Positions 1 to 64,000 of a stretch of 64,000 nt of DNA are shown one piece after another. The notes beneath the pieces are model-generated. The model did not search any database and was not told the origin of the DNA. It was given only the letters and a program-made list of their open reading frames with translations. Source of the stretch: Myxococcota bacterium. Its GTDB lineage: Bacteria > Myxococcota_A > UBA9160 > UBA4427. The translations under genes were made by a program, and so were the position numbers. Numbering within the stretch: the first letter of the stretch is position 1; each line of letters starts with the position of its first letter. Location of the stretch: assembly GCA_965250285.1 (NCBI GenBank), contig OZ252299.1:64001-128000 (forward strand), in the 5' to 3' direction.

Positions 1-1368
1 CGCGATGCGGCCCATGGGCCCCGGCACGAAGAGCATCGGGGAGAACGAGGCGATGGTCGTCAGCACGCCGAAGATCACGGGCGTCGCGACGCCCTGGACG
101 CCGCGGATCGCGCCGGCCAGCCGCGAGCCGCCGCGGGCCTGCTCGGTGTACGTGTTCTCGCCGACGATGATTGCGTCATCGACGACGATCCCGAGCACGA
201 CGATGAACGCCATCAGCGAGATGAGGTTGATCGACACGTCGAGCGCGGGCATGACGGCGAGCGCGCCGAGGAAGGAGAGCGGCACGCCGAGGCTCACCCA
301 GAACGCGAGGCGCAGCCGGAGGAAGAGCGCCAACACGAGGAGCACGAGCAGAAAGCCCGACTGGGCGTTGCGCGTGAGGGTGTCGATGCGACCCCGCAGA
401 AAGAGCGAATCGTCCTGGGCGAGCGTCAGTGAAACGCCGCTCGGCAGACCGGGCTCGGTGGCCGCGACGTACTCGCGCACGCGATTCGAGATCTCGATCG
501 CCGACTGATTGCCGACGCGATCAACCTGCACGATCACGGCGGGGGCTCCGTCGAAGAACGCCCGCCGCTCCGTCTCTTCGAAGCCGTCGTCGAGGGTGGC
601 GACGTCGCCCAGGCGAAGCTGCGTGCCGTCGCGCTGGCTGATCAGAGGGATCCGCGCGAAGTCGTCCTCGCTGCGGGCCTGACCACGCGTCCGCAGCAGG
701 ATCTCGCCGCCCCGCGTCCGAACGCTGCCCCCCGCCATGTCGATCGACGAGCGCTGGACCGCCCGCACGACGTCGTCGAAGGTGACGCCGTGGCGCAGCA
801 GCGCGGCCTCGCTCACCTCGATCGAGATCTCATAGGGACGCGCCGCGACGAGCTCGACGTCGCTCACGCCAGGGAGCGTCGCGATCTCGTCGCGCACCTG
901 CTCCCCGAGCCGCTTGAGCGTCTTCTCGTCGACCAGGCCCGAGACGGCGACGTCGACGACCTGCATGCGAATCGCGACCTGCTCGATCTCGGGTCGCTTC
1001 GCCTCGGCCGGGAAGCCCTCGATCCGATCGACCCGGGTCTTCACGTCGCCGAGTCGTTGACCGACGTCCTCGCCGGCGCGCAGCTCGATGCTGACGCTCC
1101 CGCGCCCCTCGTGCGCCGAGCTGTGCAGGCGCTTGACGCCGCTCATGCCCTGCAGCGCCTCTTCGATGCGCACGCAGATCGCTTCTTCGACCTCGGTCGG
1201 CGACGCGCCCGGGTAGTCGACCGTCACGGTCAGCACCGGCAGGTCGACCGAGGGGAAGACCTCCTGGCGGATCGTCGGCAGCGCGACGATGCCGCACGCT
1301 ACGATCATCGCCATCAAGATGTTCGCGGCGACGTGGTTCTCGGCGAACCAGCTGAGCGCACGCTTCAC
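1..1368 (-). CDS. RND efflux transporter, AcrB/AcrD/AcrF family (5' part; continues beyond window start)
   Basis: Not in the ORF track because it runs off the window. GTG at 1368 overlaps the MFP stop (GTGA) and reads MKRALSWFAENHVAANILM...IRQEVFP...YPGASPTEVEE, a typical AcrB-family N-terminus. Confidence 0.9.
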   Translation of the reverse strand, partial: MKRALSWFAENHVAANILMAMIVACGIVALPTIRQEVFPSVDLPVLTVTVDYPGASPTEVEEAICVRIEEALQGMSGVKRLHSSAHEGRGSVSIELRAGEDVGQRLGDVKTRVDRIEGFPAEAKRPEIEQVAIRMQVVDVAVSGLVDEKTLKRLGEQVRDEIATLPGVSDVELVAARPYEISIEVSEAALLRHGVTFDDVVRAVQRSSIDMAGGSVRTRGGEILLRTRGQARSEDDFARIPLISQRDGTQLRLGDVATLDDGFEETERRAFFDGAPAVIVQVDRVGNQSAIEISNRVREYVAATEPGLPSGVSLTLAQDDSLFLRGRIDTLTRNAQSGFLLVLLVLALFLRLRLAFWVSLGVPLSFLGALAVMPALDVSINLISLMAFIVVLGIVVDDAIIVGENTYTEQARGGSRLAGAIRGVQGVATPVIFGVLTTIASFSPMLFVPGPMGRIA

Positions 1369-2642
1369 GGCGCGGGGCTCGGCTTGGGCGAAGTCATGGC
1401 CGTCTCGACTTCGACTTCGACTTCGATCTCGGCCTGCGGCGCGATTCGCGCTTGCTGCTCTTCTTCTCGCACGTACGCCATGTCGACCACCGTCTCGACC
1501 TGCATCCCGTCGACGGTGATCGAGAGCGGCGTGGTGCAGAGACGGTCGCCGGGCTCGAGGCCGCCGGTCACGAGCACTTCGTCTCGATTGCGCTTGAGGA
1601 CGTCGACCTCGCGCATGCGGATGCGTCCCGCCCGATCGACGGCGATCACGGTGGTCGCGCCTCGCATCGCGCTGCGCGGCACACGCACCACCTGCTCGAT
1701 CTCGCGACCCATGATCTCGGCCTCGACGAACAGGCCGACCGAGAGCGGCGGGCGATCGGGCGCATCGCCGCGGCCATAGGGGTCTTCGACCCGCGCGACC
1801 GTGTGAATCATGCGCGTGCGCGCGTCGAGCTCGCCCTCGGTGCGCACGATGCGGCCGTGCCACACGTGCCGTCGACCGGCGAACTCGGCGCGCAGCACGA
1901 CTTCGGGCGCAGGCGCGGCGTCGCCCCCGTCGCGATACGCGATCGGCAGATCGACGTAGGCAGCCTCGGCATCGGCGATCGGGAGCCGCACCTCGGCGTA
2001 GTCGACGGCGTACAGCCGGGCGATGGGGGCTCCGCGCGCGACGAACTGGCCGACGTCGACCCGCTTCTCGCGGACGCGGCCCAGGTAGGGCGCGCGCACT
2101 TCGGTTCGCTCGAGGTCGCGCCGCGCCTGCTTGACCGCGGCTTCGGCTTCGACGACGGCGGCCTCGGCGACTTCTCGGGCGTTGATCGACGCTTCGAGGT
2201 TCGACGTGCTCTCGACGCCGCTGTCGGCGAGACGACGATGTCGCCCGAGGTTCGCTTCGGCCAGCGACCGCTCGCTGCGCGCGCGGCGCAGCGCCGCTTC
2301 GGCGCGGGCGAGCGCGATTTCGTAGTCGGTGGCGTCGATGCGCAGCAGCAGCTCATCGGGCTCGACGAAGCCGCCCGCGGCGAGCGATGGAGACACCTCG
2401 AGGATGCGTCCGGTCACCTCGGCGACGAGGTCGGTCTCGGTGCGGGGGACGACGGTGCCCTGGGTCCGGACCGAGAGGCGCACGCGCTCGGGGACCGCCG
2501 GCGTGACCCGTACGGTCGGATGCACCACGACCGGCTTCGCCGCTTCGACGCCGGGACGCGCCACGACGAGCCCCGCCGCCGCGACGAACGCGGTCGCCAG
2601 CACCGCGAGGGGCCAGGCGAGCTTGGGGGGCAGGCGTGTCAT
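1365..2642 (-). CDS. RND membrane fusion protein (periplasmic adaptor)
   Basis: Start re-set to MTRLPPKLAW (ATG 2642). N-terminal TM, lipoyl-like AEVTGRI and APYLGRV halves, coiled coil; directly upstream of AcrB. Confidence 0.9.
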   Translation of the reverse strand: MTRLPPKLAWPLAVLATAFVAAAGLVVARPGVEAAKPVVVHPTVRVTPAVPERVRLSVRTQGTVVPRTETDLVAEVTGRILEVSPSLAAGGFVEPDELLLRIDATDYEIALARAEAALRRARSERSLAEANLGRHRRLADSGVESTSNLEASINAREVAEAAVVEAEAAVKQARRDLERTEVRAPYLGRVREKRVDVGQFVARGAPIARLYAVDYAEVRLPIADAEAAYVDLPIAYRDGGDAAPAPEVVLRAEFAGRRHVWHGRIVRTEGELDARTRMIHTVARVEDPYGRGDAPDRPPLSVGLFVEAEIMGREIEQVVRVPRSAMRGATTVIAVDRAGRIRMREVDVLKRNRDEVLVTGGLEPGDRLCTTPLSITVDGMQVETVVDMAYVREEEQQARIAPQAEIEVEVEVETAMTSPKPSPAP

Positions 2643-2875
2643 TTTCAGGGGGTCCTCGATGGGCGCGGCGCCGGCTCGAGGGCGCCCCATGCGGGCCGCT
2701 GGCCTCGAGTCACGAACGCGGCATCGGCTGACGCATCGGGGACTTGAGCGCGCTTCGGCATCTCGACGAGCGGCCGCGGGCGTCGCGCGCGAGGCGATCG
2801 AAGCTGTGTCGAATTCGGTCGATGACCGGCCGGAGGTTCCCGGGCGAGCGCGTCGACGCGCCCCTTGCCAGGCGC

Positions 2876-3106
2876 CTAGGAGAGGGGTTCCAAGCAAGCC
2901 CGGCCAGGGCGCTCGTCGAGCGCGGGATCGCGTACGATCTCCACCGTCGGCAGGCCCAGTGCCGCTGCGACGAGGTCGCCCACCTCGGTCTCGTCTTCGC
3001 TTTGATCGCAGGCCCACAGCACGGCGTCGACGACCGACAGCTCGGCGGGCAGCGCGCCCGCATTGCGAGCCGCTTCGGCCAGGTCGACTTCGTTTGATTC
3101 GCGCAT
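2876..3106 (-). CDS. small acidic hypothetical protein (76 aa)
   Basis: MRESNEVDLAEA...VVDAVLWACDQSEDETEVGDLV; GAGG just upstream; lies just downstream of a sigma54-like motif. Confidence 0.5.
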   Translation of the reverse strand: MRESNEVDLAEAARNAGALPAELSVVDAVLWACDQSEDETEVGDLVAAALGLPTVEIVRDPALDERPGRACLEPLS

Positions 3107-3133
3107 CCTCGACGCCCCCCAGACCCGCCGAAT

Positions 3134-3149
3134 TGCAGGGGGCATGCCA
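3134..3149 (-). promoter_or_regulatory. sigma54 (-24/-12) promoter motif
   Basis: Minus strand reads TGGCATGCCCCCTGCA: GG-N10-GC, close to the TGGCAC-N5-TTGCW consensus. Confidence 0.6.
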
Positions 3150-3411
3150 GCTTGCAGCGCGCGCGGGGTCGTTCGTGAAGGGGCCTGTTTTCGCGAGATG
3201 CGACAGGGGTTTGGGGCGGATCCGGCCGCGCGGGCGAGCGCCCGGCCGAGCCGGCCACAGCCCCCGGAGCGTCGGAGAACCGGCGCCTGCGACGCGTGGA
3301 TGACACCTCTCGAAAGTTGCAAACGGGTCGGACCGAAGTGGATCGCCCCGCGCAGCGAGGCATCCAAGTCGGCGGCCGAGGGGGCTTCTGCTGAACGGGC
3401 GGACCAAGGGG

Positions 3412-3714
3412 ATGACGCGCGTGCAAACGACCGAAGAGACCGGCGAGGGATGTCAACGGGGCTTGTCGCTCTACCAATTCGACTCGTGCCCATTCTGCGC
3501 ACGCGTGCGAAACGCGGCCGATTCGCTCGGGATCCGACTCGAGCTGCGCGACACGCTGGCCGATCCCGACCACGCTCGAGCGGTCGTCGAGGCGACCGGC
3601 CGGCGCACCGTCCCCGTCCTGCGCATCGAGGGGGACGACGGGGCCGTCCAGTGGCTTCCCGAGTCGGCAGATATCGTCGAATACCTGCGAGATCGTTTCG
3701 GGAATCACGCCTGA
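3412..3714 (+). CDS. glutaredoxin-like / GST N-terminal domain protein
   Basis: LYQFDSCPFC, TVPVL and ESADI motifs. Confidence 0.85.
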   Translation: MTRVQTTEETGEGCQRGLSLYQFDSCPFCARVRNAADSLGIRLELRDTLADPDHARAVVEATGRRTVPVLRIEGDDGAVQWLPESADIVEYLRDRFGNHA

Positions 3715-3906
3715 GGCTTCGGACCGCGCCGGCTGCCGCCGCCGACACACAGCGGCGTCGGCTGTCGCCGCGTCGCTTCACGATCGATCCGAGCGACCGA
3801 CGCCGCGTCGCTCACCCCTCGCACCGAGCTACAGACGATGGTCCGGGCCTCCGAAGAAGGGGAGGCACGCACACTTGCGTGTTGCCTGCCCGGAGGACCT
3901 CCCCCG

Positions 3907-4206
3907 ATGTCGCATCGGATTCGTCGCTTCACGGCCGTGCTCGCGGCCGCCCTCATGCTCGCGAGCGTCGCGCCGACCACGGCGCTCGGCGCCAACAATG
4001 GTGAGGACGCCAACGTCCCGGTCACGTTCGACGTGATCATGCTTCGTCCGGTCGGCTTCGTGACGCTGGGCGTGGGGACCGGGCTCTTTCTCGGTTCGCT
4101 GCCGCTGCTGCTCGTGACCCGACCGATGGACATCGACAAGTCGGCGAACAACCTGGTCGCCAAGCCGGCGCGCTTCCTCTGGAAGGACGAGCTCGGCGGT
4201 CACTGA
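3907..4206 (+). CDS. small exported/membrane hypothetical protein
   Basis: GGAGG RBS, signal peptide, hydrophobic DVIMLRPVGFVTLGVGTGLFLGSLP segment. Confidence 0.7.
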   Translation: MSHRIRRFTAVLAAALMLASVAPTTALGANNGEDANVPVTFDVIMLRPVGFVTLGVGTGLFLGSLPLLLVTRPMDIDKSANNLVAKPARFLWKDELGGH

Positions 4207-4253
4207 TCCGCGCGCGCTCGGCGGAGCGCCTCGCTCGTGCTCGCCAGAGCGCG

Positions 4254-4532
4254 TCAGTCGTGCTCCCAGTCCTCTTCGTCTTCCCAGCCGGCCTCGTCTT
4301 CGCCGTCGAGGTCGGCTTCGCCGTGCGCTTCTTCCCATTCATCGTCGACCGCGTCTTCGCGGCCCGCGACGGCCCGCCGTCGGCTCTGAATCGCGGCGGC
4401 GACCCAGAAGCCCAGCACCCAGCCGGCGCACGCGAGCAGGATCTCTCGCTGCGTGTTCGGCGTGCGCACGAGCCACGCCCCGAACCCGCCGGTCGCGAAG
4501 AGCGAGAGCAGAATGAGAAACGGACGCTTCAC
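4254..4532 (-). CDS. hypothetical 2-TM protein with acidic C-terminal tail
   Basis: GTG start, two hydrophobic segments, D/E/W-rich tail; follows the beta-barrel gene. Confidence 0.55.
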   Translation of the reverse strand: MKRPFLILLSLFATGGFGAWLVRTPNTQREILLACAGWVLGFWVAAAIQSRRRAVAGREDAVDDEWEEAHGEADLDGEDEAGWEDEEDWEHD

Positions 4533-4560
4533 GCGTCTCGTTCCGTTCGCGGGGGCCGCG

Positions 4561-5226
4561 TCAGAAGCGGAAGACCGCACCCCACGTCAGATTCGTGGAG
4601 CGCAGATCCTTCAGGTCGCCCGTCGGCAGATTGAAGATCGCGTCGACCACCAGCGCGAGATCCTCGTTCAGCCACAGCTCCACGCCGCCGCCGAACTTCG
4701 ACACGAAGGCGCCGGCGTTGCCGAGCTGGGTGTACGTGCCGGTGCAGTACCAGAAGAACGGATCGCAGACGATGCCCGTCGCGTTGGTGGTGCGCAGCTG
4801 CGCCCATTGCCCGCCGATGCCTGCGAGGCCATAGGGCTGGATCCGGCCGAACCAGGGGGCGTAGAGCTTGACACTGGCTCCGCCCATGCCGCCGTCGACG
4901 GTCAACGACACGTCGGTCGGCTGCGGGAGCAGCGGCGGCTCGACGAGGTAGTCGACTTCGTAGCCCGACAGGAACTCGAGAAACCCCTCGACTGCGAGGA
5001 ACTCGTTGAACCGGTAGCCACCGCGCACCGAGAAGCCCCAGCTGTTGCCGAAGTCGTTCTCGCCGGTGTCCTGGAAGTGCTCGAACGAGTTGATCGCGCC
5101 GAGCAGGATATAGGGCGCGGGCTCGGTCCACTCTTCCTGGGCCACGGCGACGCCCGGCAGCGCGAGCCAGAGCGAGCCGACCACCAGCCACCAGCGGTGG
5201 AGGGCGTGAGGGCGAGATGCGCGCAT
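4561..5226 (-). CDS. outer-membrane beta-barrel (OmpA-like/porin family) protein
   Basis: Signal peptide, alternating beta strands (GYRFNEFLAVE, QPYGLAGIG), C-terminal Phe. Confidence 0.8.
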   Translation of the reverse strand: MRASRPHALHRWWLVVGSLWLALPGVAVAQEEWTEPAPYILLGAINSFEHFQDTGENDFGNSWGFSVRGGYRFNEFLAVEGFLEFLSGYEVDYLVEPPLLPQPTDVSLTVDGGMGGASVKLYAPWFGRIQPYGLAGIGGQWAQLRTTNATGIVCDPFFWYCTGTYTQLGNAGAFVSKFGGGVELWLNEDLALVVDAIFNLPTGDLKDLRSTNLTWGAVFRF

Positions 5227-5293
5227 GTTCGTTCTCCTTCGGGCGTTCGAGCGCAGGTCGACCCGGTGCCTGCGAACGTCGAGCTTCGAGCAG

Positions 5294-6520
5294 CTAGAGC
5301 GGCAGGTTCCCGGTCGCCGCGTTCAGGTTGCCTTCCTTCTGCCAGGCGTCGATGGCGCGCTGGGCGATGCGCCACTGGTGCACCTCGTCGGCGCCGTCGG
5401 CGAAGCGCGCCCAGCGGGCCTGCTTGGCCATCTCGGCCAGCGGTGTGTCGGTCGAGTAGCCGAGCGCGCCGTGCACCTGGATCGCGCGGTCGATCACGCG
5501 ACCGAGCGTGTTGGCGACGAAGTGTTTTGCCATCGACGCCTCGCTCTTGAAGTCTTCCTGGCGGTCGATGCGGTAGGCGCAGTGCAGGATCATCAGCTTG
5601 CACTGATAGATCTCCATCGTGCTGTCGGCGATCATCCACTGAATGCCCTGCTTCTCGGAAAGCAGCGAGCCGTGCGCGAATCGCTTCGTCGCGCGGTCGA
5701 CCATCATCTCGAGCGCGACCTCGGCCTGACCCAGCCAGCGCATGCAGTGCGCGAGTCGCGCCGGCCCGAGCCGCGCCTGGCCGAGCAGATGGCCTTCGCC
5801 GCGGCCGCCGAGCATCTTGCTGTCGGGCACGCGCAGGTCGGTGATCCGGATCTCGCAGTGATTGTGGCCGCCGCTCATGGTCTCGACGTCGCGAACGATC
5901 TCCCAACCCGCGCTCGGGATGTCGACCAGGAACGCGCTGTTGCCCGCCTGGGGGATCGTGGGGTCGTCTTCGGTGCGCGCGATCAGGATCGCGAACTGCG
6001 CGCCGCGCGCGCCCGAGATGAACCACTTGTGGCCGTTGATGACCCAGTCGTCGCCGTCCTTCACCGCCCTCGTCTGGATCAGCGTGGGGTCGGAGCCCGC
6101 GACCTCGGGCTCGGTCATCGCGAAGCAGCTGCGCGCGCGCCCCTCGCAGAGCGGTCGCAGATACTGCTCCTTCTGCTCGTCGGTCGCCCAGTGGAGCAGC
6201 GTGTGCATGTTGCCCTCGTCGGGGGCCTGGGCGTTGAGCGCAAACGGGCCGAAGCGGGTCTTGGCCGCCTCGGCGCTGACCGCCGCCATCTCGACGTGAC
6301 CGAGGCCCATGCCGCCCCATGCTTCGGGCATGTGGGGCAGCCACAGGCCGGCCTCCTGCGCGGCCCTGCGCATGATGACGATCTGCTCGACCAGCGTGTC
6401 GCGGTCGTCGGGGTGGTCGGCGATCACCGTCTCGGCCGGGCGCACGACGTCGTCGAGGTAGCCGCGGACGCGCTCGATGACGAACTGAACGTTGTCATCG
6501 AACGTGAAGTCGATCGCCAT
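5294..6520 (-). CDS. acyl-CoA dehydrogenase
   Basis: MAIDFTF start; FAMTEPEVAGSD, INGHKWFISGA, IQVHGALG and DGADEVH motifs. Confidence 0.95.
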   Translation of the reverse strand: MAIDFTFDDNVQFVIERVRGYLDDVVRPAETVIADHPDDRDTLVEQIVIMRRAAQEAGLWLPHMPEAWGGMGLGHVEMAAVSAEAAKTRFGPFALNAQAPDEGNMHTLLHWATDEQKEQYLRPLCEGRARSCFAMTEPEVAGSDPTLIQTRAVKDGDDWVINGHKWFISGARGAQFAILIARTEDDPTIPQAGNSAFLVDIPSAGWEIVRDVETMSGGHNHCEIRITDLRVPDSKMLGGRGEGHLLGQARLGPARLAHCMRWLGQAEVALEMMVDRATKRFAHGSLLSEKQGIQWMIADSTMEIYQCKLMILHCAYRIDRQEDFKSEASMAKHFVANTLGRVIDRAIQVHGALGYSTDTPLAEMAKQARWARFADGADEVHQWRIAQRAIDAWQKEGNLNAATGNLPL

Positions 6521-6719
6521 CGGGAGGGGTCCTCTCGGCGCGCTCGGCACGCCTTGCTCATTCGGCCGCTTGAATTGGGCCTGAATGAGCATAGAGCGCG
6601 CCAACGACGAGCACCCGCGCCTGAGTCAGGCGCGGGTGCCGTGTGCGTGCGTCGAGAGGTGGGTCGGGGGCAGGGCGCTCGGCGCGGCCGCGAGGCGGCG
6701 CGCCGAATCGCAGAGCGCC

Positions 6720-6875
6720 CTACTTGGTGAGGATCAGCCGGCCGTTGCGCGTGAGTCGAAGCAGATAGACCTCTTCGCCGTGGGCGATGCGAAGCGTACG
6801 GTCTCCGGCGAGGAGCTTGCGGCTGCTGACGGTGCGGACGGCGGCGGGCGGACAGGCGGTTCGGATGACTTCCAT
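6720..6875 (-). CDS. hemP: hemin uptake protein HemP/HmuP
   Basis: SRKLLAGDRTLRIAHGEEVYLLRLTRNGRLILTK is the HemP signature; Fur-like box upstream. Confidence 0.9.
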   Translation of the reverse strand: MEVIRTACPPAAVRTVSSRKLLAGDRTLRIAHGEEVYLLRLTRNGRLILTK

Positions 6876-6941
6876 CGGATGAATCCTCTGGCCGAGAGGC
6901 CGTGGTGGGTCGGTGGATCTGGGCAACGATCGGATCTTATT

Positions 6942-6960
6942 GAAACTGAAATTCGTTTTC
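6942..6960. promoter_or_regulatory. Fur-box-like operator
   Basis: GAAACTGAAATTCGTTTTC matches 13/19 of GATAATGATAATCATTATC; AT-rich patch upstream of hemP. Confidence 0.7.
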
Positions 6961-7051
6961 AACTAAAAAGAGTGAACCCTTCGGGGGCGGCGTCGCCTCC
7001 GCGTGGTCAGGCCCTTCTGAACCATTCCACCGGACTGGGGTTGCTCTCAAT

Positions 7052-7070
7052 GAAAACGAATGTCATTTTC
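7052..7070. promoter_or_regulatory. Fur-box-like operator
   Basis: GAAAACGAATGTCATTTTC, 13/19 match to consensus; upstream of the TonB-dependent receptor. Confidence 0.65.
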
Positions 7071-7204
7071 GTCTTTGCCTCGGGTCGGCCCATCGACTCG
7101 AGCGCCCCTCGAGCACGCCAACGCCAGCCAGGGGGTCGGAGCCCGCCATCGCGGGCACGCGCACTCGTGCGCGCAGACCACCACCTGGCTCGACGACCAC
7201 GCGG

Positions 7205-9403
7205 ATGCTCGACCCGAGACCCCAATCTCCCAGCCACCGCGCGCTGCTTTGCATCGCCACCGTGCTCTTGTGCGCGGCGGCTGCGTTGCCGGCGCGCGGC
7301 GAAGACGAAGACAACGACGACACCGTTCTGCGCGCTGAGACGATCGACGTGCGCGCCGAGCGGCCCGACGCCGTCGTGTTTCGGATGGAGCCGATCGAGA
7401 AGCAGCGGGTCGACCGGGAGGTCGTGAAAGCAATCCCCGGCAACGACGCCTCTTCGATCGTCGCGACGCTGCCGGGTTTTCGGATCCAACAGCGGATCCA
7501 GGGCCAGCAGGCGGCGGTGAGCATCGAAGGCATGCCACCGGAGAACACGCTGATCCTCGTGAACGGTCAGCGCTACACCGGTGCGATCGGTGAGGTCGCC
7601 GACCTGCGCGACGTGCCGATCACGAACATCGACTACATCGACGTGCAGCGCGGCTCGCAGGTGCTTCGCAACAGCAGCGACGCGGCGGGCGGGGTCATCT
7701 CGGTCGTGACGCGCCCGCCGCCGGCCGAAGACGGCTTCAGTCTCAATGCGGAGGGCGGCGGCGGCACCGATGGCCGCTACCTCGGCATGGTGACGGGCGG
7801 CGGGCGCATGGGGCCCGTCGGGCTCACGCTCTCGTACACGCGCGACCAGATCGACGGGTACGACCGACGTGGTTCGGGGGCCCGATTCGTCGGGCTCGGC
7901 GGCGACGACTCGAAGACCGTCATCGACGACTACTACGCACGGCTGAGCGCCGAGATCAGCGACTCGGCGACGATTCGCGGGTCGCTGGGCTGGCGCGTCC
8001 GCGACGACGACTACGTCGGCCAAGGGGCGTTCGACAGCGTCGATCTCGGCACGCGCACGACGCACCGCGTGCTCGGCGGTCTCGGTGGCCGCTGGGACTT
8101 CGCAGACTTCGGCGCGTTCGACATGGAAGTCTTCTACTACGACGACCGGGTTCGAGACACGGTGGGCCGCGAGATCATCCTCGACGAACGAGAGATTCGC
8201 CTCGATCCGAAGTTCGACTTCTTCTTCTCGCTGGGCTCGACAGATCATACGTTCAGGGTCGGCGCCGATATTCGATACACCGACGTCGATCTCGAGACGG
8301 GGTCGGTCGAGTTCGACCCGGTGAGTGGTGCACAGCAGCTGCAGACGCAGACGCAGACGCAGGAGTCGATCGCCCACGGCGGCCCCTTCGTCGAGTGGGA
8401 GGCCTCGCTGCTGCCGTGGCTCGATCTACTCGCCGGTGTGCGGGCCCAGTTCGATACGCGCTACGAGCCCGTCTGGACACCCCAGGTCGCGTTACTCGCG
8501 CGGGCCCACTCGACGCTGTCGTTTCGCGCGCAGTACGGGCGCAGCCGCCGAACGCCCTCGCTGCGCCAGATGTATCTCCCCGAGATCTCGCAGAACGGCG
8601 GGGCGTACTACCTGCGCGGCAACGACGAGCTCGAGCCCGAAGACACCCACACGTACCGCCTCGGCTTCGAGTGGCAGCCGCGGGATTGGGCGGTGGTGGC
8701 CGCGACCGGTTTCTACAACGACATCGAAGACCACATTCGCGCGGTCAACGCATACTCGGTCCAGGTCGCGACGAACGAGGTCTCGGTCGTGCGCGATCCG
8801 AACGACGTCGCGCTCGTCTGTCAGTCGATCCCCTTCGAGGAGTGGCCGAACTTTCCGTTCTGCGCGGGGGAGGTGCTCGTCGTGCCTTCGCCCGTCTATG
8901 CCGACGTATCCGTGTACCAGAACATTCAGGTGGCGCGCACGGCCGGAATCGAAGTGCAGAGCGTGCTGCACCCGCACGAGCTGGTCGACCTTCGCTTCGG
9001 GTACACGTTCCTCAAGTCGTACGTGGAGTACGACGGTCTTCCCGATCTGAGCGAGCTGCCGAACGAGCCGCGGCACACGCTGAACCTCAACGGGCAGTTC
9101 CGCGCGCCCCGCATTTCTCCCGCGATCGGCAAGCCCCAGCTCGGCGTCGATGTCCGCTATCGCGGCGCGTCGCTGCAGGAGCTCAGCGGCACAGGCTTCG
9201 CCAGCTTCACGAGCACGTCGCGCACCGATCCTTCATGGGAGGTCGACATGCGGCTCACGCTGCCCTTCCTCGAAGGCGACCGCGCCGCGGTCTACTTCGA
9301 TGTCTACAACGTCACCAACGAGGCGACCGTCGATTCGTACGAGATTCGGGGTCGCAGCTACTTCGCGGGCGTGCGCTTCGCCCTCGGCAGCCAGCCTCGC
9401 TGA
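7205..9403 (+). CDS. TonB-dependent outer-membrane receptor (probably heme/iron)
   Basis: Signal peptide, ETIDV TonB box, plug domain (LILVNG, IDVQRG, GGVISVVT), RRTP...NDELEPE, C-terminal GRSYFAGVRF. Confidence 0.92.
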   Translation: MLDPRPQSPSHRALLCIATVLLCAAAALPARGEDEDNDDTVLRAETIDVRAERPDAVVFRMEPIEKQRVDREVVKAIPGNDASSIVATLPGFRIQQRIQGQQAAVSIEGMPPENTLILVNGQRYTGAIGEVADLRDVPITNIDYIDVQRGSQVLRNSSDAAGGVISVVTRPPPAEDGFSLNAEGGGGTDGRYLGMVTGGGRMGPVGLTLSYTRDQIDGYDRRGSGARFVGLGGDDSKTVIDDYYARLSAEISDSATIRGSLGWRVRDDDYVGQGAFDSVDLGTRTTHRVLGGLGGRWDFADFGAFDMEVFYYDDRVRDTVGREIILDEREIRLDPKFDFFFSLGSTDHTFRVGADIRYTDVDLETGSVEFDPVSGAQQLQTQTQTQESIAHGGPFVEWEASLLPWLDLLAGVRAQFDTRYEPVWTPQVALLARAHSTLSFRAQYGRSRRTPSLRQMYLPEISQNGGAYYLRGNDELEPEDTHTYRLGFEWQPRDWAVVAATGFYNDIEDHIRAVNAYSVQVATNEVSVVRDPNDVALVCQSIPFEEWPNFPFCAGEVLVVPSPVYADVSVYQNIQVARTAGIEVQSVLHPHELVDLRFGYTFLKSYVEYDGLPDLSELPNEPRHTLNLNGQFRAPRISPAIGKPQLGVDVRYRGASLQELSGTGFASFTSTSRTDPSWEVDMRLTLPFLEGDRAAVYFDVYNVTNEATVDSYEIRGRSYFAGVRFALGSQPR

Positions 9404-9474
9404 CCGAACCCGAGCCGCCACGGCTCGCGACCCGACGGCGCCGGCTCGGCGGCGATCGTCGAAAGGATGCATCC

Positions 9475-10230
9475 GTGAACCGAATGAGCTCGCTCGACCG
9501 GATCGAACGCCTCGGGCTGATCCTGCTGTCTGCCCTCGTCGTCTTACTGACTGGCTTGCCGCGCAGCGCCCAAGCCGCGGTGTTCGACCTGATGCCTGGA
9601 CCCGCCGGCGAGGATACGAGTCCCTACTCGTTCATCCCGTCCCTCGTACGCGGGAACTACACGACCATGTATGCGATGACGGGGGAGGACGAAGACGGCA
9701 TCGCCCACGACCAGATCGCCTATCTGAAGTTCGAGCTGCCGCCCGGCCTGCTTCAGCCCGGCGAGACGGTCATCGCGGCGTCGCTCTTCATGGTCTTCAG
9801 CTTCACGTTCTCGCACGATGGCACGCCGCCGCCGCCGGGCGGGGAGATGTACGTCCACGAAGTTCCGTCCCCGTGGAACGAGCAGACGATGACGTGGAAC
9901 AACAAGCCCGCCGTCGGGCCGATGATCGCGTCGGAGACGAACATTCCCGATTTCGGGTCGTACGAGTTCGACGTGACCGACACGGTTCGGTTCTGGGCGC
10001 ACGGCACGACGCCGAACAACGGCTTCGCCGTGACGAACCCGAGCGATACGCCGATCGGGTTCCATACGTGGGACGCGACGAGCGTCGATCCACTGCTGAT
10101 GAATCGCCTGGTGATCGTGACGGGCCCGGGTGATCCGCCGCCTTCGGTTCCGGTGCTCGGTCCGCTCGGAGCAGCGGCCTTGGCGTTCGGGCTCGGCGCG
10201 ATCGGCTGGCGGCGCGCCCGAGTCGTTTGA
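9475..10230 (+). CDS. DNRLRE-like domain surface protein with IPTL/PEP-CTERM-like C-terminal sorting signal
   Basis: Signal peptide; AYLKFEL, WNEQTMTWNNKP and FDVTDTVRFW...NNGF motifs; tail SVPVLGPLG-TM-RRAR. Confidence 0.75.
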   Translation: MNRMSSLDRIERLGLILLSALVVLLTGLPRSAQAAVFDLMPGPAGEDTSPYSFIPSLVRGNYTTMYAMTGEDEDGIAHDQIAYLKFELPPGLLQPGETVIAASLFMVFSFTFSHDGTPPPPGGEMYVHEVPSPWNEQTMTWNNKPAVGPMIASETNIPDFGSYEFDVTDTVRFWAHGTTPNNGFAVTNPSDTPIGFHTWDATSVDPLLMNRLVIVTGPGDPPPSVPVLGPLGAAALAFGLGAIGWRRARVV

Positions 10231-10409
10231 GGGCGGCGCGCCCGCGCCGATTGAGGGCGGCGCGCCCTCGCCGATCGACGGCGGCGCGAGGTCGACTTCG
10301 GCTCGGCGAACATCCCGTGCGTGATAGGCTCGGGGTGCTCGTCTGGCCGGGCGTCGATGGCGGCGTAGGGCTGACCGAACGACGACGGCCGGGCACCGGG
10401 AGGCCCGCC

Positions 10410-11390
10410 GTGTCTCTGCGCATCGTCGCGCTCTTGCTGCTTGCGCTCGGCTGCAGCGACGCCTCCGATCGGTCCGAGACGCTCGACTTCGGTCCGATCG
10501 AGCGCGGCTATCCGCAGGCGACCGAACTCGAGACGTTCGAAGCGCGCGATGGCGCTTCGCTTGCGCTGCGCCACTACCCAGCCGCCGCACCGGTCGCCCT
10601 GGTGCTCTTCCATGGCTCCGGGGGGCACTCGCTCTATTTGTCCGAGCTCGCTGCCTCGATCGCGAACGCCGGCGTCGCCGAGGTCTACACGCCCGACCTG
10701 CGCGGTCATGGCGCCGACCCCGAGCGTCGGGGCGACATCGACTACATCGACCAGCTCGAGCACGATGCGGCCGACCTGATCGCCGAGATCCGACGTCGAA
10801 GCCCCGGCGCAGCGGTCGTCGTCGGAGGGCACTCTTCGGGTGGAGGCCTCGCGATTCGGCTCGCCGGGGCCGACGTGGCCGAGGCGCCCGATGGCTATCT
10901 GCTGCTCGCGCCGTTCTTGCAGCACGATGCGCCGACCGTTCGACCGAACTCGGGAGGATGGGCCAAGCCGAAGACGGGGCGCATCGTCGTGCTGTCGATC
11001 CTCAACGGGTTCGGTGTGACGGCCCTCAACGGGCTGACGGCGCTCGAGTTCGATCGTCCGCCCGGAAGCCGGACCGGCCTCGAGACCGACGCCTACAGCT
11101 ATCGCTTGATGACGGGCTTCGCACCCCGCGACTACCGGACCGACCTGCAGCGTCTGCGTGCGCCGACGCTCGTGCTGGTGGGCGACCGCGACGAAGCGTT
11201 CGTCGCCGATGCGTTCGCCGGCGTATTCGGAGAGTGGGCACCCCACGCGCGCGTCGATCTCGTGCCGAGTGCGGGGCACATCGGCCTCGTGTTCGAACCC
11301 GCGGTGCGCGAAGCCGTCGTGGCGTGGCTCGCCGAGGTCAACCTGAGTGCCGGCTCTGCACGTGGCGCGGTTCAGCTGTCGAGCTGGTAG
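10410..11390 (+). CDS. alpha/beta hydrolase, probable lipoprotein
   Basis: LLLALGC lipobox, HGSGG, DLRGHG, GHSSGG nucleophile, D...H triad. Confidence 0.85.
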   Translation: MSLRIVALLLLALGCSDASDRSETLDFGPIERGYPQATELETFEARDGASLALRHYPAAAPVALVLFHGSGGHSLYLSELAASIANAGVAEVYTPDLRGHGADPERRGDIDYIDQLEHDAADLIAEIRRRSPGAAVVVGGHSSGGGLAIRLAGADVAEAPDGYLLLAPFLQHDAPTVRPNSGGWAKPKTGRIVVLSILNGFGVTALNGLTALEFDRPPGSRTGLETDAYSYRLMTGFAPRDYRTDLQRLRAPTLVLVGDRDEAFVADAFAGVFGEWAPHARVDLVPSAGHIGLVFEPAVREAVVAWLAEVNLSAGSARGAVQLSSW

Positions 11391-12115
11391 CGCACGGGGA
11401 CCTCGATCCACGACACGCCCTCGGGTGGCGGCGGGAAGTCTCCGACCCGCTCGACGGCGCTGCGCGTGGCCTTCTCGAGCAGCTTGTGGGCCGGGTCGAC
11501 CATCTCGATCGCGCCGACGAGCCCGCCCGCCGTCAGCTGCAGCCGCATCAGCACCGTGCCTTCGACGCCGCGCCGCTCCGCTTGGCGCGGGTACCGCTTG
11601 CGATCGTCGATCAGCCGGCGGACGCGGCTGACATACAGGTTCACCTCGTCGGGATGGGCTTGCCCCGCGGTTTCGACGGTCGGGGCCGGAGCCGCGACCG
11701 CCGGGAGCGCCTGGGCCGGTGCTGTCTCGGGTTCGTTCGCCGGTTCGGCGGCCGGAGGTGGGGTTTCGACGATCTCGACGACTTCGGTGCGTTCACTGAC
11801 CTCGACGACCGGCTTCGGTGTCGGCTCGACCACCGGCTCGGTCACTGGTTCGAGTAAGGGCTTCGATACGGGGGCCGGCGCAGGTAAGGTGTCGGGCTCT
11901 GCGGGTGCGGTGGTCGTCTGGATCAGCGCGACCGACATCGCAGCGGGCGCATCTGTGAGTCGCACGGGCGTCGGCTCGGAGCCGAGCATTGCCCAGGCGC
12001 CGATCGCCACGACGTGCAGCGCGAGACTGACGGCCCACGCGACCGCTCGCCCGGAGTGCGGCGGCGTCGAACGCGGCCGCGTCGGGATGGATGCAAGAAG
12101 GGTCGCCTCCGCCAC
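11372..12115 (-). CDS. tonB: energy transducer TonB
   Basis: SLALH TM motif, Pro-rich linker, YPRQAERRGVEGTV C-terminal domain. Confidence 0.9.
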   Translation of the reverse strand: MAEATLLASIPTRPRSTPPHSGRAVAWAVSLALHVVAIGAWAMLGSEPTPVRLTDAPAAMSVALIQTTTAPAEPDTLPAPAPVSKPLLEPVTEPVVEPTPKPVVEVSERTEVVEIVETPPPAAEPANEPETAPAQALPAVAAPAPTVETAGQAHPDEVNLYVSRVRRLIDDRKRYPRQAERRGVEGTVLMRLQLTAGGLVGAIEMVDPAHKLLEKATRSAVERVGDFPPPPEGVSWIEVPVRYQLDS

Positions 12116-12133
12116 AGGGGTCTGCTCCGGTGC

Positions 12134-12508
12134 CTACTTGGTGAGGATCAGGCGGTCGTTGCGGGTGAGGCGCAGCGTGTAGATCTCGCCCGCGTGCTCG
12201 ATGTGCAGCACCCGGCCGTCTCCGAGCAGCTCGCGCGCGTCGAGCGTGCGCGGCAGGATCGTCGGTCGCAGGGCGGCCTCGACGTCGAGCTCGTTCTCTT
12301 CGGGGCGAGGCGACGATTTCGGGGCCGCGGTGGGCTCGGGGCGAGGCGACGAATTCAGGGCCGCGGTGGGCTCGGGGCGAGGCGACGATTTCGGGGCCGC
12401 GGTGGGCTCGGGGCGAGGCGACGATTTCAGGGCCGCGGTGGGCGCCGCTGATTCGGGCGCCTCGGATCGTTCGCTGGGTTGGCCATCCGGTTCGCGATCG
12501 CGCGTCAT
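12134..12508 (-). CDS. hemP: HemP paralog with repeat-expanded N-terminus
   Basis: C-terminus ...LHIEHAGEIYTLRLTRNDRLILTK; GGAGG RBS. Confidence 0.85.
   Translation of the reverse strand: MTRDREPDGQPSERSEAPESAAPTAALKSSPRPEPTAAPKSSPRPEPTAALNSSPRPEPTAAPKSSPRPEENELDVEAALRPTILPRTLDARELLGDGRVLHIEHAGEIYTLRLTRNDRLILTK
12301..12442. repeat. 36-bp tandem repeat x4 (encodes PTAA[P/L][K/N]SSPRPE)
   Basis: Units start at 12301, 12337, 12373 and 12409. Confidence 0.95.
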
Positions 12509-12627
12509 CGCGGGCCTCCTCGTGCGGGTCGAAACCCGGGTGGGGGAGGGGGCTCGCGTTTCGGGCTGGCGGATGGCTGGCCACGAGACTCCCGGCGCAC
12601 CTGTCGCGGTGCGCCGAGCATACTATT

Positions 12628-12646
12628 GAAATTGACAATCGTTTTC
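12628..12646. promoter_or_regulatory. Fur-box-like operator in divergent promoter
   Basis: GAAATTGACAATCGTTTTC, 14/19 match; contains TTGACA; lies between hemP2 and the chuX-like gene. Confidence 0.75.
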
Positions 12647-12772
12647 AACGATGTAGAGTGATTGGCGAGCCAGCCGGGGCCCTTCCCCCGCCAGCCGAAT
12701 CCAGACGCACGCGAGCCTCTCCCTCCGCCCGGCGCACATGCCAGCGGCGGCCAGGCTCGTCTTGGAGACGGC

Positions 12773-13231
12773 ATGGCGAATCCGACCCCCCCTGGCGCGG
12801 CGACCCCGCTCGAAGCGGAGCCCACCCTCGAAGCGCTCTTCGATCGTCTCATCGGCCTCGGTCCGTTCCGGATCATCCATCAGGTCGGGCCGAGCACGTT
12901 CGAGGCCATCGCGCGCATCGTCCCGATGACGGTGGTGGGTCCGTTTCTGAACGTCATCTGTGACGACTACCACTGGCACTTGAAGCTCGACGGCATCGGC
13001 CACGCACAGAGCTTCGATCAGACGCACGCGCGCAGCGGCCGGCGCGTGCTCTTTCTCGCGCTCGCTGACCGCGCGCCGGGCGAGGGCGGCGAGGTGTTCA
13101 CCCGCCTCTACGTCCACCGCGCCAAAGGCGCCGAGTTCGACCCCGACGTACTCGAGGGCTTCCTGGCGCTGCACGGCCGGCTGAAGGGCGGGGTCACCCT
13201 CGCCGCTCCCGAACCCACTTCGGACCGCTAA
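12773..13231 (+). CDS. ChuX/HutX-like heme utilisation/trafficking protein
   Basis: GGAG RBS; LGPFRII...STFEA...FLNV...HWHLKLDGI...RLYVHR pattern; heme-locus context. Confidence 0.65.
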   Translation: MANPTPPGAATPLEAEPTLEALFDRLIGLGPFRIIHQVGPSTFEAIARIVPMTVVGPFLNVICDDYHWHLKLDGIGHAQSFDQTHARSGRRVLFLALADRAPGEGGEVFTRLYVHRAKGAEFDPDVLEGFLALHGRLKGGVTLAAPEPTSDR

Positions 13232-13256
13232 CGCGAAACCGACGGAGACTCGAACC

Positions 13257-14189
13257 GTGACCTTCCAACGATGCGGGCGCTGCGCGCTCGCCTCATTCCT
13301 CCTTGCTCTCAGCGTGTCGGTCGCGCTGCCGGTGGCGGCGGTCGACGACTCGGAGTCGGTGCGCTGGGCGTCGCTGCTGCCCTTCGTGGGCACCGCGCTT
13401 CGTGGAGCCGGGCCCGAGTACGCGCCCGTCGCCGAGGTGCGCGCATCGATGCATCAACCGCCGCCCGCTGGCGCGGCCGATCTCGGTTCGGCCCATCAGC
13501 CGAACTTCGAGGTGCTCGTCGGGTCGCGGCCGGCGTTCGTCGTCGGCGACCGCGTGCTGCATGCGTCGCTCGTGTCGAAGCTCGAGCCGGCCGCGGTCGA
13601 GCTGGTGCTGCTCGACACGTCGAGCATCGACGGCACGCTCGACGGGTTGGCGCGGGTCGCCGAGCGAGTCGGCGCTTCAGGGGTGATGGCGACCGATCTC
13701 ACGCACGTCCGTCAGGCGCTCGCAGAGATCGAGATCGAGGGCGATCCCGAGGTGCTTCCGCTGTACGGCGTGCCCGGCCGCTACCTGCTGCTCACCGAGC
13801 AGACCTGGGTGGGCGATCTCATCACGTCGAGCGGGGGGAGACTGACGTCGCCCGAAGGCCTCGCTCCGCCCAGCGACGCGTCGTCGAAGCGACGCGCGCG
13901 GCACCCCGGCTACATCCAGGTCAGCGATGAGTGGCTGACCGCACAGCGCCCCGACGCCGTGCTGCTGCTGAGTCACGGCGACCCCGCCGCGATCGCAGCT
14001 TCATTTCGAAAGCGCATCGCCGAGGGCGGGGCCTGGGCACCGCTGGCCGAGTCGACGGGTGGCCGCGTCTACGCGCTGTCGCCCGCGCTGTTCTCGACCA
14101 ACCCGGGCCTCGGCCTGGCCGAGGCGGCGCAGGAGCTGCGGCGGGTGCTCGGCGCGCCCCCGGCCGTGGCGGCGGGGCCGACGCAGTGA
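13257..14189 (+). CDS. ABC iron/heme periplasmic binding protein
   Basis: Signal peptide, LGSAHQPNFEVL, class III SBP layout; upstream of a FecCD permease. Confidence 0.85.
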   Translation: MTFQRCGRCALASFLLALSVSVALPVAAVDDSESVRWASLLPFVGTALRGAGPEYAPVAEVRASMHQPPPAGAADLGSAHQPNFEVLVGSRPAFVVGDRVLHASLVSKLEPAAVELVLLDTSSIDGTLDGLARVAERVGASGVMATDLTHVRQALAEIEIEGDPEVLPLYGVPGRYLLLTEQTWVGDLITSSGGRLTSPEGLAPPSDASSKRRARHPGYIQVSDEWLTAQRPDAVLLLSHGDPAAIAASFRKRIAEGGAWAPLAESTGGRVYALSPALFSTNPGLGLAEAAQELRRVLGAPPAVAAGPTQ

Positions 14190-15226
14190 ACGTGGGGGTC
14201 GCACGCTGGCTGCCCCGCAGCTGGGCGCTCGCGCTCGGCTCGGGCGGCTTCGTGCCCGCCGGGCTCGCGTTTGCGGCCGGCGCGGCCGCGCTCGGCGTGT
14301 CGATCCTCGTCTCGCTGTCGATGGGGGCGGCTGACGTGCCGCTGACCGAGGTGCCGACGGCGCTACTGACCGATGCGCACCCGCTCTCGGCCGTCGTCCA
14401 GCAGGTGCGCGCGCCGCGCGTCTTCGCGGGCGTCTTCGTCGGCGTCGCGCTCGCCACCGCGGGTGTGCTGATGCAGACGGTCGTCCGCAATCCGCTCGCC
14501 GATCCCGGGCTCCTCGGCGTCACGGCGGGCGCCGGTCTCGGCGTGTTGCTCGCCATGCTTCTCTGGCCCGAGCTCGTGGCGCTGCGCCCGGTGCTCGGCC
14601 TCGGTGGCGGCCTGCTGGCCGCGGGCGTCGTGGTCGCGCTCTCGTGGGGGCACTCGATTCGGGCCGTCCCGCTGCGCATCGTGCTCTCGGGCGTGGCGAT
14701 GCAGGCGATCTTCTTTTCGGCCATCGCGCTGCTCACGTTCATCTTCGCCGACCGTGCCCCGGCGTTCGTCGCGTTCACCGTCGGCTCGGTCTCGGGGCTC
14801 GGGTGGGCCGACGTGTGGCTCGTGGGGCTGCCTTCGATCGTGGGGGGGCTGCTCGCCTTCGCGCTGATCCCGGTGCTCGACCTGTTGTTGCTCGACGATG
14901 CGTCGGCAGCCGGCGTCGGCATGCCGGTCCGTCGCGCCCGGCTCGGTGTCTCGATCGTCGCTGCGTGCCTCGTCGCGAGCGCGGTGTCGGTCGCCGGGCT
15001 GATCGGTTTCGTCGGTCTCGTCGTGCCGAACGCGGCGCGACTGCAGGTGGGTCCGAGCCATCTCGCGTTGCTCGGAACGTCGGTGCTCTTCGGCGGAGCG
15101 CTCGTGGTGTTGGCTGACAGTGCGGCCCGGCTTCTGCTGTCGCCGGTCGAACTGCCGGTCGGCGCGCTGCTCGCCGCGATCGGCGGGCCGTACTTTCTCT
15201 GGCTGCTCTGGCGAGGGGACGTATGA
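14186..15226 (+). CDS. FecCD/HmuU-family ABC permease
   Basis: GTGA overlap; RAPR, RNPLADPGLLGV, GLIGFVGLVVP, GGPYFLWLL. Confidence 0.93.
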   Translation: MNVGVARWLPRSWALALGSGGFVPAGLAFAAGAAALGVSILVSLSMGAADVPLTEVPTALLTDAHPLSAVVQQVRAPRVFAGVFVGVALATAGVLMQTVVRNPLADPGLLGVTAGAGLGVLLAMLLWPELVALRPVLGLGGGLLAAGVVVALSWGHSIRAVPLRIVLSGVAMQAIFFSAIALLTFIFADRAPAFVAFTVGSVSGLGWADVWLVGLPSIVGGLLAFALIPVLDLLLLDDASAAGVGMPVRRARLGVSIVAACLVASAVSVAGLIGFVGLVVPNAARLQVGPSHLALLGTSVLFGGALVVLADSAARLLLSPVELPVGALLAAIGGPYFLWLLWRGDV

Positions 15227-16065
15227 CCTCGCAGGCCTCGACGACCAGCACGCCGCCGCCCGGCGGCAAGGGGCTGCGCGCCGAGCGCGTCCATGTTCGC
15301 CACGACGGCGCCGACCGCGACGTGCTGCGCGACGTGACCGTGTCACTCGAGCCCGGTGAGATCCTCGCGCTCGTTGGGCCGAACGGGTCGGGCAAGTCGA
15401 CGCTCCTCGCCACACTGGCCGGTGAGCTCGTTCCGCACAAGGGCACGGCGACGCTCGATGGCGTGGCGTGTCACCGCGTACCGCGCCGGACCTTTGCACG
15501 TCGTGTCGCGCGACTGCCCCAAGAGCCTCAGGCGCCGCCGGGCCTCACGGTACGCGAGCTCGTGCGTCTCGGTCGCTTCGCACATCGGTCGCCGATCGCG
15601 CCGCTCCGTGCAGAGGACGAGCACCGCGTGCAGTGGGCGCTGCGTCGACTCGAGATCGATGACTTTGCGTCGCGGCCCGTGATGTCGCTCTCGGGCGGTG
15701 AGCGGCGACGCGCGTGGCTGGCCATGGTGCTGGCTCAGGGGGCGCAGATGCTGCTGCTCGACGAGCCGACGTCGGCGCTCGATCTGTTGCATGAGTGGGA
15801 GATTCTCGAGCTACTCGTCGAGCTCAACCGCGAAGAAGGCATCGCCATCGTCGTCTCGCTGCACGACCTCGCGCACGCCGCGCGCATTGCGCACCGCGCA
15901 GTGGTGCTTCACCGCGGTCGTATCTACGACGTCGGCCCGCCCGAGGTCTGCCTCGATCCCGACCTGCTCCGCGACGTGTTTCGCGTCGAGGCGGCGCTGA
16001 TCGGCGACGGAGCCGATCGGCGCATTCACGTGAAGGGGCGGGGCTTGCCCGTCCGCAGCCTCTGA
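15223..16065 (+). CDS. ABC ATPase (FecE/HmuV-like)
   Basis: GPNGSGKST, LSGGE, LLLDEPT, HD switch. Confidence 0.95.
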   Translation: MTSQASTTSTPPPGGKGLRAERVHVRHDGADRDVLRDVTVSLEPGEILALVGPNGSGKSTLLATLAGELVPHKGTATLDGVACHRVPRRTFARRVARLPQEPQAPPGLTVRELVRLGRFAHRSPIAPLRAEDEHRVQWALRRLEIDDFASRPVMSLSGGERRRAWLAMVLAQGAQMLLLDEPTSALDLLHEWEILELLVELNREEGIAIVVSLHDLAHAARIAHRAVVLHRGRIYDVGPPEVCLDPDLLRDVFRVEAALIGDGADRRIHVKGRGLPVRSL

Positions 16066-16085
16066 CACTCGATCAGGAGACCGAG

Positions 16086-16715
16086 ATGAATTCGTTCGAC
16101 AAGGGTCCCGACATGCCGCGCGAGGTGATCGACTGGCAGGTCGACCTGCGCATGCACACGATGGAAGAGCGCGCGGGCGCCCCCCACGCTGGCGTCTGTC
16201 CGCTGGTCACCGTGCGGCACGGTCGCGGGCCCGCCGACTTCACGAGCTACTCGATCGTCTGCGGTCTACTGCCTCACCGCGACGTCCTCGAAGAGAAGAC
16301 GAAAGAGTTTCGGCAGCTCTACGAAGAGCACCAGGGGCTCGGCGCACGCGCTCTCTACGACGCCGGTCTCGAGTACCTGAAGGGCTACTACACCGACGCC
16401 TCCAAGTTCGACGCCGCGAGCATTACGACGCTGTTGCCCGAAGACGCGCCGGTGGTCGACGCGCTGAAGAAGACCCCCGAATGTGGGCTCGTCTTCTACG
16501 TGCCGGATCTGACCGAACAGCGCGACGTCTTGAAGTTTCGTTGTCTTCACATGGAGGCGTTTGCCCATGTGCTCGACTCGGGTGCCGTCTACGACAACGT
16601 GTGGTGGCACAACACGCTCTTTCACGGGATGGCCGAGGACCACGTGGTGATCCACTTCCGTCACCGCGCCACATGGGATACGCGCTTCGGTCGCCTCGAG
16701 GCGATGAGGGGCTGA
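16086..16715 (+). CDS. hypothetical protein, possibly pyridoxamine 5'-phosphate oxidase-like split barrel
   Basis: AGGAG RBS; ALKKTPECGLVFY and VYDNVWWHNTLFH resemble FMN/heme split-barrel proteins (recalled similarity, not searched). Confidence 0.55.
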   Translation: MNSFDKGPDMPREVIDWQVDLRMHTMEERAGAPHAGVCPLVTVRHGRGPADFTSYSIVCGLLPHRDVLEEKTKEFRQLYEEHQGLGARALYDAGLEYLKGYYTDASKFDAASITTLLPEDAPVVDALKKTPECGLVFYVPDLTEQRDVLKFRCLHMEAFAHVLDSGAVYDNVWWHNTLFHGMAEDHVVIHFRHRATWDTRFGRLEAMRG

Positions 16716-16850
16716 CCCCTGGGCCGCGATGAATCCAGCCCGCGAGCGTCCACGAGACGCCCAGCCAGCGAACAACCCTGGAGGGGGTCCGCGATGGCCC
16801 CGAGAACGCCGGCGCGAGTCGTTCGAGCCGGCGAAACGAAGGAACCGAAG

Positions 16851-17552
16851 ATGTCTGGCAAGTCGATGATGATGAAGACGGCGCTCGCTGGGGCGCTCGT
16901 TCTGGTATGGGTAGGCAGCGCGCAGGCGCTGACCGTACCGTTCGAAGAAACGTTCGAAGGCGGCGACGCAGGTTGGACCAACGCGATCAACGCGCCGCTG
17001 AACTATGTCGTCGGGGGCGGCTCTGACGGCGGCAACTACGTGTCTCAGGAGTACAACTACTTCGAGTACGAGAGCCCGTTCGGCGGTGGCCCGGTGCTGT
17101 TCCGCGCGAACGGTGGCACGGGTGCGAGCGGCGGTGCGTTCGTCGGTGACTGGCTCGCGGCGGGCGTGACCGAGGTGTCGATCCGGTTCCGGCACGACGC
17201 GCCGGTGCCGCTCGAGCTCTTCATGCGTGTGGCGACGCTGGGCAACTTTCCGGGCGCGATCGTCCCGTTCTTCGGCGTCGCACAGCCCGGGGTGTGGAAC
17301 GAGATCTCGTTTCTGGTCGACCCCGATAGCCCGGCCTGTATCCCGGAAGGCGGGACCTGCGCGGCCGCGTTCTCCAACGTGGGCAACCTGCAGTTCGGAT
17401 CGAACGCGCCCGCCGCGCTCGTCGCGACCGATCAGGCCTGGACGATCGATCTGGATCAGGTCTCGGTGATCCCCGAGCCCGGAACGGCGCTGCTCGTCGG
17501 CTGCGGTCTCGTCGCCCTCGGCGCGCGCCGCCAGCGGCCGCGGTCGGTGTAG
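16851..17552 (+). CDS. PEP-CTERM surface protein
   Basis: Signal peptide; VIPEPGTALLVGCGLVALGARRQR tail. Confidence 0.9.
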   Translation: MSGKSMMMKTALAGALVLVWVGSAQALTVPFEETFEGGDAGWTNAINAPLNYVVGGGSDGGNYVSQEYNYFEYESPFGGGPVLFRANGGTGASGGAFVGDWLAAGVTEVSIRFRHDAPVPLELFMRVATLGNFPGAIVPFFGVAQPGVWNEISFLVDPDSPACIPEGGTCAAAFSNVGNLQFGSNAPAALVATDQAWTIDLDQVSVIPEPGTALLVGCGLVALGARRQRPRSV

Positions 17553-17642
17553 TCCCTCGACGCGGAGACGGAGCCGCTCGAGCGGCCCCGTCTTCGCGCC
17601 GAGGCATCCGGTGTGATTCGTGGCCGGACTCGAGAGTGAAGG

Positions 17643-18758
17643 GTGCCTGAGATGACCCAGCGAAGTGCCGCGCATTCGGCCGACAGCCAGGTCCAGCTCG
17701 ACTGGATCGATCGACTCGCTCTGCTCTGCTTCTGCGCAGCGACCGCGCTCATCGTCGTCACGATGGGCGCGGGCGAGGCGCGAGCCGAGTTCGGCGACTC
17801 GGCCGCGCCGCCCCTGCGGCTGACGGCGGACGAGGCCGATGCGCAACCGGCGGCGACCGCGCCGGCGACGACGGGGGTGCCCGACGTCGCGGCCGAAGTC
17901 GTCGCAAGCGCGGTCGATCGACCGGCACCGAGCGAGTCGGACGCAGCTGCGGGCGAGACTTCGAACGCAGCGGGCCAGGCTCTGAACGCAGCGGGCGCCG
18001 AGGGACCCGAGGCGACGCCGCCGGGGCCGGCGATCGTCGTCGAGGAGGAGGAGCTCATCGGCGCGTCGGCGGCATCGGCGGCTCGAACGGCGCCCGACGT
18101 GTCTGCGGCTCCCGTAGACACGATCGTGCCCGATGAGATCGAGCGTCGAATCGTGCAAGGCGGCTGGGTGATGGGCGCGCTGTTCGGGTGCTCGCTCCTC
18201 GTCGTGGCCGTGGCCGTCGAACGGTGCATCGCAACGCGACGCGCGCTCGTCTGGCCTGCGCGGCTCGAGGCGCTGATCTCGCGCGCCGACGGCGTCGATC
18301 GAGACGCCCTGCGTGTCGAGGTCAAGTCGGGCGCCTCGGTGGGTGAACTGCTCGTGCGAGCCGGTCTTCGTGCGGAGGAGAACGGCGCCGCGGATGCGGC
18401 CGGCGTCGTTGCGGAGATCGGTTTGCGCGAGGTCGCTCGACTGCGCACGGGCCTGCCCCTGCTCGCCACGCTGGCGAACATGGCGACGATGCTGGGCCTC
18501 TTCGGCACCGTGCTCGGAATGATCGATGCATTCGAGCTGATCGCGGCGCAGGGGACGGGCGATCCTCGGGTCGTGGCCGACGGCATCTTCAAGGCGCTGG
18601 TGACGACCGCGGCCGGGCTCGGGATCGGCATCACCGCGCTGGCCATCCACGCCGCGCTCGGTGCCCGTGTGAATGGGCGGGTGCGTGAGCTCGAAGACGG
18701 CTTGGGTGCGATCTTCGACCCCGCTGCGGCCGCTCCGTCCCCGGCGAACGCGTCGTGA
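17643..18758 (+). CDS. exbB: MotA/TolQ/ExbB proton channel with long N-terminal extension
   Basis: GGWVM, ATMLGLFGTVLGMIDAF, GIFKALVTTAAGL. Confidence 0.9.
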   Translation: MPEMTQRSAAHSADSQVQLDWIDRLALLCFCAATALIVVTMGAGEARAEFGDSAAPPLRLTADEADAQPAATAPATTGVPDVAAEVVASAVDRPAPSESDAAAGETSNAAGQALNAAGAEGPEATPPGPAIVVEEEELIGASAASAARTAPDVSAAPVDTIVPDEIERRIVQGGWVMGALFGCSLLVVAVAVERCIATRRALVWPARLEALISRADGVDRDALRVEVKSGASVGELLVRAGLRAEENGAADAAGVVAEIGLREVARLRTGLPLLATLANMATMLGLFGTVLGMIDAFELIAAQGTGDPRVVADGIFKALVTTAAGLGIGITALAIHAALGARVNGRVRELEDGLGAIFDPAAAAPSPANAS

Positions 18759-19171
18759 AGCTCGACGCGCCGGTCGAGAACGATCCCAGCCTGGGCGTCG
18801 CACCGCTGCTCGACATCGTCTTCCTGCTGCTCGTGTTCTTCATGGTGACGACCAGCTTCACGACGGCCGAGCTGCCCCTCGATCTCGCCGATGCTGAGAG
18901 CGCTGCGGCCAACCCCGATCCGCAAGAGCCCCTGATGGTCGAGATTTCGGTCGAGGGGGTCCCCCACATCGACGGCGAGCCGGTCGAGGAGGTCGCGCTC
19001 ACCGGGATCATCGAGGCGCGATCGGAGTCGGGCGAGACGCGCATCGTCGTGCGCGCCGACGAAGCCACGCCCCACGGCGCCGTCGTCGGCGTGCTCGACC
19101 TGGCGCGCAGCGGCGGGCTGCGCGACGTGGCGATCGCGGTCGACGCGCCGGCAGCGGCCGCCGCTCCTTAG
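18755..19171 (+). CDS. exbD: ExbD/TolR biopolymer transport protein
   Basis: PLLDIVFLLLVFFMVT; VRAD...HGAVVGVLD. Confidence 0.93.
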   Translation: MKLDAPVENDPSLGVAPLLDIVFLLLVFFMVTTSFTTAELPLDLADAESAAANPDPQEPLMVEISVEGVPHIDGEPVEEVALTGIIEARSESGETRIVVRADEATPHGAVVGVLDLARSGGLRDVAIAVDAPAAAAAP

Positions 19172-20367
19172 GAGCGGTCGTCGCGCCTCTGGCTGCGCTG
19201 CTTCACGTCCTCGTAGGTGAAGCGCGGGCGGCCGCTTCGATTCACGTCGGCGGGGGCGAGCGCCCCGATCCGTTCGAACCGCCCTTCATCGAGGGCGCGC
19301 CGAAAACCGACGATGCGCGCGCGCAGGTCGTCGGGCTTGCCCGTGCCGCCCGAGCCGAGTCCGTCGGTCACGAAGTGGTTGACCGTGGCCTGAAAGCCGA
19401 GACGCGCCAACAGCTTCGGGCTGGCCCGGTCGAGCACGTCGGGGTGGACCGTCAGCTGCCAGTTCTCCTGGGTCGTCATCCAGGGCTTCACACAGCTGTT
19501 GGTGAGGATGATGCGTTCGTGGTCGCTGCGGTTGGCGCCCGTCCCGTGCAGCAACCGGCCGTCCATGAGCAGCACGGTCCCGGCCGGTGCCTCGGTATTG
19601 ATCGCAGGCGGCAGGGCACCCACGGCTTCTCGACGCGTCACGGCTTCTGCGATCGTGCGGTGTGAACCCGGGATCACGAGCGTGCCGCCATTTCGCTCAT
19701 CGACATCGTCGAGCAGGCTGATCACGTTGACCAGCACAGGCGCTTCGACCATCACCCAGGGCAGGATCGCCGTTTGATCGAGATGCAGACCCTGCGGATG
19801 ACACCCCGAGAACGCGATGTTCGAAATGAAGCTGTAGAAGCGAAAGCCGGGACCGAGCGTCTCCTTCAACATCTGCTCGACGAGGGCGGACGCCTGCATC
19901 GCCTCGGGGTCGAACTCGAGCACGCGCCCGAAGATCTCGCCCTTGTTGATCAGGGACCACACGAGCTGCAGGAAGGGCGTCGGCTCGGAGAGCTTCGCGA
20001 TGCGCTCGGCCTCGGCCTGCTCGGCGACGCGAGTGCGCAGCATGTCGGTCTGTGCAGCCGAGTATCCCTGCTCGACCAGCGCATAGCCCCACGCGTGCAG
20101 ATCGTGGCGAATGCGGTCGATGTCCTTCGTCGGCCGGGGCAGGTCGACGTGCTTCCAATGCGGGTGCTTTCGGCCTGTCGTGGTGTCCCAGTACCCGCCC
20201 GACTCGGGCAGAGGCTTCGCGTAGTCGGGGGGCTGAAGCCAGGGGTTGTTCGCGATCATCGACGCATAGGGCTCACGCGAGCTCAGGAACGGCACATAGG
20301 CCTGGTCGGCCCCATCGCCCGATCGGGCGCGCACGTGCTCGGGTGTGAACTCTTCGGGGATGCTCAA
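19168..20367 (-). CDS. phytanoyl-CoA dioxygenase (PhyH) family Fe/2OG oxygenase
   Basis: QGLHLD, NGGTLVIPGSH, LLHGTGAN...R. Confidence 0.88.
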   Translation of the reverse strand: MSIPEEFTPEHVRARSGDGADQAYVPFLSSREPYASMIANNPWLQPPDYAKPLPESGGYWDTTTGRKHPHWKHVDLPRPTKDIDRIRHDLHAWGYALVEQGYSAAQTDMLRTRVAEQAEAERIAKLSEPTPFLQLVWSLINKGEIFGRVLEFDPEAMQASALVEQMLKETLGPGFRFYSFISNIAFSGCHPQGLHLDQTAILPWVMVEAPVLVNVISLLDDVDERNGGTLVIPGSHRTIAEAVTRREAVGALPPAINTEAPAGTVLLMDGRLLHGTGANRSDHERIILTNSCVKPWMTTQENWQLTVHPDVLDRASPKLLARLGFQATVNHFVTDGLGSGGTGKPDDLRARIVGFRRALDEGRFERIGALAPADVNRSGRPRFTYEDVKQRSQRRDDRS

Positions 20368-20403
20368 CGCGACCTCCGAATTCGGTGGCGCGGACAGGAG
20401 CGC

Positions 20404-21150
20404 CTACTGAAGCCCCATCGCCTGACCGCCGTCGATGGGCACGGCGGCGCCCGTCATGAAGCGGGCGTGTTCGCTGCACAGGAACGCGGCGACATGGCCG
20501 AAGTCGCGCGGGTCGCCGATCTCGCCGGCCGGGACGCCCTTGGCCAGGTCGGTCACCGCACCCGGACTCATCTGGCTGAGCCGGTCGGTCAGGTGCACGC
20601 CGGGCTGAACCGAGTTCACGGTCACGCCCCGCGGCGCGACCTCGGTCGCCAGCGTCTTGAGAAAACCCGTCACACCGGCCCGCGCCGTGTTGGACAGGAT
20701 CAGTGTCCCGATCGGCTGCCTCACCGAGATCGACGTGATCGCAACGACACGCCCCCAGCCGCGCTCACACATGTCGGGCACCGCCGCCTTGCACATCGCC
20801 ACGGTCGACAGCAGGTTCAGCTCGAGCGCGGGCAGATAGGCGTCGAGGTCGGTCGACGCGAAGCCACCGAGCGGCGGCCCACCCGCATTCGGCACGAGAA
20901 TGTCGATCTCGCCGAGCGCCTTGGTCGCCTGTGCGACGAAGTCGGTGGCGCCCTCGGGCGTGCTCACGTCGGCGATGAGCGGCGTCGCGAGCTCGCCCAT
21001 CTCGTCGGCGGCCGCCTGCACGCGTGCGCCGTCGCGACCGCAGATGGCGACCTGCACGCCCGCCTCGACCAATGCTCGCGCGGTGTGCATGCCGAGTCCG
21101 GCCGACGAGCCGGCGACGGCCGCACGCCGCCCAGCGATTCCGAGATCCAT
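20404..21150 (-). CDS. SDR oxidoreductase
   Basis: MDLGIAG, GSSAGLG, NAGGPP, SNTAR. Confidence 0.9.
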   Translation of the reverse strand: MDLGIAGRRAAVAGSSAGLGMHTARALVEAGVQVAICGRDGARVQAAADEMGELATPLIADVSTPEGATDFVAQATKALGEIDILVPNAGGPPLGGFASTDLDAYLPALELNLLSTVAMCKAAVPDMCERGWGRVVAITSISVRQPIGTLILSNTARAGVTGFLKTLATEVAPRGVTVNSVQPGVHLTDRLSQMSPGAVTDLAKGVPAGEIGDPRDFGHVAAFLCSEHARFMTGAAVPIDGGQAMGLQ

Positions 21151-21304
21151 CTTGGCTCCCATGTCGTGGCGGCACCGGTGCGTGGGCCGCGCGATTTCGT
21201 CGAGCCGACCCGTGCCGGCCCGACCGATTGTCGCTCAGGTGAGCGCGTTGCAAAGCCCCCGTCGACCCTCTCGCCGGTCGGCAGGTCGGGTCGAGTCGCT
21301 CCGC

Positions 21305-22069
21305 TCAGGCGAACGTGACGCCGAGCCCGAGGCCGCCGTCGACCTCGAGCACTGCGCCCGTCGTCCACTCGGCGCGGGCCAGGTACTCGATCGCCTCGGC
21401 GATCTCTTCGGGCGTACCGATGCGGCCGAGCGCGTGCATCCCCGACATGCCTTCGAGGCGTTCGCGGGCGGCCTGGTCGTCGAACAGGCCGGCGCGCTGG
21501 TTGATCTCGGTCAGGACGGCGCCCGGAACGACGCAGCCGACGCGAATCCCCGCACCCCCGAGCTCGGCCGCCAGCACCTTCGTGAGGGCTTCGAGCGCGC
21601 CCTTGGTTGCGGCGTAGGGAGAAGCGCCCGGAAAGGCGCGTCGGTTGTGCACCGAGCCGATGAAGATCACGCAGCCGTTCGCATCGGCGAGCGCGTCGTG
21701 CGCGGCGCGGGTCAGCATCATGCCGCCGACGACGTTCGAGTTGAAGACGTCGAGCAGCGCCTGCTCGCTGTACTCGGTGACCGCCTGACGCAGCATGTTG
21801 CCGGCATTGTTCACGAGCAGGTCGAGACGACCCCCGTGCTCGGTCGCGCGAGCGACCATCGCCGTGCGATCGGCCTCGTTCGTGACGTCCCCGGCCACCG
21901 CGGCGCAGCCGGCGCCGATGTCCCGGGCGACCGCCTCGATCTTGTCGGGTCGCCTGCCGCTGATCGTGACGCGCGCCCCCCGCGCTGCGAAGTGTCGCGC
22001 CATCCCTTCACCCAGCCCCGAGCCTCCGCCCGTGATGAGCACGTTCATGCCTTCGATCGGGCGCATCAA
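21305..22069 (-). CDS. SDR oxidoreductase
   Basis: TGGGSGLG, NNAG, YAATK. Confidence 0.92.
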   Translation of the reverse strand: MMRPIEGMNVLITGGGSGLGEGMARHFAARGARVTISGRRPDKIEAVARDIGAGCAAVAGDVTNEADRTAMVARATEHGGRLDLLVNNAGNMLRQAVTEYSEQALLDVFNSNVVGGMMLTRAAHDALADANGCVIFIGSVHNRRAFPGASPYAATKGALEALTKVLAAELGGAGIRVGCVVPGAVLTEINQRAGLFDDQAARERLEGMSGMHALGRIGTPEEIAEAIEYLARAEWTTGAVLEVDGGLGLGVTFA

Positions 22070-22788
22070 TGGTCTCCGATTTCTGCGTCGCGACCGAGCA
22101 ACCAGAGCGCGGCGCGGGCGAGGATGCGTGCATGCGTGGGCTCGATCAGCGACGCCACGTCGTGTCCGAGGGCGTCGTAGACGACCCGACCCGCGCCGTA
22201 CGGGCGCGCCCAGAGCAGCGGCTGAGGTGGCGCGCCGTCGCCGGGCAACGCCTCGATCAGCCCTCGCACGTCGTCGCGCAGCGACAGCCGCGTGTAGACC
22301 TCATCGTTCAGCTCGAACGCGCCGGTGCCGGCGGTGATCGGGTGTGCGTCGTCGGTCGGTGTCACGCGAACCGGGCCGAGCGGCGGATGATAGGACTCGC
22401 CCCAGACCCAATCGGCGCCGAGCACATCGCCCCAGCCCGACCACGAATCGAAGCAGATGGAGGCCGTGTGCAGGCCGAGCAGACCGCCGCCCCCCTCGAC
22501 ATGCTCTGAGATCGTCTTGCGGCCGGCCTCCGACAGCTCGAAGAACCACTCGTCGCGGTAGAGGTCGTACTTCTCGCCCGCCATGCGCCAGCGCAGCAGA
22601 TTGACGGTCAGCAGGTCGGGCCGCGTCTCGCGCGCGTGCGCGAGACCCGCCTCGACGTCGTCGAAGATCATCGTCTCGACGCCGAGCGAGGCCAGCGACT
22701 GCGAGAGATGCGACGACGTGCCGTGGAACGGGTGGAAGATGCCGCCCGTGACGAGCACGTTCTTCTGCGGTCGGTCGGGCGCAGTCAT
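22066..22788 (-). CDS. ThuA (trehalose-utilisation/class I GATase-like) domain protein
   Basis: GGGLLGLHTA, HPP, DEVY, GRVVYDALGHD. Confidence 0.85.
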   Translation of the reverse strand: MTAPDRPQKNVLVTGGIFHPFHGTSSHLSQSLASLGVETMIFDDVEAGLAHARETRPDLLTVNLLRWRMAGEKYDLYRDEWFFELSEAGRKTISEHVEGGGGLLGLHTASICFDSWSGWGDVLGADWVWGESYHPPLGPVRVTPTDDAHPITAGTGAFELNDEVYTRLSLRDDVRGLIEALPGDGAPPQPLLWARPYGAGRVVYDALGHDVASLIEPTHARILARAALWLLGRDAEIGDH

Positions 22789-23552
22789 TCGGTCTGCTCG
22801 ACGCTCTTCGGTCGCGGCAGCTGGCCGATGATGCCCATCGTCACGCCGCCGTCGACGAGCAGGTTCTGGCCCGTGATGTAGCTCGCGCCCTCGCCGGCGA
22901 GAAAGAGCACCGCGTCGGCGATGTCGTCGGGCACGCCGAGGCGGCCGAGCGGCACCTTTGACTCGCGCGCCTGGCGGGTCTCGGGGTCGGCGTAGATCGG
23001 CGCCGACATGCCGCCGTCGATCAGCCCTGGCGCAACCGCATTGACGCGGACGCCTTGCGGTCCCCACTCGAACGCCATCTGCTGGGTGAGCAGGGCCACG
23101 CCGGCCTTGGTCGAGCCATAGGCGCCGGCATTCGGACCCGGAGCGACGCCGTTCATCGACGTCACGTTCACGATGGCCCCGCCACCCCGGGCGACCATAC
23201 GTTTCGCGGCGGCCCGCGCGACCACGAACGTGCCGGTGAGGTTGACGTCGACGACCGCGCGCCAATCCGAGGTCGAGAGGTCGAGCAGCGGACCGAAACG
23301 CACGATGCCCGCGTTGTTGACGACGAGGTCGGGCACGTCGCCGAACGCGTCGAACGCCGCTTCGACGGCCGGCTCGTCGCTCACGTCGGCGACGAGCGGC
23401 ATCGCGCCCTCGATGCGCGCCGCGCAGGCCTCGGTCGGCTCACGCATCAGATCCAGCACGCCGACGCGATAGCCGGCCGCGGCGCAGCGCTCGGCGATGC
23501 GCGCGCCCAGGCCGGCCGCGGCGCCGGTGACGATGGCGGTCGGGGTGGTCAC
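22785..23552 (-). CDS. SDR oxidoreductase
   Basis: GTG start overlapping the P450 stop; TGAAAGLG, NNAG, YGSTK. Confidence 0.9.
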   Translation of the reverse strand: MTTPTAIVTGAAAGLGARIAERCAAAGYRVGVLDLMREPTEACAARIEGAMPLVADVSDEPAVEAAFDAFGDVPDLVVNNAGIVRFGPLLDLSTSDWRAVVDVNLTGTFVVARAAAKRMVARGGGAIVNVTSMNGVAPGPNAGAYGSTKAGVALLTQQMAFEWGPQGVRVNAVAPGLIDGGMSAPIYADPETRQARESKVPLGRLGVPDDIADAVLFLAGEGASYITGQNLLVDGGVTMGIIGQLPRPKSVEQTE

Positions 23553-24838
23553 GAGAGCGGGGCCTCCGGTGGGTGGGCGTTCGAAGAGGGCGGCTTCGCC
23601 TCGTCCGCGACGGCGAGTGTGGCGTCGAAGCGAACCGGGTAGCGGCCCCAGTTGCCTCGGCTGGTCGCCGCATCGCGCGTCGCTGGGTCTTCTGGGTCGG
23701 GCCGCGCGCCGCGCTGCAACAGCGTCCAGGCGAGGCGGGGCACGGTGCCGAGCAGGTGTCCCTCGTCGTGCTCGCGCGATGAACCCGGCACGAGACCGGC
23801 CGCGAGATCCTGGCCGAGACAGGCGTGCAGGCCCGTCCCGAACCCGAGGCCGAAGGGTTTCTGGCCTTCGGCGATCTCGCGCTCGGGGTCGAAGAGGTCG
23901 GGGTTTCGGCCGAACACGTCGGGGCTGCGGTTCGCGTACTGCAGCTCGAGGACGACGAGGTCTTCGGGCCCGAGCTCGATGCCATCCGGGTGATCGCGGC
24001 ACTCGAAGCGAATGCGCTTCGTCGGGCGCCGCCACGCCACCGGACTTGCCGGATGCAGACGCATCGCCTCGTGCACGCAGCGCTGCACGAAGATCGGATC
24101 GCGCTGGAGGCGCTCGGCATCGGCCGGTCGCGCCTCGATCCACATGAAGAGCGCATGCATCGCGTGAGCGGTTGAGTTGACCGTGCTGTGCGCGCCGGCT
24201 TGCAGATAGAAGGCGATCTCGCGTCGGAGCGTCTCGTACGGCAGATGGAGCGCGTCTTCGTTGCGCAGCAGCACCGTGAGGACGTCTTTCGGGAGCGCCT
24301 CCTCGTCGATCGCTCCGGCTTCGAAGCGGTCGATGAGCGCGCGGCGGCGCTCGATCGAATCGCCGAGAAAACGCGCCTCGAGCACGTCGAGGGCCTCGAC
24401 GCACTCGGCCCGCACCTCGTCCTTGTCGCGGGTCGAGTGGACGAGGGTTGCCCCTTCGCTGAACTTGCGGACGAGCGCGAGCAGCGCGTCGGTCGCGTCG
24501 TCGTCGCCGGCGGGCAGGTCGACGCCCGAGAAGTGCGCCGTGAAGTTCATCGAGGTGCGATAGCCGAGCTCGATCAGGTCGGCGTGGCCCACGGCGAGGA
24601 AGGGCGCGAGGCTTCGTTCGATCAGCTGAGGGATCACCTCGCGCTCGTAGTACGCGAACACACTGCGATTGAACACGCGATTGACGAGCTTTCGGCGGGC
24701 CTTGTGCTCGGCGCCGTGCAGGTTCAGCAGCACGTCCTTCATCACGACCCAGCCTTCGTCGTACATCGCCTGTCGCAGATCGCGGTGGCGATACGCGCGG
24801 ACGAGGTCGTCGAACGTGGTGAGGGTGAGGGTGGTCAA
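23549..24838 (-). CDS. cytochrome P450
   Basis: EAMR (ExxR), FDPER, FGTGLHACLG heme-Cys motif. Confidence 0.95.
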   Translation of the reverse strand: MTTLTLTTFDDLVRAYRHRDLRQAMYDEGWVVMKDVLLNLHGAEHKARRKLVNRVFNRSVFAYYEREVIPQLIERSLAPFLAVGHADLIELGYRTSMNFTAHFSGVDLPAGDDDATDALLALVRKFSEGATLVHSTRDKDEVRAECVEALDVLEARFLGDSIERRRALIDRFEAGAIDEEALPKDVLTVLLRNEDALHLPYETLRREIAFYLQAGAHSTVNSTAHAMHALFMWIEARPADAERLQRDPIFVQRCVHEAMRLHPASPVAWRRPTKRIRFECRDHPDGIELGPEDLVVLELQYANRSPDVFGRNPDLFDPEREIAEGQKPFGLGFGTGLHACLGQDLAAGLVPGSSREHDEGHLLGTVPRLAWTLLQRGARPDPEDPATRDAATSRGNWGRYPVRFDATLAVADEAKPPSSNAHPPEAPLS

Positions 24839-24848
24839 CGCACCGCGC

Positions 24849-26195
24849 TCAGTCAGCGGCGCCGAGGTCGTTCGCGCGCTGCCAGGTGAGCGCCTGCTCG
24901 CTCCAGACGCCGATCTTCTCGCCGGGCAGCGGGTCGCGCGTCGGCCAGGGCTCGGTGAGGTCGACGGCGCGCCCCTTCGAGATCACGGCGCGCAGCCGGC
25001 TGCGATCGCCGAGGATTCGGATGTCCTGCAGTGGGTCGCCGTCGACGACGATCACGTCGGCCTTCATGCCGTCGGCGACCACCCCGATCTCGCCTTCCAT
25101 CTTGAGCGCCCGGGCGCCCTCGCTCGTCGCGGTGCGGATCGCTTCGAGGGGCGTCAGGCCGAGGTGCTTGACGAAGACCTCCATCTCGCGCGCGTGCCAG
25201 TGGCCGTAGGGTGTGAGCGAGAAGCCGCTCTCCGAGCCCGACACCATCGGCACGCCGAGGTCGTATGCCTTGCGCAGCCATCCGCTCGAATCGTCGATCT
25301 CGCGCCGGAACAGGTCGATCAGGGCCGGTGTGGCGCCGACCTTGTGACCGAAGTCGGCCAGGTTGGCCTGGAACGTGAGCGTCGGCGTGATCGCCACCCC
25401 GTGCTCGACGACGGCTTCGAGCGCTTCGTCGTCGAGGTTGGTCGCGTGCAGGATCATGTCGACGCCGGCGCGGGCGCAGTCTCGCGTCGACGAGGCATTG
25501 CGGCAGTGCGCCACCACCGGGATCCCGAGATCGTGGGCGGTGTCGCAGACGGTGCGCAGCTCGTCGAGCGTCCACACCTGGATCTCGCCCTGGGCCCGCT
25601 GCCGGGGGATGAGCCCGGTGGCGTGGATCTTGATCCAGTCGACGCCCGATTTGATCTGGCGCCGCGTCGTCGTGATCATCTCGTCCTTCGTGTTGACGAT
25701 CTGGGCGTAGCCGCGGTTGCCTTCGTTCGGGATCAGCAGCCCGGCCGTGCCGCCGACCGCGGTGAGCAGCGCGTTGCCGCCCGTGGCCATGCGCGGCCCC
25801 GGGATCACGCCCGCCTCGATCGAGTCGCGCAGATCGACACCGAGGTTGAACAGTACGTCGGCGTCGAGAAAGCCCGTCACGCCGGCGAGCAGCAGCTTCT
25901 TCACGCTCTGGGTCGCGACGAGGGCGGCCAGGCCCTCGCGTCGGTGGAAGAAGAGCTCGTCGTTCGACTGGGGCTCGGCGAACGTGACGTGGCAGTGGGC
26001 GTCGATGAGACCGGGCATCACCGTGCACCCGCTCGCGTCGATGCGCTCGACGTCTTCGCGCCCCTTGGCTGCATCGCGCGCGCCGAAGCCGACGGCGACG
26101 ATCTCGTCGCCGTCGATCAGCAGCGCTTCGAGAGCCCGCGGCTCGGCCCCGGTCCCATCGATGAGCGTTCCGTTCTCGATCAGGATGGCCGACAT
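24849..26195 (-). CDS. metal-dependent amidohydrolase
   Basis: MSAILIENG, PGLIDAHCH, DWIKI, AH, ADVIVVDGDP. Confidence 0.9.
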   Translation of the reverse strand: MSAILIENGTLIDGTGAEPRALEALLIDGDEIVAVGFGARDAAKGREDVERIDASGCTVMPGLIDAHCHVTFAEPQSNDELFFHRREGLAALVATQSVKKLLLAGVTGFLDADVLFNLGVDLRDSIEAGVIPGPRMATGGNALLTAVGGTAGLLIPNEGNRGYAQIVNTKDEMITTTRRQIKSGVDWIKIHATGLIPRQRAQGEIQVWTLDELRTVCDTAHDLGIPVVAHCRNASSTRDCARAGVDMILHATNLDDEALEAVVEHGVAITPTLTFQANLADFGHKVGATPALIDLFRREIDDSSGWLRKAYDLGVPMVSGSESGFSLTPYGHWHAREMEVFVKHLGLTPLEAIRTATSEGARALKMEGEIGVVADGMKADVIVVDGDPLQDIRILGDRSRLRAVISKGRAVDLTEPWPTRDPLPGEKIGVWSEQALTWQRANDLGAAD

Positions 26196-26218
26196 CGCGA
26201 ACCCCCGGGCGCTCCGCC

Positions 26219-27955
26219 TCAGGCGGTGGTCTTCGTCTCGAACAGCTCGTCGCGCAGCGGGAAGCGCTCGTAGACACGGGCGACGATCTCGTCGGGCACG
26301 TCCCACACGGCCTGCTGCGGGCCGACGGCGTCGGTCGTCATCCACTCGGGCAGCCGGTCGTCTTCGGGCTTGAAGCCGGCCCTGCGATTGAACGCCCACT
26401 CCTCCTCGAGGATGCGCCAGCCGAGATCGGCGATCGCTTGGCGGCTGACCTCTTTGCCGTAGAGGTGCGAGTAGAACCCGCGCAGGTCGTCGAGCGTCGT
26501 CTGCAAGAAGTGGCAGCAGCCCGACGAGTCGTTGGTCGCGATCACGAGCTGCAGCTCCTGCGAGCGAATCGCGAGCTCGCTCTGCGGCACCGACGGATCC
26601 ATGATCAGGCCGGCCGTATGGTCGGCGCCCTGCGCGCTGGTCGCGTAGCACATGCCGGTCGCGTGCAGCGTCCGCGGCTCCCACGCCGCGATCGCTTGGC
26701 CCTTCACCACGGGCAGGCGCTGGTGGCCGGTGTACTCGCCGGTCGTCTGGGCGCCGTCGCCGATGGTGCGGCCGACCTCGCTGCCCGCCGAGATCTCGTC
26801 GAAGAGCTTCTTCATGCCCGAGAGGTCGCCGTACTCCATCCGGCCGGCGTCCATGTAGACGCCGATCGCGGCGCCGGTCTCGATCGTGTCGAGGCCGACG
26901 TCGTCGCAGAGCCGGTCGAGCTCGGCGACCGCGTCCCACTCGTAGATGCCGCAGTTCGACCCGAGCAGGGCGAGTGTCTCGAACTCGAGCGCGCTGGTGC
27001 GGTAGCTGCCGTCGGGCGCATGAACCTCGTTGCTGCACTGGACGATGCACCCTGTCATGCAGTTGTGCATCTCGCCGCCGCGCTCCTCGAAGCTCGCCAT
27101 GATGCCGCTGCCGTCGAGGCCCTCCCACTGCTCGCTCTGCACGCCCTCGCGGTTGTTCGTGGGCAGGGAGGCGAGGGCGTTGGCGGCGCCCACGAAGGCC
27201 GAAGTGCCGCCCGCGAAGATCTGCGGTGCGTCGAGGGTCGCGCGGCTGAAGCTCTTGACGAGCGCCATGAACTCCTTCATCTCGGCGGGCCTGCGCACGG
27301 GCAGCTTGCCAGGGTCGACCGAGACGTACTTGAGACCCTTGGCGCCCATGACGGCACCCATGCCACCGCGCGCCGCGTGGCGCGTCGGGTAGCGGTTGCC
27401 CTGATCGGTGCACGCAATCGATGCACCCTTGAGGCCGAGCTCGCCCGCCGGGCCGATCACGATGAACGAGGTCGTGTCGGTGGCCTTCTGGCCGAGCCCC
27501 TCGACGAGCTCGTAGTTCCACTTGCCGGTCGTCTCGGGGGCCTCGACGAGCCGTGCGCCGTCGGCGTCGATATGCAGGCCGTAGCGCTGTTCGCGGTCGG
27601 CGGCCTGCCCCTTCACCACGATGCCGCGAATGCCGAGCTTCATCAGATGCTGGCCGGGCTCACCGCCGGCGTTGGCTTCCTTGATGCCGCCGGTGAGCGG
27701 GCTCTTCGCGCCGAAGCTGATGCGGCCACTGGTCGGGACCGCGGTGCCCGAGAGCACGCCCGGGGCCATCACGAGCACGTTGTCGGGGCCGAGCGGGTCA
27801 CACGTCGGATCGCACTCTTCGGTGAGCACGCGCGAGATGAGCGCCCGCCCGCCGAGCAGCTGCCACTCGGAGGGATACGGCGTGAACTCGATCTCGCCGG
27901 TGGACATGTCGACGCGCAGCAGTCGGTCGTCGCTCGGGTCGGCGCCCTTGGCCAT
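26219..27955 (-). CDS. aldehyde:ferredoxin oxidoreductase family (W/Mo bis-pterin)
   Basis: KSPLTGGIKEANAGG, ARGGMGAVMGAKGLK, CMTGCIVQC, EFET, DDVGLDTI. Confidence 0.93.
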   Translation of the reverse strand: MAKGADPSDDRLLRVDMSTGEIEFTPYPSEWQLLGGRALISRVLTEECDPTCDPLGPDNVLVMAPGVLSGTAVPTSGRISFGAKSPLTGGIKEANAGGEPGQHLMKLGIRGIVVKGQAADREQRYGLHIDADGARLVEAPETTGKWNYELVEGLGQKATDTTSFIVIGPAGELGLKGASIACTDQGNRYPTRHAARGGMGAVMGAKGLKYVSVDPGKLPVRRPAEMKEFMALVKSFSRATLDAPQIFAGGTSAFVGAANALASLPTNNREGVQSEQWEGLDGSGIMASFEERGGEMHNCMTGCIVQCSNEVHAPDGSYRTSALEFETLALLGSNCGIYEWDAVAELDRLCDDVGLDTIETGAAIGVYMDAGRMEYGDLSGMKKLFDEISAGSEVGRTIGDGAQTTGEYTGHQRLPVVKGQAIAAWEPRTLHATGMCYATSAQGADHTAGLIMDPSVPQSELAIRSQELQLVIATNDSSGCCHFLQTTLDDLRGFYSHLYGKEVSRQAIADLGWRILEEEWAFNRRAGFKPEDDRLPEWMTTDAVGPQQAVWDVPDEIVARVYERFPLRDELFETKTTA

Positions 27956-28113
27956 CGTGCTCTCCTTGATCTATGTGACTCGGTGTCGGGCTCGCAGACC
28001 GACACGGGTACCTTCTGCGGCTCGTCCAGTGCGACCGGATCGAGCCCCTTCACACCCCTCTCGGCGTGCGAAGCCGTCGCGAGAGTCTATCACTCGATCC
28101 GCTGCGGCGGCGC

Positions 28114-29106
28114 TCAGGCGATGCGCAGCAGTCGCCGCGCGTTCGCTGCCAGCTTTGGCGCCAGATCGCCCAAGCCTTCGTGAACGCCCTGATCCCAGCC
28201 CGCGAAGTTCGTGCCCCAGACGAGACGCTCGTCCCCGACCGCGGCGCGCAGCAGCTCGAGGCTGCGCGGATCGTGCACATGCACGTCGAACCAGATACGC
28301 GACATCTCGGCCTCGAACGCGCCATCCGGGCGCAGCCGTTCGGGCGACCAGGGGCGCTTGCGCGCGGCGCACGCCATGCGGCCCTGCAGGAAGGGCGCGC
28401 CGCCGCCGCCGTGGCTCAGGCAGACGTCGAGCGACGGGTGGCGATCGAGCACGCCGCCGAAGACGAGAGTCGCGACGGCGAGGCTCTCTTCGGCCGCAAA
28501 GCCGAGCACCAGGTCGAGGTCGAAGCGCCGCAGGCGCGGGTCACCGGCAGGGCCATCGATGCCTGCCGGCGCCGGGTGCAGGAAGAGCGGCACGTTCTGC
28601 GCGACGACGGCGGCGTAGAAGTCGTCGAGCTCGGGTGCGTCGAGCTCGAGCCCGAACTCGGTGCCGACGTAGGCACCGACCAGTCCCAGGTCGCCGCAGG
28701 CGCGTTCGAGCTCGCGGGCCGCCTCTTTGGGCGATTGCATCGGCAGCGCCGCGAACCCGGCCAGCCGCTCGGGGTGACCGGCGACGAGCTCGGCGAGCAC
28801 GTCGTTGTGTTTGCGACAGAAGTCGAGGGCTTCCCCCGGATCGATGTGATGGAAGTACGTGAGCGGGTTCGGCGAGAGCACCTGCAGGTCGATGCCGGCT
28901 GCGTCCATCGCGGCGAGCCGAAGATCGACATCCATGAACGGCGAGCCGCGGTACTTCACGCCGTCGAGTCGATACTCGCCGACGCGAAACCAGGGCACGC
29001 CGCAGTCGTCGGCGCCGAGCTCGGGCCCGTGCGCGCCCGCCGCGCCCATGACTTCTTCGAGGACGACGTGGGCGTGCACATCGATCGTGGTCGGACGTGA
29101 GGCCAT
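28114..29106 (-). CDS. amidohydrolase-2 family (ACMS decarboxylase-like)
   Basis: IDVHAH, LFLHP, SHGGG, WGTNF. Confidence 0.88.
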   Translation of the reverse strand: MASRPTTIDVHAHVVLEEVMGAAGAHGPELGADDCGVPWFRVGEYRLDGVKYRGSPFMDVDLRLAAMDAAGIDLQVLSPNPLTYFHHIDPGEALDFCRKHNDVLAELVAGHPERLAGFAALPMQSPKEAARELERACGDLGLVGAYVGTEFGLELDAPELDDFYAAVVAQNVPLFLHPAPAGIDGPAGDPRLRRFDLDLVLGFAAEESLAVATLVFGGVLDRHPSLDVCLSHGGGGAPFLQGRMACAARKRPWSPERLRPDGAFEAEMSRIWFDVHVHDPRSLELLRAAVGDERLVWGTNFAGWDQGVHEGLGDLAPKLAANARRLLRIA

Positions 29107-29261
29107 CAGCGCCCACGAGGGTACCGCGAATGCGACGGTGCGTAGGGGGCGACTCGGTGACCGAGCGGGACACGGGCCCGGGTGAATCCGGCATGCCCCG
29201 GGCCATAGCCCGGCTCGATCTCGGCGGACTAGACTCTCGCACCCAACGGGAGACCTTGAAC

Positions 29262-29792
29262 ATGGCCGACGAGACCATCCAGAACTACGAAGACGTGACC
29301 GTCTATCCCCTCGACGACGACGTGCGCGAGAAGCTGCTGCTCGAACAGAACGAGTGCAGCTTCTTGTGGGGCACGAAGGATCACTGGCCCATGGGCGTGA
29401 TCATGAGTTACGTCTGGCAGGACGGGAAGTTCTGGCTCACCGCGACGAGTCAGCGCGCGCGGGTGAAGGCGCTGCGTCGCGACCCCCGCTGCTCGGTGAT
29501 CGTGTCGGGCGTCGGCACCTCGATCGGTCCGTCGCGCTCGATCACGGTGAAGGGACGCGTGACCTTTCACGACGACGACGAGGTCAAGTCGTGGTTCTAT
29601 CCGAAGGTCGCGGCGGCGATCCTGCGCGGCGCACCGCAAGAGATGATCGACCACTTCGTACAGATGCTCGACAGCGAGCGTCGACTCGTCTTCGAGGTGA
29701 CGCCCGAGAAGTGGATCACGTATGACGCCTCGAAGATGATGATGGCATCGATGGCCTCGGCGAAGGCCGGCGGCGGCGCCCAGCTCGACTGA
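29262..29792 (+). CDS. pyridoxamine 5'-phosphate oxidase-like split-barrel (flavin/F420) protein
   Basis: GGGAG RBS; RARVKALRRDPRCSVIV, VTPEKWITYD. Confidence 0.85.
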   Translation: MADETIQNYEDVTVYPLDDDVREKLLLEQNECSFLWGTKDHWPMGVIMSYVWQDGKFWLTATSQRARVKALRRDPRCSVIVSGVGTSIGPSRSITVKGRVTFHDDDEVKSWFYPKVAAAILRGAPQEMIDHFVQMLDSERRLVFEVTPEKWITYDASKMMMASMASAKAGGGAQLD

Positions 29793-29817
29793 CGATCACA
29801 ACCGGGTAGGAGACGAG

Positions 29818-30642
29818 ATGCAGCAGCTCGACGGGAAGGTCGCCGTGATCACGGGCGGCGGCAGCGGCATCGGCCGAGGCATGGCGCTCGCGTTCGGCGA
29901 ATCGGGGATGAAAGTGGTCCTGGCCGAGATCGACGGTGCCGCGGCGTCGGCCACGGCATCGGAGCTCGAAGGCAAGGGCATCGAAGCAGTGGCCGAGCAC
30001 GTCGACGTCACCGATCGCGAGTCGGTGCGCGGCCTCGCAGATCGCGTCTACGACCGGTTCGGTGAGGTCCACCTCCTCTGCAACAACGCCGGCGTGTCGG
30101 CCTGGGGCACCCTCGACAGTGTCGACGAGACCGAGTTCGACTGGGTCATGAAGGTGAACCTCGACGGGGTCGTGAACGGCCTGCTCACGTTCGTCCCGCG
30201 TATGGCCAAACAGCCGGGTGAGAAGCACGTCGTGAACACGGCCTCGACGGCGGCGCTCAGCGGGATCCCTTCGCTCGGTCACTACGTGGCGAGCAAGCAC
30301 GCCGTGCTCGGCATCAGTGAGACGCTGTCGGTCGAAGGGGCGGTCTACGGCCTCGGGTGCTCGGTGCTTTGCCCGGGGGCGACCAACACGGGCATCGTCA
30401 AGGCGGCACGCAACCGCCCCGATGCGTTCGGGGGCAAGAGCGACGAGTTCAACCCACTGGTGCAGAAGGCGATCGAGCGCGGCTTCGACGCCGAAGAGGT
30501 CGGTCGCATCGTCCGGCAGAGCGTGCTCGACGGCGATCTCTTCATCTTCACGCACGCCGAGAGTCGCGACGCGATCGAGAAGCGCTACGCCGCGATGATG
30601 GCCGCGCAGGAGAAGGCCGAGCAGCGAGAGCGGGTCGGCTGA
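29818..30642 (+). CDS. SDR oxidoreductase
   Basis: TGGGSGIG, NNAG, YVASK. Confidence 0.93.
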   Translation: MQQLDGKVAVITGGGSGIGRGMALAFGESGMKVVLAEIDGAAASATASELEGKGIEAVAEHVDVTDRESVRGLADRVYDRFGEVHLLCNNAGVSAWGTLDSVDETEFDWVMKVNLDGVVNGLLTFVPRMAKQPGEKHVVNTASTAALSGIPSLGHYVASKHAVLGISETLSVEGAVYGLGCSVLCPGATNTGIVKAARNRPDAFGGKSDEFNPLVQKAIERGFDAEEVGRIVRQSVLDGDLFIFTHAESRDAIEKRYAAMMAAQEKAEQRERVG

Positions 30643-30677
30643 GCCAATATCAGCCCCCAACCCGGGGGAGCCCCACC

Positions 30678-31079
30678 ATGAAGATCGTTCGGTATCTGCT
30701 GATCGCCCTCGTCGTCTACGTCGGCATCGTCGTGGCCTTCGAATCATTGCTCGGCGTGATCCAGCCCCGGCCCGAGGGCGTGATGGTGCTCACGACGTTC
30801 GACGCCGACGGTACGGCCCACGAGCGCGTGCTCTCACGCGTGGACGATGGCGACCGGCTCTACGTGGCCGTGAACCACTGGCCGCGTCAATGGTTCTGGC
30901 GACTGCAGGCGCAGCCCGAAGTCGAAGTGACGATCGACGGCGAGAAGACCGACCGCACGGCCGTGGTGATCGAAGGGGACGAGCTCGCCCGGGTCGATGC
31001 GATTCGGCCACTCGGGCCGGTCTTTCGCACGCTGACGGGCTTTCCGCCCCGCCACTTCGTTCGACTCGATCCGCGCTGA
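30678..31079 (+). CDS. membrane-anchored split-barrel (nitroreductase/deazaflavin-like) protein
   Basis: N-terminal TM; VLTT...WFWRLQAQPEV...VRLDPR. Confidence 0.6.
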   Translation: MKIVRYLLIALVVYVGIVVAFESLLGVIQPRPEGVMVLTTFDADGTAHERVLSRVDDGDRLYVAVNHWPRQWFWRLQAQPEVEVTIDGEKTDRTAVVIEGDELARVDAIRPLGPVFRTLTGFPPRHFVRLDPR

Positions 31080-31196
31080 GGCGGTCGTTCCCCACCGGTC
31101 ACCGGTCACCGGTCACCGGCCTGTTGAACCGGCGGCGCGGCCACGCGGGACGCGGCACACTGCGCGCGCGCGGTCGAGCTGCGCCGGAGGTCGGTC

Positions 31197-32600
31197 TTGG
31201 TTCGCATTGCATCTGCTTCGACGATCTTCGCACTCGCGTTGGTTTTTTCGGCCTGGCTCCCCGGCATGGGGTGGGCGGAGCCGAGCGCGTCGCCTCGCAG
31301 CGTGATCCTGATCATCGGCGACGGCATGGACGACACGCAGGTCACCATCGCGCGCAACTACCTCGTCGGCGCGCGCGGCCGACTCGGCCTCGACGCGATG
31401 CCCGTCCGCGGCGCGGTGCAGGTCTTGACCGTCGCCGAAGACGATCCACAGCAGCCGGTCTATGTGGCCGACTCGGCCAACAGCGCGACGGCCATGGCGA
31501 GCGGGATCGTGACGAGTCGAGGTCGGCTCGGCACGACGGCGGGGACGGACGAAGACGTCGTCACGATCGTCGAGCTCGCCCGCGACGCGGGCCTCGCGAC
31601 GGGGCTCGTCACGACGAGCAGCATCACCGACGCGACGCCCGCAGCCTTCGCCGCGCACGTGCGGCGCCGCTCGTGCGAGAGCCCCGAGTCGATGGCGCCC
31701 GGCTCCGAGTTTCTGGGCGGCGCCACCGGGGGCTGCCCCGACGATCTGATCTCGAAGGGGGGGCTCGGGTCGATCTCGGAGCAGCTGGCCGCCTCGAATG
31801 TCGACGTGCTGCTCGGCGGCGGCGCTGACGAGTTCGCCCCGACCGTCGAGGACGGCTCCGAGACCGTGCGCCAGCGCGCGGTGGCGAACGGCTACCTGGT
31901 CGTCGACGATGCGGTCGCACTCGCGGCCGCGCCGATCGGTCGGAAGATTCTCGGGCTGTTCGCGCCGGGAAACCTCCCGCCTCGTTGGCGCGGCGAGGAC
32001 GGGCGCGAGGCCGAGAAGCCCGACCCGAGCCTGCTGAACAGCATGTCGAGCTTTCTCGGGAGCGTGGACCTCCCCGAACCCATGCGCTGCGAACCGAACC
32101 CCGAGTTCGGAGACACGCCCGACCTCGCCACGCTCACGCGCGCGGCCCTCGAGCGGCTGACACGCGACCCCGAGCGGGGCTTCTTCTTGATGATCGAATC
32201 TGCGTCGGTCGACAAGGAGAGCCATCGCCGCCGCGCGTGCGGAGCGATCGGCGAGATGGAGCAGCTCGACGAGGCCCTGGCTGTGGCGCTCGAGGTGGCT
32301 TCACCGGAGACGCTCGTGATCGTCACGGCCGACCATGGGCACGCGGCGCAGATCGTGCCCGAGGAGAGCCTCTTCACGAAGTACGGCATGCCCGTCTACA
32401 CGCCGGGCCATCTCGTTCGCGTCGTGACCCACGACGGGGCCGTGATGTCGATCAACTACGCGACGAACGACTTCTATGCAGAGGAGCACACCGGTGTTCA
32501 GGTGCCGCTCTACGCGAACGAGGTCGCCCGGGAAGACATCGCGACGATGATCGATCAGCCCGATCTCTTCGAGATCATGCGGCGGCACCTGGGGCTGTAG
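31197..32600 (+). CDS. phoA: alkaline phosphatase
   Basis: IGDGM, DSANSAT (catalytic Ser), DATPA, DKESH, TADH, HTG. Confidence 0.93.
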   Translation: MVRIASASTIFALALVFSAWLPGMGWAEPSASPRSVILIIGDGMDDTQVTIARNYLVGARGRLGLDAMPVRGAVQVLTVAEDDPQQPVYVADSANSATAMASGIVTSRGRLGTTAGTDEDVVTIVELARDAGLATGLVTTSSITDATPAAFAAHVRRRSCESPESMAPGSEFLGGATGGCPDDLISKGGLGSISEQLAASNVDVLLGGGADEFAPTVEDGSETVRQRAVANGYLVVDDAVALAAAPIGRKILGLFAPGNLPPRWRGEDGREAEKPDPSLLNSMSSFLGSVDLPEPMRCEPNPEFGDTPDLATLTRAALERLTRDPERGFFLMIESASVDKESHRRRACGAIGEMEQLDEALAVALEVASPETLVIVTADHGHAAQIVPEESLFTKYGMPVYTPGHLVRVVTHDGAVMSINYATNDFYAEEHTGVQVPLYANEVAREDIATMIDQPDLFEIMRRHLGL

Positions 32601-32616
32601 GCGTGCGGCCCGCCGG

Positions 32617-33471
32617 CTAGCGGCGTCGACCGGCGTGCGCGAGGCCGGCCAGGCCGATCATCATGAGCAGCGCCGATCGGGGCTCGGGGACGTAGGCGAA
32701 GGCGTTGATGTCCTGGCCGTTGTCCGTCATGCGAGCCGACCCGTCGAAGAACATCGAATAGCCGCCTCCGACGAGGATCTCGAAGATGTCCTCGTCGCGG
32801 TACACGTTCGAGTCGAGCGTCGTGTTGGCTGCGGCGAGCGAGACGAGCAGGTTGCCGCCGGTGTTCACCGAGATGCCATCGACGTCGACGTTCTGACCGA
32901 AGTCGGCTTCGCTGAAGATGATGCGAACGGCACCAGGTGCGAGACCGTCGATCGTGTCGGTCGTCGAGCGGTTGTACTCGACGATGTCGCCGTCGTCCCA
33001 GCCGTTCCGGTTGTTCGCGGTCGAGAAGAGAAGGTTGCCGTTTGTGAGCTCGTGGATCGCGTCGATATTGTTCGCGCCGTTGCCGGGCAGAATGTTGCCG
33101 TCGAGAAAGAGCTCGGTCGCGTCGGTCTGAGAGTTCCAGGCGAAGACGTTGCGCCGGTGGGCGTTCACCCCGTTGATGGTCTCGTTGCCCTGCGTCGAGA
33201 TCAGATACGTGACGCCGTCGGGCCGAATCGCAAAGGCGTTCAAGTTCGTGTTGCCGTCGGCGAAGTCGGCCTCGTCGAATTCGAGCGTGCCATCGAGGAG
33301 CGGGGTGTTGTCGAGGTCGACGCTGAAGACGTCGCCGTTGCCGAACTGGTTGTTGCCCGTCGGGCCGGCCGCCTGGTTCGTCGACAAATACAGCGTATTG
33401 GCGGCGGCGGTACCCGCGGCGAGTACGGCGACGACCGCGGCAGCGGCCACCTGCGAAAGCAGGTGCCTCAT
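32617..33471 (-). CDS. PEP-CTERM surface protein
   Basis: MRHLLSQV signal peptide; YVPEPRSALLMMIGLAGLAHAGRRR. Confidence 0.88.
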   Translation of the reverse strand: MRHLLSQVAAAAVVAVLAAGTAAANTLYLSTNQAAGPTGNNQFGNGDVFSVDLDNTPLLDGTLEFDEADFADGNTNLNAFAIRPDGVTYLISTQGNETINGVNAHRRNVFAWNSQTDATELFLDGNILPGNGANNIDAIHELTNGNLLFSTANNRNGWDDGDIVEYNRSTTDTIDGLAPGAVRIIFSEADFGQNVDVDGISVNTGGNLLVSLAAANTTLDSNVYRDEDIFEILVGGGYSMFFDGSARMTDNGQDINAFAYVPEPRSALLMMIGLAGLAHAGRRR

Positions 33472-34229
33472 CGCGCGAACCGACCGTGTCGTCGCGCCAG
33501 AGCCGCGATGCCGACGCCCAGGAGCAGGGCGGTGCCGGGCTCGGGCACCGGGGGCGGCGCTTCGTAGGGCGCGAACTCGGTGTCGCTGAAGTCGACCGGG
33601 GCGCTGCCGTCGACCGAGAAACGGAAGTTGACGTTGCCGCCGCAGCAGCCCTCGAAGCCGATCCACGAGATCGTGTACGTCTCGCCGGCCGTCAGGCTGA
33701 GCACCGTCGAGAAGACGTCGGGGTTGCTCCAGCTGTTGCCCCACCAGATGTCGTCGTCGGTGACGAACTCGTCGAGGACGGCGCCGGAGCCGACGTGAAC
33801 GGCCTGGGTCGCGCCGCCGCGGCCCCAGTCGGTGCCGACCTGAAACTCGTAGGTCCCGGTGACACCGGCGGTGAACGTCGTCGAGATCAACGTGCTGTAG
33901 TCGGAATTCGTCCCCGCATACGTCGTCGACGAGATGCCGTCGATCGCCGACACGGTCTGCGAAGAGAGCAGGGTCTCGCTCTGATGCTGCAGCAACAGGC
34001 TGTCGAAGGTGTCGGTCGCGATCGTCTGGTACGTCGAGCTGCGGAAGTCGAGCTGGAACGTGAGCGCGTCGGCGGGCTTCGACACGAGCAACGTGATGCC
34101 GATGGAGAGCAGGAGCGTGACGCAGAGCAGCGCGAGCGCGCCCGGCGGGCGCTGCGTCTCGGGTGCCTGAAGCAGACTCGGTTGATTTCGAGTGTGCTTG
34201 CACTCTGTCGGTTGCAGGGGGGGCTGCAT
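33468..34229 (-). CDS. PEP-CTERM protein with CCxG motif (PA14-like domain)
   Basis: GFEGCCGG; VPEPGTALLLGVGIAALARR. Confidence 0.85.
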   Translation of the reverse strand: MQPPLQPTECKHTRNQPSLLQAPETQRPPGALALLCVTLLLSIGITLLVSKPADALTFQLDFRSSTYQTIATDTFDSLLLQHQSETLLSSQTVSAIDGISSTTYAGTNSDYSTLISTTFTAGVTGTYEFQVGTDWGRGGATQAVHVGSGAVLDEFVTDDDIWWGNSWSNPDVFSTVLSLTAGETYTISWIGFEGCCGGNVNFRFSVDGSAPVDFSDTEFAPYEAPPPVPEPGTALLLGVGIAALARRHGRFAR

Positions 34230-34464
34230 CGTCTCGTCCTCGCCCGCGAGATCAGGGTGTGTCCCGAATCACGACGCAGGGTTAACCCTACGTATCGACA
34301 TCTGGCGGGTGCGCTTGAGTCGGCCCAGACCCATGCAAGCGCGAATCCGACACGATGTGAGGGCGATGCGCAGGCCAGCGGCAGCGAGGTGGCAACTCGC
34401 GGGGCCGCGCTGCGGCGTGGCGCGACGGGTGGCGAGGATGGGCGATGGGAGGAGCGGCGCGGCT

Positions 34465-35655
34465 TCAGCTCAGGAACCGCAGCGCGACCCCGGCGTGAAG
34501 GGCGATCCCGTTCACCATCCCCGGCTCATCGAGGCGCATGCGATTCGAGTGGACGGGCGCGGGCTTCGTCGAACCCTCTTCGCGCAGGCCGAGAAACACC
34601 ATCGTGCCGGGCACTCGCTCGAGGATGTACGAGAAGTCTTCGGCGCCCATGACGGGCGCCGGCATGTCGACGAACTTCTGGCCGCCGAGCACCTCGCCGA
34701 CGACCCCCCGCGTGAACGAGAAGAACCCCTCGTCGTTGACCGTGACGGGATAGCCCTCGTGCAGGGCAACCTCGGCGGTGCAGCCATGGGCCGCCGCCAT
34801 GCCGTGGACGACCCGCTGCAGACCAGTGCGCGCTCGTGTTCGCGTCCGGTCGGACGTAGAGCGGATCGTGCCGGCGAGCGTCGCGGTCTCGGGGATCACG
34901 TTCATCGCGGTGCCCGCGCGAATCTTCGTCGTGGTGATCACGGCGGGATCGAAGGCGTTCAGCTCGCGCGTCACCATGTTCTGCAGCGCGCCCGTGATCT
35001 CGCATGCGGCCGGGATCGGATCGGTGGCGAGGTGGGGCATCGATGCGTGCCCGCCGGCGCCCTTGATCACGATCTCGAACTCGTCCGTCGCGGCGAGCAG
35101 CGGTCCGGGCCGCCCGGCTGCGAAGCCCACCGGCAGCTTCGCGTCGACGTGGATCGCGAACGCGGCGTCGGGTGTCCGCCCCTCGTCGATCAGGCCCTCC
35201 TCGACGCAGAAGCGCGCACCGAAGTGGCCCTCTTCACCGGATTGGAACAGCAGCTTCAGATCCCCGATCAAGGTGTCGCGCTGGGCGTGGAGGAGATGGG
35301 CTGCGCCGACGAGCATGGCCGTATGCGCGTCGTGGCCGCACGCGTGCATCGCCCCGGGGTTGCGAGACGCAAACTCGACACCGCTGTCCTCCGAGAGGGG
35401 CAGGGCGTCCATGTCGGCGCGCAGCAGCAGACAGGGGCCGGGTCGGCCCGTCGACATGGTCGCGACGAACGAGCTGGTGGTCTTCGAGTGGGCGATGTCG
35501 AGCCCGAGCGGGGCGAGGGCCTCGAGCACGCGCGCCTTCGTCTCGGGCAGCTCGTTGCCCAGCTCGGGGTGTGCGTGCAACGCGCGACGAAGGTCGATCG
35601 TCCGCGCGAGCTGCGACGCGGCGACAGAATCGAGGTCGGGCTGGAGCGGCGGCAT
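34465..35655 (-). CDS. M20 family amidohydrolase (hippurate hydrolase-like)
   Basis: HAHPEL, RADMDALP, MHACGHD, EEG, AEDF. Confidence 0.93.
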   Translation of the reverse strand: MPPLQPDLDSVAASQLARTIDLRRALHAHPELGNELPETKARVLEALAPLGLDIAHSKTTSSFVATMSTGRPGPCLLLRADMDALPLSEDSGVEFASRNPGAMHACGHDAHTAMLVGAAHLLHAQRDTLIGDLKLLFQSGEEGHFGARFCVEEGLIDEGRTPDAAFAIHVDAKLPVGFAAGRPGPLLAATDEFEIVIKGAGGHASMPHLATDPIPAACEITGALQNMVTRELNAFDPAVITTTKIRAGTAMNVIPETATLAGTIRSTSDRTRTRARTGLQRVVHGMAAAHGCTAEVALHEGYPVTVNDEGFFSFTRGVVGEVLGGQKFVDMPAPVMGAEDFSYILERVPGTMVFLGLREEGSTKPAPVHSNRMRLDEPGMVNGIALHAGVALRFLS

Positions 35656-35780
35656 GGTCGTTCCTCGCGAGCGGTCAGGGTCTGCGATCGTACCATGGGC
35701 GCACCGGCCGGCCGCGCTCGGCCCGGTCTGTGCGACCCCTCGAGCCGATCGGAATCGAACACCCCAAGGGACCCGCCATC

Positions 35781-36440
35781 TTGAATCGCCGCATCCTCGT
35801 GCTCTTCGCGCATCCGTCGGTCGAACGATCGGAGGTGAACGCGCACCTGCTTCGCGCCACGCTCGGTCGCGACTTCGTGACGGTGGTCGATCTGTACGCC
35901 GAGTATCCCGACTATCACATCGACATCGATCAGGAGCAGCAGCGTCTGCGCGAGCACGACGTGATCGTGTTCATGTTCCCCCTGTTCTGGTACTCGACGC
36001 CCGCGATCCTCAAGGAGTGGCAGGATCTCGTGCTCGAGTACGGCTTCGCGTACGGCCACGAGGGCACCGAGCTTCGCGACAAGACGTTTCTGTGCGTATT
36101 GAGTGCCGGCGGGCCGCAGGAGGCCTATCACGCCGGAGGCTACAACCACTACACGATCCGCGAGCTGCTGCGACCGCTCGAGCAGACCGCGTCGCTCTGC
36201 GGCATGCGCTTCGTCGCTCCGTTCGCCCTCTTCGCTTCGCGCACGGCCGTCGAAGAGGAGCGCCTCGACGAGCACGTCGACGACTGGGTGCGCCTGCTCG
36301 ATGCGCTCCGCCACGATCGGCTCGACGTCGACGCGGCCAGCGAGCTGCGTACGTTGAATGCCGATCTCGATCGCGTGATTCGACCCGCCACGCTCGACGA
36401 GGTGCCGACCGAGGCCGACGCCGCCGGGGGTGCCGAGTGA
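35781..36440 (+). CDS. KefF/KefG-type NAD(P)H oxidoreductase (flavodoxin-2)
   Basis: TTG start; LFAHP, DLYAEYPD, FPLFWYSTPAILKEWQD. Confidence 0.9.
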   Translation: MNRRILVLFAHPSVERSEVNAHLLRATLGRDFVTVVDLYAEYPDYHIDIDQEQQRLREHDVIVFMFPLFWYSTPAILKEWQDLVLEYGFAYGHEGTELRDKTFLCVLSAGGPQEAYHAGGYNHYTIRELLRPLEQTASLCGMRFVAPFALFASRTAVEEERLDEHVDDWVRLLDALRHDRLDVDAASELRTLNADLDRVIRPATLDEVPTEADAAGGAE

Positions 36441-38368
36441 TCGAGCCGCTGCTGAATGCCTTCATCTACCTGGTGGCGACCGTCATCGCCGTGCCGCTGG
36501 CCAAGCGATTCGGGCTCGGCTCGGTGCTCGGCTACCTGATCGCCGGCGTCGTCATCGGCCCGGTGCTCGGACTCGTCGGCGACGAGATGACCGAGCTGCA
36601 GCACTACGCCGAGTTCGGTGTCGTCATGATGCTCTTCGTCGTCGGCCTCGAGCTCGAGCCGCGCATGCTGTGGGGGATGCGCGACCGGCTGCTCGGTCTC
36701 GGCGGGCTCCAGGTGACGGTGACGGCGCTCGCCTTCGCGGGGATCGCGCTGGCCTTCGGTTTGCTCTGGCAGACGGCGGTCGCGGTCGGTTTGATGCTCG
36801 CGTTGTCGTCGACGGCCATCGTGCTTCAGACGTTTCAGGAGAAGGGGCTCGCGGGGACGGCCGGGGGTCGGGCGGCGTTCTCGGTGCTGCTCTTTCAGGA
36901 CATCGCCGTCATTCCGATTCTGGCGATCATTCCTCTGCTGGCCCTGCCCGAGCTCTCGGCGGCGACGGCAGGCGCCGGCCACGGCGACGGCGGCCACGGA
37001 GGTGCAACGTTCGTCCAGCACCTCGACGCATGGGCGCAGGGCCTCGTCGTGCTGGCGTCGATCGCAGGTGTCGTCGCGATCGGTCACTTCTTGTCGCGCC
37101 CGCTCTTTCGGCTCGTGGCTGCGACGGGGCTGCGGGAGGCGTTCACGGCTGTTGCCCTGATGCTCGTGATCGGCGTCGCGCTGCTCATGATGCTCGTGGG
37201 TCTCTCGCCCGCCCTCGGCACGTTCCTCGCGGGTGTCGTGCTCGCGAACAGCGAGTTCCGGCATGAGCTCGAGAGCGACATCGAGCCCTTCAAGGGGCTG
37301 CTGCTCGGTCTGTTCTTCATCACGGTCGGCGCGGGCATTCGCTTCGACGTGCTCGCGAACGACCTGGGGCTGATCGTCGGCCTCACGCTCGGCGTCATGG
37401 TGCTGAAGGCGATGGTGCTCTTCGGTCTGGCCCTCGCGTTCGGCGTACGCCGCAGCGAGGGGTGGCTGTTCACGATGAGCCTGGCTCAGGCCGGCGAGTT
37501 CGGCTTCGTGCTGCTCGGCTACTCGGTGGCGCAGTCGGTCGTGCCCCCCGAGCTCGCGCCGACGCTTGCGCTGGTTGTCGGCCTCTCGATGTTTCTCACG
37601 CCCACGCTCTTCATCGCGTTCGATCGTGTCGTGGTGCCGCGATATGCCGCGGGAGGCGCCGATCGCGCGCCCGACGAGATCGACGAGCGCGGCTCGGTCG
37701 TCATCGCGGGCATTGGCCGCTTCGGGCAGATCGTGAACCGCCTGCTCACGGCCAATGGCGTCAAGACCGTCGTGCTCGACCGCACGCCGGCCCAGGTCGA
37801 GAACATGCGCAAGGTCGAGATGAAGAGCTACTTCGGCGACGCCACCCGGCCCGAGCTTCTGCACACGGCGGGGGTCGACGAGGCGTCGCTCTTCGTCGTC
37901 GCCATCGACGAGCAGGATCTCGCCGTCGAGTTGGTCGGCCATCTGAAGCACCGCCACCCGCATCTGCGCGTGCTCGCGCGGGCGTTCGACCGCGGGCACG
38001 AATTTCGCCTGCGCGAGGCCGGGGCCGACTACACGGTGCGTGAGACAAACTATTCGGCGCTCGAGCTGGGCGCCGAGGCGCTGCGCGACCTCGGCATCCA
38101 TCCGTTCAAGGCCGAGCAGCTGAAGGCCACGTTCGAACGCGCCGAGTCGGACGTACAGGACCAGCTCTACGACGCCTGGCTGCGTCGGCCCGAGGGCGAG
38201 CGGATGGGCCATGACTACCGCGGTCTGTTCATCCAGCTGAACGCCGCGATGGCCGACGCCATGCGCGGGGACCGCGACGATCGGCACACGCGCGGCGCCC
38301 GCGGCTGGACGCCGCCGCCGAAGGGGTACGCGTCGAAGATCGACTCGGAGCCGAACTCGGAAGACTGA
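36437..38368 (+). CDS. KefB/KefC-type CPA2 K+ efflux antiporter with KTN domain
   Basis: GLGSVLGYL, LSSTAIV, LLFQD, HELESDIEPFKGLLLGLFF, GIGRFG. Confidence 0.95.
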   Translation: MIEPLLNAFIYLVATVIAVPLAKRFGLGSVLGYLIAGVVIGPVLGLVGDEMTELQHYAEFGVVMMLFVVGLELEPRMLWGMRDRLLGLGGLQVTVTALAFAGIALAFGLLWQTAVAVGLMLALSSTAIVLQTFQEKGLAGTAGGRAAFSVLLFQDIAVIPILAIIPLLALPELSAATAGAGHGDGGHGGATFVQHLDAWAQGLVVLASIAGVVAIGHFLSRPLFRLVAATGLREAFTAVALMLVIGVALLMMLVGLSPALGTFLAGVVLANSEFRHELESDIEPFKGLLLGLFFITVGAGIRFDVLANDLGLIVGLTLGVMVLKAMVLFGLALAFGVRRSEGWLFTMSLAQAGEFGFVLLGYSVAQSVVPPELAPTLALVVGLSMFLTPTLFIAFDRVVVPRYAAGGADRAPDEIDERGSVVIAGIGRFGQIVNRLLTANGVKTVVLDRTPAQVENMRKVEMKSYFGDATRPELLHTAGVDEASLFVVAIDEQDLAVELVGHLKHRHPHLRVLARAFDRGHEFRLREAGADYTVRETNYSALELGAEALRDLGIHPFKAEQLKATFERAESDVQDQLYDAWLRRPEGERMGHDYRGLFIQLNAAMADAMRGDRDDRHTRGARGWTPPPKGYASKIDSEPNSED

Positions 38369-38389
38369 TCCCACCCGAATCGGGTGGGA
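38369..38389 (+). terminator. GC hairpin after kef gene
   Basis: TCCCACCCGA-A-TCGGGTGGGA inverted repeat right after the stop; no U-tract. Confidence 0.45.
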
Positions 38390-38717
38390 CGCCGTGCCCA
38401 CACTTGGGAGCGCACCGCCTCGAGTCACCGGCGACACGGGCCGCGCCACACGGTTGCGTCACCGAATCGTGTCGATCCCATTCATCGTGCGATCGATCGC
38501 GCTACCTTGGACTCGAGACCAGGGCCACCCGCGCAGCTCCCCCCGATGCGCCTGCAGCGGATCCCACTGACGTTCCTCGCTGCCCGCGGTCCCTCCCTCT
38601 GGCCCTCGCTCTGGTCGCCGACCGATGACCGCCACTTCGGCCTCATCGTTCCGCCACCCCCGCCCGGCCGCCACGCCGGTCGACGGCCAGCGTCGGGCAA
38701 CGAGAGGGAGACCCCCC

Positions 38718-39419
38718 ATGGCATTCAGCCGCGTGACGACCGTCGCGCTCCGGCCCGACCGGATCGTGGCATTCCAGGAGCAGATCGCCGAGCTGGCCAA
38801 CGCAGCCGCCGAGAAGGACGACGCCTGGCATTGGACGGCCCATCAGGTGCAGTTTGGCCCCGGCCCGAAAATGCACTTCGCCAGCCGCGCCGAAACCTTC
38901 ACCGACATCGACCGTCAGGGGCAGGTCGAGGAGCTGTGGCTTCGGACCCTGGGCAACACGCGTGGGCTCGAGGCGATGATGCGGGCGCAGAACTGCATCC
39001 AGTCGATCGATCAGTCTCTGTCGGTCGATCGGCCCGATCTCTCGTACGTCGACGATCTCGCCCCGCCTGGCGAATACCCCGTGGCGATCGTGACCATGGT
39101 GCGGGCCCGACCGGGTCACGCCGACGGCTGCGAGGAGCTGATCCGCAAGGTCGCCGAGGCGATCCCGAAGGTCGACGATCCGGCGAAGCTGGTCACGTAC
39201 CAGGTGATGTTCGGTGAGATGAATGCGTACTGGACCCTGCGGCCGCTGCGCAGCATGGGCGACCTCGACGCGCAGCTGCCCGCCACCGAGCTGCTGAACC
39301 AGGCATTCGGTCACGCCGAGGGCGGTTTGCTCTGGCGCAGCGGCAACGAGGCGATCGAAGAGGCCCGCCGCGAGGTGGTCGTCTATCACCCCGAGCTGTC
39401 GAACGTGCCCGGGCGCTGA
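38718..39419 (+). CDS. hypothetical protein, tandem NIPSNAP-like alpha/beta barrel
   Basis: GAGGGAG RBS; two similar halves (DRPDLSY / YHPELSN). Confidence 0.65.
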   Translation: MAFSRVTTVALRPDRIVAFQEQIAELANAAAEKDDAWHWTAHQVQFGPGPKMHFASRAETFTDIDRQGQVEELWLRTLGNTRGLEAMMRAQNCIQSIDQSLSVDRPDLSYVDDLAPPGEYPVAIVTMVRARPGHADGCEELIRKVAEAIPKVDDPAKLVTYQVMFGEMNAYWTLRPLRSMGDLDAQLPATELLNQAFGHAEGGLLWRSGNEAIEEARREVVVYHPELSNVPGR

Positions 39420-39671
39420 CCGAGCACCGGGGCCGCGCGGTCCTCGTCTCGTCGATGCGGGGACCGCGCCTGGCGCTGGCCCATGAAGCGGGGGCGATGG
39501 GGGGATCGAGCCTCGGCCCTGTTGCGGGCCCCCGAAGGCGAAGGGGTCCAGATGGATCCTGAGATTTAACCAGGCCGACTTGAAAAAAACTCACACGCCC
39601 AAGCGACCATCGCGTAGGGTGCGCGTGTTCCATTGCGGTATTCAAGCTGATTCTCTGGGAAGGGGTCACAC

Positions 39672-40268
39672 ATGAGCCGAAGTCGTACTGCTGCGCCCGG
39701 ATTTCGCCGCCCGGGCCGAGGCGCCCTCTCTGCGGCGCTCTTTCTCACTCTCCTCACTGCGCTGCCCGCTTCGGCGGCCCTGATCGATCAGGGGGCCACC
39801 ACCCTCGACGACTCGACGAATCTCGAGTGGCTCGATCTGACCCTGACCCAGGGTCTGACGGCGCAGCAGGCGCTCGACGCGAATCCGACGTTCGTTCAGG
39901 CGACCGTCGCTCAGGTGCAGGCGCTCTATCAGCAAGCCGGCTTCACGAATCTCACGAATCAGACGTGGGATACCGGCAATGCGGCCGGCGCGATCCTGCT
40001 CTTCGATCTCATGGGCTGCACGTTCGGCTGCGACTCGGGCCGGTTCCCGAAGGCGTCGGGCTACGCGACGGGTGGAGCGAACCCGATCTACGGCTTCGAC
40101 GGCCAGAAGGACGCGGGCGGCGTCGTGTTTCGAGCCAAGGTGTTCGAGACGTCGGTCGTGAGCGACTCGGGTCACTACCTCGTGCGCGAAGTCATCCCCG
40201 AGCCCGGGACGATGCTGCTCGTCGGCGTCGGCCTCGCGGGCCTCGCGCTGCGGCGGCGCCAGGCCTAG
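39672..40268 (+). CDS. PEP-CTERM surface protein
   Basis: TLDDSTNLEWLDL; VIPEPGTMLLVGVGLAGLALRRR. Confidence 0.9.
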   Translation: MSRSRTAAPGFRRPGRGALSAALFLTLLTALPASAALIDQGATTLDDSTNLEWLDLTLTQGLTAQQALDANPTFVQATVAQVQALYQQAGFTNLTNQTWDTGNAAGAILLFDLMGCTFGCDSGRFPKASGYATGGANPIYGFDGQKDAGGVVFRAKVFETSVVSDSGHYLVREVIPEPGTMLLVGVGLAGLALRRRQA

Positions 40269-40480
40269 GCGGTCGATCGAGGCACCCGGCTCGTCGCGTG
40301 TTCGGCGGGCCGACGCGGGGCCGGGCGTGCTCGACGCGTCGACATCGCTCGGCGGTGTGTGCCGGCGCGACCTGACGCGTGGCCGGGGCGAGGACGATCT
40401 CGGGTGCTCTCGGCTGCCGGGGATCCAGATCGCATCGAGCACTCGCGAGGAACGCGGTGCGCGCGATCTGCGTGGAATCG

Positions 40481-40529
40481 AGTGGTGGCCCAGGGCGGAT
40501 TTGAACCGCCGACACCTCGATTTTCAGTC
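40481..40529 (-). repeat. att site: duplicated 3' part of tRNA-Phe
   Basis: AGTGGTGGCCCAGGGCGGATTTGAACCGCCGACACCTCGATTTTCAGTC, identical to 56489-56537. Confidence 0.95.
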
Positions 40530-40712
40530 TCCGGCGCGCCTCTACGATCACCTGCGCAGGACCACTCCCGCGCACCCCAAATGCCTGAAAATGATGAAGA
40601 TTGATGGACTCGTGGCCACCCGCGACTACGCTTTGCTGCGTTGGGCTTTGCTTCCGGATGCTTCCGATTTGCTTCCAGCGTCGGTGAGCGTGGCAAAGCC
40701 GGGAGGCCAGTC

Positions 40713-41936
40713 ATGCCGAAGCTCTCGAAGCGCGAAATCGACTCGATCTCGCCCGACCCCTGTCGCGAAGTCTTTGCCTGGGACGATGACCTGAAGGGCT
40801 TCGGCGTGCGCGTGATGCCCTCGGGACGCAAGTCCTTCGTCATCCAGTACCGCTCCGCCGGACGGACCCGCCGCATGTCGCTCGGTGCCGTAGGTGTTCT
40901 GACCCCCGCCCAAGCTCGCTCGGAAGCCATTCAACGTCTCGCGGAGGTCGCGCAGGGCGGTGACCCCTCGCGCGACCGGCGAGTGGCGCGCCTTGAGCCG
41001 ACGATGAGCGAGCTGGCTGAGCGGTACCTCGAAGAACACGCGAAGCCCCACAAGAAGCCCTCGAGCTACGAGAATGACGTGCGTGGGCTTCGACTTCACG
41101 TTCTACCGGCGCTGGGAAGCGCACGGGTCAAGGACGTGACGCGGCAAGAGGTGGCTGAGCTGCACAGTCGGATGAGAGCCACTCCCATCATTGCGAATCG
41201 CACACTCGCGCTGATCTCGAAGATGTTCAGCTTGGCTCGCCTTTGGGGGATTCGAGACGACAACCCGGTCGTCGGTGTTCCGCGCTTTCGAGAGAACCGC
41301 CGCGAACGCTATCTGTCGGAAGCCGAGATCGCGGACCTCGGTCGAACGCTGCGCGAGGCGGAAGCCCAGAGCGTCGAACCCGCTTCGGCGATCGCAGCGA
41401 TTCGGCTCCTGCTGTTCACCGGCTGTCGCAAAGGCGAGATCCTCTCGTTGCGCTGGCCCGACGTGGACTTCGAGAGAGGCTTGCTCTGGCTCAGGGACAG
41501 CAAGACAGGTGCGCGGACCGTCCCCATTAATGCGCCCGCTCGGGAGATCCTCGTCAACCTGCAACGATCTCGAACCGGCGAGACCTGGGTCATTGAGGGG
41601 CGGCACGCAGGGAAACCCCTCGTCGGGTTGTGGCGGGTTTGGAGCCGCGTGCGGGATCGGGCGGGTCTCGTTGACCTTAGGCTCCATGACCTGCGCCACA
41701 CGCACGCATCAGTCGCAGCTGATGCTGGGCTCTCCCTGCCGGTGATCGGCGCGCTTCTCGGTCACGCGAGCCCCGCTACGACCTCTCGCTATGCCCACCT
41801 TGCAGACGATCCGCGTCGCAGAGGTTCCGACATCGTGGGTGCCAAGGTTGCGGCCGCAATGTTCGACGGTCCCCGCGCCGAATTGCTGGATCTACCTATC
41901 GATCCTCGATCGTTGAAGGGGGCGACCAATGGATGA
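40713..41936 (+). CDS. tyrosine integrase, P4-like with N-terminal arm-binding domain
   Basis: WDDDLKGFGVRVMPSGRKSF arm domain; TGCRKGE, SKTG, HDLRH, LLGH, RYAH. Confidence 0.95.
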   Translation: MPKLSKREIDSISPDPCREVFAWDDDLKGFGVRVMPSGRKSFVIQYRSAGRTRRMSLGAVGVLTPAQARSEAIQRLAEVAQGGDPSRDRRVARLEPTMSELAERYLEEHAKPHKKPSSYENDVRGLRLHVLPALGSARVKDVTRQEVAELHSRMRATPIIANRTLALISKMFSLARLWGIRDDNPVVGVPRFRENRRERYLSEAEIADLGRTLREAEAQSVEPASAIAAIRLLLFTGCRKGEILSLRWPDVDFERGLLWLRDSKTGARTVPINAPAREILVNLQRSRTGETWVIEGRHAGKPLVGLWRVWSRVRDRAGLVDLRLHDLRHTHASVAADAGLSLPVIGALLGHASPATTSRYAHLADDPRRRGSDIVGAKVAAAMFDGPRAELLDLPIDPRSLKGATNG

Positions 41937-42288
41937 CGAAAACGATGGTTCGGGCACCCAGCGCACGAATCTGCTTGGCCTCTCGCGGTCGTTCCGTTTC
42001 GAGTTCGAGTCGGAGGACCCGCTGGAGCGGGCTCGCGAGTTCTACCAGCAACTGCCCCAGCCACTCACGGATCCGTTCATGGAGCTTGTCGGTGACTTGA
42101 TCTGTCACGGAGGGAAATCGAGTGTGGGACTCGCGAACGAAGCGTTCGCGAGGCTGATGCAAGACTCCGGTGTGCGCGCCGGGAACTGCGAGAGGTGCGG
42201 TCGTGCCTTTCTCAAGAAGAGCTCGGACAAGCGCTTCTGCCGGCCGACCTGCCGGGTTCAAGCGAATCGGGATCGGAACTTCTCGTAG
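41929..42288 (+). CDS. hypothetical protein with C-terminal CGNR-like zinc finger
   Basis: CERC...KRFCRPTC; overlaps the integrase stop. Confidence 0.65.
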   Translation: MDDENDGSGTQRTNLLGLSRSFRFEFESEDPLERAREFYQQLPQPLTDPFMELVGDLICHGGKSSVGLANEAFARLMQDSGVRAGNCERCGRAFLKKSSDKRFCRPTCRVQANRDRNFS

Positions 42289-42378
42289 CTCCAATTCAGT
42301 TGCTGTGTGCTGCTACGGATACGCGTAGGCGCGCACACTGCGTCCGTTTGGTTCCTTGCGGTACCGAGGGGGACTGCA

Positions 42379-42645
42379 ATGGAGCTTCTAAGGCCAGACG
42401 AGACGGTCTCGTACCTTGAGAAGGTGACCGGACGGCCCGGAATCGTCACATCTCGCACGCTCAAACGATGGCGGCGAGGTCGGCGAGGTCCGAGGCACGT
42501 CCAGCTCGAGGGGCGCATCTACTACAGGGAAGAAGACCTGAGGGTGTGGCTCTCACGCGCCGGAGTTTGGAACGACGCGCGTGATCCGCGCCCGTGGGTG
42601 AGAGGCTCGGCGGACGAGAGCCCGGTCAGGAGGTCGACATCTTGA
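42379..42645 (+). CDS. AlpA/excisionase-like HTH protein
   Basis: TLKRWRRGRRGP...GRIYYREEDLRVWL. Confidence 0.75.
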   Translation: MELLRPDETVSYLEKVTGRPGIVTSRTLKRWRRGRRGPRHVQLEGRIYYREEDLRVWLSRAGVWNDARDPRPWVRGSADESPVRRSTS

Positions 42646-42875
42646 CCTCGAACTCGGAAGCGTCATCGTCGAACGATCGACAGCGCCTTCTCACCACCGA
42701 GGAAGCAGCGCGGTTTCTCGCTGTTTCGCGCCGGACACTCGAGAAGTGGCGCCTCACGGGACAAGGGCCGGCGTACCTGAAGCTTGGCCGAAGGTCTGTG
42801 CGGTACTCGCCCGGAGAGCTAGATCGGTTCCTTCGGGGGAGCGCTCGGTCTTCGACCTCAGAGGTGCCGGTATGA
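42642..42875 (+). CDS. excisionase-like HTH protein
   Basis: LLTTEEAARFLAVSRRTLEKWR...GPAYLKLGRRSVRY; AGGAGG RBS, TTG start. Confidence 0.85.
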   Translation: MTSNSEASSSNDRQRLLTTEEAARFLAVSRRTLEKWRLTGQGPAYLKLGRRSVRYSPGELDRFLRGSARSSTSEVPV

Positions 42876-43156
42876 GCGCCCCCGAGCCCACCGATTCGGA
42901 GACCGGCCGAGAGTCGGTTCTCGAAGGCCGCGTGCGCGACGTTCTCAGTTCGTGCCCGGAGGCGCAGAAATCGCGGTTCCTGAAGCGAGCGGAGAGAGCG
43001 GTAGCGGGTTCCCGGTCTGCCGCGATTGAACTCAAATGCCTCGAATGCTGCTGCTGGTCGCTCTCAGAGGCGCGTTCCTGCCATATCGAGGAGTGTGCGC
43101 TCTGGTCGTATTCGCCGGCTGCTTCTGCCCGCAAACAGCTAGGGGTTCAGGGATGA
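42872..43156 (+). CDS. phage-type Cys-rich hypothetical protein
   Basis: AIELKCLECCC...CHIEECALWSY; translationally coupled. Confidence 0.65.
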   Translation: MSAPEPTDSETGRESVLEGRVRDVLSSCPEAQKSRFLKRAERAVAGSRSAAIELKCLECCCWSLSEARSCHIEECALWSYSPAASARKQLGVQG

Positions 43157-43638
43157 TCGTCGAAGACGATCGCCACCTTTCCCCGAAGGATGACCCCTAC
43201 TCGACGCTGGTTGAGCCCGGCGACAGCTACGTCGTCATGCCGCTCAGAATCGAGATCGGATCGAACTACCGTCGGCTCATCGCATTCGTTCGGTGCCAGA
43301 TCGTTGAACCTGCTGAGCACTCGGGTCTTCACATCTTTCGCTTCGTGAATCTGCCGGCTTGGTGGAAACCTCGTGCGAGGGGCCGAATCGGCAGGCGAAG
43401 CAATCTCTGGGCCGATTGCGTGTCGCTGTCTGGACGAAGGCCACCCGCAGGGTGGTTCGAACTCGAGCGACTCTACGCGGCCGACTCGATGTATCGCGCC
43501 AAGATCGTCACGGTCAGCGAAACCCAGGGCGAGGGTGGGCGTCGGGAGCCGATGCATGTGTGCGAACACTACTCGCGAATCGACCGATTCTTGGGGCAGG
43601 TAGCTGGATCTACCCCGCTAGGTGGCCGGGCTCTGTAA
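43153..43638 (+). CDS. hypothetical protein
   Basis: ATGA overlap with the upstream gene; 161-aa ORF. Confidence 0.55.
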   Translation: MIVEDDRHLSPKDDPYSTLVEPGDSYVVMPLRIEIGSNYRRLIAFVRCQIVEPAEHSGLHIFRFVNLPAWWKPRARGRIGRRSNLWADCVSLSGRRPPAGWFELERLYAADSMYRAKIVTVSETQGEGGRREPMHVCEHYSRIDRFLGQVAGSTPLGGRAL

Positions 43639-43987
43639 CCCAAACCCTAACCACAACCGCAACACTGACGGGAACCTCAACAGCAACAGGATACGGATAG
43701 AACTGGCCAAGGAATACGGGCACTTAGAATCGGTCCATCCATCTCGACGCCGACCTCCGGAGACGTGTGAGACATGCAATGCGCGCTTCTGTGACTGGGC
43801 GATCTGCTTAGAACGTTTTCCACCGGGTCGCTTGCTCGACCCACTCACTCGGGAATCCAGCCAGGGGGGAGGCGGCCCTTGTTGGGGCCGTCCTCTCCTG
43901 ACTCGGATCTAGCCAGATCCCCGAGCCGCTGTGGGCCATGAAATCCAGGTTGGCCATGTGATTTCGATGAAATGGTGGAGCTGAAGG

Positions 43988-44602
43988 ATGGGAGGCATTG
44001 GGTCCGGGCGCTACGGAACACGGCCACTCGTCGAGAACACGCTCAAGCTCGACGTGCTCTTGCTCACACGCAACGGGATTAGGCTGGGCGATGGCAACGT
44101 GTCGTGGAACAGGGGAGGGGAGCTGCTCTCGTCGATCGCATACAGAGTCGGCCGAGTTGGGTCCGATCCGACTTTGACGCTTCGCTATCTCGCCGGGCCA
44201 GAGAAGCGACCTATGCGGCAGATGATTCACCTTCAGTCGACACGCCCTCATCTGGGCGGCGAAAGATGGTGGTTTACCTGTCCACTGGAGGGCCGTCGAT
44301 GCCGGATGCTCTACTTCGGAGATGTTGTTGGCTTCAGCGGATTCGCTGGCCGAAGAGCACTTGGCCTCGCGTACCGGTCGCAGTGTGAGCACGCGGGAGA
44401 TCGCGCACTTCGACGAGCGCAGAAGCATCTACTTCGCCTAGGCGGCGAGGGCTGTATCGCAGATGAGATCGAGGGTCTACCGAAGCCAAAGTGGATGCGA
44501 TGGAAGACGTTCCATCGGCGGATGCTGGCTGCTCAACTGGCCGACGCGGAGAGCTGGGCATGGGCGTTCGAGCGAGTAGGCTCGACGCCCCACGATCGAT
44601 AG
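43988..44602 (+). CDS. conserved prophage/island hypothetical protein (MGGxGSGR family)
   Basis: MGGIGSGR...GGERWWFTCP...LAYRSQ...KPKWMRWKTF. Confidence 0.75.
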   Translation: MGGIGSGRYGTRPLVENTLKLDVLLLTRNGIRLGDGNVSWNRGGELLSSIAYRVGRVGSDPTLTLRYLAGPEKRPMRQMIHLQSTRPHLGGERWWFTCPLEGRRCRMLYFGDVVGFSGFAGRRALGLAYRSQCEHAGDRALRRAQKHLLRLGGEGCIADEIEGLPKPKWMRWKTFHRRMLAAQLADAESWAWAFERVGSTPHDR

Positions 44603-44813
44603 CGGTCGTCAAGCCTGACTCCGCCCCAGCGACTCGATGCCCCCCCCAATGTGTCTCGGACGTGATATGAAGCATCAGTCTCATTCTCCGCTTCGCGCGA
44701 CCCCTTGCGATCGTCGCAAAGCGTCGAATCTACAGCTAGTTGCGAAGGCCGACGCTGATATCGCTAGGATCTTACTCGGCGAGAGCGGCGATGGGCGTCG
44801 CCGTCGAATACAA

Positions 44814-44820
44814 GTTAGGC
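44814..44820 (+). other. integron recombination core (attI-like) at head of cassette array
   Basis: GTTAGGC followed by GGCGGC is the exact reverse complement of the GCCGCCGCCTAAC start of attC1; no attC body upstream. Confidence 0.7.
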
Positions 44821-44871
44821 GGCGGCTTCAGCCGGGAACGGCCAGGCTTGAGCCCAGCCGTCCCCAGACCT

Positions 44872-45117
44872 TCACTCATCTCTGAAGTAGTAGTTCCGCG
44901 GCTCGCCGTCGTACTGCCCGGTCCTCAGGCAGCACTTCTTGAAAACCGGCGTCCCGAGCCGCACGGACACAAGTCATTCCGCCCGAGCTTCTCCTCGAGC
45001 TCCTTGTTCCCGTGCACGACACGTCGGCCGCGCTTCACATGCGTCTCGCTGGGGTAGCCCTTCCGGCGCTTACTCGTTCTCTCGAAAGCGCGGGAGGTCG
45101 TCGTTCTTGGTTGCCAT
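44872..45117 (-). CDS. SEC-C metal-binding small protein split over reading frames (cassette 1, reverse orientation)
   Basis: GGGAGGT RBS + ATG 45117; [16 protein letters not shown] in one frame and [22 protein letters not shown] in another; may be recoded or a pseudogene. Confidence 0.75.
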
Positions 45118-45170
45118 GGGGCACCTCCCTTCTTGTGCGGGCCGTGGTGGCCCGGGCTTTGGGCGCGCAG

Positions 45171-45199
45171 GTTGTACCTCAGGTTGGGTGTGCAGTCCA
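45171..45199 (-). promoter_or_regulatory. sigma70-like promoter for the SEC-C cassette gene
   Basis: TGGACT-17 nt-TACAAC on the minus strand. Confidence 0.4.
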
Positions 45200-45236
45200 C
45201 GCTGCGCAGGCCACCAGCAATTTCGGGCACGCCGCC

Positions 45237-45367
45237 GCCTAACAAGCCGTTGCAGCGGACTTGCTCCCGCTGAGACGATCTCGGGTCGTGGTAGACTGGC
45301 GAGCGTCCGAGGCGTTCAGCCACTGCGAGCAAGGCCGCCGCAAGCCGCTGAACGCCGACCGTTAGGC
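45237..45367 (+). repeat. integron attC site 1 (131 bp)
   Basis: GCCTAAC...CAGCGGACTTGC...GCAAGCCGCTG...GTTAGGC imperfect palindrome (RYYYAAC...GTTRRRY). Confidence 0.92.
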
Positions 45368-45376
45368 GGCGGGCGC

Positions 45377-45757
45377 GTGCGCACACTCGCGGCATTGCAT
45401 CCGATCCTCCTCGCTGGGTGCCCGGCGACATACTGGGCTCAGATTCAGAACGAGTCCTCAAGCCGTCTCGTAGCCGTTCCGCCGTTCGAGTCCTCGTACG
45501 CGGTTGCGATCTCATCGGGCAGTTCTGCGCGGGTCTCCTGGTATCAGCCATGCCTAGTTCTTGTCGACGTCGACCGAGCCGAAACCAGTTTCTTTCAAAC
45601 GTTCCCGTTCCCCGACAACGTGGCGAGAACTCGCATGTTCTCGGTCAGACTCGAAGCAACGTACTCAGAGGGCCGTCTCTTCCTCGAGGCCGAAGACGGG
45701 TCCCGATTCGAGGTGCCCCGCGTCGCCGAGTGCTCAGCTGCCACTCCCGCCGCCTAA
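45377..45757 (+). CDS. cassette 2 ORF, probable lipoprotein
   Basis: GTG start, LLAGC lipobox; stop TAA lies inside the GCCTAAC of attC2. Confidence 0.65.
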
Positions 45758-45882
45758 CAAGCCGTTGCAGCGGACTTGCTCCCGCTTAGGCGATATCGGG
45801 CCGTGGTAGAATCACGCTCGTCCGAGGCATTCAGCTGCTGCGAGCAAGGCCGCCGCAAGCCGCTGAACGCCGACCGTTAGGC
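45752..45882 (+). repeat. integron attC site 2 (131 bp)
   Basis: Same structure as attC1. Confidence 0.92.
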
Positions 45883-45896
45883 AGCGGGGCCCGGAG

Positions 45897-46139
45897 ATAG
45901 GACGCTACAAGTTCAAACTCGGGAACAAGCCCAGGCGCAAGCGCCGTCTCGATTCCGGACGGTCGCGTCTTCCCGGACCCGAGCGCCCGGCTGAACGCCC
46001 TGAAGTATCCGATAGGCGTCTGCTCTCGTTCTCCGACGCGAAGTGGCGCGTCCCCACATTCTCAGAGCTCCTGGCCTTCGCTGCAATCGCCAGCATTTTC
46101 GCTGTGATCGTCGCGTCGGTCTATTGGCCGGGGCCCTAG
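45897..46139 (+). CDS. cassette 3 ORF (80 aa, C-terminal TM) lacking a canonical start
   Basis: Open frame from ATA at 45897 to TAG 46139: IGRYKFKLGNKPRRKRR...LLAFAAIASIFAVIVASVYWPGP. Confidence 0.35.
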   Translation: MGRYKFKLGNKPRRKRRLDSGRSRLPGPERPAERPEVSDRRLLSFSDAKWRVPTFSELLAFAAIASIFAVIVASVYWPGP

Positions 46140-46225
46140 GTGGGGCTTCCTCTGCTTCGCTTCAGCGTTCATGAGTATCTCTGCCACTTGACTCAGGCTT
46201 GGCACTCGTGTCTGCATCCGCCGCT

Positions 46226-46356
46226 GCCTAACAAGCCGTTGCAGCGGACTTGCTAACGCCGAGGCGATCTCGGGTCGTGGTAGACTGCCGGGTGTCCGAG
46301 GCGTTCAGTCGCTGCGAGCAAGGCCGCCGCAAGCCGCTGAACGCCGACCGTTAGGC
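46226..46356 (+). repeat. integron attC site 3 (131 bp)
   Basis: Same structure as attC1. Confidence 0.92.
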
Positions 46357-46365
46357 AGCGCGACC

Positions 46366-46776
46366 GTGAGCCGGGCCGATGGACTCGTCCTGCATTCTCG
46401 ACAAATGAAGCACTCGCGCTGGCTTGCAAGGGGCTTCGCGACGCTTGCGATTCTCAATTCGATTCAGCGGGCGTGGCCTCAGGCCGCCCTGTTTACTGCG
46501 TGCGCCGTCGTGTTCTTCGCATCCACTCGATCAAACTTGAACTGGCTGCTCCTTTCAGACTCCATCGAGTTGCCGAGAGGTCCTTGGCGTCAACCGCGCT
46601 CGCTTGATCTAACGAAGCTGGCTTCGTGGCAATTCTTCCAGCCGACGAATGAGCTTACGCTGACCTTCCGAGATTCCTCCTCTAAGAAGCTGAGCCTTAG
46701 CATTCTAGAGCCAGACTCCCGCAACGATCTCGTTCGTGAACTCGAATCCCGCGCACCCGGTAGACACGTCACCTAG
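46366..46776 (+). CDS. cassette 4 ORF, membrane hypothetical protein
   Basis: Fills the cassette; two hydrophobic segments followed by a small soluble domain. Confidence 0.6.
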   Translation: MSRADGLVLHSRQMKHSRWLARGFATLAILNSIQRAWPQAALFTACAVVFFASTRSNLNWLLLSDSIELPRGPWRQPRSLDLTKLASWQFFQPTNELTLTFRDSSSKKLSLSILEPDSRNDLVRELESRAPGRHVT

Positions 46777-46787
46777 CGACGCGCGCT

Positions 46788-46918
46788 GCCTAACAAGCCG
46801 TTGCAGCGGACTTGCTAACGCTGAGGCGATATCGGGTCGTGGTAGAATCTCGGACGTCCGAGGCGTTCAGCAGCAGCGAGCAAGGCCGCCGCAAGCCGCT
46901 GAACGCCGACCGTTAGGC
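46788..46918 (+). repeat. integron attC site 4 (131 bp)
   Basis: Same structure as attC1. Confidence 0.92.
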
Positions 46919-46921
46919 GGC

Positions 46922-47389
46922 ATGGCGAATCCCCTGCTAACAACGCTTGCTGCTGTCGCCCTCGTATGCTGCTCGGGTACGGTGTCTCAGTCGAACATCG
47001 ACGGCGAGCCGACATCCCATTGCGAGCCAAAGCCACCGATAGAGTACGCTGCCTATGGCGTCGTCTTGAGCATCTCATCATCGAGTTGCATAGACGCCTC
47101 TGCACCGCTTCGTGATGGTGCCGGGTACGAATGGCTGTACGTCTACGATACGTATACCTTCCGGAATTCAGAGCTAGAGCTAGCGGCGCGCAGCTATGGC
47201 GAATCGTCCGAAGCTCACTTTCTCCGCCTTTCTGAGTCGGGCGAATCTCGATTCCTCACACACTCCGACTTCGACACTCCCATCGTTCTCGCGGCGGTCC
47301 AGTATCTATCCGAAGCGGGCAAATCCGAGCTCACGTGGCTCGACCCTCAGAATGACCTCAACGGCTATTCGCCAGTACCCTCTCGGTAG
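46922..47389 (+). CDS. cassette 5 ORF, exported/lipoprotein hypothetical
   Basis: ATG 3 nt after attC4; MANPLLTTLAAVALVCC signal. Confidence 0.65.
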   Translation: MANPLLTTLAAVALVCCSGTVSQSNIDGEPTSHCEPKPPIEYAAYGVVLSISSSSCIDASAPLRDGAGYEWLYVYDTYTFRNSELELAARSYGESSEAHFLRLSESGESRFLTHSDFDTPIVLAAVQYLSEAGKSELTWLDPQNDLNGYSPVPSR

Positions 47390-47402
47390 GCTGAGGCATT
47401 CC

Positions 47403-47533
47403 GCCTAACAAGCCGTTGCAGCGGACTTGCTAACGCTTGAGCCGATTTGGGTCGTGGTACCATGCCGGCTATCGATGGCGTCTCGGCGCGCTGTGCCAAA
47501 TCGGCGCAAGCCGCTGAACGCCGACCGTTAGGC
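47403..47533 (+). repeat. integron attC site 5 (131 bp)
   Basis: Same ends, more diverged centre. Confidence 0.9.
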
Positions 47534-47573
47534 AGCGGAGGTTCTGGCACCGTGACCATGGGAAGCATCGTCG

Positions 47574-48806
47574 GTGTATAGCTTGATCGTTTCTCACCAG
47601 TTCAGTGACTGGGAGGGCAGAGCCTTCCAGTTCAACAAGGGACGCTTCCTTGAGTACACGAGCGACGCGATAGCAGAGCAGTTGTGGCCCCTGTCGACCG
47701 AGGCCATCGAGTGCCTCAAGTCGTGGCCGTGCATTCTGATGGACGAGGGGCGAGCGGAGGAGCTCGTTCGCATCGCCCGCATATCGGAGCTTCAGGATCT
47801 TGGCGACGAGATTTGGCTAGCCGTCGATCTCGTTCCGACCAAAGTGCCCATACTCAACGACCACCTTTGGCGAGTCCGGGATGAGCTGGACGTACGGCAG
47901 TTCGAGTTCAGCCGGAACCACTGGGCAGTGAAGGAGCGGGACCTCTTCAGAGTCCTTCGGGCAGCCGGGCTCGATTGCGAGAGCTCCGCGAGCGGCGCCG
48001 TGGAGGAGAGGCCGCTTCCCGCACCTACCCGGGCCTCCTTGATCGCGGCACGAAACTCGATCTCCAACTGGACTCATACTGAAATCGACGATCTGCTGCT
48101 GGAAGCGGGCGTGGCGGGTCTATCTGCGGGGCGAGGGTTGGGCAGCCGCCGTGACCGCGCCAACGCGATCGTTCAGTTCGCGATCGCGAACCCGTCGGAA
48201 GTAACCGCAGAGAACTCTCTGTTCTCCGCCTACCTCGTGAGGCGATCTGTCGGAGCTGGCGATGGAGACGCGGAGGATGCCTCTTCGCCTCTGATTCACG
48301 AGGGCGCTTCCGTGCCTCAACCACAAACCGGCGACGGCTCCACCCCCCGATCCTCCAATCGGGTCTTCGTGGTACACGGGCAAGACGAGACTGCTCGCAC
48401 TGCGGTCGTCGCTTTCCTTGAAAGCCTAGGATTGGTTGGAGTCGTCCTCCATGAACAACCGAACATGGGTCGTCATCTTCTCACGAAGTTCATCGACGAA
48501 GCGGACCTAGCAACTTTCGCCGTAGTCCTTATGACAGACGACGACGTAGGAGGTCTCAAGGGTCAGGAGCTCGCGCCCCGGGCTCGCCAAAACGTGATCC
48601 TAGAGTTGGGCTACTTCCTTGCACACCTCGGTCAGGCAAGCGTATGCGCTCTTGTCGCGCCCGGCCTGGAAACGCCCTCGGATTTCGACGGCATCGTCTA
48701 CATCACCATGGACGATGATCAACGATGGCAAGAAGAGCTGAAGCGCGAACTCTTGGCTGCGAAGATGCCTGTTGTCGAAGCCCCGAATAGCGCATCCGCT
48801 GGCTAG
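47574..48806 (+). CDS. multi-domain protein with C-terminal CAP12/Pycsar-type TIR-like domain
   Basis: RVFVVHG, LHEQPNMG, FAVVLMTDDD, RARQNVILELGYF, PSDFDGIVY. Confidence 0.88.
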   Translation: MYSLIVSHQFSDWEGRAFQFNKGRFLEYTSDAIAEQLWPLSTEAIECLKSWPCILMDEGRAEELVRIARISELQDLGDEIWLAVDLVPTKVPILNDHLWRVRDELDVRQFEFSRNHWAVKERDLFRVLRAAGLDCESSASGAVEERPLPAPTRASLIAARNSISNWTHTEIDDLLLEAGVAGLSAGRGLGSRRDRANAIVQFAIANPSEVTAENSLFSAYLVRRSVGAGDGDAEDASSPLIHEGASVPQPQTGDGSTPRSSNRVFVVHGQDETARTAVVAFLESLGLVGVVLHEQPNMGRHLLTKFIDEADLATFAVVLMTDDDVGGLKGQELAPRARQNVILELGYFLAHLGQASVCALVAPGLETPSDFDGIVYITMDDDQRWQEELKRELLAAKMPVVEAPNSASAG

Positions 48807-48974
48807 TAGGGGCTTGCACTTGACAACGGACAGCTGGGCGTTCCTAGGTTCGGTAGCGTTCTGGCGACGGGACTTCTGTAGTTTGGTGCTGACGGTCAGC
48901 GCTGTATGTCGCAGCTGAAACCCGATCTTTTGGGCAGCACGCTGCCTGGTTGCCCTGCGCGTTCCAGTTGATCA

Positions 48975-49952
48975 ATGGCGCTTGACCACTACGTTTCTCA
49001 GGTTCATCTCCGCGGGTTTGTCGCATCGGACCTCGGCAATCGAATGTTTGCGACTAGCAAGAGCACGCTCAAGAGGTTCACGCCAACGCCCAAAGCCGTC
49101 TGCAGAATCGAAGAGGGAAGCACCAACGACTACTTGAGCGATCCGCGTGCTGTCGAGGACTTTCTGAAGCTCATCGAGCCGAAATACAACTCCGCGGTCG
49201 ACTCTCTCCTGGCCTCTGACATTCACGATGACGTGATCATGACGCTGGCCGGCTTCGCCGCGTACGTCTACGTATGCTCTCCCGCAGGTATGCGACTTGC
49301 CATGGGTCCGCTTCGCGCATCTGTGGAGGCGACCGCCGAGATTCTAGACCGGCAAGGCGAACTCCCGCCGATACCACAAGGGCTCGGTGCATCCTCGATC
49401 AGGGAGCTCTTTGAGATGCAGGCGCTCAAAGTTGACGTAGATCCGAAGTTTCCACAGGCAATGGGAATCTCGCAGATCGTTCAGCTGGCGGCTCAGCTCG
49501 GCAACTTCCCTTGGGAGATTCTTCGAAATGAAGAGCGAGGCAGCCCGTTCTTCACATCAGACTTTCCAGTCGCGCTACAGCAGAGTTCCGATCCTCGTAT
49601 CATGAACAGGATTGTTCCGCTCACGCCTAAGCTAGCGATTCGAATCCTCCCGAACTTTGAGTCCAGGACGGATGAGCCAGACCTCTCGTTCTCCGGCTTC
49701 AGGTACCGAGTCCGTACCCTGCGCCGCAGCGAAGTTCGAGTAGTCAACGAGCTGCTCGTTCGTGCTGCGGAAGACTTCGTGTTCTACTGCGAAGATCACG
49801 CCTGGACGCCGAGGTTCATCGAACGAAACCGACACTACCGAACTGAATCCGTGACCGAGAGGATCCCGACGCCCACGGGCGGCGAGCTTCAAGTCAGTGG
49901 CCAGCGAATCGCGCCGTTTCGGCGACCGCCCGCGGCTGTAGGATCAGCCTGA
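48975..49952 (+). CDS. DUF4238 domain protein
   Basis: N-terminal HYVSQVHLRGF and FFTSDFPV...PLTPKLAI motifs. Confidence 0.8.
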   Translation: MALDHYVSQVHLRGFVASDLGNRMFATSKSTLKRFTPTPKAVCRIEEGSTNDYLSDPRAVEDFLKLIEPKYNSAVDSLLASDIHDDVIMTLAGFAAYVYVCSPAGMRLAMGPLRASVEATAEILDRQGELPPIPQGLGASSIRELFEMQALKVDVDPKFPQAMGISQIVQLAAQLGNFPWEILRNEERGSPFFTSDFPVALQQSSDPRIMNRIVPLTPKLAIRILPNFESRTDEPDLSFSGFRYRVRTLRRSEVRVVNELLVRAAEDFVFYCEDHAWTPRFIERNRHYRTESVTERIPTPTGGELQVSGQRIAPFRRPPAAVGSA

Positions 49953-50130
49953 GTGGTTGCCCGCGGTCTGGCAAGCCGTTGGATCGGGCCGCCCCCAGCT
50001 GCGGCGGTATCGGCGTTGGTACTTTTTTTGGCAACTAGCCGGGTGCATTCTGCGAAGCCGGTCAGCAGCTGGCCGATGTCGCTAGACGTCGACCGTTTGG
50101 CAGTTTGAAGCACGAGGAAACCAGTAGAGC

Positions 50131-51333
50131 ATGACTGCTCCTTCGAACAAGAAGTATCGGGCCGCACTTGTTGCAATATTTATCAGCGGCGGTGTGCTGG
50201 CAGCTCTGGTCGGGCTAGTTCCCTTCATACTTGGTAACGCACCGCCGGTTCCCGTACTTGAACTGACTCCTGCTGAGAAGTACGGCTATGCACCGATGAC
50301 TCTTGTAGCCAACGGCAGCCGATCCTCAGACCCCGACGGCGATTCGCTAACTTACGCTTGGCGCTTCAACGGCCAGGGCGAAGCTGAAGTGTCATCGCTC
50401 TTGGAGAAGCGAATTGCTAGGGGAGGGAAGTACCGGCTTGAGTTCCAGGTCTCGGATGGAAGCCACAGTCTCCCACCCCTCATCGAGTTGATCACCGTTC
50501 TCCCGCCGCTGAAGGATCTCGAAATCCCACCGCTGGCCCAGGACACCGTCCTGACTCATCCCGACGTGACACTCGTTCTGCCTCCAGAAATCGTAACGAA
50601 CGGATTCGGCCTTACGATCGAAGCTGGCGGCATCAAGGCAGGCGACACGAAGATCGTCTCTTTCATCAAGCCTAAAGCCGATCCCGTCTCGCCAGGGTCG
50701 AACGGTTCACGAGGAGGGCGGACAGGGATTCACGGCGACCCGGGTGAGAATGGAGCTGATGGATCAGATGGCAACGATGGCAAGTCACCTGGGCCTATCG
50801 TGCTGAAGGCCCCCTTCCTGTCAGGGAACCTTGCGATATCGAACCGTGGACAGAGTGGCGGAGACGGCGCGCCAGGGGGATCTGGGGGAAGTGGCGGGAG
50901 CGGTGCGAACGGACGCAACCGCGGCGGAGACGCAATCTGTTCAAACGATGTGCGACCCGGCAATGGCGGTAACGCTGGGAGGGGCGGCGATGCGGGTCGG
51001 GGCGGCGATGCGGGTGATGGAGGCAGCGGCGGCGATGTCACCGTCATCGTGGAAGATATTGATGCCCAGATCACGGTCGATGTTTCGCCGGGCTCACCAG
51101 GTATGCCGGGAGAACCTGGAACGCCCGGGCAACCTGGCTCTCGAGGAACTGGTGGTAGGCGGAGCCACTGCGGGGGCGGGGGGAGTGACGGAGGTGCGAA
51201 CACCGCCGGATCCGAACGGCCCGAGGGAGCGCCCGGCTCGACTGGCCACCGCGGCAACATTAAGTTCGTGATCGGTGGTCTTGAGCAGAATTATGCCACT
51301 AGCTCGGCCACACTTCGGAGATTGAGGAAGTAG
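50131..51333 (+). CDS. membrane-anchored PKD-domain protein with collagen-like Gly-rich repeats
   Basis: N-terminal TM; GSRSSDPDGDSLTYAWRF; long GxxGxx runs. Confidence 0.75.
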   Translation: MTAPSNKKYRAALVAIFISGGVLAALVGLVPFILGNAPPVPVLELTPAEKYGYAPMTLVANGSRSSDPDGDSLTYAWRFNGQGEAEVSSLLEKRIARGGKYRLEFQVSDGSHSLPPLIELITVLPPLKDLEIPPLAQDTVLTHPDVTLVLPPEIVTNGFGLTIEAGGIKAGDTKIVSFIKPKADPVSPGSNGSRGGRTGIHGDPGENGADGSDGNDGKSPGPIVLKAPFLSGNLAISNRGQSGGDGAPGGSGGSGGSGANGRNRGGDAICSNDVRPGNGGNAGRGGDAGRGGDAGDGGSGGDVTVIVEDIDAQITVDVSPGSPGMPGEPGTPGQPGSRGTGGRRSHCGGGGSDGGANTAGSERPEGAPGSTGHRGNIKFVIGGLEQNYATSSATLRRLRK

Positions 51334-51797
51334 CGGCGGCTCAGGAATGTTCCGGACGTGGCCGCCACATGGCACCGCGTTTCAGCGGATCGGCAGAACC
51401 TCGGTCCAATCGAACTCGGCTGCCAACTCGCACAATGCTCTGGGCGCAGGCTCGACCATGGCAAACGCTGTATTTGGCCGCGGTACCCCGACGTACGATC
51501 CCCGCGACCTCCTGAGGCCACTTCGCATCAAGCCGGTTGCGAAACCGACACAGGCATAGGGATTCTAAACACTCGGTCAGGCATCCGCGGAGCTGTAATC
51601 ACGCGCGGTGTTGGGCCCGGACGACGCGGCTCACCGATGTGGCGATCAGCTGGAATGCTCCTCATCGATCCGAAATGCCGCATCAAACAACGAGAAGGCA
51701 CGGCCATGCCTTGACAACAGAAGTGTTGTTGGCCGCAGGCGCGTCTGCCGGACCCAGTCGTGGTGAGCTGAACACAGAACATGCCACTCCGGTCCGG

Positions 51798-52292
51798 CTA
51801 AATCGGCGCAATTGTGAGCGTGATCCCGGGCAGATCGTTCACATCGTCGTCAAGGCACTCGTCATCACTCGCATGCAACGTGACCACGATCTTTCGGTTC
51901 TCGATGAGCCACCCATCACTCAGGTTGGTGCTTGAGCGCTCGCTCCACCCCGCCTTGCCCAGGACCTCTGCAATCGCAGAAGACAGACCCTTGGCTTCGC
52001 TGACCGCTTTGGACGCCGACTGGCGGCACCACTTCACAGCGAGCTCAGGGGAGCTCCCTGGTGACCCTGTTACTTCACAAGCCGAGCTGTTCGGCGGTAA
52101 CTTCTTACACTTCCACCAATGATGAGTGTCGTCCCACATCTCCAAGTCCTTCGCCCCTCTCATCGAGGAGAAGTCTGACTCCGACGCTTTGATCGCTGCG
52201 CGTAGAAACTCTTCAACGCTCTCAGCACCTGCGGCTCCCGGGATGGCAATTGAAGCCAATATGACTGCAATAGTCATCACAGCTGATCTCAT
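51798..52292 (-). CDS. exported hypothetical protein
   Basis: GAGGA RBS; signal peptide MRSAVMTIAVILASIAIPGAAGA; 4 Cys. Confidence 0.6.
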   Translation of the reverse strand: MRSAVMTIAVILASIAIPGAAGAESVEEFLRAAIKASESDFSSMRGAKDLEMWDDTHHWWKCKKLPPNSSACEVTGSPGSSPELAVKWCRQSASKAVSEAKGLSSAIAEVLGKAGWSERSSTNLSDGWLIENRKIVVTLHASDDECLDDDVNDLPGITLTIAPI

Positions 52293-52309
52293 ATCCTCTA
52301 CCCCTCGTT

Positions 52310-53137
52310 CTAGAGACCGAAGTTCCGCCTGCCGTAGCTGAATGCTTGCGAGAATCGAGTTGCACCGCGGAGCGCGAGTTCCCAACCAGCGGTCGCAGCT
52401 TGGAGACGCTGTGCCGGTGTGCCGTGGTGACCACGTGAGTTGAACGCGTAGTCACCCTTGTCGAAAACTGAACGCGCGGCACCTCGCGCATCGAAACGTG
52501 AGCCATGAGCAGTCTTGAATCCGAGATACCAGCCAGCCACGAAATCGGCCAGGAGTTCCATCTTCACGGTTGTTCCTACGGCATTCGCATTGAACTCAGC
52601 GATGTGAGCCCACTCATGAGCCATAATGAAGACGGCCGCACCCTCCCAAGCCAATGACTGCTCTTCTTGCTCCTGCTTGAGGAGATTGACACCGAAGCAA
52701 ACGGACCCGTGAGAACTCCCGAGGAAGGGGTCACTCGTGGCGAAGGCATTAGGACCGTCGGAGTCGTCGAAGAACGCAAACCCTGGTCGGTAGCCCATTA
52801 CGTCACCCAGCACCCGCGTTTCGAGCGAGAACGCCTGATCGATGTAGGGCCAGCCGGTGCGCTCAAGTAGCTCGAAGTTGGATTGGAGGGCTCTCGAGTC
52901 AGCCCGGTTGAGTGTGCAGCCTTGGTCAAGCGAAAAGGTCGCTCGGTCGCCACGCGTCTGCCTGCTCTGGCTACCATCGCCCGCTGATGGCCAACCGGCG
53001 CCACTCGATCCGCTGCTGCCCCCTCCCTCTTGATTCGAGCTTTCGCCTGGCCAGCCGCTCGCCAGCCCGAGCCTGGAGTAGGAACACGAACCCGCCGCAA
53101 CCCAGGCGGCGATAGACAGGAATGTCCTTCGGTCCAT
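52310..53137 (-). CDS. Tat-exported neutral zinc metallopeptidase
   Basis: MDRRTFL Tat motif; AHEWAH, ELLAD..AG, HGTPAQR. Confidence 0.8.
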   Translation of the reverse strand: MDRRTFLSIAAWVAAGSCSYSRLGLASGWPGESSNQEGGGSSGSSGAGWPSAGDGSQSRQTRGDRATFSLDQGCTLNRADSRALQSNFELLERTGWPYIDQAFSLETRVLGDVMGYRPGFAFFDDSDGPNAFATSDPFLGSSHGSVCFGVNLLKQEQEEQSLAWEGAAVFIMAHEWAHIAEFNANAVGTTVKMELLADFVAGWYLGFKTAHGSRFDARGAARSVFDKGDYAFNSRGHHGTPAQRLQAATAGWELALRGATRFSQAFSYGRRNFGL

Positions 53138-53163
53138 CCGACAGCCCTCCTCGGGCCAGATGT

Positions 53164-53655
53164 TCAGGAGTATTTCTTGATGCGAATAAAGACGTAAGGC
53201 TTGGACCCTGTAGAGGCGGTAAGGGTGATGCTCATCTTGTCTAGGGTGACGAGGCCAGAGCTCTGCCTTGTGTTGGTCAGTACCCAAAACGACTCGCTCT
53301 TGTAGTACTTGCCTGACTTCGAGTCAGACTCCTTGTGCTCGACCTTGACGCGTCCTATTCCCTCCACAACCTCCCATTCGCCAGTGAAGCAATCCGAAAC
53401 ATCCGAGAACATCGACGAGAAGAACGCGGAACTAGCGCTACGCGACATCCCTCGCCACTCGCACTCCACATGATCGCGAGAGGAGTCACAAGCCGAGTCA
53501 TCGGGAACAGAGGTAGGAGCGGACCCCTTCCCAAGTGCCCCGATCATCGCCCTCAAGTCTCGACAGACCTCACCAGCATCGGCGGGGCTCGGCGATGCGA
53601 TACCCAATGCTACGATCGTCGCAGCAACGCGCGAAAGAGTTCGACCGTCAGCCAT
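53164..53655 (-). CDS. exported hypothetical protein
   Basis: GAGGAG RBS; signal peptide ending ADA; 4 Cys. Confidence 0.6.
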   Translation of the reverse strand: MADGRTLSRVAATIVALGIASPSPADAGEVCRDLRAMIGALGKGSAPTSVPDDSACDSSRDHVECEWRGMSRSASSAFFSSMFSDVSDCFTGEWEVVEGIGRVKVEHKESDSKSGKYYKSESFWVLTNTRQSSGLVTLDKMSITLTASTGSKPYVFIRIKKYS

Positions 53656-53817
53656 CAACGTCTCCTCGGCGCATCGGTCGTCAACCGCCGACGCCGTTGT
53701 GAAGAAAGCTCTCAGCCCGAGCGCGACATGCCCCCGTGCGGTGAACTTTTGAGTTCCCAATAGCGCTGCGCGAGGCGAGTACAGTTGGAGCCCGTCCACC
53801 GCTAAAGGTCTGGCTGG

Positions 53818-54108
53818 TCAGCGTCCTAGGTCCGTCACAGCCCACCGAACCATGCACTTCCACCGTTTCCAGGTGGCTGCGTCCGAGTCCTCCTCGCAGT
53901 CGCAGCTCTGGATGTTCACGTGCTTCTTCCCATAGGTGGCGATACTGCTCGTCTTAAGTTCCGCCATCTCCAACGCGCTTGAGCAGGCGTCGATCTTTGA
54001 TCCTCCGACTCCAATCTCGTGCCCGGTGGCATCACCAAGCGCAAGTGAGGCGCTGGAGATGGATATGACACCAATGGCCCCGGCCAGGTACGTCCAAGTG
54101 CTATTCAC
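53818..54108 (-). CDS. small exported Cys-containing protein
   Basis: GAGGT RBS; signal peptide; C...CDC...C. Confidence 0.6.
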   Translation of the reverse strand: MNSTWTYLAGAIGVISISSASLALGDATGHEIGVGGSKIDACSSALEMAELKTSSIATYGKKHVNIQSCDCEEDSDAATWKRWKCMVRWAVTDLGR

Positions 54109-54159
54109 CCGTACACCTCTCTACCAACGCCGACCTCAGAATTGCTGCGTCCAAACAGA

Positions 54160-54450
54160 TCATGGGTCTGGCAGGCATTCGACGAGCTGGCAGAGCTTCT
54201 CGCAGGCAGGTGGCTTAAGGCCGCACTGGTGTCGACCTGGCTTCGGTACACCTGCATCGTTGAAGCCGCAGCCCGGAGAAGGCCTGATCTCTTCCCGCAG
54301 CTCTCCACCGGGACAAAAGTCGCCAGGATCAGCCGGCTCGAACCTGGGCCCGGCTCCCTCTCTGCCGGGTGCGGTCGACGTATCGTCGTCAGCGACTAGA
54401 GGTCCGACGCATAGGAGTGTCGTAGCCGCGATTGCAAGAAGACACCGCAT
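54160..54450 (-). CDS. small exported Cys-rich hypothetical protein
   Basis: MRCLLAIAATTLLCVGPLVA signal; 6 Cys in the mature part. Confidence 0.4.
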   Translation of the reverse strand: MRCLLAIAATTLLCVGPLVADDDTSTAPGREGAGPRFEPADPGDFCPGGELREEIRPSPGCGFNDAGVPKPGRHQCGLKPPACEKLCQLVECLPDP

Positions 54451-56490
54451 TACGACCACGAGCGTTGTCTCCGCTTTGGGTCGCCGACTGCGGCACCGAC
54501 GAGTGAACCTCAGTTTGGAATCTCTTGCAGACTCAGGAGGTATCATCGATCGTATTGTACCCAACTCTGGCAATCCCTAAACGCTCTGCCCTCACCCACC
54601 TCGCGATGCACGCAGCAGCGGCTCAGTCGTAGGCGTTTCTACGCGTGGCCACTCTTCACCTCGACTCCTTCAGACTGCCCCGCTGGGGATTGACGATGCG
54701 GTTGCCGAGGGAGGAGACCTTTGCCGTCATCTCGAGTCGGTAATTCGAGGAATCAACATGGGCTGCGTTTAAAGACTCATGAGCGACCTCTGGGGTAGTG
54801 AAGCTCAACTCGTTTGCGCAACACATCTACGCGTACCGCATCTCGATTGGGTTCGATAGATATGCGATTGCTCACATTCGCCCGGCCTCATTCAACTGTT
54901 CCGAGAAGATTCGAGCCGCGCACTCATGAAGGCCATCCACTCTCAGTGCTCTCGCGAAGCGGGATCGAGCTGCGTGGCCCGACGCCATCTCCAGCTCGTG
55001 CTCCTCGTGATCTGCTACCGAAGCGATCTCGAGCGCCATCGCGTCCGAAGCGTGTTGAGTAGGCGCCATCACCAACGGGACGCAGTACCTAACCGCGACT
55101 TCTCGTGACACCCCAACTCCGTCCACGATCTGGCGATTGAACCTTGGAATCCATCCAGCGTGCACGACCTTGCTTGGCCCGCAACACCGAAGTGTGCCTG
55201 AAACCCGCCGGACGTGCCGCAGCCTCGATCCCCTCAGAAACCAAAGCATCTGCCAGATACGGAATGACCTAGGGTGCGGCATTGAACGCATGGCGGCTGA
55301 CATGTCACCGGTCGGGCGGGGATCGGTAGGCTGCAGATAGGATCGGTCCCCATACATGCAGTTGGCAGACACCATGTCGAAAAGGCACAGCGCTGGCGTT
55401 CGCTGAGTCTACCCAGCGATGCGAATAGACAAGGTCGCGAGCCGCCGGCTAACGACGTTCACCGGCGTGCGGACAAGTCCTGTGCCCCAGACCCTTGATA
55501 CTCGGATGCCATCTACCCACCCCAAGTGAAACGCGTGCCGGCGGGTGCACAGTGGGCTGTCGATGGCTGCTCGCGTCCGGAGAACTCACTTCGCCACCGC
55601 CGTCGATTCCGTTTTCGTGGTTGCCTCACTTTCGGTTGGCTGAACCGTATTGGGCAGTCTCACCGGCGCGTCTCTCTCGTAGCCGGCGCGGATCGCACCC
55701 GCGATCGGAGATTCGCAGTGCGTTCGGAACGGATCGGTACCGACAACCAGCCCACAGTGCCCGCGCTGAGAGCTCGTTCGTTCTGAGTTTCGGGTCTATT
55801 CGCGCTGCAACGCCACACGTCCGCGCCGGAATCAGAGACTTCGGCCTAGAGCGCGATCACTAATCTTCCATCGTCGAGATGGTCATTCATGTGCACGCGA
55901 AGCACGTCTCGGGGGACCACTCGTACTTCAGATACTCAGGTACGGGGTAGGTGTCAGGAACGACTTCTCGCTCGAGTTCCTTGGACCACGTTGCGATCCA
56001 GGAGGCCTGCGTGCCTCAGCAATGAACTCCTGAGTCACTGGATCGATCGTCGACGGCTTGTCACGTGAACACGGGCGCCGTTTTCATGCTCAAACAGGAA
56101 CAAGGGTGGTTGGTTTGTGCCCGAGGTCAGCCCCTAAATCAGAAGGCGGTTGGACCCTCCCATGCTGCAGGGTCTTCTTTGACTGTGCCAACACAGAACC
56201 CGATTAGAGGCTCTTGGTCTTCCGCAACTATCCCGGCCACCTCGACGACTTGCAGAGCTCGACGCACAGACACGATCTCAAGCTTCGTGGCCAGACTGGC
56301 TACTTGTCTGGCAAGTCGTGAGATTTGCTGAGGAGTTGTTGCGTCATCCGCAGCCCACTCGGCCATGTAACGGATGGCCGAGCGCCGGGTGTGACGGAGT
56401 GCCCCGTGCTTCCGCTGGGCTTCCGGCAACTCGACCCAGCGAGCGATTGCCGAGGGCGAATCCCTAAGTGATTGTTTTGTAGGGGAAAAG

Positions 56491-56566
56491 TGGTGGCCCA
56501 GGGCGGATTTGAACCGCCGACACCTCGATTTTCAGTCGAGTGCTCTACCAACTGAGCTACCGGGCC
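56491..56566 (-). tRNA. tRNA-Phe (GAA), CCA encoded
   Basis: GGCCCGGTAGCTCAGTTGGTAGAGCACTCGACTGAAAATCGAGGTGTCGGCGGTTCAAATCCGCCCTGGGCCACCA, 76 nt cloverleaf. Confidence 0.97.
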
Positions 56567-56799
56567 ACGCGGGGCGCCGACCATAGCCGACCCGGCGCCA
56601 AATCTCACCGAAATCGCGTGCCAAAACCGGCCCGAAATCAGGGGGTTCGACGGGGTTGGGGCCGCATCGCCTCTCGCGGTGACCCGACCTGGCGCGCGCG
56701 GCCCGCTTCCCGGGGCCCTCGGGCCTGGGGTAGCGTCGAGCGCGGAGCCGCGAGTCGCGCTGCGCCTCTGGCTCGATCCCTCACTGCCCGGGAGCCTCG

Positions 56800-57705
56800 A
56801 TGTCTACTGACGAAGCCGCGCCGCGCACGGTCGACCCTTTTCACTTCATGTCACCGGGTCTCAGGCGAATGCTCGAGCCGTCGATTCCCACCGAACCGAA
56901 GCATCCGCCGATCCCGTGGGCGCCGCTCGACAAGCCGCTCGCCGAGTGCAAGGTGGCGCTGCTGTCGACCGCGGGTCTGTCGATGAAGGGCGATGCGCCG
57001 TTCGACATGGACTACGAGCGCAACAACCCGACCCGAGGTGACTCGAGCTTTCGGCGCCTGCGCGCCGATGCGACGTCGTCGACGGTCGAGGCGAACCATT
57101 TGCACATCGACACGAGCTACATCGAGCGCGATCTGAACGTGGCGCTACCGGTCGATCGCCTGCGCGAGCTCGTCGATGAAGGCGTGGTCGGCGCGATGGC
57201 CGAGACGCACTACTCGGTGATGGGCTTTCAGGGCAACGACGCGAGCGAGCTCGAGAACGAGTCGGCGCCCGCGATCGCCGAGATCATGAAGAGCGAGGAG
57301 GTCGATCTGGCGCTCCTCGCACCCGTCTGACCCGACTGCTGCCGGTCCGTGGGACTGGTCGCACGCAAGATCGAAGCGGCGGGGGTCCCCACCGTCACGC
57401 TCGAGATGATCTGGACGATCCACAACGGGGTCGGCATCCCGCGCGTCGCCGCCATCGAGCACCCCTTCGGGCGCCCGTACGGCGACGTTGGAGATGCCGG
57501 GCGGCAGCGCGACGTGCTGCTCTCGGCGCTCGAGCTGGCGCGCGATGCGCGTGAGCCGGGCACCGTCGCGCATCTGCCCTACCGCTGGGCCGAGGCGCCC
57601 GAGAACGTGAAGTGGGAGCCCGACGAGCCGAGCCCGATCATTGCGCTCATCAAGGCGCGTCGCGCGAAGGCCAAGGCGAAAGCCGAAGCAGCGGCTCAGG
57701 ACTGA
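56800..57705 (+). CDS. GrdB/PrdB-like reductase selenoprotein B (Sec at UGA 57328-57330)
   Basis: VALLSTAG, GDSSFR, DLNVALP, then LAPV-U-PDCCRSVGLVARKIEAAGVPTV in the same frame. Confidence 0.88.
57341..57359 (+). promoter_or_regulatory. bacterial SECIS-like hairpin
   Basis: GCCGGTCC-GTG-GGACTGGT stem begins 11 nt after the UGA, with G first in the loop. Confidence 0.65.
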
Positions 57706-57799
57706 GCCGGCGCGATCGGCCGGGTCGTCCGCACGGCGGGCGGAGCCGTCTGCGCGATCGCTGGTGTCGTCTGTACGAGCGGCAGATTCGCCTGCGGGA

Positions 57800-58438
57800 T
57801 CAGCCGGCCGCCGGCTCGACGGCGATCCGCTCGACCACGACTGGCTCGAGCGGACGATCCGGTCTGCCGAAGCGGCCGTGCTTGTCGATCTCGACCTCGG
57901 CGATCGCATCGACCACGGCCTGTCCCGCAATCACGCGTCCGAACACGGTGTGGTGGCCGTCGAGCTGGGGCTGCGTGTCGAGCGTGATGAAGAACTGGCT
58001 CCCGCCCGTGTTCGGCTTTCCCGAGTTCGCCATCGAGAGCACGCCACGGGTATGGGGCGCGGCGTTGAACTCGTCGTCGATGAGGTAGCCCGGGCCGCCG
58101 TAGCCGTCGTTGCGCGGGTCGGCATCTTTCGACGCTGGGTCGCCGCCCTGGATCATGAAGCCGGGGATCACACGATGGAACAGCGTGCCGTCGTAGAAGC
58201 CCTCGGCGGCCAGCTTCTCGAAGTTCGCGACCGTCTTCGGCGCGAGCTCGGGGTAGAGCTCGAGCTCGATCTGTCCGCGGCCCGCGATGCTGATCGTCGC
58301 CCGCGGATTCGGCCCCTCCGGCCAGGTGAAAGGCGCTGCTGCGGCCGGGGCGGCTTCGGGCTCCGACGAGCATCCGCCCCCGACGCAGAGCACCCAGACG
58401 GCCGCGAGAGCGGCGCCGACACCGACGGGGCCGCGCAT
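57800..58438 (-). CDS. cyclophilin-type peptidyl-prolyl isomerase, probable lipoprotein
   Basis: [38 protein letters not shown]. Confidence 0.93.
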
Positions 58439-58627
58439 GCGTCGTCGCGACCCCTCGATGACACCAACGGGGCCGCGCATGCGTCGTCGCAACCCCTCGA
58501 TGACACCGACGGGGCCGCGCACGCGTCGTCGCAACCCCTCGATGACACCGACGGGGCCGCGCATGCGTCGTCGCGACCCCTCGATGACACCGACGGGGCC
58601 GCGCACGCGTCGTCGCAACCCCTCGAT
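58418..58627. repeat. 42-bp tandem repeat x5
   Basis: Units at 58418, 58460, 58502, 58544 and 58586 (GACACCGACGGGGCCGCGCAYGCGTCGTCGCRACCCCTCGAT). Confidence 0.95.
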
Positions 58628-58661
58628 CTCGCTCGCAGTTCTCTGTGATACGGTCCGGGCC

Positions 58662-60440
58662 ATGACTTGGGTATCGACCGATTCGCGCTCGAAGCTGAGC
58701 GCTCCGTTCACGCGCCTCCTCTCGGGCCCCGGCGCGCCGGCTCGGCGGGCGCTCGCCGCCTGGGCGTGCGTGCTCGCCGTCGCGCTCGCGCCTGGCACGA
58801 TCGGCGCCGCCTCGGGCGCGCCCGTCTTCGGCGCCGAGGGCATGGTGGTGAGCACCCACCGCGACGCGGCCGAGGCCGGGGCCGAGATCCTCCGCGACGG
58901 GGGCAACGCCGTCGACGCCGCGATCGCGACCGCGTTCGCCGTGGCCGTCACGCAGCCCTTCTCAGCCGGGCTCGGGGGCGGTGTCTTTCTGCTGATCCGC
59001 ACGCCCGAGGGCGAGATCGTCGCCATCGACGGCCGCGAGACGGCGCCCGCCGCAGCGACGGTCGACATGTACGTGCGCGACGGGGTCCCCGAGCGTGCAT
59101 CGGTGCACGGCGCGCTCGCCGTTGCGACACCCTCCTTCGTGCAGGCCCTCGAGTTCGCGCACGAAGAGTACGGGTCGATGCCGTGGAAGAAGCTGCTGAA
59201 GCCAGCGATTCGGCTCGCCGAGGACGGCTTCGAGATCGGCCGCTACCACGCGCGCATGGTCGGGTTCATGCAGCAGCGCTTGCCCGCCGAACGCTTCCCC
59301 GAGACGGCGCGCATCCAGTTCGAGCCGCTGCAGCCGACGCCGCAGCCCGGTCAGCGCCTCGTGCAGAAGGATCTCGCGCGCACGCTGAAGGCGGTCGCCA
59401 AGCGTGGGTCGCGCGAGTTCACCGAGGGCGAGACCGGCCGTCGCATCGCCGAAGAGGTCGAGCGTCGCGGCGGCATCCTGACACTGGCCGACATCGCCAG
59501 CTACGAGCCGAAGCGGCGCGAACCGGTGCGGGGCACGTATCGCGGCCTCGAGGTCTACTCGTTTCCGCCGCCGTCGTCGGGGGGCGCCGTGCTCGTGCAG
59601 GCCCTGCAGATCCTCGAGGGCTTCGACCTCGAAGCGATGCAAGCGGGCAGCTCGAACGCGCTGCACCACGTGACCGAGGCGATGAAGCTCGCCTTCGCCG
59701 ACCGTGCCGTGTACATGGGCGACAGCGACTTCGTCGAGGTCCCGATCGAGCGGCTCACCAGCGAGGCCTACGCCGAGGCCCAGCGCGCGCGCATCGACGC
59801 CGACAAGGCGGGCAGCGTCGAGCCGGCGGCGCGGCAGCTGCCCGACGACTCGGGTACGACGCACCTGTCGACCACCGATGCGGCCGGCTACGCGGTGGCG
59901 CTCACGATGACGATCAACACGCCCTTCGGCAGCGGCATCACCGTGCCCGGCACCGGCGTGGTGCTCAACAACGAGATGGACGACTTCAGCGTCGCGCCCG
60001 GGACACCCAACAGCTACGGGCTGATCGACCAGCTCGGGGCGAACAGCATTCAGCCGGGCAAGCGCCCGCTGTCGAGCATGACCCCGTCGATCCTGCTGAA
60101 AGACGGTCAGCCCTTCATCGTCACCGGCAGCCCGGGTGGGCCACGCATCATCTCGACGACGCTGCTCACGATCCTGAACGTGGTCGACTGGGGCATGGAT
60201 GCGCAGGCGGCCGTTTCGGCGCCGCGCTTTCATCACCAGTGGCGACCCGACATGCTGCGGGTCGAGCCCGAGACACCCACCGACGTCGTCGAGGCGCTCG
60301 CCGGGCGCGGGCACGACGTCGACGTCTCGAAGCGGCACTGGTCGGCCGCCGAGATGATCGTCATCGATCCGACGACGGGCGTGCATCAGGGCGGCAGCGA
60401 TCCGCGCACCGACGGCGGTGCGGTGGGGGTCGGGCGCTGA
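58662..60440 (+). CDS. ggt: gamma-glutamyltranspeptidase
   Basis: [49 protein letters not shown]. Confidence 0.95.
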
Positions 60441-60468
60441 GCCACCCCCGCGCCGATCGAGCTCCCCG

Positions 60469-61677
60469 ATGATCGACGCGCTCGTCGTGGTGGTCGCCGC
60501 GGTCGTCGGCGCCATGCTGGCGTTCTGGAAGCCGCTCAGTGCTTCGACGACCTGGCGGGCGACGGTCACACCGCTCGCGTCGATCATGGGCAGCGGCTTC
60601 CTCGTGAGCGCGCCGTTGCTCGGGGGCGCCGTCGGTGTCTACGCCGCCGCCTGCATGGCCGGCCTGCTTCTGCTCGCGTACGGCGTCGGCGAGGCCGTGC
60701 GGTTCAACATCGTGCACTTCGAACCTGTGGCCAGGCACGGGCACGGTGCGGCGCAGTCGCTCGCGCTGCTGTCGCGCTTCGTGCTCGCGGGCGCCTACTT
60801 CGTCTCGATCAGCTACTACCTGCAGCTGCTCGCGACCTTCGTGCTGCACTCGGCGGGGGTCGCGGCGGATCCCATGGCCGACATCGTCACGACGTCCCTG
60901 CTCGTGACCATCGGGGGCATCGGGATCGTCTGGGGCCTCAGGCGGCTGATCTCGGTCGAGCGATACGCCGTCGCGCTGAACCTGGGCATGATCGTCGCTC
61001 TGCTGGTCGGTCTCGCGCTCTACAACGTGCGGTTGCTGGTCGAGGGCCGCTGGCAATGGCCCGACGTCACCTCGGGGGTCGACTTCGCCGGTCTGCGCGT
61101 GTTGCTCGGGCTGCTGATCGTCGTGCAGGGGTTCGAGGCTTCGCGCTACCTCGGTGAGGCGTTCGACGCCGAGACACGGGTGCGGACGATGAAGCTCGCC
61201 CAGCTCATCTCGACCGTCATCTATCTGATCTTTCTGTCGCTGGCGACCGTGTTGTTCCACGACGGACTGGGCGCCGACGTCACGGCGATCATCGAGATGA
61301 CCGCCCCGGTCGCCCTCGTGCTGCCGATGCTGCTCACCGTGGCCGCCGTGGGCTCGCAGTTCAGCGCTGCGGTCGCCGACACCGAGGGCAGCGGCGGATT
61401 GATCGCCGAGCTCGGGGGTGGGCGCGTGACCAGCCGCCACGCCTACGCGCTGATCCTCGCGGTGACCGTCGCGCTGACCTGGGAGACCGACGTCGCGACC
61501 ATCATCGCGTACGCCTCGCGCGCCTTCGCGCTCTTCTACACGCTGCAGTGCGGCGTGGCGTTCGTGATGACGCGCCAGCTGGTGGATCTGCCCGGACGCA
61601 ACGCGAAGTCGCTGCTCTTCGCCGCGCTCACGGCGATGGCGCTGGCCGTGTTTCTGCTGGGGGTGCCGGCCGAGTAG
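60469..61677 (+). CDS. APC-superfamily-like membrane permease
   Basis: About 11-12 TMs; TPLASIMGSGFL, VQGFEASRYLG. Confidence 0.7.
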   Translation: MIDALVVVVAAVVGAMLAFWKPLSASTTWRATVTPLASIMGSGFLVSAPLLGGAVGVYAAACMAGLLLLAYGVGEAVRFNIVHFEPVARHGHGAAQSLALLSRFVLAGAYFVSISYYLQLLATFVLHSAGVAADPMADIVTTSLLVTIGGIGIVWGLRRLISVERYAVALNLGMIVALLVGLALYNVRLLVEGRWQWPDVTSGVDFAGLRVLLGLLIVVQGFEASRYLGEAFDAETRVRTMKLAQLISTVIYLIFLSLATVLFHDGLGADVTAIIEMTAPVALVLPMLLTVAAVGSQFSAAVADTEGSGGLIAELGGGRVTSRHAYALILAVTVALTWETDVATIIAYASRAFALFYTLQCGVAFVMTRQLVDLPGRNAKSLLFAALTAMALAVFLLGVPAE

Positions 61678-61686
61678 GTCGCGGCA

Positions 61687-64000
61687 TCACGGCGCCACGA
61701 GCGCCTCGGTGTAGGCATCGAGCCGAATCACCTGTCGTGCGACGCGCAGACAGTCTTCTCGACTGATCGCGAGCACTTCGTCGGCGTACCGCTCGTAGCT
61801 CTTCGGGCCGAGGCCGTAGAGATCGTCGAGCGACATGTGTGTGGCCAGGCTCGAGTTGCGCTGCAGGTCGATCGCGAAGTTGCCCGCGAGGTTCAGCCGC
61901 GCACGGTCGAGCTCGCCCTCGCTCGGCGCTGCCTCGAGCAGGCGCTCGAGCTCTTCGAAGATCCCGCGTCGCGCCGTCTCGAGCTTGTCGGGCGCCGTCC
62001 CGATGTACACGGCGAAGAAGCCCGGATGCACGCCTTCGACGTTCGTCGCGTTGACCGAGTAGGCGAGGCTCTGGCGGTCGCGCAGCTCGAGGAAGAGCCG
62101 GCCGCCCTGGCCCGCGAGCAGCTGCGAGATCACCTCGAGGGTGTGCCGGTCGGGATCGTCGACCGACAGTCCGCGGAAGCCGATCACCAGATGCGCCTGG
62201 GCGCGATCCTTGGCGATGTGGGCTTCGCGCACGCCGGGCCCGCGTGCCTCGAGCGCGACCTCGGGCAGCGCCGGGGCATCGGTGCGCAGGCCGCCGAGCC
62301 GATCCTGCCATGCGCGTGCGACGTGGTCGGGGTCGACGTCGCCCGAGACGGCGACGACCATGCCGGGCTTCGCGAGCAGGCGATCGTGGTGGGCGCGAAC
62401 CTGGGATGCGTCGAGAGACTCGGTCACCTTGCGGCGACCGATGAGCGGGAGCCGGTAGGGATGGGTCTCGAACTCGGTCTCGGCGAAGAGCATGAACGCG
62501 CGCTGGGCCAGCTGATCTTCGAGCCGATCGAACGCGGCGAGCGTTTCGCGCCGCTCGCGCTCGATCTCTTCGGGGTGGAAGCCCGGTTCGAGCGCGACCT
62601 CGGCGAAGAGGTCGAGCGCGCGGTCGAATGATGCACTGGTCGACTCGAGCGTGAGCCCACACGAGCTGCGACCCGAGAAGCCATCGACCTCGGCGGCGAG
62701 GTCTTCGATCGCGCTCGCGAAGTCGGCGGCGCTGCGCTTCGCCGTGCCCCGCGTCCACATCGAAGCGAGGAAGCTGCCGAGACCGGCGTTGCTCTCGTCT
62801 TCGGCGAGCAGCCCGCCGTGTGCGACGGCGCGCAGCGCAACGACCGGCACCGAGCGGCGCGGCAAGACGTGCAAACGCAGGCCGTCGAGATCGAACGTCT
62901 CGATCTGCGTCGCATCGCCGCCCCCCGCCGCGCTGGCCTCGCCGCCCCCGGCGCGAGTGGTGCCGTTCGAGCGCGGTGCGGCGATCGCGGCCTCGGGCAG
63001 CGCGCGGCGCGCACGATCGAAGCCGGCGCGCACGGCCGATTCGAGCGCCGCGGCGTCGAGTCGGTCGTGATCGGTGTCGGGGATCAGGGCCGCAGCGACC
63101 AGCTCTTCGGGGTCGAGATAGGTCTGCGCGACGCGAAGCAGATCGTCGGTGGTCGCGCGGCCGAGCGCCTCGAAATAGTCGGCCTCGCTCTGCCAGCCAT
63201 CGCCCAAGACCTGAAAGTGTCCGAGCTTGCTCGCCAGCCCCGACACACTCTCGCGTTCGAAGTGTTCGCTCGCGAGAAAGTTCGCCCGGGCCCGCTCGAG
63301 TTCTGCCTGCGAGACCGGCTCGCGGCGCAGGCGCTCGACCTGGTCGGCCACCGCCTCGAGCGCGCCGCGGACCCGCGCCTCATCGGTCTCGAGGCCGATC
63401 GTGAAGAGCCCACGATCGAGCGGCGTGTACGACGAAGCGTCGATGCGATCGGCGAGGCCGGCCTGATCCTTCACGTCCCGAACCAGTCGACTCGACTCGC
63501 ACTCCCCGAGCAGATAGGCGAGCAGGTCGAGGTGCACGGCGTCTTCGTCGCGGAAGCGCGCCGACGGCCACGCCAGCTCGACCCGTTGCCCCTCGAAGGG
63601 CCGGCGCTCGACGACCGCCTTCAGGCCGCGATGCGGCGACTCGTGGGTGCGGGCGCGCTCCGCATCGCCGGGCGCCGCGTCCCCGAAGCGCGCGACGATC
63701 GCGTCGCGCACCGCCGACTTGTCGAAGTCGCCGGCGGCGACCACGACGAGATTGTCGGGGCGGTACCAGCGGTCGAAGAAGCGCATCACCTTCGCGCGAT
63801 CGAACGCGGCCACGTTCTCGGGCGGGCCGAGGATCGGCGCACCGTACGGATGCTCGCGATACGCCTCTTTGAAGGTCAGGTCGCTCAGCACGTGGCCGGG
63901 GTGGTCTTCGCTGCGCCGGATCTCTTCGAGCACGACCTCGCGTTCGCGCTGCACCTCGTCCGAATCGAAGACCGAGTGCAAGATCGCATCGGAGAGCACG
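61687..64000 (-). CDS. M16 (pitrilysin-like) zinc peptidase, partial (5' end beyond window)
   Basis: EREVVLEE, HPYGAPILG, YRPDN, GRLFLELRDRQSLAY; tandem M16 halves. Confidence 0.9.
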   Translation of the reverse strand, partial: VLSDAILHSVFDSDEVQREREVVLEEIRRSEDHPGHVLSDLTFKEAYREHPYGAPILGPPENVAAFDRAKVMRFFDRWYRPDNLVVVAAGDFDKSAVRDAIVARFGDAAPGDAERARTHESPHRGLKAVVERRPFEGQRVELAWPSARFRDEDAVHLDLLAYLLGECESSRLVRDVKDQAGLADRIDASSYTPLDRGLFTIGLETDEARVRGALEAVADQVERLRREPVSQAELERARANFLASEHFERESVSGLASKLGHFQVLGDGWQSEADYFEALGRATTDDLLRVAQTYLDPEELVAAALIPDTDHDRLDAAALESAVRAGFDRARRALPEAAIAAPRSNGTTRAGGGEASAAGGGDATQIETFDLDGLRLHVLPRRSVPVVALRAVAHGGLLAEDESNAGLGSFLASMWTRGTAKRSAADFASAIEDLAAEVDGFSGRSSCGLTLESTSASFDRALDLFAEVALEPGFHPEEIERERRETLAAFDRLEDQLAQRAFMLFAETEFETHPYRLPLIGRRKVTESLDASQVRAHHDRLLAKPGMVVAVSGDVDPDHVARAWQDRLGGLRTDAPALPEVALEARGPGVREAHIAKDRAQAHLVIGFRGLSVDDPDRHTLEVISQLLAGQGGRLFLELRDRQSLAYSVNATNVEGVHPGFFAVYIGTAPDKLETARRGIFEELERLLEAAPSEGELDRARLNLAGNFAIDLQRNSSLATHMSLDDLYGLGPKSYERYADEVLAISREDCLRVARQVIRLDAYTEALVAP

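Follow-up and report, generated by a model that had tools for sequence, protein, structure and literature searches.

An integron cassette array without an integrase gene, behind a likely attI site, on a tRNA-Phe island of a Myxococcota bacterium

How does an array of integron cassettes that has no integrase gene of its own come to lie within a tRNA-integrated island, and which recombinase could have placed the cassettes there? The escape of cassettes from sedentary integrons is mostly explained by transposon-borne integrons of classes 1-5. The array in question lies in a stretch of 64,000 nucleotides of a Myxococcota bacterium (assembly GCA_965250285.1, contig OZ252299.1, positions 64,001 to 128,000), hereafter the window, in whose coordinates the features are given. 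A sequence-only reading had described five attC sites at this locus as a CALIN carried by a satellite-like island, and had proposed that the island is a shuttle borrowing a host IntI in trans. The analysis reported here describes an attI-headed CALIN on an integrative island; the earlier reading did not name the attI-like head, and the comparisons below support an array with such a putative head.

An island inserted at tRNA-Phe

The island occupies positions 40481-56537 (~16 kb) and is flanked by exact 49-bp copies of the 3′ end of tRNA-Phe; its GC content is ~60%, against ~69% in the surroundings. It has the properties of a tRNA-integrated island: an integrase, direct repeats of a tRNA 3′ end, reduced GC and a relative with an empty site. 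That relative, G001 of the same genus, carries tRNA-Phe only once, beside an ordinary gene; as this gene differs from the left flank of the island, the locus is not an exact pre-integration site. The features of the island outside the array are:

40481..40529, plus strand: att repeat on the integrase side, perfect 49-bp tRNA-Phe 3′ end (sequence comparison)
40713..41936, plus strand: tyrosine integrase with Arm-DNA-bind_3, SAM_3, Phage_int_M and Phage_integrase domains, phrog_1 (domain searches)
41929..42288, plus strand: orf of 119 aa with a cysteine cluster at the C-terminus, no Pfam family
42379..42875, plus strand: pair of excisionase-like HTH_17 genes, the first under the Pfam cut-off
42872..43912, plus strand: three small backbone orfs
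43988..44602, plus strand: MGGxGSGR gene, 204 aa, no family
50131..56488, strand not assigned: remaining cargo, a PKD-domain gene and several orfs without family, no attC detected
56489..56566, minus strand: intact tRNA-Phe(GAA), including the second att repeat at 56489-56537 (Rfam)

Neither intI nor an intI remnant was found in the island, and its single recombinase is not an IntI (29 bits on TIGR02249, cut-off 265), just as the sequence-only reading had it. Pfam searches of 21 island orfs and further searches recognised neither a primase or helicase nor a relaxase or packaging gene; capsid and packaging-interference genes were not recognised in the island either, several backbone orfs being without a family, nor was any resistance gene. 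The only Rfam matches were to tRNA, and the attC repeats matched no Rfam family. One backbone orf (43153-43638) resembles phage DUF669 clusters, a lead only.

The primase-replicase module that characterizes phage satellites is absent from what was recognised in the island. In relatives, the MGGxGSGR gene is often found near genes of an Arm-type integrase, AlpA and a Toprim primase (among the best 80 of 516 GTDB loci, an Arm-type integrase cluster at 22 and a Toprim primase cluster at 21, counted inside the stretch covered at each locus), and a Toprim or Prim-Pol gene is often present. Since relatives have a primase and none was found in this copy, the island resembles a reduced member of a satellite-like family; the label "satellite-like" suits the relatives with primase genes and not this copy.

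Five intact and two decayed attC sites

The array begins at the crossover position 44814 and comprises the following features:

44821..45236, minus strand: cassette 1 cargo, inverted SEC-C motif gene, apparently broken, no in-frame start
45237..45367, plus strand: attC1, intact, extended -10 motif at 45289
45377..45757, plus strand: cassette 2 orf, 126 aa, no Pfam family
45752..45882, plus strand: attC2, intact, extended -10 motif at 45804
45883..46225, plus strand: cassette 3, no clear orf
46226..46356, plus strand: attC3, intact, extended -10 motif at 46278
46366..46776, plus strand: cassette 4 orf, 136 aa, no Pfam family
46788..46918, plus strand: attC4, intact, extended -10 motif at 46840
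46922..47389, plus strand: cassette 5 orf, 155 aa, no Pfam family
47403..47533, plus strand: attC5, intact, a minority subtype also present in the chromosomal array, extended -10 motif at 47455
47574..48806, plus strand: cassette 6 orf, TIR-domain protein (PF10137), PADLOC candidate defence model PDC-S35
48792..48945 (about), plus strand: decayed attC6, alignment score 95
48975..49952, plus strand: cassette 7 orf, DUF4238
49963..50104, plus strand: decayed attC7, -10-like motif retained at 50017, nhmmer E 3e-8

The five palindromes of 131 bp (GCCTAAC...GTTAGGC at 45237, 45752, 46226, 46788 and 47403) are all where the sequence-only reading placed them, and its identification of them as attC is upheld by their boxes, folding and covariation. 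R″ and R′ boxes (RYYYAAC ... GTTRRRY), L boxes with an extrahelical base and a bottom-strand hairpin are present. The bottom strands fold with z of -2.0 to -3.5, and a single long hairpin is the minimum-energy fold of four of the five, the exception being the fourth site. When 25 attC of this genome and of relatives are aligned, compensatory changes are seen in 10 of the 12 pairs of the stem, with 96.5% paired, a count in which the R-box helix was taken one column out of register; the AAC/GTT pairs of the R boxes are kept in all 25. A structural scan of the 6.25-Mb genome at a score of at least 18 returned 54 sites, five in the island and 49 in one chromosomal array, and none elsewhere.

The start of each of the first five cassettes matches the reverse complement of the start of its own attC over 13, 13, 12, 13 and 9 nt, agreeing with what had been noted by eye. 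In the chromosomal array, complementarity of at least 12 nt is found in 33 of 49 own pairs compared with 69 of 2352 non-own pairs. Such complementarity is attributed to excision of cassettes as circles and their re-insertion, the established mechanism of integrons (PMC4889954).

The array does not end at 47533 as first thought: two further cassettes with decayed attC lie beyond, and the order outward from the attI-like site is five intact attC, then two decayed. The alignment score of attC6 is 95, the highest among 3000 random stretches being 80.5. Like attC7, this site resembles attC subtypes of the host. The description of the intact cassettes as single-orf segments holds for cassettes 2, 4 and 5; it does not hold for cassette 1, with its apparently broken inverted SEC-C gene (read with identical letters in short-read contigs), or for cassette 3, which has no clear orf. 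The start of cassette 3 is 78% identical over 74 nt to a three-copy cassette of the chromosomal array.

The chromosomal integron as the probable source of cassettes

With at least two attC and neither intI nor an intI pseudogene nearby, the array is a CALIN, as it had been called; the intI beside the array that would make it a complete integron is lacking. The sole IntI of the genome is intact (C1:5462777-5463781, 439 bits on TIGR02249) and far from the island array (C1:108814-114104). It heads, in the same orientation, an array of 65 matches to the attC profile, 49 of them intact, and attC decay in this array increases with distance from IntI, a gradient like that of the island. The sedentary chromosomal integron that the sequence-only reading postulated as the source, to be sought as an intI and the same 131-bp attC family elsewhere, is thus found in the same genome, as one array with an intact IntI and 49 intact sites of that family.

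The island attC are 92.8-96.8% identical to their nearest chromosomal attC, in each case closer than to any other island attC; the median nearest-neighbour identity inside the chromosomal array is 94.8%. In a tree of attC, the five island sites do not cluster (5 changes compared with a shuffled mean of 4.9), with bootstrap values that leave the grouping unsettled. The closest attC in the fetched relatives is 83% identical to an island attC, and every island attC is of host type, with no foreign type among them. By these identities, the island cassettes appear to stem from the pool of this host or a very close one. No close copy of any island cassette was found among the present chromosomal cassettes.

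A likely attI site at the head of the array

In 13 integrons of relatives, the first GTT that lies downstream of intI is preceded by a clear motif. These 13 attI, picked by eye, were used to build a profile covering the 14 bases ahead of the crossover, with this genome left out. The platform at the head of the island array comprises:

44765..44770, plus strand: TAGGAT, -10-like box at -49, candidate Pc
44785..44801, plus strand: stem of 6 bp with a loop of 5 nt, directly before the attI core
44800..44820, plus strand: attI-like site, crossover G at 44814 (profile match)

Among 12,978 GTTRR sites, the chromosomal attI ranks first (15.3 bits) and the island site at 44814 second (7.3 bits); when all 90,224 GTT sites are counted, the island site ranks 15th. 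It departs from the profile at position -2, and leave-one-out scores of attI range from -1.5 to 16.2. Both platforms have a -10-like TAGnnT box, TAGATT at -48 in the chromosomal attI and TAGGAT at -49 in the island, with no match to the full sigma-70 consensus at the island candidate Pc. A stem with a 5-nt loop ends at -11/-12 in both, and such stems occur at 12 of 39 attI-like sites, the chromosomal attI among them, compared with 248 of 6522 background sites. Together, filters for the stem and the -10 spacing leave only the island site and the chromosomal attI in the genome, under thresholds set post hoc: the search pattern and stem thresholds were fixed after the island site had been viewed. 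Past the core, the spacers of the two platforms resemble each other only weakly: over the last 100 nt, 477 of 3000 random segments score as high, and the homology of the island platform's spacer to any other platform is likewise weak. Judged by profile rank, box and stem, the head of the array is likely an attI docking site.

Position 44814 could instead be a chance GWT site at which a first cassette was inserted as at attG, later cassettes arriving by attC x attC recombination. IntI does insert cassettes at many genomic GWT sites (10.1101/2022.09.11.507474), but the attG consensus is merely GWT, whereas 44814 also fits the attI profile, the stem-loop and the -10 spacing (with the post hoc thresholds above), and this explanation is considered very improbable.

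Probable loading in trans and its alternatives

The reading that is modestly favoured is that of an integrase-less array behind a likely attI, into which the chromosomal IntI of the host loaded cassettes in trans in at least two rounds. As the island has no cassette recombinase, it was probably loaded by that of the host's large chromosomal integron. The host IntI would excise a cassette as a circle, insert it at 44814 and shift older cassettes outward; since insertion there would push older cassettes out, five fresh cassettes would now precede two with decayed attC. The intact attC near the site and the decayed ones beyond suggest one older and one recent round of loading. Loading in trans is made likely by the intact IntI, the host-like attC, the second rank of the island site, the shared box and stem, the matching decay gradients, and the recurrence in relatives of attI-headed arrays without IntI (see below); against it stand the difference between 7.3 and 15.3 bits, the weak spacer, the lack of a close chromosomal copy of a cassette and the lack of a variant first cassette in the sequencing runs described below. 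That two of the five fresh cassettes appear broken or empty also counts against it. If the shuttle reading discussed below is included, loading in trans as such is quite probable.

By recombining the 49-bp repeats, the island integrase could cut out the entire unit, and an active shuttle would go further: the island excises, a helper phage or conjugative element moves it, and cassettes of the host reach new hosts. The perfect 49-bp repeats, full-length integrase and two excisionase-like genes speak for this, as do the single tRNA-Phe copy of G001 and a relative described below (G046); against it are the primase, helicase, relaxase and packaging genes that went unrecognised in an island whose relatives often have Toprim or Prim-Pol, the uniformly host-type attC, and the fact that no near-identical island was found in 225 genomes of the class, GTDB, viral contigs or metagenomes, the metagenome matches being 15 distant loci at 32-41%. 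Such a shuttle is unlikely, as is transfer of the island between cells at the present day. Because no replication or transfer gene was found, the island is probably a passenger, moved seldom or only when a helper is present. Of the proposal that the island is a shuttle borrowing a host IntI, the attC, the lack of an island intI and the host IntI stand, without a circle or junction having been seen or a primase or relaxase found.

Contigs of four runs of one study, which possibly include the source of this genome and from which rare variants are dropped in assembly, contained neither a joint left by excision nor a circle, and no first cassette other than the known one. One loose contig end near attI maps to another place in the genome, at a GATC, and was regarded as a chimera of the library. 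Sequencing depth of the island relative to its flanks was inconsistent among runs and was not used.

Relatives of the island and of its likely dock

The MGGxGSGR gene is present in 17 of 225 genomes of the class, nine of the 17 fetched stretches having at least 3 kb downstream. Cassette arrays were found downstream of it at none of 60 GTDB loci with at least 3 kb downstream (among the best 80 of 516; a single weak attC-like match on the opposite strand at one locus, L064, was left out), at none of 15 metagenome loci, and around duplicated tRNA-Phe ends in none of 20 stretches from 12 genomes; at integrase loci with at least 3 kb downstream, the count is one of 25 (38 loci fetched). Because attC detection, with a lineage-specific profile, missed known sites in about half of the control loci, these zero counts are soft. 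Two other loci were not counted as array-bearing relatives: the attC of one (L147) lie beyond a tRNA-Ser with a mere gene fragment, and those of the other (L144) lie 4 kb upstream, past host genes. Carrying cassette arrays is not characteristic of this island family, and the expectation that related islands would carry variable cassettes at the same position was not borne out at the 60 MGGxGSGR loci or, with one exception, at the 25 integrase loci.

That arrays are abnormal for the family would suit a one-off capture, in which attI and cassettes entered a single time, or intI was lost from a complete island integron of the G046 kind, with no change in the array afterwards; the available text of PMC4889954 gives loss of intI and rearrangement as standard ways in which CALINs arise. 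However, no intI remnant is present, the counts are soft as stated, and five pristine attC followed by two heavily decayed ones are hard to obtain in this way unless the captured piece was already graded. A single capture is accordingly thought unlikely, about as much so as an active shuttle.

The one array-bearing integrase locus belongs to G046, whose integrase is the best match to that of the island among the 225 genomes (57% identity). In G046, a tRNA-Phe remnant is followed by the integrase and then by intI, attI and cassettes, up to an IS-like contig end. The sole intact tRNA-Phe of G046 is on another contig, where it shares a core of about 46 bp and directly follows an attC and a cassette-like orf. 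The simplest reading is one tRNA-Phe island with a complete integron, its join across two contigs being inferred. G046 also has a second IntI, 60% identical. Only tentatively, then, the small tRNA-Phe islands of this lineage may be transposon-free mobile integrons, some with IntI, as in G046, and others with a portable attI dock filled by the host. If so, cassettes of sedentary arrays would be sampled and carried between genomes, and promoters in attC would express them wherever the dock lands.

IntI is encoded by 121 of the 225 genomes, and attI-headed arrays without IntI are common. Among 31 candidates fetched, 10 stretches in nine genomes have such an array (defined by an attC on the downstream side and no IntI over at least 8.8 kb on the upstream side), and none of the 10 contains a tRNA or a match to the island integrase. 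G001 has a further array of this type at a spot that is empty in the genome studied here. Since these arrays, in at least 10 related genomes, are off islands, the dock apparently disperses in the lineage without islands, and the island's copy may simply have landed in one.

A predicted promoter within attC

The loop of all 53 aligned intact attC (five island, 48 chromosomal) contains an invariant T-G-n-T-A-n-n-n-T with variable n positions, a motif that fits the extended -10 promoter consensus. In 17 decayed distal attC, the five positions of the motif are kept in 79 of 84 cases compared with 36 of 64 for GTTA and 23 of 33 for TAAC, counts in which detection may favour sites with a preserved centre. 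Of 19 attC from relatives, eight have the motif on the top strand and none on the bottom strand (0.34 expected). From the predicted promoter of each attC, transcription would run into the next cassette or, in the circular form, into the cassette's own gene. Promoters have been reported inside cassettes, not inside attC, in the available text of PMC8876359 and 10.1101/2023.11.21.568050, and no description of a promoter within attC was found in the literature searched, which lay mostly outside subscription journals and excluded supplements.

Comparison with known systems

P4-like satellites and PICIs are defined by genes that include primase/replicase, capsid or packaging-diversion genes. The island resembles them in its tRNA-targeting Arm-type integrase and excisionase-like HTH genes, as do its relatives in having the MGGxGSGR gene beside AlpA and primase genes, but no primase/replicase, capsid or packaging-diversion gene was detected in it. 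With attG insertions and SALINs (10.1101/2022.09.11.507474) it would share the action of IntI far from its own gene, and it differs in that the information at the likely entry site is at the level of attI, far beyond GWT. In archaea, attI sites downstream of intI are reported (10.1101/2022.02.06.479319), and an engineered class 1 platform captures cassettes of Vibrio genomes (10.64898/2026.03.17.712381).

Integrons are known as cargo of integrative mobilizable elements, namely SGI1 and MGIVchHai6 with In104 (PMC5704250), which like this island have a tyrosine integrase and a cassette array. As far as the available text goes, these elements carry resistance integrons of class 1, are located at trmE and are mobilised by IncA/C plasmids; unlike them, this island has no intI, no recognised resistance gene, homogeneous host-type attC and no known helper. 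The G046 island is a closer analogue than either. Xanthomonas CALINs located away from the ilvD integron, one of them on a conjugative plasmid (10.1101/2025.06.18.660453), are similar as extra arrays far from a single host intI, and differ in that the available text reports neither attI at their heads nor a tRNA island.

The closest category is the CALIN, which the array resembles in its typical size, in having at least two attC without a nearby intI, and in sharing its replicon with a distant IntI, and from which it differs in keeping an attI-like head and sitting in a tRNA-integrated element. No description of an attI-headed array without IntI in a tRNA island was found in the literature searched (again mostly outside subscription journals, supplements excluded). 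Mobilisation of CALINs in trans is already considered possible (PMC11389934, available text); with its attI-like head kept, the island array could gain cassettes as well as give them. If the host IntI does fill an attI dock on an integrative island, cassettes have a route of spread that needs neither a transposon nor an IntI of its own, and some CALINs would be live acceptor sites and not relics. Such acceptors would be overlooked by current tools because attI sequences like these are not known to them; the available text of the CALIN survey compared describes an attI search limited to class 1-3 sequences. A standard E. coli recombination assay could test the dock directly with the attI profile, the IntI of the host and the attC identified here.

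A promoter-like pattern within attC

The loop of attC contains an extended -10 pattern, TGnTAnnnT, that is invariant in the intact attC sites aligned (53/53) and that, in decayed attC sites, is retained better than the R boxes. Among the attC sites of relatives it is present in 8 of 19 (top strand only). This pattern suggests that attC may carry a built-in promoter. The pattern is located at:

window 45289, 45804, 46278, 46840, 47455 and 50017: TGnTAnnnT in attC sites of the island
G000:C1:5464421-5509733: TGnTAnnnT in the attC array of the host chromosome

Genes of the island and its surroundings

The oldest well-defined cassette of the island (window 47574-48806) encodes a TIR protein that matches the candidate defence model PDC-S35 (E 2e-54). 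The MGGxGSGR gene of the island backbone (window 43988-44602) belongs to a widespread family, found in at least 516 GTDB stretches and frequently located downstream of integrase and primase genes, for which no Pfam family and no PHROG family was found. Beyond the island, a 42-bp unit is present in about six tandem copies (window 58376-58627).

Integrons of the host and its relatives

G000:C1:5462777-5463996: host intI, co-oriented with its array, and attI
G000:C1:5467039-5486500: recurrent cassettes within the chromosomal array
L192, L195, L197, L202, L203, L204, L214, L215, L216, L217 and L232 (stretches of related genomes): arrays headed by attI and lacking IntI
L147:7465-11848: CALIN of G100 (C167)
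L151:4308-9142 (C47) and L190:1-1349 (C45): candidate tRNA-Phe island of G046

The host attI lies approximately 210 bp past the intI stop codon, and the layout in which intI is co-oriented with the array and attI is downstream is common to most relatives with a detectable attI; several intI genes of the class lack an attI downstream. Among 49 cassettes of the chromosomal array, one of 267-269 bp, with no consistent ORF, is present nine times, and three further cassettes are present two to three times each.

The attI-headed arrays without IntI occupy chromosomal locations and are spread over the class. G031 carries an orphan platform that is nearly a copy of the platform behind the genome's own intI. 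The G100 CALIN, for which neither an attI nor an integrase match was found, starts with a partial attC about 130 bp past tRNA-Ser. In G046, an integrase of 57% identity and a complete integron probably constitute one tRNA-Phe island; IS-like sequence lies at the two contig ends.

Follow-up and report, generated by a model that had tools for sequence, protein, structure and literature searches.

The question raised by this locus is whether a small SEC-C gene that must change frame twice to encode its whole motif is a decayed gene or one that is recoded during its expression. The window referred to below is the whole stretch of 64,000 nucleotides analyzed, and the gene lies on its minus strand (Table 1). 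An earlier note on this DNA, made from the sequence alone, had described a strong ribosome-binding site (GGGAGGT) and ATG followed by an early stop codon, and this description is borne out: segment 1 closes with a Phe codon (TTT, 45087-45085), after which frame 0 holds four sense codons and a TAA. A +1 shift had been placed at CGC TTT C, and skipping C45084 indeed opens the SKRR...CPC frame, which runs to a second Phe codon (TTT, 44945-44943) and ends in CPC-G-S-G-R-R-F. The KxCC...FRDE-stop frame starts at 44940 and its stop ends at 44872; the last two Cys of the SEC-C motif, which are its last two metal ligands, are therefore reached only past site 2, as the note had held. Entry into this frame needs 44942-44941 to be skipped (+2) or a -1 shift. 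The note left both readings of CGG TTTT C open; the break itself stands, but the -1 reading was rejected because inspection finds no good tRNA re-pairing on G-GTT-TTC, and +2 is preferred.

Taken alone, the middle segment matches the Pfam SEC-C model over positions 1-13 of 19 (26.7 bits against a cut-off of 20.4), and metal binding by the protein would be expected from this motif. The positions numbered 3 and 4 in the family are unshifted in this copy. TCA, the frame-0 codon after site 2, is seldom used by the source genome (1.7 per 1000), whereas CGA is only moderately rare there. The view that the gene keeps its promoter, ribosome-binding site and downstream hairpin holds in part: the ribosome-binding site is present, as is the hairpin, although it lacks a U-tract, whereas the promoter comes down to boxes seen by eye. 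A consensus scan of the surroundings of the gene called no promoter and no terminator.

Table 1. Features of the SEC-C gene and its surroundings (positions are those of the window).
Feature	Position	Strand	Remarks
Shine-Dalgarno sequence GGGAGGT	45123..45129	minus	5 nt ahead of ATG; from sequence
Segment 1, 11 codons, start codon to first Phe	45085..45117	minus	ATG at 45117; leader variable across homologues
Shift site 1, CGC TTT C, +1	45084..45090	minus	next codon in frame 0 is CGA; TAA five codons on
Segment 2, basic conserved core and first half of SEC-C motif (CPC)	44943..45083	minus	
Shift site 2, CGG TTTT C, +2 needed in window copy	44941..44948	minus	family form is +1 at TTT C/T
Segment 3, KxCC (last two metal ligands), DG motif, aromatic tail, stop	44872..44940	minus	
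GC-rich hairpin directly past the stop	44830..44867	minus	-33.8 kcal/mol; without U-tract
Possible own promoter, TGGACT, 17 nt, TACAAC	45171..45199	minus	by eye; below scan threshold
Integron-type cassette with the gene, presumably inverted	44814..45367	plus	GTTAGGC 44814-44820; attC-like repeat 45237-45367
Host island, 16 kb, at the genome's only tRNA-Phe gene	40483..56566		tRNA-Phe 56491-56566, minus

Because the source genome is a single 6.25-Mb contig, the breaks had to be checked against homopolymer error. In three runs (depth 51-77), possibly of the source samples, contigs built from short reads cross the gene and agree with it at every base, with no gap. A contig of another study (depth 3) covers 44881-45129 with four substitutions and 0 gaps; it is 98% identical and keeps both breaks. 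Sequencing or homopolymer error, a doubt that the earlier note itself had raised, is ruled out by these contigs, and both frame breaks are real and present in the genome. A second doubt was that the breaks might be peculiar to this copy among uninterrupted homologues. The homologues are likewise broken at Phe sites, which rules out a simple unique pseudogene for the family; for the window copy the matter is taken up below.

A genome search with the middle segment gave at least 327 relatives among the 600 candidates listed, the best 80 of these being used, and a metagenome search, with the alignment led by the intact core, gave at least 576 relatives among the 600 candidates listed, of which 80 were used. 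The family loci carry 14 phylum labels, as read from record titles. Two full viral copies were found, annotated phages gave no match to the family, and five viral matches to the SEC-C motif alone (L083-L087) were left out of all counts. In a group of genomes centered on a planctomycete carrier, 40 of 101 carry the gene. Cultured carriers include Chthoniobacter flavus (L027), Brevifollis gellanilyticus (L025), and Novosphingobium fluoreni (L057). Homologues are broken at up to four Phe positions (sites 1 to 4): ahead of the core, within SEC-C, ahead of the DG motif, and two codons short of the stop. Lineages that do not have a given break read the recoded sequence in frame there, which serves as an internal control.

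Site 1 is shifted at 77 of 81 loci, by +1 in 70 and by +2 in seven. For sites 2-4, frames were counted between fixed motifs in 159 distinct loci, free of any rule on the codon, with five loci without an anchor and one without the CC anchor left out. Of 260 shifted intervals, 248 contain TTT-Y, nine CTT-Y and three neither, whereas the 165 unshifted intervals comprise five with TTT-Y, five with CTT-Y and 155 with neither. Codons competent for re-pairing thus account for 257 of the 260 shifted intervals, across 14 phylum labels. At L062, L095, L098, L133, L136, and L165 a Leu CTT-C shift, located after the CC motif, replaces the Phe shift, and L071 has CTT TGA, as in prfB. When in-frame TTT+C/T is read as a four-base Phe step, the full consensus protein is rebuilt at 71 of 82 genome and viral loci, 50 of 75 anchored metagenome loci and 19 of 28 further loci. 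Among the loci examined where this rule fails, the majority can be rebuilt once a CTT site, a TTTTC site or one unshifted TTT-Y is allowed for, and some run off the end of their contig. The core Phe that must not shift (before Pro/Ala-Ser) is TTC in 79 of 88 genes, with kin kept in, and TTT-C in the other nine; in flanking ORFs, Phe before C or T is TTT in 286 of 608 cases. The frame-0 codons after Phe are TGA/CGA at sites 1 and 3, CAA/TAA at site 2, and TAG/TTT/CAG at site 4. The A-site codons are mostly stop, CGA, CAA, CAG, or TTT, but they are set by Y and the conserved next residue.

The earlier note had pictured two breaks at the same two sites. The type of site, Phe, stands; the number and place do not, since there are four or more movable sites with usually three shifts. 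Among 99 dereplicated genes, 66 have three shifts, 16 have two, 16 have four and one has a single shift, and no rebuilt gene has zero. The variance of the shift total is 0.36; shuffling the sites raises it to 0.82, and none of 5000 shuffles came out as low, with kinship ignored. Site turnover amounts to 9-17 parsimony changes per site on a weak tree. When compensation between sites 2 and 3 was tested on the tree so as to allow for kinship, with only one or two supported pairs, the result did not reach significance. Sites change place between lineages, and the number of slips, usually three, may be what is kept.

A Shine-Dalgarno sequence of the GGAG/GAGG type precedes the start in nearly all homologues. 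In L057, L058, L070, L137, and L151, ATA is found behind a strong Shine-Dalgarno sequence where ATG is expected, possibly a further brake on expression. Many planctomycete copies (e.g., L011, L023, L053) have an in-frame ATG right after site 1 (Met-Ser-Lys-Arg-Arg), which could permit an internal start; the window copy has ACG there.

Selection acts on the recoded protein. In the recoded frame of 114 codon-aligned genes, uncorrected pN/pS is 0.19 for the basic core/CPC segment and 0.39 and 0.31 for the KxCC-to-stop part, with 0 stops, so purifying selection, the pattern that the earlier note expected of a recoded gene, is found in all three conserved segments; the variable leader (segment 1) could not be aligned and lies outside this test. 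Read in the other frames, the same genes have pN/pS of about 1-2 and contain many stops. Synonymous positions vary freely along the whole gene, and the four Cys are invariant. No conserved RNA stimulator was found around the sites, no internal Shine-Dalgarno-like stimulator matched consistently upstream of sites 2 and 3, and no conserved upstream RNA motif was seen in 83 upstream regions. By eye, a GAAC[CT]-about 16 nt-GTGTC pattern was noticed upstream of L024, L026, L038, L049, L052, L053, L055, L063, L067, and L071, mostly planctomycete copies; we take it to resemble an ECF sigma promoter.

At the level of sequence, the comparison establishes that the breaks are conserved and tied to in-frame TTT+C/T, and that the recoded segments are under protein-level selection. 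The preference for programmed recoding over random decay is strongly supported for the family by the codon signature and by selection, and the window copy itself may be a damaged allele. The full protein across the UUU-Y breaks is likely to be read by serial +1 slippage of the P-site tRNA. Very probably, peptidyl-tRNA-Phe would leave UUU and re-pair with the overlapping UUY during the delay at an A site that holds a stop or slow codon, and in a minority of sites tRNA-Leu would slide from CUU to UUY. UUU-Y is described as especially prone to +1 shifts in bacteria in passages of a review (PMC5009743), and +1 shifting at UUUC of FseA occurs in 4-13% of events, according to parts of PMC4755241. 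On the other hand, in-frame TTT+Y occurs 3310 times across 2348 long ORFs of the source genome; these ordinary sites, together with the failure to find a conserved stimulator, count against serial slips.

Two other ways of reaching the recoded frame were considered. The mRNA might be corrected before translation, with RNA polymerase slippage or an editing enzyme taking out one base per T run; the breaks do sit in T runs, and the +2 sites of the window copy and L026 have longer ones. However, the runs are mostly 3-4 T, compared with the T runs above 8 named for polymerase slippage in parts of PMC3711429, the CTT-C sites have just two T, the signal follows codon phase, and no shared editing-type neighbor was seen at the loci. 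The transcriptional slippage that the earlier note had allowed for fits poorly for these reasons of run length, CTT-C sites and codon phase, and correction of the mRNA is highly improbable. Still less credible is a dedicated tRNA-Phe, altered or with a four-base anticodon, that reads UUUY as one codon. It would explain why one four-base rule rebuilds most genes, and some copies do lie inside tRNA arrays, one of them a viral array with three tRNA-Phe genes. These three genes, in L082, are nevertheless called with a plain GAA anticodon, the only tRNA-Phe of the source genome has a normal 7-base loop, and the CTT-Y and TTTTC sites do not suit such a tRNA. Moreover, UUU-Y is not a general four-base code, because the source genome has its thousands of ordinary in-frame sites and nine of the 88 genes tolerate an unwanted one. 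Serial P-site slippage is the explanation retained below.

The window copy departs from the family pattern at site 2. Its +2 TTTTC is the only such case among 98 shifted site-2 intervals, and the plain +1 rule applied to this copy gives a product without the last two cysteines; two successive slides would be needed to reach UUC. One account, somewhat short of an even prospect and compatible with recoding in the family, is that the fourth T arose by a replication slip that disabled a two-shift cassette gene. The similar copies L148 and L170 use +1 at site 2, and L169, L170, and the plasmid copy L171 carry other damage. Only three of 61 genomes of the lineage of the source genome, itself counted, carry the gene, and both carriers among the 60 relatives (L169, L170) have non-canonical breaks. 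No repair partner turned up in the source genome, where no RtcB was found and tblastn gave no match for other RNA-repair genes with the queries used. Against a disabling slip, the same allele occurs in the strain four substitutions away from the other study (depth 3), L026 has the identical five-base TTTTC site at site 1 in an otherwise intact gene, and elsewhere the window gene has no stop and no lost cysteine. Its net shift, +3, also equals the family mode. The window copy is atypical, and there is a serious but less than even possibility that it is impaired.

The gene lies within a putative mobile unit. Its arrangement, a single gene with a GTTRRRY core site on one side and an attC-like repeat on the other, is that of an integron gene cassette, and the cassette is taken to be inverted because plus-strand ORFs lie between later repeats. 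The attC-like repeat beside the gene is the first of five in a cluster within the island, and about 55 more copies form an array at 5.46-5.50 Mb of the genome. The island carries a 47-bp duplication of the tRNA-Phe gene (att) at 40483-40529 and a tyrosine integrase gene at 40641-41936. Past the last attC, an ORF at 47574-48806 with a CAP12/Pycsar TIR domain is followed by a DUF4238 ORF (48975-49952); the two are likely to be defense cargo. On a Ca. Manganitrophus plasmid (L171:8757-13212), a decayed copy has a tyrosine recombinase gene on one side and a SIR2 + ATPase pair on the other.

What such a gene might do is suggested by its neighbors. Flanks were examined at 162 loci (604 kb, mostly 1.5 kb per flank), with tRNA genes counted at the default scan threshold. 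Genes for RtcB, RtcA, RNA ligase, AAA_33 kinase, Thg1, Hen1, or TROVE proteins occur at 30 of the 162 loci, mostly just downstream and on the same strand, and at least three same-strand tRNA genes occur at nine. A repair gene or a tRNA array flanks 36 loci, and 126 have neither within the flanks examined. The repair neighbors fall into kin groups; in the planctomycete-centered group, whose members are kin, the coordinates place an RNA ligase gene no more than 3 kb downstream of the mini-gene in 20 of 40 carriers, and a further carrier has Thg1. On a viral contig (L082:155-6127), a tRNA array (Ser, Leu, three Phe, Tyr) surrounds a three-shift copy. A DinB/IMS polymerase gene is directly downstream in the related copies L001, L074, L110, L131, and L161.

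In Anabaena, translation stress or impaired translation switches on a long tRNA array with rtcB, as described in parts of PMC8421152. This precedent and the repair-gene or tRNA-array flanks favor a translation-stress switch as the role. The yield would scale as f^k, with k sites each slipping at rate f; at the 4-13% of FseA, three sites would give about 0.01-0.2% full-length product, an estimate we regard as slightly better than even. Loss of tRNA or stalling that raised f would make full-length output climb steeply. On balance, it is somewhat more likely than not that the serial +1 slips of this small basic SEC-C gene form a steep switch, with protein made chiefly under slow or damaged decoding. 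This protein would be a basic peptide, unfolded for the most part, that carries a metal knuckle; it may bind RNA or the ribosome and serve the RNA-repair and spare-tRNA response beside which its gene is often found, which we consider plausible but not quite an even chance. A fuller proposal is put forward more tentatively still: a widespread bacterial serial-frameshift sensor with about three slips of one ribosome on a short mRNA, the output of which would follow roughly the cube of the slip rate, acting as an amplifier that turns on or aids RNA-repair and spare-tRNA systems after damage to tRNA or ribosomes. The source genome without RtcB and the 126 loci without such a neighbor count against a switch of this kind.

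The earlier note had offered the gene as a sensor of Phe-tRNA supply. This is unlikely, because the tRNA slips off the Phe codon UUU, and Leu can take the place of Phe, with CUU-Y in nine of 260 intervals; the waiting codon is mostly a stop or CGA/CAA/CAG. A constitutive dampener, in which the same slips at a fixed low rate keep a harmful or potent small protein scarce and noise-free and nothing is sensed, has been proposed for FseA, according to parts of PMC4755241. It would be in keeping with the predicted proteins fetched with an intact-core query, where only one of 317 continues unbroken from the core as far as the natural end, and with the lack of any rebuilt gene with zero shifts; the A-site codons also differ between sites, so that no single signal is obvious. 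A weak Shine-Dalgarno sequence or start codon would be cheaper, however, and the Shine-Dalgarno sequence is strong in nearly all copies. Such a dampener leaves the association with RNA repair and tRNA arrays unexplained, and we think it rather unlikely.

The position of the repair genes, mostly directly downstream and on the same strand, might also point to a leader acting in cis, where a ribosome that reaches the last stop melts a hairpin or couples to the next gene and so switches on downstream repair genes. Site 4 contributes just two residues and changes the stop position by 7 nt, a hairpin lies behind the stop in the window and can be seen at several other loci, and ketolide-induced frameshifting in the ermC leader provides a precedent in passages of PMC5009743. 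Yet 59 of 138 nearest downstream ORFs are on the opposite strand (mechanical ORF calls), the window copy has no repair gene behind it, and selection acts on amino acids, including the four invariant cysteines, with synonymous change free. A cis-acting leader is thus quite improbable, and a switch that works through its protein product is preferred.

The protein itself resembles known proteins only in its motif. Pfam matches of the window gene are to SEC-C only, a PDB sequence search gave only SEC-C knuckle matches, and the ESM Atlas gave SEC-C clusters only. Whole-protein NCBIfam models of YchJ, YecA, and SecA reached at best 34 bits against cut-offs of 68-267. The AlphaFold model is of low confidence (pLDDT 57, with residues 9-25 under 50). 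No true fusion was seen in 13 inspected of 63 longer matches, the inspected ones resembling run-on ORFs. Binding to RNA or the ribosome would be consistent with the charge of the protein and with work on the SecA motif. In a cyanobacterial copy (L028, 1330-1710) all three shifts lie in a long leader and the core is uninterrupted; this core would be a useful natural source of intact protein. The frame breaks explain why databases contain many truncated proteins under the names "SEC-C metal-binding protein" or "YecA."

A literature search at the level of titles and the beginnings of abstracts found no paper on a SEC-C frameshift family, which the GeneTack supplements or the 2016 Burroughs and Aravind survey could list. 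SEC-C is absent from the passages drawn on from the text of the Atkins review and the main text of the GeneTack paper. In the portions used of the tRNA-array paper (PMC8421152), neither text nor supplement has SEC-C, and the text has no frameshifting. The bacterial regulatory frameshifts described in passages of the review use one site. The serial form appears to be new and the underlying recoding mechanism is known; the recoding is strongly supported by comparative sequence, and its function is suggested by context. If confirmed, a family with two to four interchangeable sites packed into some 250 bases would be a natural multi-input switch on decoding accuracy. It would also offer a ready reporter of conditions that promote UUU-Y slippage in bacteria, and a candidate link from tRNA damage to RNA repair. 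We know of no regulator of the RNA-repair response in the lineages concerned.

Several known systems share parts of this arrangement. The SEC-C proteins (SecA C-terminus, YchJ, YecA; PF02810) have the C-x-C...C-C metal motif in common with the family, but the likeness is confined to about 20 residues, and the flanking conserved parts match no known family. The trn operon of Anabaena is similar in that supernumerary tRNAs and RNA-repair genes are neighbors, and it differs in being controlled at transcription. The closest case of frameshifting may be FseA (msi172-msi171 of Mesorhizobium ICEMlSym-R7A), a mobile-element gene in which, as described in parts of PMC4755241, tRNA-Phe slips +1 from UUU to UUC and the shift is required for a functional protein. 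FseA has one site and a conserved upstream G-rich stimulator and is a transcription activator, whereas the SEC-C mini-gene has two to four movable sites, no conserved stimulator that was found, and an unrelated small product; Pfam gives no FseA/DUF2285 match in the window gene, and no conserved Trp-Gly codons precede the sites. In prfB (release factor 2), the P-site tRNA at CUU UGA C likewise re-pairs on UUY while a stop codon occupies the A site, but there is one fixed site with an internal Shine-Dalgarno sequence and one factor is sensed. In the family the sites are serial, the A-site codons are stop or sense, no such Shine-Dalgarno sequence was found, and UUU-stop is common while CUU is the minority codon (CUU-Y in nine intervals, with a single CUU UGA). 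Several shifts per gene are also known from Euplotes and from sponge or yeast mitochondria, as described in passages of PMC5009743; these are eukaryotic or organellar cases, in which shifting is widespread or corrects inserts. The SEC-C family, on the other hand, would confine its serial shifts to a single short gene of bacteria whose decoding is otherwise ordinary.
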